Shown one piece after another: positions 1-64,000 of a stretch of 64,000 bases of DNA. The stretch spans positions 37,386,001-37,450,000 of the forward strand of contig OX597821.1 of assembly GCA_951406725.2 (NCBI GenBank), written 5' to 3'. This DNA is from Octopus vulgaris. Taxonomy: Eukaryota. A program made the translations under genes and the position numbers. The stretch's first letter is position 1, and every line of letters begins with the position of its first letter. The notes under the pieces were generated by a model. The model was not told where the DNA came from. It ran no database searches and saw only the letters and a list, made by a program, of their open reading frames with translations.

Positions 1-1141
1 CATGACTGACTCGGGCGTTGAAACCGTGAAGGATGATCAGTTTATCGTTTCATGGAATGGCTCAGATGGTAGCGTTGAGAAAGTCGTAGGAAGCATTTTT
101 ATTTCCTCATCTGAGTCTAGAGTTGGACCATAGACTGAGGGCAGCATAAAATAAGCATTGTTGAGAAGCGAATTCAGGTGGTCATCAGATGTTCGGTTCT
201 TGATATTGGGGCCAGGTTGTGTTTCTTGGTCAGGTCGGTTTTGATGGCAAGTCCGATGCCATGGATGCGAGGTTCATTGGCATCATATCCTTTCCAAAAG
301 AACGTGTAGCCAACTTCTTTCATGCTGCCGTCACTAGGAAAACGAGTTTCACCCAGAGTGGCTACGTCAATGCTGAAGCGTGCAAGTTCTTGGGAAACAA
401 GCATGGTACACATTTCAGGTTGGTTTGTGGTTTGCATGTCCATCAAAGTTCTCACATTCCACGCTCCCCAAGATAGAGAATAGGATCGAAATTTTCTGCC
501 ATCGAGATGGGTGTCCGCCGGTTGCAGTAAACCAACCAGATGCAATGAGCAGCAACCGATGTTTACCTTACTTTTTCTATGGATTTACCTGTACAGGTAG
601 GACTGCTGTGCTTCTAAATAGGCCATCCCTGACACGTACACAGCTGCCGAAGTACAGCGTCATCACTACTTCACGGAGAAAACGACCATCACATGCACGT
701 CACCAATGTGTGTTCACGAGCTAGAAGCTTCTAGCGTACCAAACCTGCTTCCGTTTCCCACGGGGACATCGCCATTGAACTTGAAGAAAAGGTAGAGAGC
801 ATCATACAAGGTTCTGATGGGCCGCTTGTGTGATTATTATTAGGGTAGATGACAGTTCGCGAAACCAGTGCCCACACACTTCGCTCTAAGGCGTCCTCTG
901 CGGTTCGTCATGTAGTTGAAACGGGTGGTCTTGAAACAATGCTCGCCATGACACCAGCCCGAACGGCAGTACTAGAGCTCCTTCAGCCTACAATTTCAAC
1001 GTTCTTGATAGGCCTTCACTGTTACCATAGCTGTCCAGGGTCATCAAAGGCCCAACCGTACTTCAACCTTGCCAAGCGCCCTACATCTTTTGCGTTTCCC
1101 AAGATCCACGATTAGGACATTGGAGTTGGGATTTGGACCCC
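1..1141 (-). mobile_element. RTE-clade LINE, 5' part (5'UTR plus AP-endonuclease N-terminus), continues off the left edge
   Basis: ORF 174..545(-) reads GAWNVRTLMD...ELARFSIDVATLGETRF...GYTFFWKG...HGIGLAIK, typical RTE/BovB APE motifs. Further APE remnants (SVYGPT, GFNARV) run toward position 1. The 5' end is marked by an HDV-like motif at 1061-1141. Confidence 0.9.
1061..1141 (-). ncRNA. Degenerate HDV-like ribozyme at RTE 5' end
   Basis: Minus strand: GGGGTCC(P1) aaatcccaactcca ATG(P3) TCCTAAT(L3) CGT(P3') GGATCTT(P1') GG(P1.1) g AAACGC..GCGCTT(P4) ggCaag GTTGAAG(P2'). Topology is in order; P2, L3 and J4/2 carry mismatches. Confidence 0.6.
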
Positions 1142-1151
1142 CTCTCTATAT

Positions 1152-1156
<5 letters not shown>

Positions 1157-1223
<67 letters not shown>
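1157..1223. repeat. (GA)n microsatellite
   Basis: Perfect dinucleotide array. Confidence 0.97.
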
Positions 1224-1227
<4 letters not shown>

Positions 1228-1589
1228 TGTGGTCAGAATTTTGGAAAAAATCTTTTTATTTCTTAATTATTATTAGCGCTTTCGTTCGTTTCTCAAACTT
1301 GTCAAAATTTTGTGAATGTACAAACAGCTTGTTCATTTATATAAAACAGATGATTTTTTAGGTTTTGTTTAGAAGAAGAGAACATTGTTTTTTTGGGGGT
1401 GAGGTTCCATTGATAATGGTGATTGATAGATAGAAATATAGGTAGGTAGAGAGGCTGATAGATAGATAGATAGATAGATAGTCAGACAGATAAATAGGTG
1501 GAGAGAGAGGGAGAGAGAAAGAGAGAGAGAGGGAGAGAGAGAGAAGGGGATCTTCCTTCCAATTCCCCATTTATTTATTTATTTATTTA

Positions 1590-3685
1590 TTTAGTCATTT
1601 GCCATTGTATTGGAATGGGTTTAAGGATGGCGACCTCTTCAGAAAAATGCTTCTTCCTACTTTTTTCCTCTTTCTTTTTCTCCTTTTTTGAGTTATATTT
1701 AGAATACACAATGTACTGTCTCCCTTTTTCTTTCAGACATTCAATTTTGGAGAGAATTTTTTGATGAAATGTAGTTCCATTGATTTTCGGTATTGCGGAT
1801 TGTCCCGTGCACATTTGTGAAAGGGAAAAAAATTTCTAATTTTCCATCGCTGCATATTTCCAGATGGAATTTTGCACAATTCCTCTTGTCGGCTATATTG
1901 CCCGTAGATTCTTGCACGTTGGCAGAGGGAATTACTTGTTTCGCCAATGTGATTTTCTTTGCAGTTTGGGAAGGTAATGCAATATATGAGATTTTGCGTT
2001 TTGCAGTTCATATCTGCATTTATTTTGAAAAGGGATCTACTCTTGAATTTTATGTGGGAACCACTTTCCAAATATTTGAAGTTGTTGATGATGTTGCATG
2101 TTCCACATCTCCTATCTCCACATTCTTTTACTAAGAATCATTCCCTGATTTGAATTCTGCCCTTGTAAGGTGTTTTTTAAAGGATTTTTGGTTGGCATCT
2201 GCTATTCCGTAAGGCGTTTTTTCAATCAGATTTTTTAGTTTGGGGCTTTGTAGGAGTATAGCAAAGGTCGATTGTATGGTGTGAAAGATGTTGGTTATTC
2301 CTGGACTGTATGTGTTAACGAACAGAATCGTGTTTTCATTAACTTTTTCCTTGTGTCCGTAGTTGGGTGATGTTCAGTTTCATTGCCTTTTCAATTCCCT
2401 TATTAATTAATCTAAGGGGTATTTCTGCAGTGTGAGGAAGCCTTGGAGTTCAGTGAATCAGATATCACGTATTTTGGAGTCAGTTACTATAGCACAGATG
2501 CGTCTTGCCATGCTGTATGGGATGTTTCTTTTGACGTGTGATGGATGGCAAGAGTAGACATTTGAATACTGGTGTGTGTCAGTTTTTTTGTAAAATATGT
2601 CTGTTGTGACTGCGGAGTTCTGTATTTTTATGTGGATATCCAGGAATGGCAATTCATTACAACTGGCTTCTGTCGTGAATTTGATGGATGGATGAAGTGT
2701 GTTCAGTATATTGTTAAATATATTTAGATCTTCATTCAATTTGTCCCAGAAGATGAAGCAATCATCAAAGAAGTGTTTCCACTTTTTAATGATATATTTC
2801 TTGTACTCCTGATCAAAAGTTTTACCTACTTCCTCATAAAGCTTTTCTTCCAAGCATCTCATGACTAAGTTCGCATTTGAGGGTGAAAACCGCGTACCCA
2901 TAGCTGAACCCTTTTATCTGTCGATATGTTTTATTGTCGAATCTAAAAGTATTTTCTTATAGTACTAGGTGTGTGGCCTTGGTGATGAAGTCAGTCTTGA
3001 AGGGTTCATTTATCTGTCCTCTATGATTCTCTACCCAGCGCTTGACTGCTCCTAGGCCTAAAGTGTGAGGTACATTAGTATAGAGATTCATAACATCAAA
3101 ACTTGTGAGTATAGTACCTTCTGCGACAGTGGGAGGGATGTGTTGGATGAAATCTATGCCATCCCGTACATAACTGGGTATTGAAGGGTACAAAAGTTTT
3201 AGGAGTATATCTAAAAAATGACTCAGTTGTTGTGTTGGTGCTTGAGGTCCAGCAACTAATGACCTTAGTATTTTTTACGTACTGGTTCTTCTGCTTTTTT
3301 ATGGCACTTTGTATTCCGGAGCTTTTGTGGATTTTGGGTAATCCGTAGAAATTGCTCTCTTTCATTACAGAGTTGCATAGATACTCTTTCTCCTTGTCTG
3401 TGAAGGAATCTTGGAATTCATTGATTAGTCTTCTGATCTTACTCATTATTGTTTGTTTTTTTCTGGGTGTCTTGGTTCTTCCTTATAGTAGGTTTGGTTT
3501 GTTAACATTTCCAATATTTTATCTTTATAATAGTCCTTGTCAGTGATTACTATCATCCCTCCCTCATTGGCTTCTTTTAGGATGATTCAGTTGTAATTTT
3601 TCAGTGTTTGTAAGGCTTCCTTTTCTTCTTCACGAAGATTTTGTTTGCATCTGTGGTTATTCAGGGGGAATTTTGAAATCGAGTC
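1590..3685 (-). mobile_element. Penelope-like retroelement (RT plus GIY-YIG endonuclease), frameshifted
   Basis: Minus-strand pieces in order: NLREEEKEAL..KEANEGG (decayed DKG motif), FYGLPKIHK, SFDVMNLYTNVP, MGTRFSPSNANL, WKHFFDDCF, LPFLDI, SCHPSHVKRNIPYS, then NLIYCITFPNCKENHIGETS (GIY-YIG), ending FIKKFSPKLNV. Confidence 0.93.
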
Positions 3686-3744
3686 TTATATATATATATA
3701 TAAATATAAGCACATATCTATATACATGAGTATGTATATGTTTA

Positions 3745-4080
<336 letters not shown>

Positions 4081-4471
4081 GCAAATATATACACACGAGT
4101 TTATAATTACGTTTTCGTTTTCCAAACGACAGGACACTTCCGTTATGCACATAAAATCATTTCTCTTCACGAAGTTCAAAAATCGCTCAGTCGCTCCTTG
4201 TCATTCAGCGATGAATAACAAAATACAAAATGGGAAGATAGATAAAACTTGACGGATTAAACAATTATTTCGTTGGTTAGCAGATCACTTCATGATAATA
4301 TCAGTCAACCTCTGTATATGTATAGGGAGATAACTACTATAGAGGGAGGTAACTCTAAACGTACTGGGTGGTCTAGAGGGAAATAACTCTTGTATGTGTG
4401 TGTGTGTGTGTGTGAGAGTAAGTGCGTCTTTGTATGTACGTGTGCGTGCGTGTGTGTGTGTGTAAATATAT

Positions 4472-4624
4472 TTCTTTATTACCCACAAGGGGCTAAACAT
4501 AGAGGGGACAAACAAGGACAAAGGGATTAAGTCGATTACATCGACCCAGTGCGAAACTGGTACTTTATTTATCGACCCCGAGAGGATGAAAGGCAAAGTC
4601 GACCTCGGTGGAATTTGAACTCAA
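4472..4624 (-). mobile_element. SINE family B (tRNA-derived, Meta-like central domain), 5'-truncated
   Basis: Reverse complement matches the 51779-52005 copy: GAGGTCGACTTTGCCTTTCATCC...GGGGTCGAT...CCCCTTGTGGGTAATAAAGAAA. Confidence 0.85.
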
Positions 4625-5384
4625 AACAAGTGTGTCTGATACAGCAGAGCAATTATCAGAGACAAGAAATGCTTTATGCTTTGAGAGAAATATATTTCTT
4701 CCTTATCATTATTTTTGTTATCTTTAATTACTACTAGCTATGATATCAAAGTGTTTACAATAAGAATTGCGTGATCCTACACCCATAGGTACTAGATTTA
4801 CGAAGTAGATTACCTTTAGTTTGGAATGTAGATTAGCTGGAGATCATAGTTCAGACGCCACGAAAATTCTATACAATATATTCTGGGAGTAGAGACACTT
4901 CTTGGAAACTAACAAATTTTAAAGCGGCGCTATTACTAAAAATTTTTTTTAATGAAATAGAAAAAAAAGAAAGAAAGATGACATCGACCGTTAGTTGTTT
5001 TATCTGCCTCGGAAGGTTGAGTTAATCTCGGCAGAATGTAAATTGAGACTGAACTTAGAGACAACTAAATACTATGAAAGTATTCAGTTCGTCGCACTGA
5101 ATATTCTTCCAAGCCACCAAGAGTTTTGGATTGCCGATATGTACGTTCGAATCTGTCCAACGGTATTCTCATATACATATTTCGACAGATGTATTGAATA
5201 CGCACTCCACTAATTAAAAACAAAAATTGGAACAAAAGATTACGATTTTACTCCAGAAAAAGACATCTAAGATGTCACACTTTATTAAGGAGAACACAAT
5301 TAGAGTTTCTCTCCGTGTATCTCTTGTTTCTTTGCTACGAGTATTGGATTAATTTTAAATGTTTCAAGTGGTCTTAAACTTGTT

Positions 5385-5585
5385 TTCAGGTCGATGTGTA
5401 TACATCTCCTCACTTTCTTGTACGTCATAAAAACGTCATATTTAGTGGCTTCGTCAGTGTGGATGGGGATGTCGGAGAAGATAGTGACATCATTGCTGTC
5501 ATATTTGGCTGTTGTTCATACCAATTATTTATCATAGTTTTATGCACCCTGCATATTTTCCAATGTTTAGTGATGCCGGCGAAGA
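5385..5585 (-). mobile_element. Old R4/Dong-like LINE fragment (RLE region)
   Basis: Decayed translation HWKIC...NWYEQQP...DVTIFSDIPIHTD...CIHID resembles the RLE-upstream motif of R4/Dong. Confidence 0.55.
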
Positions 5586-5589
5586 TTTA

Positions 5590-8500
5590 CGCTGGAGATG
5601 TAATATGGTGCCAACTGTTCACTACCAGTGAACTAAGGTAACACCCCTTATTTTTCGAGCACCTTCCGGAGTATTCGAGCGTTTCCAAGCAGTGCTGTTT
5701 TCTGCTACTATTGCACCCTTATTGCATCCCCTATTTGTTCCATGAACTTCTCAAGATTTTTACTCACTGTTTCCTGGGCTTCGACAATTATTGGCACGAC
5801 TACCACCTTTTTCAGTGACCACAACTGCTTAGCCTCCTAGCTAACCTGTCGTATTTATCGAATTTTCTTTGTTCTTTATCGCATACCTTGCTGTCAGCTG
5901 GAAATGCTATACCTATGATCCAGTATCGTTTGCTTTCTTTCTCAATTAACACTATGTCTGGTTTCCTATTCTCTATCTCATGGTCGCACTGAATCATAAA
6001 ATCCTATAGGATCTTTGCATTATCATTTTCGATGATGCCTTAGGGTTTATGTTCAAACCACATTTTTGCTCTGTCAAGTCCATACATGTTGCAAACTGTC
6101 CAATGGTCAATCCTTTCTATATTGTCATGACGTCTCTTATATTCCTTCTAGGCTAGTGGTGTACATTGGCTGGTAATATCCCATTCGGTTTCACCGTTTT
6201 GTCCCATACATTCTGCACTTATCACTTTTTGGTGTGTTGTCTATTCTGTATTTCATGTAATTGGTTCTTAATGATGGCTTCGGTTTTAAATCACTTTTAG
6301 TCATCCATAGCCATCTTTTTTTCTGTCTGACTTATCTTCAACATTCCTATGAAATTGTCCATGCATTCTTTTCTTTATCCCCCTATTTTCAGTTTCATTC
6401 ATTCTCAAGTCCTTGTACAGTGCTTTATCTTTGTAATCTTCCATCTTACTCAAGCCTGACCTTCTTACTTCCAATAATAGTGGTTCTGTGGCATGTTTCA
6501 CATACCATGCTATGTTGCTTTCTTCTATCCTAGTGCTGTATTCGCATCCAATCAGTCCTCTTCTCCCTCTTTTTCTTGGTACATGCAGTCTGTCTGTGTC
6601 ACTTTTTAGGTGGAATATCTCATATCTAGCTAGAAACTTCCTTGCCTTTCTAAGCTGTTTAGTTCATTTACTGTTCCATGCGATTACCCCTGCTCCATAT
6701 CTAAGGAGTGAAACCGCCAAGGTATTGAGAGCTTCAATCTTATTCCGTCTGTTTAATTTCGACTTAAGGACCAGTCTCAGTCTGCGCAAGTACTCCACCT
6801 TAAATTTTTCTGTCATTTTTTCTCCATCAATTTATCCATTTCCAACATCCCCAAGTACTTATAGCCCACCTCTTCTATCTGCTTCATAACCTCCCCCGAC
6901 GGTACGCTAGCCCATCCATACATCTGATTTTGCCTCCCTTCAAGACCAACACACCACACTTTTTCAGTCCGAACTCCATTCTGATATCAGCACTGAAAGT
7001 ATACACCGTATCAACGAGGGAACTGACTTGGGATTCATCATTACCATAAAGTTTGAAGTCATCCATGAATAACAAATGGTTGACTTTTGCTTTCCTCAGA
7101 ATCAGTGTTAGTGGTATCAAGCACAGTACAAAGACCAGTGGAGACAGGCAGTCTCCTTGGAAGATGCCTCTCGTAATTTCTACTGTTCCTTAACTTCTTT
7201 TGTATGCTGTCAGATCCGTCCTCCAATTCGCCATACTTTTTCCAAGCAATCGTTCAACATTCGATGCAATATCAAATAGGTTCATACACTCCATAAATCC
7301 AAGAATGTGGGATCATATCGTACGCCTTACGATAGTTGATCCATGACATAGCTAAGTTACTTTTCCTCCTTGTTTTGTCTATCAGGAGTTGATCCTTGGT
7401 ACCTCTGCACCTATGTTTGCAACCCTTCTACTCATGTGGCAGGACTCCATTTTTTCCAGATGTTCGGTACATTGACTCCGCGAGTATTCCAGTCAATAAA
7501 TTCCACATAAGTGGCAAACAGGATATCGACCTGTAATTGTCTACCGTATTGCCTTTTTCGATGTTTTTCAGGCACAGCACTTTCCTACCCAATGTCAACC
7601 ACTCTGGTGTTACTTGGTCGGCATTTAACAGAGTTTTGAGTTGTGCAGCTATTCGTGCATGACATTCACCAAATCTATTGATCCAGTAGCCTTGAACTCC
7701 ATCTGGGCCCGGGGCCTCCCAGTTGCTCATTTTTTTTACTGATTCCCTTCACTTCCCTAACTGAAATGACTAGTTCTGCCTGTTTTGGACAGACTTCTGT
7801 CTGTTTCATTTCTTGCAACCATTCAGCATCCTTCTTGTGCTCCTTGTCTTTGCTCCAGTTGTCACTTCAAAACCTTTGACTTTCAATATTATCTGGTATC
7901 AACTTTTCATCTGTACACACTCCATTTATTTCTTTGTAGAATCTCTTCTGATCTACTCTGAATAATCTATTCTGGTGGTAACCCTTCATTCTTTGGTCGT
8001 ATCTTGTCATCTTTGCTTTCTTTGCAACGAGGTACTGTCTCAGCTCTTCCATTACTACTTTCAGGCCATTTCTTTCAATATTATACTTCCTTTCCAGCGC
8101 CCTGTATTTTTGTTCGCTTTTAAGCTCCCCTTTCTCTTTTCGGTCTAACACAGAGATTTCCTTCAAGAGCATGTCTAACCCTGCTTGGATTCTTCTTTTG
8201 CACCATGGATCTTTTCTTTAGTTACTCTCATTATGTTTCTTTTCTTTGATATCAACACCCACGTTTTCTGCTACAACAATCCTTGCTGCCTTGATGGAAT
8301 TATTTGTTTCTGTGATGTTGTTTGTTCTGATGTATTTCAGAATTTCATTGACATTTTTCGTTTCTTGGTTCAATTTCCATCGATCAACCTTTTTAAGGTT
8401 GCAAATAATGTCGCTATCGTTCTCCTGTAGTCCTACCTTTATTCTGTCGTAGATTGCTTTTGTTCATCTGTCATGTCGCCATTAGTTCTATTTTTAGTTT

Positions 8501-9118
8501 TATTGTCTTCTTTTAGATCATCTATATGTCTCTCATCAAGTAAACTACCACTGCTCCTTTCCTGTGCTGTGAGGTTACTCTTATTAGTAAGAGCTGTATT
8601 TTCATTATCTATACTGCTATTGTCTGACCCATCTTTTGATAGCTTCGAGCTCTACTTCTGTGAACCAACAAATTCTCCTTATTGCTCTAACTTGATCACA
8701 TAGTCTCTCTTCCGTGAGTTGAAACAATCCCTTTTCTCTCCAATGATCATACATACGTTGTAAGTAACCCCCAGTTTGAGCACCATTTTCATCTACCGGG
8801 TTGCTCAGGTAGTAACACTCCATGACCACAGCATTAATTTGTTTGCTCCATCTACGCCGTGTGTGGTGGTCCGTTTCTGGATATTGACAGGCTGGAGCCG
8901 AACCAGAATCTCTGAGCCTACCGGGTGTAACACTGTCAGCATCATTGGCTTCAGTTTCATTACCACCGTTATTCACAATATTTTGTTTTTTCATTGACAC
9001 TCATATGAGGTAGCCACTATCAGGTTGGGCAGTTACCAGTGTTTTTATCGTGACACCATCACTAGATGTATCATTAATGAGCTCATGAGGAGGAGGAGGC
9101 TCCACCCGTTTCCTTTCA
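5590..9118 (-). mobile_element. Near full-length R4/Dong-clade non-LTR retrotransposon (RT, CCHC knuckle, restriction-like endonuclease), disrupted
   Basis: N-terminal RRRWSKQINAVVMECYY..GYLQRMYDHW..RLCDQVRAI; RT motifs NWEAPGPDGVQGYW, NYRSISCLP, GIFQGDCLSPL, NHLLFMDDFKLYG; MHGQFHR; RLE NRKPDIVL; ends RILRKVLEK*. The 5' end abuts (TAA)n. Confidence 0.92.
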
Positions 9119-9137
9119 TTATTATTATTATTATTAT

Positions 9138-9171
<34 letters not shown>

Positions 9172-9180
9172 ATTATTATT

Positions 9181-9755
9181 GAGTGAGAGAGCAGTGCATG
9201 CCATCAAAGTAACACCGGGGTAAAATATACAAAGCCCAGTATACCCATCATGACTACCGTCTGATCAGGGTACACTAGGCACATGCATCACAACCATATG
9301 TGTGCGACATGGTGATCTCATATCAATATTAACAGCGCATGACCTTGCATGACCCAATTAAAATTTTCTTCAGGTCGAGTAGCCCATCCCACTCAAAGGG
9401 TCCCTGAATAAAGATTAAGGATGTTGAACGAAACACCCATGTTTCCAGAGGTGAATTATCCAAACCCCAAAGAATCCATCTCAACACATGGCTATGATGC
9501 TCCCCCACTACTGCTCGTGATTAGATATGCACGTATCGTCAGCCACTAAGGGACATGCTCAACTGGTTAAGGTCAAGCAACTGACAAGCAAATCTGTGGT
9601 ATTGAGCAGAATATTTGCTTTAGCTCATCTTTTATACCAAGACAAAACAATGTACATGATAACACTTCCAATCAGTTAAGATAAGACGTCATGAGAGCCA
9701 CTGCCTGGTACTGCATCAGGGCATATCTGGTACTGCATTAGGGCATGCCTGGTAC

Positions 9756-9756
<1 letters not shown>
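9181..9756 (-). mobile_element. 555-bp non-coding interspersed element, copy 1, with locally reiterated end
   Basis: Highly similar to 9797-10351 and to the reverse complement of 62077-62607. Bounded by (TTA/TTG)n 9118-9180 and (TTA)n 9757-9796. The motif CTGGTACTGCATCAGGGCAT is repeated about 2.5 times at 9705-9756. Confidence 0.85.
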
Positions 9757-9796
<40 letters not shown>

Positions 9797-10351
9797 GAGT
9801 GAAAGAGCAGTGCATGCCATCAAACTGACACTGGGGTAAAACATACGAAGCCCAGTATACCCATCATGACTACCCGTCTGATAAGAGTACACCAGGCACA
9901 TGCATTCTAGCCATATGTATGTGACATGGTGATCTCATATCAAGATAAACAGCACATGACCTTGCAGGTGGGGCCCAGTTAGGATTTTCTTCAGGTCGAG
10001 TAGCCCATCCCGCTCAAAAGGTCCCTGAATAAGAATTGTTTAAGGATGTTGAAAGAACCACCCATGTTTCCAGAGGTGAATTATTCAAACCCCAAAGAAT
10101 CCCTCTCAACACATGGCTATGATGCTCCCCCACTACTTCTGCTCGTAATCAGAGATGCACATATCGTCAGCCACTAAGGGACATGCTCAACTGGTTAAGG
10201 TCAAACAACTGACAAGCAAATCTGTGGTATTGAGCAGAATATTTACTGTAGCCCATCTATTATACCAAGACAAAACAATGTACATGATAACACTTCCAAT
10301 CAGTTAAGATCAGAAGTTATGAGAGCCACTGCCTGGTACTGCATCAGGGCA
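9797..10351 (-). mobile_element. 555-bp non-coding interspersed element, copy 2
   Basis: Tandem copy of 9181-9724, flanked by (TTA)n on both sides (9757-9796, 10352-10412). Confidence 0.85.
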
Positions 10352-10373
10352 TTTATTATTATTATTATTATTA

Positions 10374-10413
<40 letters not shown>

Positions 10414-10415
<2 letters not shown>

Positions 10416-10566
10416 CGGTGAACTGGCAGAATCGTTTGCCCACCGGACAAAATGCTTCGCGGCATTTCTTTCGTCTCTTTACGTTCTGAGTTCTACTTCC
10501 GCTAAGCTTGACTCTGCCTTCTATCGTTCCGGGTCGATGAAATAAGTACTAGTTGAGCATTAGGGA
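10414..10566 (+). mobile_element. SINE family B, diverged
   Basis: GCGGTGAACTGGCAGAATCG...TTCTGAGTTC...GACTCTGCCTTCTATCGTTCCGGGTCGATGAAATAAGTAC matches 51779-51910. Confidence 0.75.
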
Positions 10567-10624
10567 TTACGGCTTTACTTGGAGGGAAGGAAAGTGTTAA
10601 TTTTTCTTACCGAAAATAAAATAT

Positions 10625-11989
10625 TTAAGACAAATCATTGACAGAAATGGACGTCGACCAGTTCCATCGAGGGCAGATGCAATTAAAAATATGCCCCCTC
10701 CAACAAATATAGCGACCTTACAAGCTTTTTTGGGACTGGTAAATTATTACCAAAATTATATTCCAAATATGCATAAGGTATAAGTTCCACTAAATAACCT
10801 ATTGAAAAATATAAAATGTAAATTGGAACTGGTCTGAAAATTGTCAGAAGTCGTTCGACGAAATTAAAAAAATATTAACATTTGATTTGTCGTTAGCACA
10901 ATTCGATCCTGCAACGGTGATTGTTGTAGCTTCAGATGCCTCTGAGTAATGCTACATAAATATAAAGATGGTAACATGAAGGCGGTGGTTCTTGCCTCAT
11001 ATTTTCTGATATCAACAGAAAAAAATTACACCCAAATCGAAAAAGATGCTCTAGCGATCATTTTCATCGTAAAAAAAATTTCATAAATTTTTATGCGGTA
11101 GACTTTTCGTTATCGATATTTGTTATCGATATTTGGGTCGAAGAAAGGAATCCCCACCCTTACGGCTAATATGATGCAATGCTGGAGTAGTATATTATTA
11201 AATTATGATTTTAAGATGGAGTATATACCATCTAAGAAATTAGGACACGTTGATTGTTTATCAAGACGGATTTCAGAAAATGCTGAACCATATGAAGATA
11301 CCACGATTGCTGCTTTGTGAGCGGAAAATGAAATTAAAAATGTTTTGTGCAACGTCATACGTGAACTGCTAGTCACATTGTTTGTTCCTTCTCGAGCCAT
11401 GCCTGGTTCATTAGGGCGAAAGAGTCAGCAGAAGTTCACCATTACCTTCTGCTGGAGCCGCGTGGAGCTTAGGTGTTTCGCTCATAAATGCACACATCGC
11501 CCGGTCTGAGACCGAACTCGCGATCCCTCGACCGCGAGTCCGCTGCTCTAACCACTAGGCCATGTGCCTCCACACTAGTCACATTACAAGACAAAAAATT
11601 AAAATTAGAAAACGATAAATTCATTGAAAAAAAAAACGAAAGAATTACTGAAGGCTAAAAGAGATAAAAATATGTACAACACAAATACGAACCTGTTTTC
11701 AATGTGTGACAATGTGTTGGTCTACGCACAAAGAGTCGTAGTGTCAGCCACACTACAAAAGCGATTGCTAAAGGAATTTCACATTAGTCATCCAGGGATT
11801 TTGAGATACGACACGTTTGAGGTACCAACACCCAAACAATTTGAAGCTACGCGTTATAGCATCAGAAAAACGGAAAAGAACGAGAACACTGGAATTAAAC
11901 CTAAAACGTAAGAGATATCAAAAGCCTGGGCGGAGTTTAATGCTTGAAAGGGGGACAGGTTAGGGGAGACTAATTCTAAAAAGGTAAGA
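10625..11989 (+). mobile_element. Ty3/Gypsy LTR-retrotransposon pol remnant (RT connection, RNase H, start of integrase), internally deleted
   Basis: MPPPTNIATLQAFLGLVNYY, WSENCQKSFDEIKKIL, VVASDAS, NYTQIEKDALAIIF, LLSIFGSKKGIP..ILLNYDFKMEY..GHVDCLSR, RVVVSATLQKRLLKEFHISHPGI. Confidence 0.88.
11380..11574 (-). mobile_element. tRNA-derived SINE (family C) inserted in Gypsy pol with 11-bp TSD
   Basis: TSD CTAGTCACATT at 11369-11379 and 11575-11585. Minus strand has box A TGGCCTAGTGG and box B GAGTTCGGTCT. Confidence 0.88.
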
Positions 11990-12208
<219 letters not shown>

Positions 12209-12891
12209 CATCGTGACATATAATTTCCATTTACATATGGCTAACCCCTAAGGGTGGATGCTACTGTAGTTTGTAGTCCTCCAGCTGGCTTTAGACACAC
12301 CTTCTGTGCCCTATCAGTATTTGCAAAGGGAAGCCATCCTTCCCGTCTTCAACTTATGATACACACGGACTCGAGTTTCTGCATATTGACCCGTCATATA
12401 TGTAAATGGATATGTAAGTAAACAGACAGATAAATAGGTAGATAAGTACATAGGCAATACGGGCAGACAAGCACACACACAGACACACACACACATACAT
12501 ACACATATGAAGACTGAAACACATGACCATATACACACATGCACACACATACAATCACACAAACACATGAATATGCAGAATACATACATACAAACGTACA
12601 AGCACGCATACACTCACATATATATATGTGTGCATTCACACACATACATGCATAAACATACATACATACATATATACATATGTGTATATACATGCACAGT
12701 GATGCACAAACATGCGCACAAACAAACAAAAAGAACGCCGCTCTGCTAACGGACAGAGCCAACGGCTATTGAAAAGGGTGCAAGACACAATGAAAATTTT
12801 AGAAAAAAATATATAAGTAAATGAATGGAAATCGAACCGGTGCGTGTGTTAATAGGACACTACTAGAGAATGACTTTCTCCAGGTTCAATA

Positions 12892-12930
<39 letters not shown>

Positions 12931-13224
12931 TATGTACACACATACACACATACGCGCGCACACGCACACACGTATATATATATATGTATATATATTTATG
13001 TATATATACATACACACACATATATACATAGACACATCATAGTTACATATAATTGGTATGTGTATGCATACATATATTTAACCACGGTATATATCAGCGT
13101 ACGTAAACAAGCGTTTTCATTAGATAACTTTTACCAAAGCAGTTTCAGTTCTCCGACTTAGGTTTTTTGCCAAAAGAGAGTAACAAAGTTAGCAAGGAAA
13201 TTTTAAAGCAATGCAAGACTACGT

Positions 13225-13860
<636 letters not shown>

Positions 13861-14568
13861 TTATGAAGAAACTCACCAATGCATAAAAAATAATCCAGAC
13901 TTTAGCACTAATAGCGAGAGATATGTACATTATAAAAATGCATGCAGTCACTTACTCACATATACACATACACATAAAGCATACACAAATATACGCGCGT
14001 GTATGTGTGTGTTGGGGTTGCGTGTGCTAGTGTATCCAACGTATCTCTAAGTTTAAGAATAGATGATATTCATAATTTTAGGTATATTTATATATGCAGG
14101 GAAATCTTAAGTGTTTTAGACTTTTGGCTACTATCTCGTTTTACTTCTTAAACAAATTTCATTTCTTTCAAGAAAACGACTAAGATAAAATAAATATATT
14201 TTTATAAAATTATTTTCAATCGATATTTTTACTTTCCGTTCTTAATATAATTCAATAATTTTTATTTCACTCAAAATGTGTTTCAATATTGTGACTAAAA
14301 AAAGCATTTTCTTTATTTTTTATTGATATTCATTTCAAATCACATTTAGATTTTAAATTGCTTCCTTCCATGCGTATAAGTCAGGTGAAGACCTGCGCAC
14401 AAACAAGCGATATTACTTCATCTGCTTCTGTTACCCAACACAACCAAGTGACGTACTTTCCCCAATTTTTATGCTTTATTCTAATAAATCATATTCCGAA
14501 AATTCTATGTGAGAAGCGTAATATCAATATATTTTGTGTATAATATCCTACGTGCTTCACTTAACATG

Positions 14569-14571
<3 letters not shown>

Positions 14572-14624
<53 letters not shown>

Positions 14625-14667
14625 GTATATATGTATATGTATATATGTATGTGTATATGTATATATG

Positions 14668-14731
<64 letters not shown>

Positions 14732-14860
14732 TGTGTGTGCAAGTTTGTGTGTATATATATATGAAAAATATATATGTATTTATATGTATATACATGTATG
14801 TATATATCTATATGTATGTACATTCATATATGCATATATGTATGTGTGTGTGTATGTGTG
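14572..14860. repeat. Degenerate (TA)n/(TATG)n array
   Basis: Direct inspection. Confidence 0.93.
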
Positions 14861-15569
14861 CGAAGGAGATTATGTGTATTTCATACTTATATCAACGAAT
14901 TCAGGAATCAAAATTAGATTTTTCTCTTTCACGTCTGTATTTGGTATAAATGTAAAACTAAAATGTCGAAATGGATAAGAGTAAAATAGATATGGATACT
15001 AGATAGAACAGACGAATTTTGAATGAAGCTATAAAATAGTAAGACTTGTTGATTGCCATACATTGTATGAAAGCAATAATAACAATACAAGCTGTCTTCA
15101 AGGAAGTTTAGATATGAAAGATGAGCAGTATTTTAGGCTGACGTAGGACGAATGTTAACATTTAAGGTTTATAACTTAAATAATGGCCAAATATTTGGAT
15201 TCATGTAAAGAATTTTGTGGATATATATATATATATATATATATATTGTACAACTGTAATAATACCATCTGTGTATGATAATAATATTAAAAAACTTTTA
15301 ATTTGGATTTATAAGAGAGATATGGAGATTTAAATATTTATTTTCATATTAATTTCTTTACTACATCATTAAATGCCTGTAATTTACGTCGCGACGTAAA
15401 TAGCAAGTTTTCGAAATTTCAAAGAAAAAAAGATTGTAAATCTCAGATCTGTCTGTCTGTCTGTCTTATGGACGGACGATAGTCACATCGGCTCATAGTA
15501 AGGTTGCCTTTTATTGCCTTCAAAAGTTTGTGTTTGGATAATATTTTTATGTAAAAGTTGTGCAACAAC

Positions 15570-15824
15570 TAATACATTCGGTTGTGCGAATTCTTTGCAC
15601 GGGAAACCTGCCCTGTGTGGCGTGTTTCCCGATTTTGTAAATTTGTTTTCGGCTTTCCTAGCCATTTCTGTTTTGAGGATGGCGTCTTCAAGCCATGAAG
15701 TCGTTGTTGAAAAGAACGGTGGTCTCCTTGACAACGCTTACGACGTTGATTTCCCTACACTGCCTTCACCACAGCTTCATGAAGAAGGGGAGAAGCAACA
15801 CTTGTTGGATTTTCCTTGGACAAT
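15570..15824 (-). other. Candidate host-gene exon (downstream boundary uncertain)
   Basis: Non-repetitive, GC-richer island preceded on the minus strand by a pyrimidine tract and AG (tatctctttcttgaag|ATTG). No recognisable protein family. Confidence 0.3.
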
Positions 15825-16235
15825 CTTCAAGAAAGAGATACACTTTTTTGTTATTTAACTTTAAAGAGGTTATTGAATAATAAACATTGGGTTTAAGCAT
15901 CATTATTTTAAGCTACAACTGAAACATTCTAAATTATTTATTTTGTAGTAATATCCGACAAGCAGCATGAACAATGCATATTTTCGTGTTATATTTATCG
16001 TTTGCGATATGACGTGAAATTCCGAGCACTAATTCCAGCCATCGCTTGAACTCCAGAGCAAGCAGGCATCAAACTGGATTATAAATAACGAAAATGGTGA
16101 AATTGCCAATAAAATTGATTTGTCAAAGTAATTAATTAGAAAGCCTCATTTTATAACTTTTCTATATATAAAAAATTACATATCCAGACTGTAATCCAGA
16201 AGCGATCTAATGGCATCATGTTCTTTTCATTAAGC

Positions 16236-16716
16236 TGGCTGTGTGGTAAGAAGCTTGCTTCCCAACCACATGGTTCCAGGTTCAGTCCCATTGCATGGTA
16301 CCTTGAGCAAGGGTCTTTTACTACAGCCTCGGACCGACCAAAGCTTTGCGAGTCGATTTGGTAGACGGTAACTGAAGAAGCCCGTCGTATGCACACACAA
16401 ACACACACACACACATACACACACACACAGACACACACGCACAAACACACACACGCACACGCGCGCGCACCCCCCACACGCACGCATATATTTGTGCATG
16501 TATATCTGTGTTTGTACCCCTGTCATCGCTTGACAATCGATGCTGGTGTGTTTATGTCCCCGTAATTTAGCGGTTCGGCAAAATAGACCGATAGAATAAG
16601 TACTAGGCTTACAAAGAATAAGTTTTGGGATCGATTTCTTCGACTAACACCATTTAAGGCGGTGCTCCAGCATGGCCGCAGTCAAATGGCTGAAACGTGT
16701 AAAAGAATAAAAGAAT
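16236..16716 (+). mobile_element. SINE family A (tRNA head, CORE-like domain, internal microsatellite, conserved tail)
   Basis: TGGCTGTGTGGTAAG (box A), GGTTCAGTCCC (box B), ACCTTGAGCAAG CORE-like motif, tail ...CAGCATGGCCGCAGTCAAATG.CTGAAAC..GTAAAAGA. Confidence 0.9.
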
Positions 16717-17404
16717 ATATAAAAAATCTAATACACATATGTGTTTGTCCTATAAAGTTGGAATATGAGGTGGTATCAAAACGCTCCTGGACTAGTTGAA
16801 CGCATTTACATGGCCTGAGTTAATTGGAGCAACTAACATTTATTTAGAAACATTCAGCTATTGTGTAAAAGAATATCGAATGACTAAGACCTAATCAGAT
16901 GTTACTTTGGATGTTTGATAAGCAATAAATGTACTTTCACCCGCTTAGATATTAATTATCATACAAATAGCGTTTCAGAATATTTCAATATTTGATAAAA
17001 TTGGTCGAAATAACAAAATGAAATCAAAGAAATAGTTTCTAATTATTTCAGTCTTTGAAAACAAATCTTGTATCCAGGATGCAAAGTTTGTTCGTTGTGA
17101 GAGGAAGCATAGTAGAGAAGGAGAGACAGAGGGAGTGAAAGCGAGGAGAGGAGAGAGAGAGAGAATGAGCGGGAGTAAGAGAGAGAGGGGGAGAGAGGGG
17201 AAAAAGAGAGCGAGAAAGAGTATTTCTTTATTCACCATAAGGTTGAGAAAAAGAGGGGACAAAACAAACGTTGGGGTCAGGGTATCGAATGAGACGAAAC
17301 ATATGAATAAACAAACAATTAAAATATATACAATTAAATGAGAATGAGTGATTAACAAAAAATGAAGCGGAGGACGTAGTTGACCCCACAAACCACATAC
17401 TCAC

Positions 17405-17630
17405 ACTGAAGACTTTGCTTTCTCCTTTTCTACATTCCCGATTAAACAGGTTCTTTCACTCGCAACATACTTGCTATATACTTCCATCTTTTACGAAACA
17501 CACTTTGCGACAGGCATTCTTCTAGAGAGAGAGAAAGAAAGAGAGAGCGAAAAAGAGAGAGAGAGAGAGAGAGTGTATGTGAGGAGTGAATGAGAGAGAG
17601 AGAGAGAGGGAGAGGGAGAGGGCGGGAAAA
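17405..17630 (-). promoter_or_regulatory. Candidate promoter and first exon ((TC)n-rich leader, GC box, strong donor)
   Basis: GGGCGGG at about 17620; TC-rich leader on the minus strand; donor CAGT|GTGAGT at 17404-17399. Confidence 0.3.
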
Positions 17631-17830
17631 TATCTCAATGAAACGAAGGAACGTATAATTCCTTTGTCGTTTACAAATGATTTCTCATAATTTTAGTACA
17701 AATGACTTTTCATATATTTCTTAATTGATACAAAAGAAAAGAATAGAGAAAAGTATTAGAGATTAAACATAATCAAAGTAGTTATTGCTATACATTGACA
17801 GAGTAAAAATGTCTACAAATCCATATTTAC

Positions 17831-17864
17831 CTGAAACCTTGAATATTGTCGGCAACACAGAAGA
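17831..17864 (-). other. Candidate 34-nt micro-exon
   Basis: ttttaatattcag|TCTTCTGTGTTGCCGACAATATTCAAGGTTTCAG|gtaaat. Confidence 0.4.
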
Positions 17865-18173
17865 CTGAATATTAAAATTGATTTTGGATTCAACAGATTA
17901 TGGTGTTAACAGGTTCTACTAAAATAATAAATTAATCTAAACGAAGAAATCAATTCTTACAATGGCAACCAATCAGCAACAACGAAACGAATGCTAAAAC
18001 AATCCTTCATAGCAGTGAAGTATCACTAAATCATGTAATCTTGTGGTGGGAATTCTTCTTAATTGTAATCACTCCAAGATTACAAAGGTCACAAACTAAA
18101 TAGCAGCCACATCTTTAGTAAGACGCCATTTAATAATAAATCTATTCATGTAATTATGCTTTTGCTCCAGAGT

Positions 18174-18221
18174 AAATAAATGTTCAAGCAAATAAATGTT
18201 CAAGCAAATAAATGTTCAAGC
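18174..18221. repeat. 3 x 16-bp perfect tandem repeat (AAATAAATGTTCAAGC)
   Basis: Direct inspection. Confidence 0.95.
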
Positions 18222-18680
18222 TCTTTTTGATTAGTTTCTATATTGAGGTTAATCATTCTACACAATTCCGGATTAAGTGTTTTTCTATGCATTTTTTATA
18301 ACAGTAATCAATTAGACACTGTATGGAAATACGTAAAAAATCATCTGTATATTATTATGAATAAACATTTAAAATGATGTCGAAGCAAAACGTTTGCCTG
18401 ACTCTGGAGATACGTTGTTGTTTTAAATAAACCTATCAGTCGCGAAACTTACAGTAAAACTATCTCCTTTTCTCATTCAAAAAAACTAAAGCTGAAACAA
18501 CTGCATAAACATACCCTTTCATCTTCTCAATAAATATCTATATTATAATAGATCTATCTACCTAAATATCGTAATACTTTGCTACTATCCAGTTTCGATA
18601 ATAATGTATTAACCTTATTCAATTACTTTCAAAAAAAGATATTTCTTTCATTCAAGCTTTATATCGCAATGACAAAATAC

Positions 18681-18806
18681 CGTCACTTCCATGATTTTCT
18701 GCTCATGATTGCACTCAGTAAGTGTAGGGTAGGCGGTACCTGTCGTGTTTGGTTTCACATTGCTTCTGCCTCCGTTGTTGCTGTTGCTCTCTAAGTAGGA
18801 AAAGAT
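18681..18806 (-). other. Candidate 126-nt exon
   Basis: cttcttcaattgtag|ATC...GTGACG|gtattt. Open in phase 0: IFSYLESNSNNGGRSNVKPNTTGTAYPTLTECNHEQKIMEVT. Confidence 0.3.
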
Positions 18807-18859
18807 CTACAATTGAAGAAGATGGTTATTAAATAATTCATTGAAAAACTGCAAACAGA

Positions 18860-18948
18860 TCTACCTACCTACCTACCTACCTACCTACCTACCTACCTAC
18901 CTACCTACCTACCTACCGACCTACCTACCGACCTACCTACCGACCTAC

Positions 18949-19018
<70 letters not shown>
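18860..19018. repeat. (CCTA)n/(TCTA)n microsatellite
   Basis: Direct inspection. Confidence 0.95.
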
Positions 19019-19020
<2 letters not shown>

Positions 19021-19110
19021 TCTTCTTTTTCCATTTCTCTTTTCTTTTGTTCCTTTTCCTTTTTTTTCTTTTTTTCTTTTTTTTTCTTTTATTTTATTTA
19101 TTTTTTTATT

Positions 19111-19141
<31 letters not shown>

Positions 19142-19292
19142 TTTTTGTTCCTTTCTTCCCTTTTACGATCCCTCTTGATCGAAAACCTACGCCACCCCTT
19201 TTTTTTTCTTTTTTTTTTCATCCCCCAAAAGAAAAGCTCTACCTTGTAACTTGTCTCATCTGTGTGCAGCCCTGTGTGGCCAATAAAGAAAC
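19019..19292 (+). mobile_element. 3'UTR remnant of an L1/Tx1-like LINE inserted in a (TATC)n array
   Basis: T-rich UTR ending TGTGTGCAGCCCTGTGTGGCCAATAAAGAAAC, similar to the tail of 58718-59350; (TATC)n on both sides. Confidence 0.55.
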
Positions 19293-19366
<74 letters not shown>

Positions 19367-19750
19367 GTCTGTCTGTCTACACACACAAATATAATAAAGC
19401 CAAACCAAATGTTGATATTCTGAGTGAATTTAACACACGTTTGAGACATTACGTAACAGAGAGAAAAAAAAAAGAATGTATCTCTAACGTAACATCTTCA
19501 GTTAAGACATTTCAAAATACTGAGTTGAAAAATTCTGGTAAAGTACATTGCTCTTAAACATAACACGATAGGAGGCTTTAAAAGGTAGCGGCCAAACCTT
19601 GTCCTGGGTACGTCCCTAGTAGTGTAGCTTGAGGGAACGTTCACCACATACGGCTGCCAGGTGTCATTCGCGGTACTGTACTTTAGCCGCAGGATCTACG
19701 TAAGGAATTCCTCGGTGAATATGCCTTCACTATCAATTATTTAATATATA

Positions 19751-19781
<31 letters not shown>

Positions 19782-19818
19782 GTTTATTTGTATATATATA
19801 TATATATATGTTTATTTG

Positions 19819-19852
<34 letters not shown>

Positions 19853-19900
19853 CACAAATAAACATATATATATATATATATATATACACATACACAAATA

Positions 19901-19962
<62 letters not shown>

Positions 19963-19964
<2 letters not shown>

Positions 19965-20127
19965 CGCAGGAGTGGCTGTGTGGTAAGTAGCTTGCTAACC
20001 AACCACATGGTTCCGGGTTCAGTCCCACTGCGTGGCATCTTGGGCAAGTGTCTTCTGCTATAGCCCCGGGCCGACCAATGCCTTGTGAGTGGATTTGGTA
20101 GACGGAAACTGAAAGAAGCCAGTCGTA

Positions 20128-20164
<37 letters not shown>

Positions 20165-20380
20165 ATGTGTTTGTGTGTCTGTGTTTGTCCCCCTAGCATT
20201 GCTTGACAACCGATGCTGGTGTGTTTACGTCCCCGTCACTTAGCGGTTCGGCAAAAAGAGACCGATAGAATAAGTACTGGGCCTACAAAGAATAAGTCCC
20301 GGGGTCGATTTGCTCGACTAAAAGGCGGTGCTCCAGCATGGCCGCAGTCAAATGACTGAAACAAGTAAAAGAGTAAAAGA
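19963..20380 (+). mobile_element. SINE family A, full-length young copy
   Basis: Runs from GGCGCAGGAGTGGCTGTGTGGTAAG to ...GTAAAAGAGTAAAAGA; near-identical to the reverse complement of 47407-47822. Confidence 0.93.
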
Positions 20381-20513
20381 TATATATATATACACCCACT
20401 TTTATTCTTTAGCTGAAGAGTTAAAAATAGAAAATACTTTACGTCTGTCTAACATGTAAATCTTTGTGATTCCTAAAAGCAAATGAAACACGTGTAATGG
20501 AAAATAAATAGTA

Positions 20514-20674
20514 CTTTACCTTCGAAACGCGGAGTAGATGAAACAGGGACAAACATATTCTTTATGTTGCATGTCTCTTTTCTCTGTTTGTTTATTTCGT
20601 TGTTCGAAAAAATGTTCGTTTTCTGTTTTTGTTTTTATGTTTTCGTTGTTCAACGTTCTTTTGATGTCCTGTAC

Positions 20675-20677
<3 letters not shown>
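20514..20677 (+). repeat. Interspersed ~170-bp repeat ending at (TA)n (second copy 34591-34770, inverted)
   Basis: TTACCTTCGAAACGCGGAGTAGA.GAAACAGGGACAA...TTTTGATGTCCTGTACCCATATA is shared with the reverse complement of 34591-34770. Confidence 0.8.
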
Positions 20678-21067
<390 letters not shown>

Positions 21068-21433
21068 CAAGAGTAAATGAATGGAGTAAATAGGATCCGG
21101 GTTACATATGTTTCATAGCAGGCGAAACCTCAGAAGTGGTAAATATCTAAGCGACGTGTGTACCGTAGGCTATTCTTTAGGCTAAGGATATCTTGATTAA
21201 ATGAAAGTTTACATTGTCGCAAGAAGGTACGTGTTAACACATGGATGGAGGTACATGTTAACACATTGAATCTTCCATGTGTTAACATGTACCTCCTTGC
21301 GACAATGTAAAGTTTCAGTTAATCAAGATATCCTTGGCCTGAAGTGTTGCCTACGGTATACATCTCGCTTGGATATTTACCGCTATGAAAAATATGTAAC
21401 CCGGATCTTATCTACTCCATTGCTTAACTCTTG
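21068..21433. mobile_element. 366-bp fold-back (palindromic) MITE with TA flanks
   Basis: TA|CAAGAG...CTCTTG|TA. Arms are complementary almost throughout, e.g. GATCCGGGTTACATAT/ATATGTAACCCGGATC, AAGGATATCTTGATTAA/TTAATCAAGATATCCTT, TTTACATTGTCGCAAG/CTTGCGACAATGTAAA. Confidence 0.88.
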
Positions 21434-21641
21434 TATTCTTATACGCACACCCGGCAATTTTGGTCGCCTACCATGAAATATAAAAAGAACTTTTTTTAGT
21501 TCATTGTACTTCGATACGAAAAATTTCCACCACCTTCCGCCTTAATAAACCACTTTTGTCCCTGAAAGTTGATTTTTATATTTACTACGAATTGCTTGAA
21601 ACTAACTTTCTTCCTACACCTCGATCCATGGGTCTTACATA

Positions 21642-21855
<214 letters not shown>

Positions 21856-22682
21856 AATCTATCCATCTACAATTACTGTAATCTTTAAGTGCTAGTATTT
21901 AAATAATTCAATAAATCTTTTGAAATCTGATGGATGAGTATTCATATGTCTAAAGACTAATAGGAGAACATCGTCGTATAATCTGAAATTTGCTACGTAA
22001 GTCCGCGAATCTTATAAGGATTACATGTAAAATGCCTAATGAAATCCTTTCGTGAATTTTTGCTGCAACCATGGAATCCATAGTGACACGAATAAAACAA
22101 TTCCATATTGGTAAATCTATAGAGTATTATCAAAATATGATATCGATCCTGCATGTACAAAATGCTTTGTCTCCAAACTATTTTGCTGACAGTAGGGTAA
22201 TAATCAATGATATCCAACTTTGAGAATTTGTTTTGTTATTTGTTATTTACAGCATTAAACTAAATGGAAGATTTTGACTCCAGAAAACTAGGTATGCAAT
22301 TCATCTAATTTTAAGAATTGTATTGTGTAAGGGAAATTTACAAATTATTCCTATTTCGGTTTTGGGTTAATTAATATAAACGGTAGATTTACTGATGGAA
22401 TTCAATTTAAGGTCCTCAGAAGTAAAGTATGGCTTGTGCAATGCTGGAAATTCAACGCTGTCATCTCAGTTTAAATTTGAAGTGATTTCTTTGGCTTCTG
22501 AATTATTGAGTTGATTTTATTTCTGTCGTTTTTTGAACCTGTTGGAAATCAATTTGTACGTATTAAGATCTATTTCATGTGTTTTTGTTTCGCCTGATTG
22601 AACAATAATTTTGGTTTGAGAGTTGAAGTGATGGTTTTCCTAAAATAGTTCTTAGTTATTTTAATACTTTTCCAATCATACA

Positions 22683-23080
22683 TCTCTCTCTATATAAAGC
22701 TGAAGTTGTCTGTATATGGCAGGTTTGGTAGCCTTCAACTAACACTATCTCCTCCGAGACCCTGCGGCGCAAGTTGACCAAAATTGAGAGTATAATAGAA
22801 GAAGGCTTGCTCTTCATTCCGTAGAAGAAAAAATTCAAATCGGACCATGTTAACACCAAAAATTATTTACATAAAAAAGGTGCTTTTTTTCTATGAAAAT
22901 CCCTATTTTTTAAGATTCTTTGACTGCTGTGTCGCCATTTTTCGGTGTATTTCAACCAGAAAAATGTTCACTTAAAGAGAATAACAAGTTACATAATGCA
23001 AAACTTTTACTTTTCAAAAATTCCAATTCTAAAGGGTCGAAAAGAAAACAAGCCCGAGCAACGCTGGGTGATACTGCTAG
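22683..23080 (+). mobile_element. Non-autonomous Helitron, copy 1
   Basis: A|TC 5' end; 3' hairpin CCCGAGCAACGCTGGG then CTAG|T. Second copy at 50944-51455. Confidence 0.88.
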
Positions 23081-24765
23081 TTTCTAATAAAACTGAATAG
23101 AGCCGTTTGAAAGTGTTTCAGCAACGTTTTGAATTTTGAATCCAGATTTGTTGCCCATAGGCAAATCATTGCCATCTTGCCGAAAATACAAATGTTTATT
23201 TTACAAGTGTCACTTTGATACAAAAGCTAAAACGTCCAACTCAAAAAAAAGTTTTGGTATTTAACACGAGTCCGTCAATTTTGAGGGGAGGGGTATTGAC
23301 AATACTTCTGAGAATTAGTGATACAATAATGATGTATTGTGAGAGAATAAAAAAAAAGCCGAAGCAATTACAGAATAGATATTAATTATAATTGAATAAA
23401 AGACGTATTTCGAATCAGTAAATACGCTGCGTGCATCAGAGTCCATTCTGTTGACATATCTTGATTTAATTTAGGAAGTGCCAATATTCTTCATTCTCTT
23501 CAGATGCACAGAAATTATATACAGTCCTTTCTACAGAAATACGCGTATGTAAATGGGACAGACTTGTATGACAAATATTGTCCCTTGTTGAGTAATAGTA
23601 CCTGCGTTTGAGATAATTGTTAAATGAAACAGGTGACTAGGACCACAGGGATAATTACTAGTGTCATGGAAATAAATACTATATGCAATTAGAAACACAA
23701 AACGTATGTCTAACAAAGTATCTCTGTATTATGAATTGTTATATAACTCTTAAATACCAAAGATAAATATTCTTCCTTTGTTATGCAAGATCTGATTAAA
23801 TGTTTCGCGGTTCCAGTACTTCAGCGTCTTGTCGTATTGATTTTAACATTGATGCTGAATTAATAGAACATTTATTAGCCAATATAATATTATCATAGGA
23901 ACATGTTATTATGCTTAAAGAGACAGGCGACTCTCTCAGTACATATCAAATGAAATAATCAATCTCTCATATATCACGAAAGAATGATTATCAAATAACA
24001 ATGAAGTAGATGTATATATCTACATTTTAATTATTCAGTAAATCTATAAAATATTTCATGCATACATACAAATGTTTACTGAGGAGCTGAAGATTTTAAA
24101 AAGAAAAAGAAAAAGTTATTAACAAACCTAAATTGAAATTACGCAGGTAAAACATTAAAGCAGTGTAAACTGGAAACACGAATGTTTGTCTATCATTAAC
24201 GCAATCCATTATTATTATGAAATGATTTCACGACACAAATGAACAAGATTAAAAACAAATAAATTCTTACGGACTGTCATTAGTTGCTAGCAATTGGTAG
24301 TTACAATTGCATCTCTATAATTTTACATCTTATCTCGTATTAATATTTATTTCCCATTGCGGTAAAACCAACAGAACATTGAAGATAAGCGTCTGTCAGT
24401 ATATGTTTAAACTGTCACCGGTGAATAATGGCAAAATACCAAATAGAACACCTTGCAATATTTAGGCTTAGTAGCTTGTAGCAGGCAGAAGTGTTTTTGC
24501 TGGCACAAGAAGAAGCAGGAATACAATTAAACTTGATACTTACTCATTTAAAATTTTATAAAGCTAGTATTTTCTGTAAATATGCAACATCTAAACTTCT
24601 AAACCTTTATTAAATATACAAGTATTTGTTTTATTTATTTTAAAAATAAAACAACCAGAAACTAAATTCGAACTTTTCTGCGTTCACCACAAACAACCAC
24701 AAAATATGGTAAGCACTGGCAACATTTATTTACTTAGAAATAAACACAACATGATTTATGTAATA

Positions 24766-25313
24766 CAGTAATGCCTCGATATACGAGTTTATTTGTTCCC
24801 GGAGATCACTCGTAGACCGAAAATACGTAAAGCAGAGCAATAATTTCCCATCGTAGCAATGTTATAAGTCGTAATTCGGTCGCAGAAAAATATTTTACCT
24901 GTAAAATTTATAATACTCGTAAATAAATGGCAATAAAACAACAGTAAAACGTAAAGAATATTTTATGTCAAGTAAAAAGATTGTCAAGATCATTTATAAT
25001 AAAAAAAATTATCAATTACAATCATTTTCTTAATCACTTTCACTAACACTAGACTCGTGCTTACCATCTCACTTGTAGACGCGATCGCCGATTTACAAGC
25101 ACTCGTAGACGGACTCGTAGATTTTTTTTATTTGCTTAGGCGAAGCTTTTTTTTTGCTCTTTATAAATTTCTCGGTAATACGCAGAAGCAATTGCTATGG
25201 GAGTAGAAACGTTTGCACATCGTTCAAAATTTGGATCTTGTGCTTGAAAAATAAATAAAACTCGTAAACCTGGTGTCTCGTAAAGCGGGTCCTCGTAAAG
25301 TGAGGTGTCACTG
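24766..25313. mobile_element. Tigger/pogo-like (Tc1-mariner superfamily) MITE
   Basis: TA|CAGTAATGCCTCGATATACGAG...CTCGTAAAGTGAGGTGTCACTG|TA imperfect TIRs; repeated subterminal CTCGTA motifs. Confidence 0.8.
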
Positions 25314-25782
25314 TATTCATGAAGCTAGGGACCGTACTTTTCTTCAATTTTAAGCAATAAAATAGAAAAAATCCTGGAGGTATACTAGATTCAATGGAAA
25401 TTAAATCTACTTATTACAGGGCTAATACAGTGAAAATATGAAAATTTTAAAGCAGATAATGGAACATTAATCCGGATCGTTCAGAAGGTTGCGTTGTTGT
25501 AAGGCTTCAACTTGTTTTGGTCGTTGCCTTTTAAGTCAATTGATTGTATAAGTGACTATTCAGGTATTTACCATAGGGTTTAGACTTCCTCTCTCCTCCG
25601 TTCTTTCTCTATCTCCCACTATAACTCACAGCGATATTCAATATCTGGAAACATACACGCGCACACACACACGCATACACACACGCACACACGCACACAC
25701 ACACATATAACGTTTATGTGTGTGTGTATATTTGCATATATGTATGTATATGTAATACACACCCACAAACATAGATACATAC

Positions 25783-25814
<32 letters not shown>

Positions 25815-26016
25815 GTTAATCCAAACATGAAAGAACAAAAAAAATCACAACAACGCGAGGACGTGGATCACATATAGTATTATTGGACGCTCAGGAAAGA
25901 AGGAATGAAGGATGGTTTAACGTTTCGAGCGGAGCTCTTCGTCGGAAACACAGGAGAAGGAAAGATCCAGAGAAGGGAAGACAGAGGAAAAAAAATCGCC
26001 AACGGTACACACGCGG

Positions 26017-26018
<2 letters not shown>
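25815..26018 (-). mobile_element. 204-bp hammerhead-bearing insert within (TA)n
   Basis: Unique sequence bounded by TA arrays (about 25790-25814 and 26019-26053), with a central hammerhead. Confidence 0.7.
25915..25949 (-). ncRNA. Minimal type-I hammerhead ribozyme (U4C variant, palindromic stem III)
   Basis: Minus strand: GTTT CCGACGA a-GAGC-tcc-GCTC GAAA CG TT^ AAAC. Stem I GTTT/AAAC, 4-bp stem II, ACGT palindrome in place of stem III. Confidence 0.75.
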
Positions 26019-26080
<62 letters not shown>

Positions 26081-26474
26081 CATTTTTACTTAGATCAAGT
26101 AGAGAGTCTACTTGTCTCTGTTCATGCAGTGACATACCTGAGAGAAAGTGGCCCGCAAGCCATTCCACGTTAGGGAGGTTGAAGTCTCCCAGGAGAAGTA
26201 TGTGAAGGCTGTCATCTAGGTTGGTTGGTATTTCTTTCCGTCTTTTTGTGGCTGTCTTTCAATGAGTCCCAGTGATTTGGAGAACATGGTGGGCGATATG
26301 TAGTACATATATATGTACTTATATATACATATATACACATATGTATATATATATTTATATATAAGTATCAGCGAACTATGGCAACTGTCGAACAGAAGTC
26401 AAAAGTTATATACCTTTATGGTAGAAATACGATACATCCTCCGTATATACACACATATATAGATAGGTACACAT

Positions 26475-26810
26475 ATGAACAAGAGAGACAGTGATGCTCT
26501 TGTAATTCCAAGGTGCAACTCCATGTGTAGGCTATGTTATGTTTCTGTGGAAGATATAACGCATGTGATTAGCAGCTGTCCTAAAATGTCTTCACGGTAC
26601 AGCCTCCCTATGCGTCACAATGTGGTTGCTAAAACAATTTACAATGCCATCTGCAAAAAAGAGTGTCCTGAAATAAACTTAGAAAATTCTGTCAAATGCA
26701 AACATAACAGACCAGATATAGTTGTTTGGGACAGAAGGGCAAATGAATGTATCACCATAGAGGTCAGCTGTCCTGCAGATATAATTATCTGTTTGAAAAT
26801 CAAAGAAAAA
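26475..26810 (+). mobile_element. R4/Dong-like LINE fragment (CCHC knuckle plus RLE)
   Basis: CRLCYVSVEDITHVISSCPKMSSRYSLPMRHNVVAK...KHNRPDIVVWD..CITIEVSCP; same family as 57530-58515. Confidence 0.85.
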
Positions 26811-27309
26811 AAAAAGAGGAAAGCAGAAGTCCAGAGTATTTTTAACCCTTGTTGGATGGAGCTCTATTTGCTTCATAAAGAGCATTGTCTGACAGATCCT
26901 CTGTGCATTATGACTGTATCAGTCATAATACACAATATAGTTCCCGGTCTGGATACAAATTCTAACCTTAAAATCCATTGAAGATTTGGTGCTGGGACAA
27001 AATCTTTGATTCAATTTCGCTATATTGTTTTCCCGCCTTCCACTTAGATATATTTAAGTCTTGTTTCAATCACAATTTAATTTGGGTTTTCCAGATTATT
27101 ACTATTCTATTTTACCTATTTTTAAAAATTATTATTTGAATTTTGAGTCTATAGAAACCTTCAGCTAGAAATATTTGTTCCCCAGTTAGTTCCCAGAATG
27201 CTTTATTTCACTTCCTAAAACAGAAACTGACATAAACGATCATATTTCCTTTGTCAGTCTCCCAAGTAGTTTCTTGCAGATAACTTTTAGCATTGACAAT
27301 AATAATTTC

Positions 27310-27435
27310 AAATTCCGCTGGTCAACTTTGTATTTTGGCCTTCCGTGGTCGATGAAATAAAGTATCAGTTAAATATTGAGGGCAATTTAATCGACGTTAC
27401 CCTTGCTAAAATATTTGGCCTCATGCAAATGTTCG
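27310..27435 (+). mobile_element. SINE family B, old fragment
   Basis: TCAAATTCCGCTGGTCAACTTTG...CCTTCCGTGGTCGATGAAATAAAGTATCAG. Confidence 0.55.
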
Positions 27436-29042
27436 AAATCAATACTGAATATTGAACACTAACATATAAATTGTAATGCTCATACGCATGTATAAAAGAA
27501 TAATGAGAGATTCGCATATATTCAGTAATGACTGTTTATTTTAATAAAAAAAGTATCTTAGACTATTGATTAATTTGCTTTCTTAAATTTTTGTTTTGTG
27601 GACATAACAGATCCGAACCGATAATGGGTCTTATCAGGTGTGATAAAATATATTTAATCAAAAATAGACATCTTTGTTTCACAATTGGATAATTTCGTGG
27701 TTCGTAACTAAAGTATATTTAATATCTAATTCACTTCCAAAGCTAGAATTTAATTTTATTTCAAAATTTCTTTACTTTTAAAGTTATTTGATAGTATATT
27801 GCGTTTGCCAAGTTATCAATTCAAATAATGATGTGATTACACATAGATAAACCCACTCTAAAACACTCCGGGTGCTTCTTAAAATATGATTAATATATGT
27901 TTACTTTTTTTGGCATTCTTTAAATTCATTTCTTTTCTCCAAAATAATGGCTTTAGGTTTGTGTTCATTAGAGGAAAGAATTTTCTTTGGCTAAGGTGCT
28001 TTCATCAAAACAAATTCATAACGCAGAACAATAAGAAAATAATCTAATAGTGTCAGTTTTTAGTGGAAAGATTACAGAAAATTCTCAGCTGCCAGCTAGA
28101 TATGTATTGTATATGAATACAAGTAAAATATTTGTTTTTCTCTCATGTTATCTGAATCATTTATGTTCACCTATCATCATTAGCATTATTTGATAAAAAT
28201 AAAAGAAGAAAAACATTCATATTGATTGAGTATTTTAGTTTATATTTTCTCTTCAATTGTTTTAGAATTTCTTTTCCTTTAGTTTTTGTGGGTTATAATT
28301 TGATATTAGTTCAAGGAAGACTGTGGGCTTATTTCCGACTCTGATTGGCAGAGAAAGAAAATTAGTGGTTATGGCTAATTTCTATTCTAAAATATAGGTT
28401 TTGTGCATCACTATTAGGTTTGCATATTTTGTTTTTGAAATTTTAAAATTGTAGCTGAGTATTAGTGATAAAAGTATTACTAATCAAAATGGTGAGCAAT
28501 TTTCTTTTCTTTTCTATAACAATATTTTGCATGCTACTTTCCATAACAATAAAAAAATATGAATAATGCTGCTCTCTTCTCTTTGATATATCAGCATATT
28601 TTTTTTTTATGAGATTTTAATACAATCTTAAAAATGGTATTGATTTTCTGACTTGATTGAAATATCTATACAGAAAGATATATAGAAAACTATTAGTGCA
28701 TTAAGATGAGAAATAACTAGCTTCAAGAATACAGAAGAATAATACAAGAATGGAACGTTAGCGACAGAAGTAAAACAACAATAAAGAATGCATTATCAAA
28801 ACATATAACATTTGGGAAGTGAATTGCATCTTTCAGGAATTACAGCTGAAATAAATGCAGTAACGGTAATTTGAAAGTTGGGTTTAGAGGTACTGTTATT
28901 AAATTATTTTCTCTCAAACATAACACATGTTGCATTGTAAATTTTTATATGTCAGACAATTTATATTTACATGTATACCTACGTCTCTTTCTTGCTAAAT
29001 TCATGGGTTCAGAATTTGAATACGTGAGTATATAATTATTTA

Positions 29043-29075
<33 letters not shown>

Positions 29076-29103
29076 GTAATTGAGGATTATATGCATACAA
29101 GAG

Positions 29104-29104
<1 letters not shown>

Positions 29105-29172
<68 letters not shown>

Positions 29173-29208
29173 CACACATACACACACACAAGCACGCACG
29201 CACACACA
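29105..29208. repeat. (CA)n microsatellite
   Basis: Direct inspection. Confidence 0.95.
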
Positions 29209-32200
29209 TTGGCATATTATACACGTATATATTTTTCTCTATATTTATAAAATCGTCTTTATCTTTTTCTCTTTCCCCTCTCCTATCAATATCACTTTCT
29301 TTCTTTTTTCTCTTTATCTATCCTTATATATCCTTTTTCTCTCACACATACACTTATAGCATAGCCATTGCATATTTTACATTCAGATTTACTGCAAGAC
29401 GTTCTTTACTCCAAGACATTCTTTTTTATCAGCTATCCAACAGCAACACTCCTACCGGCGATACTGAGCATTTTTGATGTTTCCAGGAGACGGCCAGATT
29501 TCTTTGCCCGACATCTTAACACGTTATTATTCTCGTCTATACACCCTTCATACTACACTAGTTGCAGCTGTTACTAGTAAGTGAGTTGTATTAGCATTTC
29601 TATTATATGTCTCTGTAATATCCACAATTAAGTGGTGTCCGCTTCTCTCAATCTGTTAATCTAGAGGGATGGATAGTGGAATACGATCGTAAATATAAGG
29701 ACAGTTAAAGGCAGTAATGTCCCAAAAGAAGTAATTAAGTCTTATGATTTCGTCACCAAAACCTAGCAGTGGCAGAATTTACTTAAATACATCAGATAGT
29801 AGGTAACAAACATGGCATTTGACTCTATCAAAACAATTTCAAAGACATTCGCTGACGCTGCTCTAAAAACCATTTATTGTACTACATCACTTTAAATTCA
29901 TTGCTAGTTGTTCATTCACTTGGACTTGGTACAATTGTTCTGAAAGATTATTGCTAAACTAGCAGAATGATGGCACCATTCAATCGAGGCGCCGCTAATT
30001 ATAATACATGAGAATAATTTAGAGTAAAATCGCAGATTAGTTCAGTTCTCTGCAAAATTCTGGAGGATACGGAGGGAAAAGAATGAAAGGAAAAGGATAG
30101 AAACGAAAGAAAATAAATCAAATAGAGATAAAAATTTAAGGAGAAAGTGGTCCATGCACTGACAGGAAAGCGGCCTCGCCAAAAACAACCAAATACATGT
30201 GCACCCTAGGATAATGAAAGTTGTACAGGTAATAGCCGTGTTAACTTAAATATATAAATTTATGAATTAATGTAGGTTGAACAACGAAATATATAGATTT
30301 CAGTTAAATAGTTGTAAAGAATTTATCAGTTGATAAGCCAGAGTTTATTTGAGAAATAAAGGCAGAACTGATAAACACGATGAATAAGTCGAAAGACATT
30401 AACCTAACGTTTATACGAACCAGAAATTGCCATAATATATCTAGAATAAAGTAAATCAATTAAAATCATACAGACTCAGTAGATAGCTAAAATATTACAA
30501 ATAAATTTAAAATTACTGGGATTAATAAGATGTTAAAGTAGTTTATAAGAAATATAAGAGTTATAGATTTTCGAAAAATTGTTAAAAATAAATTTCCGAA
30601 AACTTGTTAAAAATAAAAAAAAACCCCAAAAGATTGGGTGGCGAAGGATTAAAATATCGAGAAGCTTATTTACTTAACAAAATCATTATTTTGGTTGCTG
30701 AAAATGTAGGAATATAAAGAAATTCTTGAAAAACTAAATTTCAGATTGGGTAACTCTGCCACATGTCCTCCATGATATATTTCCAAACAGACTTTTTCTA
30801 TAGCTTACAAAGGACTTGAAGCCAACACTGAAAGCTAACGAAATCCCTTGGTAATTGTATAGGGGTCCTGATGTTGCTTAATTTGATAAGACACAGCTAT
30901 TGTAGTAGCTGGTTATAGCAAGGGACACTAGTTAAGTAAGTTTTGATTTGATCATAAAATTCTAAGCAATAAAATTCAAATCCTTAAGAAGGCAAATAAT
31001 GGATCTTGAAGTGATTTTTCATTTAGTTAAAAATTTTATGAATTTTCACATCAAGTGCGGCAGCGTTTACTACTTTACACAGGTATCCCCGTATATCGTC
31101 TCAAATAACCCCTGTAATCATTCTAACAGCCAGCAGTAATGGTTAAAATATGTTTCGCTGATGAGGTCTCATGCTACTGAAACAGTTTCCTTTGCTAAAG
31201 ATCATACTCACTCCCAACTGCAATCTATATTTAATTAATTTTAGCTAATTAAAATTTCGTGGTCGTCTCTCCTTGCCTTTTTGCATCAGAATTAATTATC
31301 GTATTATCATTATTCTCGTCATTAGGCGTGTAATCAAGATTTCTCACTACGCCCACTACATCAGTTAAGTTGGAAGCCTTTACACCTTTAAAGCAAAACA
31401 TTCACTTTTGGTCCTGTCCTGCCGTAATTTTTTCATTTGAATATTGATCATATATCACATCGAGAAAGCAGCAAGATTTTGCTGTCAGGATGGAACTTGA
31501 AAAAGTTGTCATCTTTTCATTGTATTCAATTATTATCAATTAATTTCTCAAACAGGTACAGTTAATTAGTTCATTTAACATTTACATAAGAGCATTAACG
31601 ACCGCAATTACTCGTGCCACAACTGCTCATTACTATTAAAATGTGCCCCGTGAAAACACACTTCAAACCACTTCTAGAATAGAAATTGGTTGTTTTTGAT
31701 AGAATTCGTTGCTTTTTTAAAATTTGCTGCTGTTTTCTAACTCGATCTACTGACTTCCTCAAGAGAAAATTCAATAAATTCCTTGATTAGACCTGACATT
31801 GAATTGATTGCTGTGATTATCGTCCTTTTCTTAAACACCAAAAACAAAAACAAAAATAGAAATTTCGACACAAATGGATTGAATAATTTTAAAGTGTTAT
31901 TATCAAATAACATCTAAACATTAGAATCGTAAATGAATATCAATGTTTCATTTCAAAAGAAATGGCGTTTTAAAAGCCTTTTTTTTTTTTTAGGGCTTCA
32001 TGTACAAACGATATGTTACATATCATTCGCGCTCTGATATGACCGAACATATTTCCTATTAACTCGCACGTGTATATTTTGATCTGATTGAATTCATTAA
32101 TGCTATTGATAAAGGCATATTTGCATAATGTATTGTTTACACAATTTTAAATGTTTTCAGCTAAAAAGGGATAATGCGCAACATATTTTAAGATTTGAAA

Positions 32201-32287
32201 AAAATTATTTCTTTTATCAATGAAGTAAATTTTGAATACGTAATATATTCTTCAAATATTAATGAGAAAATTACACACACACACACC

Positions 32288-32346
<59 letters not shown>

Positions 32347-32347
32347 G

Positions 32348-32426
<79 letters not shown>

Positions 32427-32455
32427 AATCTATCTATCTATCTATCTATTTATCT
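32288..32455. repeat. (TCTA)n microsatellite
   Basis: Direct inspection. Confidence 0.95.
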
Positions 32456-33802
32456 AAACAGTGTTTTAGTTCTAAATGAAAAAACGAAAGAGCAAAGCAT
32501 TTCTCACCGCCATTGAATTACTGACTTCAGTTTTCTTCGGCGCCATTTCATATCTTCCCGACTTCAGCTTATAATTTTTTTTCAACATCGAGAAGATGAA
32601 AGCAAAAGTGGACTAGATGGAACTTTAATAATCATATGAAAGTTTGAAAGATATTTCTATATAATATACAAAATGTAAAAATAAAATGTTAGTTCAAGTT
32701 GCCTTCTGTGGTTAGAACTAATTTAAACAATGGATTGTATTTTGTGACGCTTCTTAATGTTCAGCAACTGAACCTCCCAACATAATGATATACAGTTGTT
32801 ATAGCATCACGTGACAAAGTTGTGTATATCATCATAACCTCTAAGAGCAAGTTGTGATAAAACCTATTAGAAATTGTATAATCTGAAAGTTGTAGGTATG
32901 CTTAATTTATCTAAATTCATCTGTTTGGAATATCTCATTCGGAAAGATGTTTAGGTTTATGTAGAAATATTCTGTTTTTCGTTTTGAACATAATTCTAAA
33001 GTTATTTCAGGATGTACCACATTTCTTCACATATTTTTATGTAGTAAACATTTTCATCGGGTTTTCGTGAAGTGTGCAAATGGTACGACACACATCTTGC
33101 GCTCGGTTTGCTGTTTTCTTATATAACTCATCTTTTAAGATTTCCTTTAGAATCCAGAATTGTAACTTATTATCCACAGAACTGTAGCGATATATCCGCC
33201 CCTACTACTGCATTTATATGTAGGATGTATAGTTTTGATTTGTTTTGAAATCAATCAAATCTAATGCATTATTTAATTGTATGCATACAAGTTGGGTAAA
33301 GTTTGATTATAGATGCATATATGCATAAACAGAGATAGTTATTACATTAATCCTAATTTAAAAAAAAAAAACTCCAATTCTTTCAATTCAAGTATTTTAC
33401 AGATTCGAAGTTGAATTCATTAAGAAATGGACAACACTGATTTCTTTTAGGATAAAATATTCAGAGCCACTCCCCACCTCATGCTCTTGGCAATTGTTTT
33501 TAGGTATCCGTTCAATCGCTAGCAAACATAGACAGAGTTTCGGTTCTCCAATCCCTGACTCAGCCCTCGCTTCCTCCAGCTGGAGGGGGAGAGGGTTGTA
33601 TGCTCTTATCAGACTGGAGCAACGTGAAAATGTCTAGGAACTGAACCCGTGACCGAGCCTACTTGTGATCCAATCTCTGTAGCCATTAAGTCATGAGTCG
33701 TTACAATTAGAATATTTGGAGAGAGTGTAGAAATGTGACAAAAGACAATCGATTCGTCAAAATATTTCAAGGACTCTCTCACTCTCAGTGCACTCACACA
33801 CA

Positions 33803-33864
<62 letters not shown>

Positions 33865-34283
33865 AACACACACACACACAAACACACATACACATTAGCC
33901 GACAATTCTAAGAAATTGATACAATTATTCCCTAAAGTTATGTGTTTATTTTTTTATAACAATTATAAACTCCAAGGATGAATATTAATTACAATTGAAC
34001 GAAATATTTTGTCACATCAGCTAAAATCTCTCGAAGTGTTCATTTTTTCATCGCGAGTGACATATTAGATAGACTATTGAGTTTTTATATATTTTACAAA
34101 TTGCTATTGAACACTTCAAATATCTGTTCAACGCCTTGATTGATCGATTGACAAATTTCTTCCTGGAATGAATTTAAATTTATTTAAATCTCGAGGTTAG
34201 AATTTCTTTCTTTCCTTCTTCTCTTTCCTTCCTTCCTTCCTTCCTTCCTTTCTTTCACACTTCCTTTCACTATGTGTGTGCTG

Positions 34284-34442
34284 GGGTGGCTGTGTGATAA
34301 GAAGCTTCCCTTCCAACCACATGGTTCCGGGTTCAGTTCCACTGCATGGCACACCTTAGGTAAGTGTCTTCTACTTTAGCCTCGAACCGACCAAAGCCTT
34401 GTGAGTGGATTTTGTAGACGGAAACTGAAAGAAGCACGTCGT
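34284..34442 (+). mobile_element. SINE family A, 5' half
   Basis: GTGGCTGTGTGATAAG..GGTTCAGTTCC..CCTTAGGTAAGTGTCTTC..GGAAACTGAAAGAAGC. Confidence 0.85.
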
Positions 34443-34590
34443 GTATATATATATATATGTAGATAAAACTTACTTGGAAAAGGATGCGTGGCGTTCGATC
34501 ATATAATAATATAAATAATATATAAATATATGCATATATACATACATATATGTACATACCTACATCTATATGTATATATACATGCATATA

Positions 34591-34770
34591 TGGGTACAGG
34601 ACATCAAAAACACGTTGAATTCAATGAGAAACGAAAACATAAAAACAAAAACATGGAAACGAACTATTTTTCAAACAGCGAAAAAACAGAGTACAAGACA
34701 TACAACACAAGGAATATTCCCCTTCTTCAGTTGTCCCTGTTTCGTCTACTCCGCGTTACGAAGGTAAGGA
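34591..34770 (-). repeat. Second copy of the 20514-20677 repeat
   Basis: Reverse-complement similarity; also ends at a TA-rich array. Confidence 0.8.
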
Positions 34771-36861
34771 CAGCGATCTTTCAAACGTTCCGACTACATT
34801 TTGCAAACTAGTCAGCCGTGACAAGCAGTGTTTTAGTAGGACGTCTTCAAATATTGCTACAGTCGTCTCCTTCAATCTGGAATGACATAAGTTGCCATGT
34901 TAGCTTGTCAGACGTACAATAATCTAGGACAATAAACTGCTTCTCCTAAAAACGTTTCAAAACTTCTGGAATGCATCTCGTATGTACACACACACACGCA
35001 TGCACGCACGCACACGCTTCCCCACACATTATAGCTGTATCTTTATTGCATATAGGATATCATTATTTCCTTCCAAACAGTATTACTTTTACCTCAAATA
35101 AACATTGTGAGGTAAAACAAATATTGCAACACATGCTATTCAACGCTCTACCGACTCCAACTTTTCGCTCTTTTATTTTCTCTCCAAATTCTATCCGAGT
35201 TAGTTTTCTCTTTTAGCACTTTAGAGGTAACCACGGAATAGGTGTTTACGTGGGTGCAAACGAAACATTCGATAGTGTTGTCCAAGGTATATTTTGCTTG
35301 GAAAAAATCGAAATGATCATGGATACTCCGCCTTTTGTCATCCTTGGGTGTTATTATTAAATAATAACAACAACAGCAACAACCTCAAGAACAACCACTT
35401 GAAAGTTAATAAAATGCATACTATTTGCTTTTAAAATATTCGATTCTAACGAATCAATTTTGCGAAAATATGGTACAACTATAAAAAGATCTCAAAGATG
35501 GTGAATTTGCAGAAAGTATGGCAACAACAATATAACTGGTTTAATTCAGTCATACACTTTTCTCTTCAAAATTTGAAAAGAAACCAATAGAGTTTGCAAT
35601 GTTCTTGATTTTATGACACTTCTATCTTCTGAATGGCGACTGAATGCTGGATTGATACATTTTTTTTATTGATTCAGTAAATGAGCAATATTAGAAATGA
35701 TACAAATCAATTTTAAAAATTTGATCAACTGTCCTGAAAGAGTTGTTTATATTCTAATAAAGCCATAAGTGACATCTCGATATATATCTGTTAACCATAA
35801 TTCAACAATCTCTTGTAAAGTGCATCGAGAGTAGGGAATAAATTTTATTCGAATTTTACATATTAAATGAAGCTCAACATTCTGCGGTACATGATACTTG
35901 ACGGTTCTCGTATTTCGTCTTAATCACCAACATATGATACTTTAACCATTCTATTTTCGACTAATTGATCTCAAACTTGTCTGATAGTTACCGAGCCAAC
36001 TCATTAGAATCATAAGTACTACATAAAAACTTCTTGACTAATTATTATATCAATAATACTTGAGGCATCACTTCAGACATATTTACTTGGAAAAGCACAA
36101 TCGAATCTGTCTTATTACCAACAAACTTTTTAAATATAATCAAACGGATTAACAAGAGATGAAAATTACTCAAAATAGATATAATTGATGATCATCAGCC
36201 TCATAGTCTAATTATGTGTACGTATTGTTGATCACAATAAAAGAATTTTGTTATAATTAGTGAAAATGTGAGAGTATTAATCCATATTTACTCGAAGCTA
36301 GAAAGATGGTCTTGTTCTCGATCATAAATTATTTCAGAGGAAACAACTTTGTTAACAAACAATGGAAACATTTGAAATATAATTTTCAAACACTTTAAGT
36401 GTTTTTCTGCTTATATGTACAACGTGCTGGGAGAAACCAGGCCACGAAGAATAAGGCAAACTCATATTCAAAGACTTCATAATAAATACATTTTTAAAGA
36501 AGATTCTGAGTTAAAACTAATTCGAGTAGTTACACCGTGCCATGTCCTATTAAATAGCGGAAATTCTGTAAAATTAACGCCTCCCTTCTTAGCATACAAT
36601 GAAGAGTTCACTTTTTTTTTGTATCCCGAAAAAAAAAAAAAAAAAAAGCAATGGAAATACGCTGCAATATAAAATGAAAAAAAAAAAAAAAAGGCGCCGG
36701 AGGGGCGATACACACCCTGCGCGCAGGTAAATGTTTTCGCGTGGCTTACAATGTGTTGCTTCCCCATGGTTTTTAATCGAGTTAATTTTTTTTAAGTATC
36801 ACCATTATAGATATTTATACTCCGGTGAAATTAAGAAATCAGCTCGTAAATAAACGGAACC

Positions 36862-37180
36862 CTCGAATCCAGCGAGGTCAACTTTGCCATTCATCCTTTC
36901 GGGGTCGATTAAATAAGTACCAGTTACGCACTGGGGTCGATATAATCGACTTAATCTGTTTGTCTGTCCTTGTTTGTCCCCTCTGTGTGTAGCCCCTTGT
37001 GGGCAGTAAAGAAATAGGTATTTCGTCTGTCTTTACGTTCTGTGTTCAAATTCCGCCGAGGTCGACTTTGCCTTTCATCCTTTCGGGGTTGATAAATTAA
37101 GTACCAGTTGCGTACTGGGGTCGAACTAATCGACTGGCTTCCTCCCCCAAAATTTCGGGCCTTGTTCCTAGAGTAGAAAA
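36862..37180 (+). mobile_element. Two tandem 5'-truncated SINE family B copies with different 3' tails
   Basis: The first (to about 37016) ends CCCCTTGTGGGCAGTAAAGAAATA. The second ends CCCCCAAAATTTCGGGCCTTGTTCCTAGAGTAGAAA. Confidence 0.85.
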
Positions 37181-37762
37181 CAATATGGGAAAGGCGGTTA
37201 ATTCTAGAAAGTTGGCATCCTGATGTGGAAATATTGGCGACAAAAGTCGCTACAATATATGTGTCGAGAAGAGGAGCGAGCCTGGTGACACATTCAAGTC
37301 AGAAATAAGATGTAAAGAAAATGAATTACTGTTAAGCACAATCTGTATGAGAAAAATAGTTAATTTAGTATTGTCACATTTATTATTGGCAGCGTATGAA
37401 GCTAACTACTAAAAGATAATGGAGTGAAAATAAATGAATATTTATCATTAGCCTAATTATTTTAGTTCTTTCAGCAAATATGCCGGCAGGTTTCGATTTT
37501 ATTTAGATTGTTCAATAAAGAATAGACTTAATCGTGTTTATCGAAATTGTGATGGGAGCGTTTCTAAATAATTCTATGAGAATGTGCATTTGTGGATGTA
37601 GAAATATAAAAAGGATCAGAGAATAAATTATTCCTTTGATGCCAGTGAATTTATAATGTCGTAGCCAATGGGGAAAGTATCGAAAAAAAAAAAAAAAACA
37701 ATTTAAAAAATTAAGCTAATAGCCATTGATTTATATGTATTTCTGAAAGTAATGGAGACAAA

Positions 37763-37802
37763 CTGCGACGTGTTTCAATCTTATTAGACCATCTCAGGGC
37801 AG
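37763..37802 (-). ncRNA. Degenerate minimal hammerhead ribozyme
   Basis: Minus strand: CTGC c CTGA-GA t GGTC-taataa-GATT GAAA CAC GTC^ GCAG. Core lacks N7. Confidence 0.5.
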
Positions 37803-38442
37803 CACAGATTCACTGAACTTGCTAAAGAATTAATGAGTGGACCGTTTATTGTTGAAAAACAGAAATGCTGAGAACAAAATTACTCTTAGACGCAGTCAGC
37901 ATTGCCATGACTGAATGGCAACTTGTATTAACGTTTTACGAATGACTTGCTTAAGTTTATACGTTTCTCTCTGAGTGGAAAGGATAAATATCATTTTCAA
38001 TTGAATGGCACTGGGCGGAAGAGATTTGTTGAACCATTATCATTATTTACAGACATTTTCATAAATATCTTCAACACATCTATTTCATGGTTGCAGAAGT
38101 AATGTTATCCTTGAAGAAATCTTTCGATATTACACGCCTAATGAATTTTATGCTCTAATACATTACACACTCTCTTTTGTAGAAACAGATGTTTACAACA
38201 TATTCTAATTTCTATTATCAGATTTTTGAAGGTTCCTATTTACCATCAGAAAGCATTGTATTGTAAGAATAAATACCCAAAATAAAAATGCATCTGTTTC
38301 TAGAGATCCTCCATTCTATGGTTGACATAATTATGATTCGACTTAAATGGCCACCTTGTCTGAAGCGTGAACAGATCTTTATACTTCTATGAATTCACAG
38401 AATATATCCATTAAACACTTGCGTACGCTTATAAGCATTTAT

Positions 38443-38446
<4 letters not shown>

Positions 38447-38526
<80 letters not shown>
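38447..38526. repeat. (CA)n microsatellite
   Basis: Direct inspection. Confidence 0.97.
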
Positions 38527-38528
<2 letters not shown>

Positions 38529-38904
38529 CATATACTTGTTTTCTTGTTTATGGTTGTTCATAAAGTTCAATAATGGCCAATATGTACAACCATGGATCTT
38601 GTGATGACTTCCTAAAGAGCAGCGACAACGGAGGAGACGGCTGAGCGGGTGACCAGAGATTCGCAGTTGCTACTGTCCGGCTTGTAAGTTACCTTGTGCC
38701 TTTAAGATCGAAAAAAACTAAGGAAGTGATAGTATTTTAGTGGCATGGACCGAAATGGGAATTTACTGTTCAATTCAAGCAGATTCGTGCGACTTTCCAG
38801 CTGGATTGTTGCTCAAATGTGCTGGGCGGACGGTGGGTCGGCGGCTATAATGACTACCTTGATGATCTACCGCGTGGTATTATTTTGATTGAAGATATAG
38901 AGTG

Positions 38905-39760
38905 TTATGGAAAAGGAATAGCAGCAAGTGAGATATGGGTTGGCAGCAAATAGTTGCACATGGTCTGCTCTATGGGATTTATGTATAGATGCCAGACTTG
39001 ATTACCGATATCTTGATAGACTTTTGTTGCAACTGGTAGCAGAGCGGGGAAGTGGTAGCACCGCAGCGGAAGAGTGTAAACAAGGGAAACATAATTGATG
39101 ATTTCCTGCTTATTGGAACTTGTCATTGGCAGTGTGGTTGGGAAAGTATAACTCTACACGATTCCAGGCAGATCTCGCGTCAATAACATCTAGCTCATGT
39201 GATACATTATAGAACTGTTGGGTAACAAACATATTATCAAAGAGTTCTGAGGCTTTGGACAGAGTTGCCCATCATTACTTGGTGGGTTTTCCAGGGCAGT
39301 CGGATTCAGTATCTTTTTTAAGGGCTGTATAACTTCTATGTACAGGTACTTCTCAGTGGATAGAATAAATGACCAGAACTACCAGAACAAACTCCAAATT
39401 ACATTCTCAATTTGTCAAAGGTGTCTCTTCTGCTTTTCCTCTGTTGCAGAAAGTGTAATTGTCGTGTGAAAATCCAATTTAAACCGAGATTTAATGAAAG
39501 GAAATGGCACATTTAAGAAGTAATTTTATTCTTCCAAAATAAAACGATGCTAGATAAATGCTGTATGTAGACAGAATTTATAGAATTTAGAAGTTGTCTT
39601 TGCATTTCTTCAGTATTTGGCCGTTGAAATCTGTGCCTGTTGGTTATTTTCGTGATCCATGTTTGCTTCCATCTAGTTTGTCCTTGAACCATTTGATATG
39701 AATCACAGAACAATTTCCCCAAATATACACCGTAAAAGACTGCAGTAAACATTCCGATAT
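38905..39760 (-). mobile_element. Possible highly decayed Penelope-like remnant
   Basis: Faint motifs only: LLNSINSV..NKI, SLVYT..CGAT, SGIYIN..MCN. Confidence 0.3.
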
Positions 39761-40414
39761 GGAGTTTGGTAATCCAAGCATGTTACTTTATACAGCAGAT
39801 TCTAGCTTTGTGTTCAGTTAGTTTGGCAATGGTTAAATACAAAGTTCATTTCTCAGAGAAAAGGTGTTTCATAATATATTTCATCTCGCGCATACGTAAA
39901 ACGAAATTTTAGCTTGGTCGTATTCGAACACAGATCGGCGAAGAAGAAAATAAAACGCTTCAAATCATTATGCTTAAGCTCGTCCATTTCAGCAAACCCG
40001 TTATCTTAATGTGGTAGAAATTCCAGTCGCGGAATTTGCTGAAACTACCTCCTTTCTTGAAGGAAGATTTCAAAAAATAAAGTTACTGCATGCAAATAAA
40101 CACATAAATACGCACATTCATACATAAATACATAAATAGGATAAAGGTAGGCCTACTGGCTTAAAAGACCATTCAAAACTATGAGTTCCAATGTTTACTA
40201 CAATGTTTGGCCTCACTCTCCCAACATCGTAAACATGCTTTTTCTGTTAGTTTATCTTAAACTTTTGCTCAGCAGCACACCTTTATTCAGACCATATTAC
40301 GAAATATATTTTCCCACTCTACAGAAATATACTTCGACAGTCTAGGCTGACAATGATAAAAACAATAACATTAACACCTAGCTTATTGCCAAATATGGTG
40401 GAAATGCGTGTCTT

Positions 40415-40650
40415 AGAGGATAGCATGTTGTACTCATGTTTGTAAGGTTGTGGTAGCGATTCCTGGACCGGGTGATGCGTTATGTTATTCAGCAAAACAC
40501 CTCGTTTCACGTTGCTCCGTTCCATTCAGCCGGCAAAAATGGAATAATACTGTGATGGACCAGCGTCCTGTCCAGGGTCGTGGAATACAAACGCCACAGG
40601 ATCCAGGAAACAGGTTTTATGAGTCTATGGCTCGGGAAAAACCTTTAATC
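40415..40650 (+). mobile_element. Diverged tRNA-derived SINE related to family C
   Basis: GATTCCTGGACCGGGTGATG..AGCAAAACACCT..CTGTGATGGACCAGCGTCCTGTCCAGGG..ATGGCTCGGGAA resembles 11380-11574. Confidence 0.55.
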
Positions 40651-40987
40651 ATCTTTTTTTTTCACTACCAAATATGTGTGGTAGGCATTCTTATATATTC
40701 ACTTAGTTTGAGTTTTTAAAGCAATATTTATTCGATGCTACTCGAGAAAATCATATTGCTTGTATAAGTGTATCAAAATTTAATTTCACAGCTAAGCAAC
40801 TTTCATAGAATGTACGTTTTAGTTAGAAAATGTCTGTCATAAATAGTGTTATTACAATTTTTATATTCTTCGATTATGAAATGACATCGGAAACCACCCA
40901 AACCTTGCCATGGAAGATTCACAAAAATGTAAACAGCTCACAGACAGCATCTTCCCCGCCACAGTTACGACACCGCTGTCAATATAT

Positions 40988-41332
40988 TACTTTTTTACTC
41001 TTTTACTTGTTTCAGTCATTTGACTGCGGCCATGCTGGAGCACCGCCTTTAATCGAGCAACTCGACTCCGGGACTTATTCTTTTGTAAGCCCAGTACTTA
41101 TTCTACCGGTCTCTTTTGCCGAACCGCTAAGTAACGGGGACATAAACACACCAGCATCGGTTGTCAAGCAATGCTAGGGGGACAAACACAGACACACAAA
41201 CACACACATGCATATATATACATATATACGACGGACTTCTTTCAGTTTCCATCTACCAAATCTACTCACAAGGCTTTGGTCGGCCCGAGGCTATAGTAAA
41301 CAAGCTACTTACCACACAACCACTCCTGCGCC
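40988..41332 (-). mobile_element. SINE family A with internal deletion of box B and CORE
   Basis: Matches 47407-47822 but lacks about 65 bp between CTATAG and CAAGCTACTT. Confidence 0.9.
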
Positions 41333-41953
41333 TATATATACATAACTGTTCTAGAAGAAAAACACACACACGCACACCAAGATGCTGCTTTATTACAATT
41401 TTAAAACTACATCTTTAGAAGCTTTTTACAACTTTTGATGAGAGGGTAAGCAAACAATAATTCTCATATTAAAACTAATCAATTGTATCGTTAGAGACAG
41501 AGTGAAAATGCACAATTACAACTATTGAACTGTGCTTTTTTTACAGCTGCTATAAATATCAAAAGAAACTTCAGAAATATTTGTAATCTCAAAATAATTC
41601 CTCAGCAGTCCTGCGATGGAGCCAAATAATACGTGTTAATAGAGTTTTTGATTTGCTTTGAAGAAAATTTGACTCATTTAAAATAGTTGTCTGTAAAGAA
41701 AACAAACTTATAATTTCTCGCCATATGAATGTCCACTGACAAGAGAAGTTTTTAGAAAAATTTAATTGAGATCTGCGTTGAATTATAGCAGCCATATTAA
41801 ACATACCTAGTCTTTAGGAAGCCAGAAAACTTTAACACAACTTGCTTGTTCGAATTTGTGTGGAGCCTGAAGAATAAATATTGAAAGCTTCAGAATAGAT
41901 CGGTCAGTCACTGTTCAGTTAAAAAGCGTAACCTCAAATGTAACACGCGCACG

Positions 41954-41998
<45 letters not shown>

Positions 41999-42490
41999 CC
42001 TGCGTGTGTTTATATGTATATATGAAAATGTCGATACTATTAAAAATCAATGAAAATTCGGATTAGCATTGAACTCAGAATAATTTTCTCATTAACAACA
42101 TAAATTTTGTCTTAGCCTGCGGTTGGCAGTGGGTACACGTTATAGACAAAACACAACGAGGCAGAAATGATCATCTAGCTTTCTCACCACTGCTGACGGA
42201 CAATTTTCGTCGGCTACTGATATAGCTTTGTATTTTTCGACGCAGTGCGTCCACTAGAGATATTATCTTTAGGCGAATACCGAGACATCTGCATTAAGTA
42301 TGATACACAGATGGTTATATTCATAGCCATCTATTGTTGGCCGAAGTGTACTTCTTAATACATATATTTCCCAATATATCTGAAAGAAGGATCTGTTGCT
42401 TTGAATATTTCAGTCTGGTGTCGATTCATTAAGATACTTATAGTAAATTATATGCAGTTATGATATGTATGTATCTTCATCTATGTTATC

Positions 42491-42625
42491 TATGTTGTGC
42501 TTGTTTTATCGACACCTGAAAAGATGAAAGGCAAAGTCGACATCGGTGTACTATGGTCCATGAACATAAAGACGGACGAAATGCGGCTAAGCATCTTGCC
42601 GGCGCGGTTACTATTCTGCCACCTT
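42491..42625 (-). mobile_element. SINE family B, diverged
   Basis: TTTATCGACACCTGAAAAGATGAAAGGCAAAGTCGAC...GACGAAATGCGGCTAAGCAT...TTCTGCCA. Confidence 0.75.
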
Positions 42626-43659
42626 GCCACTTTAGTTACAGTTGTAATATTCTTCAGAGGACAAACAGAAAAACATTGACTGCACTTCGATTTTTTCTTC
42701 ACGTGCCATACTTGCAGGTATCGGTGATGATGGAGCTCTACACCCCCTTGTTGCCACGCAACTCAGTATATTATGGGCTCGGTATTCCTTAAACCAATTG
42801 GTAAGGCCATCCGATATCGTCTCTCGCTATCTCCCCAAAATTTTCATTTTCCAGTTTCCTGGTTGTCTTTTCTCTTTTCCCATTTAAACACTTCTTGGGG
42901 GAGATTTTGTTTATTTATTGTAAGAGAAATCTTAGTTATTCAAAGTTTTTCGGCTCACACTAATATGTAAATAAGACTCTATTGTAAGTGCATTTGGTGC
43001 CCGTAACTCTCTCCTGAGGTATATTCCATCAGTTAAACACTAAGACCCTCACGACTTCATTAATAAAAAAAAAGGTCTTCATTTTATGATTACACTGAAT
43101 AGAAAGTGTGACATTCATAGTTTCTGAAAGGCATTATCGGTGTAGATGGAGTAAAATGGTGTCAGTCTCGGATTGGAATCATATAGAGGCCTATGCCTTC
43201 AGAGAGTCCATTGTTTTCCTTTTGGAGTTCGAAATACTATTGATAAAGATTAAATGCAATCAAAGCACATCTAAACTCAGCTCTATTTTATTGTTCGCCA
43301 GCCACTTTTTGCAACATCTTAGTCTCTAGTGAACCTCAAACTAATTTATGTGTAGTAAATGTTACTATCAAGAAATTCTGTTGCCAAATATCCAGAAATA
43401 TATCTGAAAATGTGTTACGGTAGTCAGAAATGTGAACTGAATTTTCTGTCTAAATTTATCGCATGAAAGGTCTGTATTAGCTAAGTTAGTAGACGGTAAC
43501 TTTTAAAATTAATCATGCTAAAAACTCGAGTGCTGTGTAATGATAATGAGTGAGTCTACGTATGTTCTAATATTAAGTACAATTTGGCATTTTATGGTTG
43601 ACATAATCATTGATGTTATCGTTTACAATCTATACAGAACTCTTTAGAAAACTCAGAAA

Positions 43660-43738
<79 letters not shown>

Positions 43739-44559
43739 TTAGCGCTTAGCGAGGGAGGGCAAAGGTGTGCTTACGTCCTTTTATTTTTCAGGGTCTTCGA
43801 ATTTGAAGGGAAGTAGAAAGGAAGTTATCCTAAGATGAGGGACCGGGTCCGAATCCTTTCAGCAGAGTGAACTTCTTCAAAGGTACACAAGAATTCGAGG
43901 TGGGGGATATCGGATTAAGTGTATTCCCACCAGAATGCATACACACCCATACACATATAAATATTCAGAATGGTTGTCACTTATAACAAATAAAAGGGAA
44001 GATGTTATTGGCAAATATATTCAAATTAATACAATAACGAATACAATCATTTTACTTTCGTGTTTTGAGAAATGTTCTGGAAACATTGTGTAAATGAGAA
44101 AAGTGTTGAAGTTACATAACTTTATTCAAGGTTACGATAGTTTCAAATCTATAGGAACCATTTCATCACCATACAGATTGGTTTCTATGTATATTTCAAG
44201 TAATTCTTGATAATATTAGGTTTACTACAATGATATTGAATTAAATTGATTAAAAGGCAGGCAATATATACAGCCCTTCGAAAAGAACCGTCTCGTTTTT
44301 TTTCTGAATTTAGTTACTTTCAAATCTCTCTTTTGCATCAACTTATTTTCCATTACTGCCGCTTTGTAATTATAATGGCAAATATATAATAGTAAACACC
44401 AATATCTTGGTAACTCTGCTTCTGAAGAAAAATTCCTTTCTCTCTACTATTCAATGTACAAGCATAAAATTAAAGTTGATGATTTCTTGACACCTCAGGA
44501 CTGTGGCATTGGCGAGTTAATACAAAATCAATGGAGGTAAATCTTAATGTCCCTTCTCT

Positions 44560-44900
44560 ACAACCTCCGTCTGCTGAATTATTCTTAGATTGAGGAATAC
44601 TTAATGTTTGTAAGTCTGAAATGGGGGCAGGGGCTATAGATAACGTGTCTTTAAGGATTCTTGCCCGCCATACTATGCAGAACTTGCATCGTCAGCCCTC
44701 GTTTATACAGGACTCCGGTTGCTCTAAGATCCTCAATTTAGTTTCGTATGGAGTTCCTTCATCCTTAAGACGCCACACGTGGCTGGCCAAGGACGTCTTT
44801 CTCGAACCCTAAAAAAGAATCTGTAGTTGTATAGGTGCCGTTTAAAGCCAGTTCCGGCTGACTCGATGTATCTCCGGACTTGAATGCTGGTTCTCGCCTC
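44560..44900 (-). mobile_element. Penelope-like GIY-YIG C-terminal fragment (second family)
   Basis: YIESAGTGFKRHLYNYR..F, TSLASHVWRLKDEGTPYETKLRIL, RCKFC across frameshifts. Confidence 0.7.
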
Positions 44901-44929
44901 TGGTGTATCTTCCGTAGGCTTCGGGCCTG

Positions 44930-45270
44930 GAGTTGTTGTTGCCGCTGCTGTTGTTGGAGCTGTCATCGGTGCTATTAATTACAGGGCGTGGGTCCGGCGA
45001 TATCACTGTAATGGTTGCTGTAGCAGTGGTCATCTCCAGCCATGGTGTTGCTGCTGTTGCTGATGGTGTTCTACTTGTCGTCACTGTTTATTCTGGGCGT
45101 GGGACTGGTAGCTTCGCTGGTCATCTCCGGCCGTAGCGCTGGTCATCTCCGGCCTTAGCGCTGGTGCTGCAGTTGAGGCTGTCGGTGCTGGTGTTTCTGT
45201 CGCTCAACGCATTTCCGCTGCCACCGCCTCCGCCGTTGCCATTGTTGTCGCCGATGTTGTTGGATGATCC
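44930..45270. repeat. GC-rich low-complexity tract (GTT/GCT/GCC triplets and GCTGGTCATCTCCGGCC repeats)
   Basis: Direct inspection; adjoins the Penelope fragment. Confidence 0.7.
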
Positions 45271-45449
45271 ACTGACAATAGACGCGCGCGTGCACACACA
45301 CACACATTTGTGTACGTGTGTATATGTGCGCGCGTGTGTATCCGCATGATGTTCGCTTATTTCTAATTGTCTGTGTTTATGTATGCATGTAAGCATGTCT
45401 GTATTTGTATATATAGAGATGTAAGGTCAGTCATATCAATACACATACT

Positions 45450-45619
45450 ATTTCTTTACTACCCACAAGGGGCGAAACACAGAGAGGACGAACAAGGACA
45501 GACAAACGGATTAAGTCGGTTACATCGACCCCAGTGCGTAACTGGTACTTAATTTATCGACCCCGAAAGGATGAAAGGCAAAGTCGACCTCGGCGGACAT
45601 TGAACTCAGAACGCAGCGT
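45450..45619 (-). mobile_element. SINE family B, 5'-truncated, with 16-bp TSD
   Basis: TSD TATCAATACACATACT at 45434-45449 and 45620-45635. Confidence 0.92.
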
Positions 45620-46603
45620 TATCAATACACATACTGCCACTCGCAGAACGTGGCAAGTTCTCTAGCAACAATAATTTCTAGCAGAGGTACTAGATCATCA
45701 AATATTAGGAAGCGAAGGTGATGGTCGATTAGATTGTTCCCAACATTTTGCTGGTTCTTACTTCATGGATGGCACACTAAGTAAATCATAGCCAGAAACA
45801 AGGGCACAGTTTTCTAAATATAATGCATTTCATTTGTTGGTAAACTATCGATCTTCGCAATAGTCAAATAATTAGGATTTCTGAAAATATTGACACGAGG
45901 TCACAAATATGGTGTTGGGGTAGGAACAACCAATTTTAATCGATTCTGGTCTATTTGATTATTCGATTAAGTCGTCGACAAAATTTGAACGCAGAACGTA
46001 AAGATACATAACTAAACACTTGAATACATTTGGTACGGCGCCATCTATCTCTCTTACCTTCAGGTAACTAAGTTCCATTGAGACATTCTTATCTACCTTG
46101 ATCGATAGTATCACAAATGTATTCTTTCTATAATCGATTACCTTGTGAATATAAGTCACCTCTCCCAATCTTCTACAGAAGCCAATGGCTAAATGTAACT
46201 ATTAAACACAAGCTGTATAACGAAGCCATCTACATTAACGCTTTCGCGAAATCCATTTTACACAATTTCAAATGTTTTGAACTGACTAAAAGTATTTAAG
46301 GCTTGTTTACATTCTCCTCAATTTTCTTATTTACGTCTTCACTTCAAATACTTCTCGGATTGCATTTCTCTTCCCTACTTCCCGAGTCGATAAAATTGGT
46401 TTTACACTAGTAATGGAAATATTTTTTATACGCACCTTCTCCTATAATGACTGAGCTTGTGCCAATATTAGGATATAATATTTTGCCAGAACAAGATAAA
46501 ACTCTTAATTTATGAAGTTCAAGATGAAGTTATTGCCAAAAAATGCAACCGAGAGTGATTAAAACGCAGTCTTCTGTTATGACTTTTCCACAGCGCACGT
46601 CTA

Positions 46604-47230
46604 TCGGGTTGGTGCAGAAGCATTTTCGCTTATTAACACAATTTTAAAACACTATATCTCAGCTTCCTGATTGAAATAAACACTACAATATACATATTTT
46701 GCCAAAAAAGTCTATTTGTTCCGATATCCTAGAATTCTGGAGTCTTGGAACTAATGAATCTATTGAAAGTGTTTTGAACTGTTACTTAGATATTGGAGAC
46801 CTTTGTAGACAGTAAGGATTAGAGATATTTGGAAAGGTGGTTGAGAGAAGGTTAGGAAGTAAAGCTGTGTGTGGCAGGGTTTCGAATCTTAGTCTCTTTA
46901 TAGTTTATAGTCATTTACCAGACATATAATAGGGATTTGGTATGAAGAAGAATTGCTCTTTTTCGATTGACCAAACTGCGCTAAAACACAACAGCTCTTA
47001 GTGCATTTTGTCCATTTCTTGGCAACACTTCCCTAATTTGAAGGTTTCGTCAGAATTCAAGGAGCATTTGAGGGTAATATCATTTGTCGGCTATCAAACT
47101 TTGGCCATAGTCTTCTAGTGGAACTTCGCTTTGGGGAAATGTTTTGGCACTTCAGCTCGGTTTAGACATCTCATCATGAAAACCAAAGTATGCTAGGTTG
47201 TTCATTGATGCTTCTCTGGTTAAGTGCTTA
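46604..47230 (-). mobile_element. Decayed mariner (Hsmar1/cecropia-like) transposon
   Basis: TA|TCGGGTTGGTGCAGAAG TIR-like end. Minus-strand remnants EVPKHFPKAKFH, CCQEMDKMH, VNRKRAILLH and ETLPH align with the mariner catalytic domain. Confidence 0.75.
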
Positions 47231-47406
47231 GTCGATATTGAAATCAATTTCTACTACCAGGTGATCGAATTTTAACCCAATAAAATTGTTGGAATTTCAC
47301 TTCTTTTATCATTAATTATTTAACAGCCACAATACAAGCACACACACACACACACACACACATTATTATTATATATAAAATATCTATTATATATGTATAT
47401 ATGTAT

Positions 47407-47822
47407 TACTCTCTTTACTCTTTTACTTGTTTCAGTCATTTTGACTGCGGCCATGCTGGAGCACCGCCTTTAGTCGAGCAAATCAACCCGGGACTTATTC
47501 TTTGTAAGCCCAGTGCTTATTCTATCGGTCTCTTTTGCCGAACCGCTAAGTGACGGGGACGTAAACACACCAGCATCGGTTGTCAATCAATGCTAGGGGG
47601 ACAAACACAGACACACAAACACACACACACACATATACATATATATATATACATATATACGACAGGCTTCTTTCAGTTTCCGTCTACCAAATCCACTCAC
47701 AAGGCATTGGTCGGCCCGGGGCTATAGCAGAAGACACTTGCCCAAGATGCCACGCAGTGGGACTGAACCCGGAACCATGTGGTTGGTTAGCAAGCTACTT
47801 ACCACACAGCCACTCCTGCGCC
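47407..47822 (-). mobile_element. SINE family A, full-length young copy
   Basis: Near-identical reverse complement of 19963-20380. Confidence 0.93.
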
Positions 47823-48547
47823 TATTATATATTTGATATTTATATATCTATATTATATATATCATATACACACATCTAAGAATTAAATTGACAGGCCTCA
47901 TCGTGTCGTTTTATCTGTGCAGACAATATCCGATACTACAAACTTGTTAAGATATTATGCACAAGGCATGTCTACTAAAGACGAGATTACTTGCTTAAGT
48001 ATTCAAATGCATCAAATGACATTATTTTGTTTCTAGAAATAAATCTTTCGAAAATGGTGTCTCTTTACATTTCAAATGTCTCTAACTCTCTCGTTCCTCT
48101 TCCTTATATATATATGTGCACGTATATATGTATGCTTGTATGCATGCATGTATATATATATATATATATGCATAACACACACACACACATATATTATATG
48201 AAGATAGTTAAACAAAAGTTTATTCCAAAATATGCGTCAATTTTAACAACAAAAGTGGTAATTGTTTTTGTACCAACCTAATATACAAATATACACACAA
48301 AAGCAAACACACACACACACACACATAAATGCACATACATACGTATTTGCACACACACGCGCGAAGTACTTCAGGCTAGTGTGTCAATTATCGATAACCA
48401 ATTAGTAGATTCGTGATGCCAATTAGGCCGCACATACATACATACATACATACATACATAATTACATACATAATTACATACATACATGCATACATACATA
48501 CACACACATACTTATACTTATACACATACATATATGCATGTAAATAA

Positions 48548-48609
<62 letters not shown>

Positions 48610-48930
48610 TGTGCGTATATATACACATACACACACACACATACACATGTAATAAATAAGAGAGGCATTCAGTTATCTGTGTCTTTCAAGAAACAACATA
48701 GTCATTATTTTAAAGTGTTCCAAGTCTGATGAATATCTCTTTGTTATATCGTTAAAAATTGTTCATTCTGTTAATAAACATCGGCGAATTTGTAATAAAT
48801 ATCACATCTTACAATTAATCGTCTAGATATACACACACTGAAATAGATGCACAAAAATCTTCATAAACTTTCCTAATACATACGCACATGCATGCGTATA
48901 TATTCATGTATATATACATACATACATACA

Positions 48931-49456
48931 TACATACATACATACACACAAAGTATAAGCTTACGAAGTACTGAGGATGTAAAGATGTATAAATATATTT
49001 TTAATACACTTCTCTCCACCAGAATATGAAATATATTCGCTACTGAATTTTATCTAGGAGAAGAATTTCTCCCTATAGAGCTTTCGTGTAAATACACATC
49101 AAGTCAAAATCTAAGAGATTCTAGTAGACTACCAGACACGGCCTTTCAACATGATTTCGCCTCTTCAGTGCCACATACCTCCTCAGTGAATGATACATAC
49201 ATACACACACACAAAGTATAAGCATACGAAGAACTGAGGATTTAAAGATGTATAAATATATTTTCAATACACTTCTCTCCACCAGAATATGAAATATATT
49301 CGCTACTGAATTTTATCAAGGAGAAGAATTTCTCCCTATAGAGCTTTCATGTAAATACACATCAAGTCAAAATCTAAGAGATTCTAGTAGACTACCAGAC
49401 ACGGCCCTTCAACATGATTTCGCCTCTTCAGTGCCACATACTTCCTCGGTGAATGA
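48931..49456. repeat. Tandem duplication, 2 x 263 bp
   Basis: CAAAGTATAAGC at 48949 and 49212; GTGAATGA ends at 49193 and 49456; few substitutions. Confidence 0.95.
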
Positions 49457-50074
49457 CAGCTAAAGCGGAACTTCTGTCTTTATGTATAGAAAGCAACAAA
49501 CAATTTTTTAAAATCCAGCTATGTAAATCTGGTAGTGTACGGATGCTGGATTACTTCATCCTTTCTTTTGTAGATTAGTCAGGTATTTAGATCTTAACCC
49601 TGAACAAAGCAATCAATACTCACGCATTGCGTGTTTCTTATGGGCAAAGTACTTGTGTGCACATGAGTACATGTATACATGTTGCTTTCTATTGCTAACA
49701 TTTAATATGCAGGAAATCCTTCTATCCATCCATCCACCCATCCATCTATCACATACATACGCATACATTTTATTCTCATTGATGCATACACATATTTTTA
49801 TACCTACATACGTATGAAACATACATGTACACATAATAATATTTGTATTTATATCAATTCATGTAGAATAACGAAACTATAAAAAATCTGAAATATACCA
49901 TAGAATTAACTTATAAAACTTGTTAGTATAGACATGCATAGTCTTACATATATGGACTTATCTATTCACACATAATAATTCTGACATAGATATGTACGCG
50001 CTGCTCGCTTTATGATCATACTTTACAAAAGTATATACATAATAAATGATAAGAATAAATCTAAGGCACATTTG

Positions 50075-50300
50075 ATCTGTTCTCATTTGATCTGTCTCCC
50101 CGCCCCAAAATGAAGCAAACATCAAAGAAGGGTTTCCACTTTTTAATGATATATTTCTTGTATTCCTGATCAAAAGTTTTCCCTATTTTCTCATAAGGTT
50201 TTTCTTCCAAGCATCTCATAACTAAGTTCGCATTTGAGGGTGAAAACTGCGTCCCCATAGCCGTACTTTTTATCTGTCGGTATGTTTTATTATCGAATCA
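50075..50300 (-). mobile_element. Penelope RT fragment, same family as 1590-3685
   Basis: MGTQFSPSNANLVMRCLEEKPYEKIGKTFDQEYKKYIIKKWK is nearly identical to the 2458..2901 ORF. Confidence 0.92.
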
Positions 50301-50329
50301 ATAAAATTTATAAAATGAAAATATCTGAA

Positions 50330-50605
50330 ATAAACTCGACTGCTCAGACAAACGTGAATATTAAAAATGAACCTGACCGCACTCAAAAATTAAGTAAAAA
50401 AAACAAAAAAAAACGGAAAATAATTCAGAATCCTTGTCCGGTACCGGATCAATCCCAAAATCTAACCGATTCGTGTCAGTCAAGAAGCCAAATATGCCTG
50501 AAAGTTTCATCCGAATTCATCCCGCGGTTCTTGAGATATCTTGTCCATGGACAAACAAACACGACTGAAAACAATACCTCCGCCTTCGCTAAAGTGGAGG
50601 TAAAA
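50330..50605 (+). mobile_element. HINE/DINE-1-like (Helentron-associated) non-autonomous element
   Basis: AAAGTTTCATCCGAATTCATCC..TTGAGATATC..GACAAACAAAC..GAAAACAA followed by 3' hairpin TACCTCCGCCTTCGCTAAAGTGGAGGTA. Confidence 0.55.
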
Positions 50606-50943
50606 ATAGGCATTGGGTCAAGACTAGAAATGTGAAGATTTGACAATAACTTAGGTAATAACTCAAGCAAATATTACTGTGAATTTGTTGCTATAGGTAA
50701 ATTTTACTGTAATATATAACTAATTTTTGCATTATTTTATTTATTGTACTAATTGATTATGTACTACTATTATTTTTTATAACTTATTTTAAAATTTCTA
50801 ATTATTAATTAGTAATTAAAAAATGAATTTTTTTAAAGTGCTAAAAATATTTTGAGTTATTTTAAATTTTTAATAGAAGTAACAATAAATAACAAATAGA
50901 AATAATAACCTGTAATAGAATTTTAAATTTTGATAAAAGCTAA

Positions 50944-51455
50944 TCTCTACATATATAAAGCTGAAGTTGTCTGTGTATGGCAGGTTTGGTAGCCTTCAAC
51001 TAACACTATCTCCTCCGAGACCCTGCGGCACAAGTTGAACAAAATTGAGAGTTTGATAGAAGAAGGCTTGCTCTTCCTTCCGTAGAAGAAAAACTTCAAA
51101 TCGGACCATGTTAACACCAAAAATTATTTACATCAAAAAGGTTCTTTTTTCTATGAAAATCCCTATTTTAAAAGATTTTTTGACTGCTGTGTGGCCATTT
51201 TTCGGTGTATTTCAATCAGAAAAATGTTCACTTAAAGAGAATGACAAGCTACATAATGCAAAACTTTTACTTTTCAAAAATTCCAATTCTAAAGAATCGA
51301 AACTGCTAGTGCATAATATAAGTGCTTTTGTGCAGAAACGAAAGGGAAAACTGACTCAGATTTACATGTATTAGTAATGCAAAACTTTTACTTTTCAAAA
51401 ATTCCAATTCTAAAGGGTCGAAACAAACCCGAGCAACGCCGGGCGATGCTGCTAG
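50944..51455 (+). mobile_element. Non-autonomous Helitron, copy 2, with duplicated 3' end
   Basis: A|TC start; homologous to 22683-23080; internal CTAG at 51306-51309; final hairpin CCCGAGCAACGCCGGG then CTAG|T. Confidence 0.88.
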
Positions 51456-51778
51456 TATTTTCTAAATCTAAAAATTTTATTTGAAATTTTATCCTTGATT
51501 GCAATATTTTAAGTAAAAATTTTCTTGTTTTGTACTTTACCAGATGTAATAACTTGTTCTGAACTTTTCCAGGTTTATAATCGTAAGAATATTATTTCTC
51601 TTACTCGCATTTTTCCATGTAATGCATGTATGTATGTGGTGACAGCCGCACCGACGTGATTTTTAACAACTGTATATCGGAAATGAGGGACATATACCTT
51701 TGTTATCTCTTCACATGCAGCTGTCTTCTAAGGTTCAATTTCAACTTCTTTCTTCGTAATGAAATAAGCTTCGTTCAT

Positions 51779-52005
51779 AAGGTGGCGAGCTGGCAGAAAC
51801 ATTAGCACGCCGGGCGAAATGCTTAGCAGTATTTTGTCTACGATCTGAGTTCAAATTCCGCCGAGGTCGACTTTGCCTTTTATCCTTTCGGGGTCGATTA
51901 AATAAGTACCTGTTACGCATTGGGGTCGATATAATCGTCTTAATCCGTTTGTCTGTCCTTGTTTGTCCTCTCTGTGTTTAGCCCCTTGTGGGTAGTGAAG
52001 AAATA
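51779..52005 (+). mobile_element. SINE family B, full-length, with 18-bp TSD
   Basis: TSD GAAATAAGCTTCGTTCAT at 51761-51778 and 52006-52023; box B GAGTTCAAATTCC; Meta-like GTCGACTTTGCCTTT.ATCCTTTCGGGGTCGAT..ATAAGTACC. Confidence 0.92.
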
Positions 52006-52577
52006 GAAATAAGCTTCGTTCATTCGAGTATTAATTGTCGTGGTTTCTAGCCAAAATTTATGTGCTTAGACGTTTCCAACAAAATTGTGTATGTTGAAAC
52101 ACTGTACCCTGTGCGCTTGGCTTGTCCTAGTGAACCTAAATTCTCAATACTTCACCGTCTCTCATAGCACAAGATTATCACTTCTAGGATGGCCTTTATG
52201 CTTATTGTTGACATGCAAACGCAGCCACAATGGAAACTGCAACCGAGATTGTGACGGCAGAATGAATTCTACGTATACGAGGAGGAGTTCTCCAAATTGG
52301 CAGTTGTAGAAAAGACAGATTTGAAAAATTTGCAGGTAAGAACCACTCAGGCACCAGTAATCTTCATAAAGGAATCCAAAGAGGAATCCGCCCCCAAATT
52401 CCGTATGACTGAAAACAGCGTCTATCTATTGTCGGACACCCGAGTGTCACATACAAGGACTGTCATAGGAAAAGTGCAAGTTGAGACAATGGACAGCGCA
52501 TTTTCTTTCTTGTTAGCAAGCAGAACAATATGGACACTTTTCAAGAGTTCGTTTTTCATCAGCTGCTTTGAAGTTCG

Positions 52578-52584
52578 TTGTGTA

Positions 52585-52616
<32 letters not shown>

Positions 52617-52758
52617 TGTGTGTGCATGTGTATGTGCGTGCGTGTGTTTGTGTGCGTGTGTTTGTATGTGTGTTTGTGTGTGTGTTTGTGTGTGTGTGTT
52701 TGTGTGTATGTGTGTGTGTGTATGTTTGTGTGTGTGTGTTTGTCTGTATGTGCGCGTG
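52578..52758. repeat. Degenerate (TG)n array
   Basis: Direct inspection. Confidence 0.95.
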
Positions 52759-53729
52759 CTGTAGTAATGAAAGACTTCTTGCAGGTTTTGTAAGATGGTA
52801 ACAGTTTAGTTGGCACGACACAAACTGAATTTCATGACTTCTGTCAAAGAATTGAACCAACACGAAGGATAGACTGATCGGGTATGAACATCTTGGAAAA
52901 TTTTAGATTAAACTTTCGTGTTATGCAAACTTTAGATTCTATTATTATTTCGGCATCGAAATTAAAATATTATTGATCAATGTCCTCTAATATTTTAATA
53001 ATATCTGCGATGTAAATTATCTTTACGTAGGAATCTCCTGAAATAAAGAAAAAATATTTTTCGTTAATTCTTCTTATATTTGGATAATTAAAAAACTGAT
53101 TCGCCATTCATCTGTACAATTCCTATCATTTTACTGATATTATCAAACATTAAGCAGGATTTAAACTAGCATTATCTTCAATCGTTAACTCCCTGATCTA
53201 TTGTTTCCGAGGAATCCAAAGCACTAATTGTTTAGGATATGTAATCTGTTAAGAGAACACAGAGAAAACCAGGAATCATTATACGGCACGCGTCATTGTT
53301 GTTGCTTGGCGTATTTATTTAATAACTATCCGCCGACTTTAGCAGTACAATTCTTTCGTTTCTGTATGTATTAATTACGAAAGTTAGTCGTAATAACAAT
53401 TAACTTCGTATTTGAAAATAGTTTAGACAACTTCACATCACCTTAACTCCTTAACTAGAATAGATATATACATACGTATACACACACACAAACACACACA
53501 TATGTATACTCACACACACACACACATATATATATTTAAAACATATATATATGTACATGTGTGTGTGTGTGTGGGGGTGGGGTGGGATTATTATGTTCGA
53601 TTTCCCATTAAAAGAAACTTTCTGTCGCGGCATCGAAATATTTACATTTGCAATTTTTCGAAGTCTTTTGTGTCTCACATTTGATGAAGATAAATGATGT
53701 ACTCTTATGAGTTCATGTATGTCATGTAC

Positions 53730-53732
<3 letters not shown>

Positions 53733-53769
<37 letters not shown>

Positions 53770-53780
53770 TTGTTTGTATG

Positions 53781-53822
<42 letters not shown>

Positions 53823-53948
53823 CATACGTACACACACACACTCATATATATACATACATACACACACACACATATATATATATATATACGTACACACACA
53901 CACACATATACATTTATATATACACGTACACACACACTCATATATACA
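53733..53948. repeat. Compound (TC)n/(TA)n/(CA)n array
   Basis: Direct inspection. Confidence 0.93.
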
Positions 53949-56908
53949 AAGATAATATAGTGTATATACATAAAGATAAACATTCAACGACTATAGAAGG
54001 GTGACTACATACAACTGATTGTGCTTACTCTATACACAACACACAACACACACACACACACACACACATACACGCACACACACAGTTGGTGCATACGTGA
54101 CTGTAAATGATGTTGCTCTTAGAAGTGCAGAACAGAACTGCAATGCACCCTTTAAAATAGTAATTTCACTAAAGTAATAACAATATATGCCGGATCTACA
54201 GAAGGTAGGAGGGTGTATCAAGCTGTAAGTTTTGCGAAGTGTGTTTAGTTATAAATTCAAGTAATCTGTCAGAAAGACACACCATTGTGGAAGATTGTTT
54301 AGAAACTTGCAAAATTTAAATGGTGCATAACTTTACAGATACAACGACTAGGAATTATTTCACTGATCAGCGTTTTGTGTTTGTGCTTATAAAACAAATG
54401 GCAGAGAAATAATATATATTAAAGTCTATAAAAAATTATTTGATAAAAATTAAAAATTGCAGCTTTGTACAGCTTTACAAATATGGAACAAAGGAAATAA
54501 CTGCAGTGTGAGAAAATATTATTCGTTAGTCACGTTACTCCTTACTGTAAAATCATATTGTTCACACACTTTTAAAATTTATCTAATTTTAATATAATAG
54601 CTTTTATAATTTTTTGACTCGAACACTTCTCGCTTTAACATAGATATATAAAACTTTTCAAAAGACGCAAATTGAAAATGATCTACATTGCACCACTAAT
54701 ATAAAAAAAAAAATCACAAAACCAGTAACTAAACTGAAGCCACATACTCATACAGGAACAAATATACTTGCCTACTAGATAAATCTTGCAACACAGAAGC
54801 CAGAATTTATGAGACAGAAGTAAATTCGATGGAATAGAAGTGGCACGTAAACGTGACAGACGGAAGATAAATTTAGGCCAACATTTAAAAACATACATCC
54901 TCCTTTAGGCACATAGAAAAAAAAAGAATAATATTTGCCAGCTATATTTAGCAATAAAAAGTTCCCGCTTAATGGAAAATCATAGGAAAATTGAAACCAA
55001 AATTAAAGCAGAACCAAAATGAATGGTTAATGCTGAGTAGAAAAGAGAAGAAACATCCAAACCTACAGTCCCCTGGTTAAACACCAAATCAGATTAATCA
55101 GAGAAATGCAGATATTTCGAAAACTCATGTTAAGGAATAGGAAAACACAGCCTTCACTGAACTAGCGCCACACAAATGTACGAAGATCTGAACCTAATAC
55201 ACTTGGATTTTATTAATCTTTTTTTTCGTGCCTCTTCCACTTATTCTTTCTTTCCTCTGCTGTATTTTCTTTCCAACTCACGATTTTCCTTGCCGTTACG
55301 ACCATCATCTACTTTACCGTCATTTTCTACAAATTTTTTTACCCACCATCTCCAAAGTGAAAACATGATATAGACAAATGGAAATGATTCGTAGCCACCA
55401 CCTAAGTGTTACTTAACTTAACACAAACATTTAGACATATTTTTCACAGTATGTATTTTTTTAGTATCTCACTTGGAAAGATGCGGTCTGAATGAGTGCG
55501 AAGCACGAAATCTTTGGTAGCCTGGAAGCTCTTGTGTATTGATTTATAAATATAAATATAATACTCTACATGTTTATGTTTGGTGTCCTATTTCTTGATT
55601 TTCGTATTTATGAAAAATCATTTCGATATATTTGTTTGCATGTGTGTACGTGTATGTGTGGCACTATGTATGTAATGAAAGTATTTATTTTTAGTCTTAT
55701 ATATAATTACTTTTGACATCTATATATTTAAATTAGTTTAGGAGTTGTTATATTTAATGTATTTCGTTTATAATGTAAAAAGACTAATCTCCCATGCATA
55801 AATTAAGCTTCCGAAGCCAAGTCATGTGTTGGAAACAATCTTCGCCCACATATAAGAAGATTTAGGCAAGTTCAAGCGCACTCAAGCACGTTCCCACACT
55901 TGAGACCTCTTTACACGCGTTTAAACATCTCTTGAAACGCCCTCCAGATCAGAGCTAGCTTCCTTCTTGTTCTGTTTTTATTTCATCTTAACGTCAATGC
56001 GATTCCTTCTTATGAAAACTACACAACCTATTCACTTGGTGTGTCCCAGTCAGTTAGATTGTATCCATAGAGGATACAATCCGTTCTAGATCAAGTTGGA
56101 ACCTATCCACTCTTTATAAATTACTTTATTTGCTACTTACAGAACATCTGAAATACTTTCAGAATCACGTTAACTCGAAAAAAACACACAAAAAGACACA
56201 ACAAAACAAAAAACTACTTACAATTTGCTACTGTATGAAAGGAGGTTAAACTTTCTAGCTACTGACCCTTCTCTAAAAATAGGTTCCCTTTCCCACGTCG
56301 TATCATTTAGAGAAATATATAAATACCTGTAATCTAGCTTACTGTTTGAAGAAGGAAGGAAAAACTTGAAGTTGCAGTCAATTATTTCTATTTAATAAAT
56401 TTTAAACTACTTCACAGATTTAGCACGTTTATCAGTGAAGATTTGTTCACGTTTATTGGCTCACAACTGTAAAAAAAAAATAACAGGAACATGCACACAC
56501 ATAAGCACACGCATACCTATCCCCACTAAACACACACAATACTTAAACGGTAAGTATATTGTATCACTGATGTGCATAGCTATAGATAAATGAAGGTATC
56601 TCTTGTTGACATTTGTTTACAATTCTGAAACTCATAAACACACACTTATACACACAAACAAAACAAAAAAAAAAAAAAACACACACACACACACAAAGAC
56701 AATCACAGAGAAAACAGAAATAGTGTAAACTATGGTATATTGCTTAGAATAAGAAATGCAACCTAGTAGACAATTTTCTCAATGAATAATTCAGATGAAC
56801 GAAGAAACTAAGATAACAATAAACTATTTGTTTTTTCAATTGTTTTTTTTAAATTTTCACTTAAGTTGCCATATAATACAATATAGTATATATATATCAT
56901 ATACAACA

Positions 56909-56949
<41 letters not shown>

Positions 56950-57529
56950 CTATTGTATATGTTTTAAAAAGACAGGCTTTCTGGCGATATTTTATTTCTA
57001 TTTACTTTTATGTATAAATTTCATTTCTTTCTTTGTTTCAATTCTATAGTTATGTTCTTATTTTCTATTCGAAAACGTTGTCAAGATGTGTTTAAAAGAA
57101 CGAGTTTTATCATGTATTATAGCCTTATGATGAACTAAAGTGTAAACAATTTAGGGGTGCAGAGAAAATATTCACCAGGGATTTATGTATGTGTGTACGC
57201 AAGCATACCTGACGTTATATAAATTAGTGTACGTTTTTATACCCAAAAGAGGTGACTTTAACAGGACACCTTGCATGCTGGAAAGGGCAGTTAAAAGCCC
57301 AAACCACGAATAAGAGTAATTTCAAAGGGAATGAAAAATAAAAACATTTCAATAGTTACCACTTGTACTCGAGTTTCAGCATCAATGTACAAATAAAATA
57401 ATTTGCCATCCGTGCAACACTAAAGACACACATGTTTCATCTATATACATTATAGTTTTTCAAATCCGCCGCGCAAGCGCAGCTACAATCGGCACCAAAT
57501 AATAAGTGGATGAAAAGATATCTTACAAT

Positions 57530-58515
57530 GGCACCTGTAACAAAGCACGTTTCACTAAAGAATATTACAGCCTAATAAAAAAAAAATTGAACCTCAGAAC
57601 TCTGCATTCAATAAAGCAGTGGCCCACAATGTGCCTCCAGTGACAGTACTCACACCAACATTTGAGCTGTTTGATTGGACGCTTGATGAGATCCGAGCCA
57701 TTGATGTGAAAACCCGAAAAATACTAACAACAACACATAATATCCACATAACCAGTGACGTAGACCGCCTCTACCTAAAACGAAAAGAAGGCGGTAGAGG
57801 TTGAGCATCGATCCAAAATGCCTTTGAATATCGCATCATATCCCTTCGGCAACATCTTTTGACCACCAAGTGTCGAAGCGCATCCCTTGATCAAGTTTGC
57901 ATACATGAGGCTGATAACATCATAAGACTTGGAAGGCAGCTCCTTAAGCAACACTCTTTGTCTGATAACCTAGAATACATGCCCAAAGAAGTCGCACGAC
58001 TCTACCCCAATATATTATCAGATGTGCCAATATGAGCAGAATACTATGCATAGACATGTTAGTAGAAAGCTCTGTGGTGATACTAACATCAATAATCAAA
58101 GCAGTTTATCATAGACAAATAACCGGATTATTACCTCCCACTTTGAAGGGTATGCGTTTGCAATCCAGGAACAGGAAATATTAACCAAATACCTGATGCA
58201 CAAAAGGGATAGAGATGCAGGAAAAGGCATAAAATGTGTCAACCAATGCAGGCTTTGTGGAGTTAACACCAAAGATATCATCCACATAAGCAGTTGTCCA
58301 GAAATGTCATCACGCTATTTATCTACCGATGAGACATGATGTTGTAGCTAGGAAATCTATAATAAAATCTATCGGAAGGATAATCCCGAGGACAAAGAAA
58401 TAAGAAGCCACAATATGGTAGAAGCCGTAGCCACTCATAATAAAAAGGAATACTGGTGGAATGTCCCAATGAAGACCACAAGAAAATGTAAGCGCAACAG
58501 ACCTGATATAATGAT
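57530..58515 (+). mobile_element. R4/Dong-like LINE 3' fragment
   Basis: AIDVKTRKILT..H..SDVDRLYLKRKEGGRG, EGYAFAIQEQEILTKYL, CRLCG..DIIHI, MRHDVVA, KRNRPDI. Confidence 0.88.
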
Positions 58516-58576
58516 AAAAGTAAAAGAATAAATAAATGAATAAATAGAAGGACAAAGCCAATCTCAAAAGGAAAGG

Positions 58577-59490
58577 TGTTGTGTGGAAGTAGAATTTGGT
58601 TGGCTCCTACTGGACTGTGCCACAATATAAATAGATGTGCGCAGAGAGTGTGGGGAGAGTCGGTGAGCTGTGTAAAGCCGAGAGTTGCATGTTGTCGAGT
58701 GTAATTACAAGTATTGGAAGGAAACGGTGTATGGTATTACGTAACATACCCGAAGAATATTGAAACAGAAGAAAATACTCAAGTTCAACCAAATAGTAAG
58801 AGTAAAGATACCAGCAAACATATATGCAGAGGACATGAAGGCGATAGTAATTGAAAAGGAAAGTTATAAAAGACTACAAGAAATGTGTGGAGATAACATT
58901 GACCCATCAGGAAGAACGGTGGAATTCAAAGAATTGCCACCAGTGGTGGATTTAATAGATATCGAACCACTAATGAAACATCACTAAAAATAAATGTCAA
59001 AGCGACAGGAAAGAAGAAAAGAAAAAGAAAAAGTAGGAAAAAAAAGTAAGTGTTTTATGTTATATTTAATAATATCGGAAGATAGAAGAACATTTTTAGA
59101 GAACGTATAACGGTTCAAATAATTGTAATGGTAGACGATAATTAATTGTTAGTTAAATATATGATAAAAACGGACAGTTTAAAAAGATTAATGGTAATGC
59201 ATGTGATGAGGGGCGCATGCAGCCATTCATAACCCCATTATTGTATAATCATCTCATCATATTCGTTCTATGTATCGTCCCCTCTGTGGTGTCCTGTCTG
59301 TCCATGTTTGTCCCCCTCTATGTTTGGGCCCTTGTGGCTAATAAAGAAACAGTGTAATTACAAGTATTGGGTATCTTAAGTAGAACGATTTGCGAGGACG
59401 TTATTTATTATATTGTACACCGAATGTGCGATGTAAGATGGCTGATAGAAATTTGTTATTTATAAAATAAAAGTGATCTCTCCTAATACA
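58577..59490 (+). mobile_element. Putative ~260-bp LTR split by a LINE insertion
   Basis: Polypurine tract AAAAGGAAAGG then TGTTGTG; TATAAATA at about 58626; AATAAA at about 59466; ends TAATACA. Sequence is continuous across the TSD. Confidence 0.55.
58718..59350 (+). mobile_element. 5'-truncated LINE (probably L1/Tx1-like) with 20-bp TSD
   Basis: TSD AGTGTAATTACAAGTATTGG at 58698-58717 and 59351-59370. ORF end ..QIVRVKIPAN..LMKHH* then 3'UTR ending CCCTTGTGGCTAATAAAGAAAC. Clade assignment is tentative. Confidence 0.75.
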
Positions 59491-61210
59491 GGCAAGAATC
59501 GTACAAAAATATGAAGCTTTTCATCTCTATTTTGAGTATTTAATTACTCAACAGCCTTGTATTATGCAGAATACTAAACTGTTCATCATAAATTTATACC
59601 TGTTGGTATATGTTTCGATTTCAGTGTATCATACAGACAGTATTTATATTCACACACACACACACACACACACAATCGCTCTTTTACAAAATAAGTAGCC
59701 ATATCTAAATCACAGTTTTCTTCAAATATATAGTAAATGCTGTTAGCACATTGGTCTCTCAATACAAAAACAAAAAAAAGCAAAACAAAAAATAACAACA
59801 TCAAGCAAAGCGAAAACATTCATTACATATTCATTACCGCCTGTATATATTTTTAGTGAGACAGACAGCTGTGCCATAAATGATCAAATCTGAAATGACT
59901 TGACACAACCCATTTGGACGAAAAATCTTTATTTGATGTGATGTATTGAAAATAAGTAATAAAAGGCGACACAGAAGCATCAGTGTCGATCTAGATGTTG
60001 TAATTGTGCGGAATGATGGAGCGGCACTCTAATAAAACAAATATCAGATACACTAAAGTGAAATAAAATAATGCCGCTGAAAAGAAATTCTTAATAAAAT
60101 AAATGTTGACAATTTGATTTTAATGAATTGCAGCTAAAAAGGCAAATCAATAGTGAAATATTCAGAGAAACATTACACCAAAGCAAAGAAGAATTTGAGA
60201 GGGGAGAGACCTAAGTTTAAAAAGAAGAGACGACAGAAAATATAAAAAATAAGCAATGGAGAAAACGTAAGCAAAGAGATATGAGATTACAACTTAATTA
60301 TGACTCATTGCCAAAGTGTACACAAAGGTAGACGCCGAATACTAAACGATTTAGTTACAGAAGTGAAGTAATAAGTACCAATCGAAGGTTATTTTAACAA
60401 GATGCAGTCACCGAATATTTTAGGTATAAAACCAAGAGATAAAATTAGTGAGATAATCTTTCTGATAAATCTGTTCCTTGTTATCACGCGAGTCTTTTGG
60501 TAATCAGTTCTAATGAATCCCTAATAATTTAAATTACAAAACACTCACTAAATTAACCTTGTTTTGTCCCCTGCTGTAGTGACTGTGTATTGAAACAGAC
60601 GTCATTTGTTACATGGTAACACGCATTGTAGCGGACAAACATCGTGTCTAAAACAAGTGTATGCAAAGCTTGGTCACATACTAGCCATAAACCAACTATT
60701 TAAAGTATGTAACAACTGTTGATTTGTGATCGTTCTGTTGTCAATCGTAGTTTGTTCGAACAAATCTAAGTGGACTTTCAACATCAATTACAGACACAAT
60801 AATAAAAAAAAAAACTTGGCCATTGTTAAACTAAATTTAAACTAGTGTCTTCAAGAAACGAATTTTTGATGTCCTGGCTCTGTACGATATCTGCTATTTA
60901 CACTGAAATTATTCCGTTAAATGTATTTTGATTATACCCACAACGGTATACAGAATGGAGATTCAAGGAAAAGTTAGAAGAAAGTGTGATTCAAGATTAA
61001 CGGATTGGATAAAATAAAAGAAAGGCATTAATAAAAGGTAGTATGAGTAGCATGGAACATAAAATTTTGAAACTAGAGGGCCGTATTGTAAGTATAGAAG
61101 AAAGTCGTATTATGAATCTGGTCATAAATGAATGACAAGATTTTATGGCAAGTTTTAAAGTGAAAATATACAGAGCTATACTTCTAAAATGATTATAGTA
61201 TAATACTTAA

Positions 61211-62030
<820 letters not shown>

Positions 62031-62076
62031 ATGTAATAATAATAATAATAATAGTAGTAGTAGTAGTAGTTATAAT

Positions 62077-62607
62077 TGCCTTGATGCAGTACCAGGCAAT
62101 GGCTCTCATGGCTTCTGATCTTAAGTGATTGGAAGTGTTATCATGTACATTGTTTTGTCTTGGTAGAAAAGATGGGCTACCTGCTCAATACCACAGATTT
62201 GCTTGTCAGTTGTTTGACCATAGCCACTTGCGCATGTCTCTTGGTGGCTGACGATATGTGCATCTCTGATCACGAGCAGAAGTAGTTGTGGAGCAACATT
62301 GCCATGTATTGAGAGGAATTTTTTTAGGTTTCAATGATTCACCGGTGGAAACACAAATGTTTTGTTCGCCCTTAAAACAAACCTTATTTAGGGACCTTTT
62401 GAGCAGGATGGGCTACTCGAACTGAAGAAAATTCTAATTGGGCACTATCTGCAAGGTCATGCGCTGTTTATTATGACATGAGATCACCATATCACATACA
62501 TATGGTTGTGATGCATGTGCCTGATGTACACTTATCAGGTGGGTAGTCATGATGGGTATATTGGGCTTCGTATATTTGTACCCAAGTGTCACTTTGATGG
62601 CATGCAC
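62077..62607 (+). mobile_element. 555-bp non-coding element, copy 3 (diverged)
   Basis: Reverse complement of 9797-10351; preceded by (TAA)n(TAG)n at 62033-62070. Confidence 0.88.
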
Positions 62608-63022
62608 AGACTAAATACAACATAATTATATGCTATTTCGAAAAGGGGAAAAATTTTTTCTTGTCATCACGTTGCAGACGTAATAGCATCTAATTCATTA
62701 AAAAGTTAAATTAAATTAATTCAAATTAATTAAGAAAACCTGTCAGAACTGAAAACAAGGTAAACATTCAAAGATGTTAATTGAAGCGGAAATAGTGGAG
62801 GAGGAGGCAGTGGAATGTGAAACCAAGTGGAACAGAACACAAGGCCAACGAGTTAAGCAACTGGAAATAACGACAGCGCCTCCAGGTAGACTTCTCCTAT
62901 AGAATGAAAACTGAAATCAAAGAATACAGCAACAAAATAAGAGATTTTAAGGCATCAGACACACGGAAAGCAACATAATAACAATTTGGTGATAAAGTTT
63001 TATTAATGAAATCAATAGATAG

Positions 63023-63078
63023 ACACGGTGAGGCTCCTGCATGGCCGCAACTGCATGACTGAAACGAGTAAAAGAGAG
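63023..63078 (+). mobile_element. SINE family A tail fragment
   Basis: GCTCCTGCATGGCCGCAACTGCATGACTGAAACGAGTAAAAGAG. Confidence 0.6.
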
Positions 63079-63829
63079 ATTATCAATTTGAGCTTAAATC
63101 ATACTAAACTTGTCTGTTTCGTTCATATTTCCAGGGTTTTATTGAATAAATACAGTATAAGTTATATATTTAACGAATTCAATCAATCATAATTAAATTG
63201 GTAATTGTAGGATATTTATTAAAATATTTATCAATATTGAATTTCATTTCAGTTCTCATTCGGAACTATTTGATTTCGGTGAAGAAAATAATTTTGCATT
63301 TTGGGAAATTAACTTTGTTACTTTCCATATAAATCTAGGATCTTTGTGCCGAGTAAAACAATAAAAAACTAAGAACCAGTAAATTAATTATTGGCAATTC
63401 TGTCATTAGAATATAGAGACAGAAAAACGTAGTTCCGAATATGATCTTTTTGAGACACTGTCCATTTCCCCGACCAATGTTATATTATCGACGCCGAATT
63501 CGGCAAGGTTAAGAGAATAGGATCGACTCATGAAGTGACAGAATTATTTATAGAATCAAAAGAAGAAAATTAAAACTACAAGCCAAACATATATCTTACT
63601 TCCAGTTAGACAGTGTTTCTAATCATAACTTTTAGATATATTCTAATAAAGTTGTCATCTATCTCCTTTTCTAATTTTTCTTCCAGTAAATTAAAACTAA
63701 AAGGTTATATTCCATGTTTCTCAATATGATATATCACAGAAAACTGCATCATATATAAATTTCGCTTTATCTTTCTCTGTATATACGCTCGTAAATAAAC
63801 CGAATAAATGTTTCTGAATGACATCTCTA

Positions 63830-63830
<1 letters not shown>

Positions 63831-63872
<42 letters not shown>

Positions 63873-63970
63873 CGTGTGTGTGTGTGTGTACATTTATATA
63901 GGTGTATGTATGCATGCATATGTTTATGTGCATGCGTGTGTGTGTGTGTGTATGTGATGTGTGCATGTGT
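63831..63970. repeat. (TA)n/(TG)n array
   Basis: Direct inspection. Confidence 0.95.
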
Positions 63971-64000
63971 GCCGTAATAAGAACAAAACGAATTGCTAGA

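What the first reader, a model, noticed from the sequence alone, without database searches (positions are those of the whole stretch)
25815..26018. Second, unrelated hammerhead cassette nested in (TA)n
Seen: a 204-bp insert between TA arrays with GTTT CCGACGA aGAGCtccGCTC GAAA CG TT^AAAC. Stem III is only the palindrome ACGT, which implies cleavage as a dimer; core variants are U4C and a GUU site. The sequence is unrelated to the 20760 cassette, so at least two families share one architecture (about 200 bp, hammerhead, TA target) within 6 kb. This suggests a diverse, abundant class hidden inside microsatellite-masked sequence.
Basis: partly seen in the sequence, partly recalled or inferred. 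Interest (0 to 1): 0.72.

Follow-up and report, generated by a model that had tools for sequence, protein, structure and literature searches.

The report
Solo Penelope retrotransposon end with hammerhead
This 204-base insert is the repeated end-piece of a protein-coding Penelope-type jumping gene, present thousands of times in TA repeats and carrying a predicted self-cutting RNA motif already known from such elements; the only unusual point is that most short copies start at one fixed spot, which likely shows they were copied from uncut RNA.

Summary
The insert, the hammerhead and the predicted cut site (25919/25918) are real. It is not a new cassette class. It is a solo pseudo-LTR (pLTR) of a Neptune-type Penelope-like element (PLE): the same sequence flanks an RT + GIY-YIG frame in other copies. 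The motif has 11,130 exact matches in the genome, and 29 of 30 sampled copies end in (TA)n. The 20760 cassette is the end of a different PLE with Hydra-clade motifs, so the two are separate families of one known class. Minimal dimer-type hammerheads in pLTRs, TA targeting and natural U4C are in print. This scan found the same kind before on other DNA of this genome. Residual interest: 21 of 30 sampled copies start in a 19-nt window, none further upstream and none at the cut site. That fits internal priming on an uncut transcript. C4 is the main core in this family and common in the other one. Cleavage is untested. New member of a known kind; low interest.

The parts
25815..26018 (-). Solo pLTR of a Neptune-type Penelope-like element (5' end 26018, 3' end 25815)
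   Evidence: 92% over 218 nt to the 3' pLTR and 90% to the 5' pLTR of ORF-bearing copy L147; top 40 genome hits 93-100% over nearly the full length
25915..25949 (-). Minimal type I hammerhead motif (stem I GTTT/AAAC, core, stem II, palindromic helix III)
   Evidence: sequence, descriptor scan, cross-family conservation
25939..25945 (-). Core strand CCGACGA (C4 variant, C7), followed by one extra A at 25938 before stem II
   Evidence: C4 in 78 of the first 100 listed copies, U4 in 20, A4 in 2, counted by eye
25927..25937 (-). Stem II GAGC-TCC-GCTC with G10.1-C11.1
25918..25926 (-). GAAA, palindrome ACGT, GUU site; predicted cut between 25919 and 25918
   Evidence: cut position inferred from hammerhead numbering, not tested
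25789..25814 (.). (TA)n target tract at the element's 3' end
   Evidence: 29 of 30 sampled copies have TA here against 6-11% background
26019..26053 (.). (TA)n tract at the element's 5' end, followed by (AG)14; no target-site duplication can be read inside the repeat
20760..20940 (+). Comparison feature: truncated pLTR of a second PLE with Hydra-clade motifs

Best explanation
The insert is a solo pseudo-LTR of a Neptune-type Penelope-like retrotransposon, likely pasted into a (TA)n tract by the element's own endonuclease and reverse transcriptase, and likely copied from an uncut transcript. Shown: the same ~205-bp sequence flanks an RT + GIY-YIG frame on both sides in full copies; its 3' end is fixed at the pLTR/5'UTR junction (GGATTAAC-TTTATATAC); it sits in TA; short copies start in a narrow window at about -10 to +8. 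Inferred: transcription starts near TTCAAAATG inside the upstream pLTR; the endonuclease nicks (TA)n; reverse transcription starts internally at the first pLTR/5'UTR junction and runs ~210 nt to the RNA 5' end, giving a solo pLTR. Predicted: the hammerhead is inactive as a monomer and would cut only as a dimer of two pLTRs or with protein help, so solo copies keep it whole. Odds: identity as PLE pLTR about 0.93; this route for solo copies about 0.5.
For: Parent: 11 of 13 fetched ORF loci of the closest group have the insert sequence downstream of the ORF in the same orientation, 3 also upstream; 7 of 7 loci of a younger sister family carry a ~75% identical pLTR. P0001 has GLRF, DKG, RYIDD, a CX4CxxC linker, a GIY-YIG-type motif with internal CxxC and two conserved His and weak Pfam RVT_1 and GIY-YIG hits. 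41 exact tandem junctions. 3' ends: 13 of 30 end AAC-TTTAT, 11 of 30 AAC-TATAT. 5' ends: 21 of 30 position-ordered copies in -10..+8, 0 of 30 beyond -10, 0 of 30 at the cut site near 101; 627 of 3,151 copies that reach -9 match on to -14. Solos and extended copies share all common variants. Monomer fold pairs the core with the helix III strand, P 0.63-0.97. In vitro, a Poseidon PLE starts RT internally near the pLTR-ORF junction, uses uncut RNA, and needs protein for hammerhead cleavage (PMC11167929, parts 1-2 of 4 read).
Against: No transcription start was measured. Upstream pLTRs at tandem junctions do not pile up at the same spot: 5 of 30 in -10..+8 against 21 of 30 for solos (Fisher p 6e-5), although none of them ends between -10 and -500. 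In the sample chosen by the hammerhead pattern 6 of 30 extend past -10 and 16 of 30 start in -10..+5, so the wall is less sharp there. The wall sequence (AT/TG-rich) offers microhomology to TA/TG targets. Both Pfam hits are below the curated cut-offs, and no solved structure matched. The nearest-neighbour energy of the active dimer (-5.7 kcal/mol) is far above the best two-strand fold (-22.5). Solos cluster slightly on the tree (34 changes against 40.8 shuffled, 3 of 300), which leaves room for solo-to-solo copying. The two best parent copies are damaged (L146 lacks the 5'UTR, L147 has stops). The Poseidon start site has no homology to the target, whereas half the ends here do.
Confidence: 0.8

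Rival explanations
1. Ordinary 5' truncation: the solo is the 3' end of a full-length copy whose reverse transcription stopped at a strong pause or microhomology site at the border of the CA-rich 3'UTR.
For: 5' truncation is the norm for PLEs (PMC8557442 passages). Shorter and longer truncations exist. Ends fall on T/A/TG microhomologies.
Against: At the truncation rate seen over positions 9-135, about 5% of copies should end in a 19-nt window; 21 of 21 that reached it did. No stable structure in the insert (z -0.16); the sequence just upstream of the wall was not folded.
Confidence: 0.2
2. Self-propagating solo pLTR (SINE-like): solos are transcribed from the internal promoter into their TA flank and copied in trans by the PLE protein. 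Compatible with the best explanation as an added route.
For: Would give the same 5' wall; 11 of 30 copies end AAC-TATAT without the junction's TT; weak tree clustering of solos; Penelope has an internal promoter (PMC2377424, abstract only).
Against: No column past the 5' end separates 107 solos from 47 extended copies as a fixed difference; the G/T variant ratio does not differ (p 0.13, counts by eye, test). A Pol III route is unlikely: T8 run at position 24, no exact A or B box.
Confidence: 0.2
3. Solo made by recombination between the two pLTRs of a full insertion.
For: Direct repeats ~5 kb apart exist; proposed for solo pLTRs in a rotifer (PMC3846280 passages).
Against: Solos should then inherit the 5' ends of upstream pLTRs, but the distributions differ (21 of 30 against 5 of 30); junctions are rare (41 exact) against thousands of solos.
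Confidence: 0.06
4. One reading: an independent class of ~200-bp hammerhead cassettes (retrozyme-like) that multiply through self-cleaved, circular RNA.
For: Right size, type I hammerhead, thousands of dispersed monomers; animal retrozymes derive from pLTRs (bioRxiv 10.64898/2026.07.22.740005, part 1 of 5 and passages).
Against: The sequence is the terminal repeat of an ORF-bearing element. No head-to-tail unit array was seen among loci I printed; the three neighbouring copies in L147 are separated by TA tracts. No copy starts at the cut site (0 of 30).
Confidence: 0.04

Closest known systems
Neptune-clade endonuclease-positive Penelope-like elements (as described in Craig et al. 2021, PMC8557442; passages read)
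   Same: C-terminal GIY-YIG after RT, CX2-5CxxC linker, CCHH motif, pLTRs in partial tandem, hammerhead near the 3' end, microsatellite insertion bias.
   Different: Here the 3'UTR is a 1.5-3 kb CA-rich low-complexity tract; clade assigned by motifs only, no tree against named references.
[quoted passage not shown]
   Same: Short stem I, extra base between 9 and 10.1, G10.1-C11.1, palindromic 15.2-16.2, mostly single dispersed motifs tied to truncated PLEs, thousands per genome.
   Different: Core has C4; stem II is 4 bp rather than the 7-8 bp reported for Schistosoma. U4C is not mentioned in the parts read; figures and supplements were not seen.
Poseidon element of Anolis carolinensis (Frangieh et al. 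2024, PMC11167929; parts 1-2 of 4 read)
   Same: AT-rich target, fixed 3' ends at the pLTR junction, no sign that hammerhead cleavage is needed for insertion.
   Different: Different clade; its two RT start sites define a 30-40 nt tail and have no homology to the target, whereas the two end classes here differ by 2 nt beside an encoded TATATA.
Animal non-LTR retrozymes (bioRxiv 10.64898/2026.07.22.740005, part 1 and passages; PMC7229834, search listing only)
   Same: Short non-coding unit with a type I hammerhead, related to pLTRs, many monomers.
   Different: Defined by head-to-tail tandem units and no ORF; this family is ORF-linked and its copies are dispersed singles.
Natural U4C hammerhead of a viroid (cited in Perreault et al. 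2011, PMC3088659; passages read)
   Same: Same core change; reported to lower activity in vitro yet suffice in vivo.
   Different: Rare there; here it is the majority core in one family and about 45 of 100 listed copies of a second, unrelated family.

Membership tests
EN+ Penelope-like element, Neptune type | RT with PLE motifs (GxKF-like, DKG, YxDD) | tested here: met
   GLRF 92, DKG 205, RYIDD 446 in P0001; RVT_1 E 6e-4, below Pfam cut-off
EN+ Penelope-like element, Neptune type | C-terminal GIY-YIG endonuclease with CCHH | tested here: met
   YCIKCNRCRMLYIG 714, RFTEH 736, VARH 752; GIY-YIG E 0.008, below cut-off
EN+ Penelope-like element, Neptune type | CX2-5CxxC linker between RT and EN | tested here: met
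   CSRSRCNTC at 674; motif definition from PMC8557442, which also gives it for Nematis
EN+ Penelope-like element, Neptune type | pLTR direct repeats from partial tandem insertion | tested here: met
   L146, L147, L156; 41 exact junctions
EN+ Penelope-like element, Neptune type | Microsatellite (TA)n insertion bias | tested here: met
   29 of 30 and 25 of 30 in two overlapping samples against 6-11% background
EN+ Penelope-like element, Neptune type | Inverted partial copy lacking the 3' tail | tested here: inconclusive
   Seen in L010 and the L178/L179 pair; not counted; far commoner in the 20760 family
EN+ Penelope-like element, Neptune type | RT phylogeny groups with named Neptune elements | not tested
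   No named reference PLE proteins were fetched; Neptune versus Nematis rests on the linker motif
Minimal type I hammerhead of PLEs | Core boxes with stems I and II, extra base after A9, G10.1-C11.1, palindromic 15.2-16.2 | tested here: met
   one departure, C4 for U4
Minimal type I hammerhead of PLEs | Core conserved above its flanks between active lineages | tested here: met
   26 of 26 against 126 of 178 (one pairwise comparison)
Minimal type I hammerhead of PLEs | Self-cleavage as a dimer | not testable with these tools
   Folding energies do not favour the active dimer; needs an assay
Non-LTR retrozyme | Head-to-tail tandem units without an ORF-bearing parent of the same sequence | tested here: not met
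   ORF-linked; single copy here
Non-LTR retrozyme | Abundant small circular RNA | not testable with these tools
   Only contigs of runs not on record as RNA were available
Pol III SINE | A and B boxes, no early T run | tested here: not met
   No exact A or B box; T8 at position 24
Hydra-clade PLE (20760 cassette) | RWK, DKT, CxCX5C linker, CxxC and CxH beside conserved E and N | tested here: met
   RWK 53, DKT 129, CNCKNESSC 578, CRLC 683, CRH 711 in the 727-aa frame of L286; definition in PMC8557442; 21% identical to P0001

The most novel reading that the evidence does not exclude
This genome holds an in vivo record that Penelope-like elements mass-produce solo pLTRs by starting reverse transcription inside an uncut transcript and running to its 5' end, while their hammerheads are kept switched off: C4 has spread in two unrelated PLE clades, and C7 lets the monomer lock its own core in a hairpin. 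The ribozyme would then be a damped, protein- or dimer-gated switch under selection rather than a processing step of transposition.
Probability: 0.35. Interest if true: 0.5.

Novelty: new member of a known kind. Interest (0 to 1): 0.25.

Why it matters
As a class it is known: PLE ends with minimal hammerheads in TA repeats. It matters for annotation, since more than 11,000 motif copies of this family and 7,700 of the neighbouring one lie in microsatellite-rich DNA. The role of PLE hammerheads is an open question; a family with a fixed 5' start, no cut-site footprint, and C4 and U4 subfamilies side by side gives a ready test of whether cleavage matters for transposition.

Tried and rejected
Rfam scan: no hammerhead among the 150 of 190 rows shown, nearly all microsatellite noise. 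Pfam on two broken fragments: nothing. PDB sequence search with P0001: 0 hits. The alternative upstream sequence in L020 was host flank, not a second parent. A solo-only subfamily marked by the GACCGCG variant looked likely after but fell when one search showed extended copies with that variant. A defined element start at TTTCAAAATG with nothing upstream was rejected. Expression: no RNA holder listed; laying 4 of 23 runs, all contigs, showed presence of the family only and no starts or ends; this is no evidence either way. Pol III promoter rejected. Lunse et al. 2017 on dimer-cleaving PLE hammerhead variants was not held; I saw only its title and a review's summary, so it may already cover C4. 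Searches listed no paper on a fixed 5' start of solo pLTRs; I judged this from listings and the passages read, and repeat libraries such as Repbase or Dfam could not be searched.

Full report
Observation. The + strand shows a 204-bp stretch, 25815-26018, between two TA tracts. C3 is at 25945 and the predicted cut lies between 25919 and 25918. My minimal descriptor found only this site in the window; a looser one added two weak sites and still missed the 20760 motif. The whole insert folds no better than shuffles (z -0.16). It shares only T runs with the 20760 cassette.

Copy number and target. The window lies in an unnamed 2.8-Gb genome (G000). A DNA search gave 1,224 candidates; the 40 scored were 93-100% identical over nearly the full length. 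The 30-nt hammerhead pattern has 11,130 exact matches, which include sister subfamilies; a 29-nt pattern from the 3' part has 6,254; reversed controls gave 0. In the first 30 position-ordered copies, 29 have TA directly 3'; in the first 30, 25 do by the same script; background is 6% in the window and 11% in far flanks. The two samples overlap in part. The 3' end is fixed at GGATTAAC: 13 of 30 go on TTTAT, 11 of 30 TATAT.

The parent element. 307 copies continue 5' of the insert into a shared CA-rich tract of 1.5 kb or more, then into RT and endonuclease fragments. A protein search gave 10,159 candidates, 150 scored. I fetched 20 of these loci. Of the 13 in the closest group, 11 carry the insert sequence downstream of the ORF in the same orientation and 3 also upstream; all 7 of a younger sister family carry a ~75% identical pLTR downstream, 4 also upstream. 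L147 shows the full layout: TA, pLTR, junction GGATTAAC-TTTATATAC, 5'UTR, ORF with stops, CA-rich 3'UTR, pLTR, TA. L146 keeps an 806-residue open frame, P0001, but lacks the 5'UTR, so its first residues come from the pLTR. P0001 has GLRF, DKG, RYIDD, a CX4CxxC linker and a GIY-YIG-type domain with CCHH. Pfam hits are weak. By the motifs given in PMC8557442 (passages) this is a C-terminal-endonuclease PLE of Neptune type. No tree against named references was built.

The 20760 cassette. It has 1,344 candidates at 99% identity, often with an inverted partial copy. I fetched 4 of its longer loci; one, L286, has two pLTRs around a 727-residue frame with RWK, DKT, CxCX5C, CxxC and CxH, the features listed for the Hydra clade. 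It is 21% identical to P0001.

The hammerhead. It has every architectural mark reported for minimal PLE hammerheads: extra base after A9, G10.1-C11.1, palindromic 15.2-16.2 (PMC4209133, parts 1-2). That paper found no monomer activity and low dimer activity for a Schistosoma example. Between the window copy and the sister family, 26 of 26 core and stem II bases are identical against 126 of 178 elsewhere, which points to selection in active lineages. Position 4 is C in 78, U in 20 and A in 2 of the first 100 listed copies (by eye). In the Hydra-type family it is C in about 45 of 100 (7,723 matches, by eye). U4C is a known natural variant with lower in vitro activity (PMC3088659 passage). In the 35-nt monomer the core pairs with the helix III strand (P 0.63, 0.97, 0.90 in three natural copies), an inactive fold; the active dimer scores -5.7 kcal/mol against -22.5 for the best two-strand fold. 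Such energies ignore tertiary contacts. Cleavage was not tested.

How solo copies arise. Against a natural reference end, 21 of 30 copies start between -10 and +8, none further upstream, and none near the cut site at 101 (the other starts are 17, 23, 24, 66, 78, 85, 108, 113, 126). At the rate seen downstream about 5% should end in such a window. Genome-wide, 627 of 3,151 copies that reach -9 match on to -14; some loss is due to mutation. In the hammerhead-pattern sample 6 of 30 run past -10. Upstream pLTRs at 30 of 41 junctions are spread out: 5 in the window, 19 shorter, 6 beyond -500, none between -10 and -500. The simplest reading is an RNA 5' end near -10 and internal priming at the first junction on uncut RNA. 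This matches in vitro results on a Poseidon element: internal RT start near the pLTR-ORF junction, uncut RNA as main substrate, protein-assisted hammerhead (PMC11167929). It is inferred, at about even odds. Solos (107) and extended copies (47) share their variants (copies not spanning the pLTR were dropped, 8 junction copies were not labelled), with weak clustering on the tree (34 changes against 40.8, 3 of 300 shuffles), so solo-to-solo copying is not excluded. Recombination fits poorly because the two 5'-end distributions differ (p 6e-5).

What is known. PLE pLTRs with minimal hammerheads, their abundance as single motifs, and TA bias are published. Earlier notes of this scan reached the same class for other loci of this genome; I had reached my reading before that call and did not check their loci. 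I could not read Lunse et al. 2017 or the supplements and figures of the papers above, which may list C4 cores. Verdict: real, a new member of a known kind, interest 0.25.

Noticed in passing
window 1916-3679, - strand: Decayed RT and endonuclease remnant, 23-36% identical to P0001: an older PLE.
   Followed up: no
window 22119-22624, - strand: Remnant 29-33% identical to the Hydra-type frame of L286.
   Followed up: no
window 21150-21172, + strand: Short look-alike of the cassette's 5' end (seen by eye); not returned by blastn.
   Followed up: no
window 52562, - strand: CTGATGA...GAAA motif with 5-6 bp stem I but only 2 bp stem II; may be another PLE end or chance.
   Followed up: no
L159-L165: Younger sister family with long open frames (803-927 codons) in several near-identical copies, same core and stem II, GUC site and a weaker stem I.
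   Followed up: partly
L147:8410-9268: Three pLTRs in a row separated by TA tracts, from at least two subfamilies: repeated insertion into the same TA site puts hammerheads about 330 bp apart.
   Followed up: partly
L004, L052, L064, L070, L162: Copies of the Neptune-type and Hydra-type ends share the same or neighbouring TA tracts.
   Followed up: no
L051, L055, L056, L064, L075: Five alignments begin at position 71, just before the hammerhead core, a possible minor truncation hotspot next to TATG.
   Followed up: no
window 48930-49456: 263-bp unit repeated twice at 96%.
   Followed up: no
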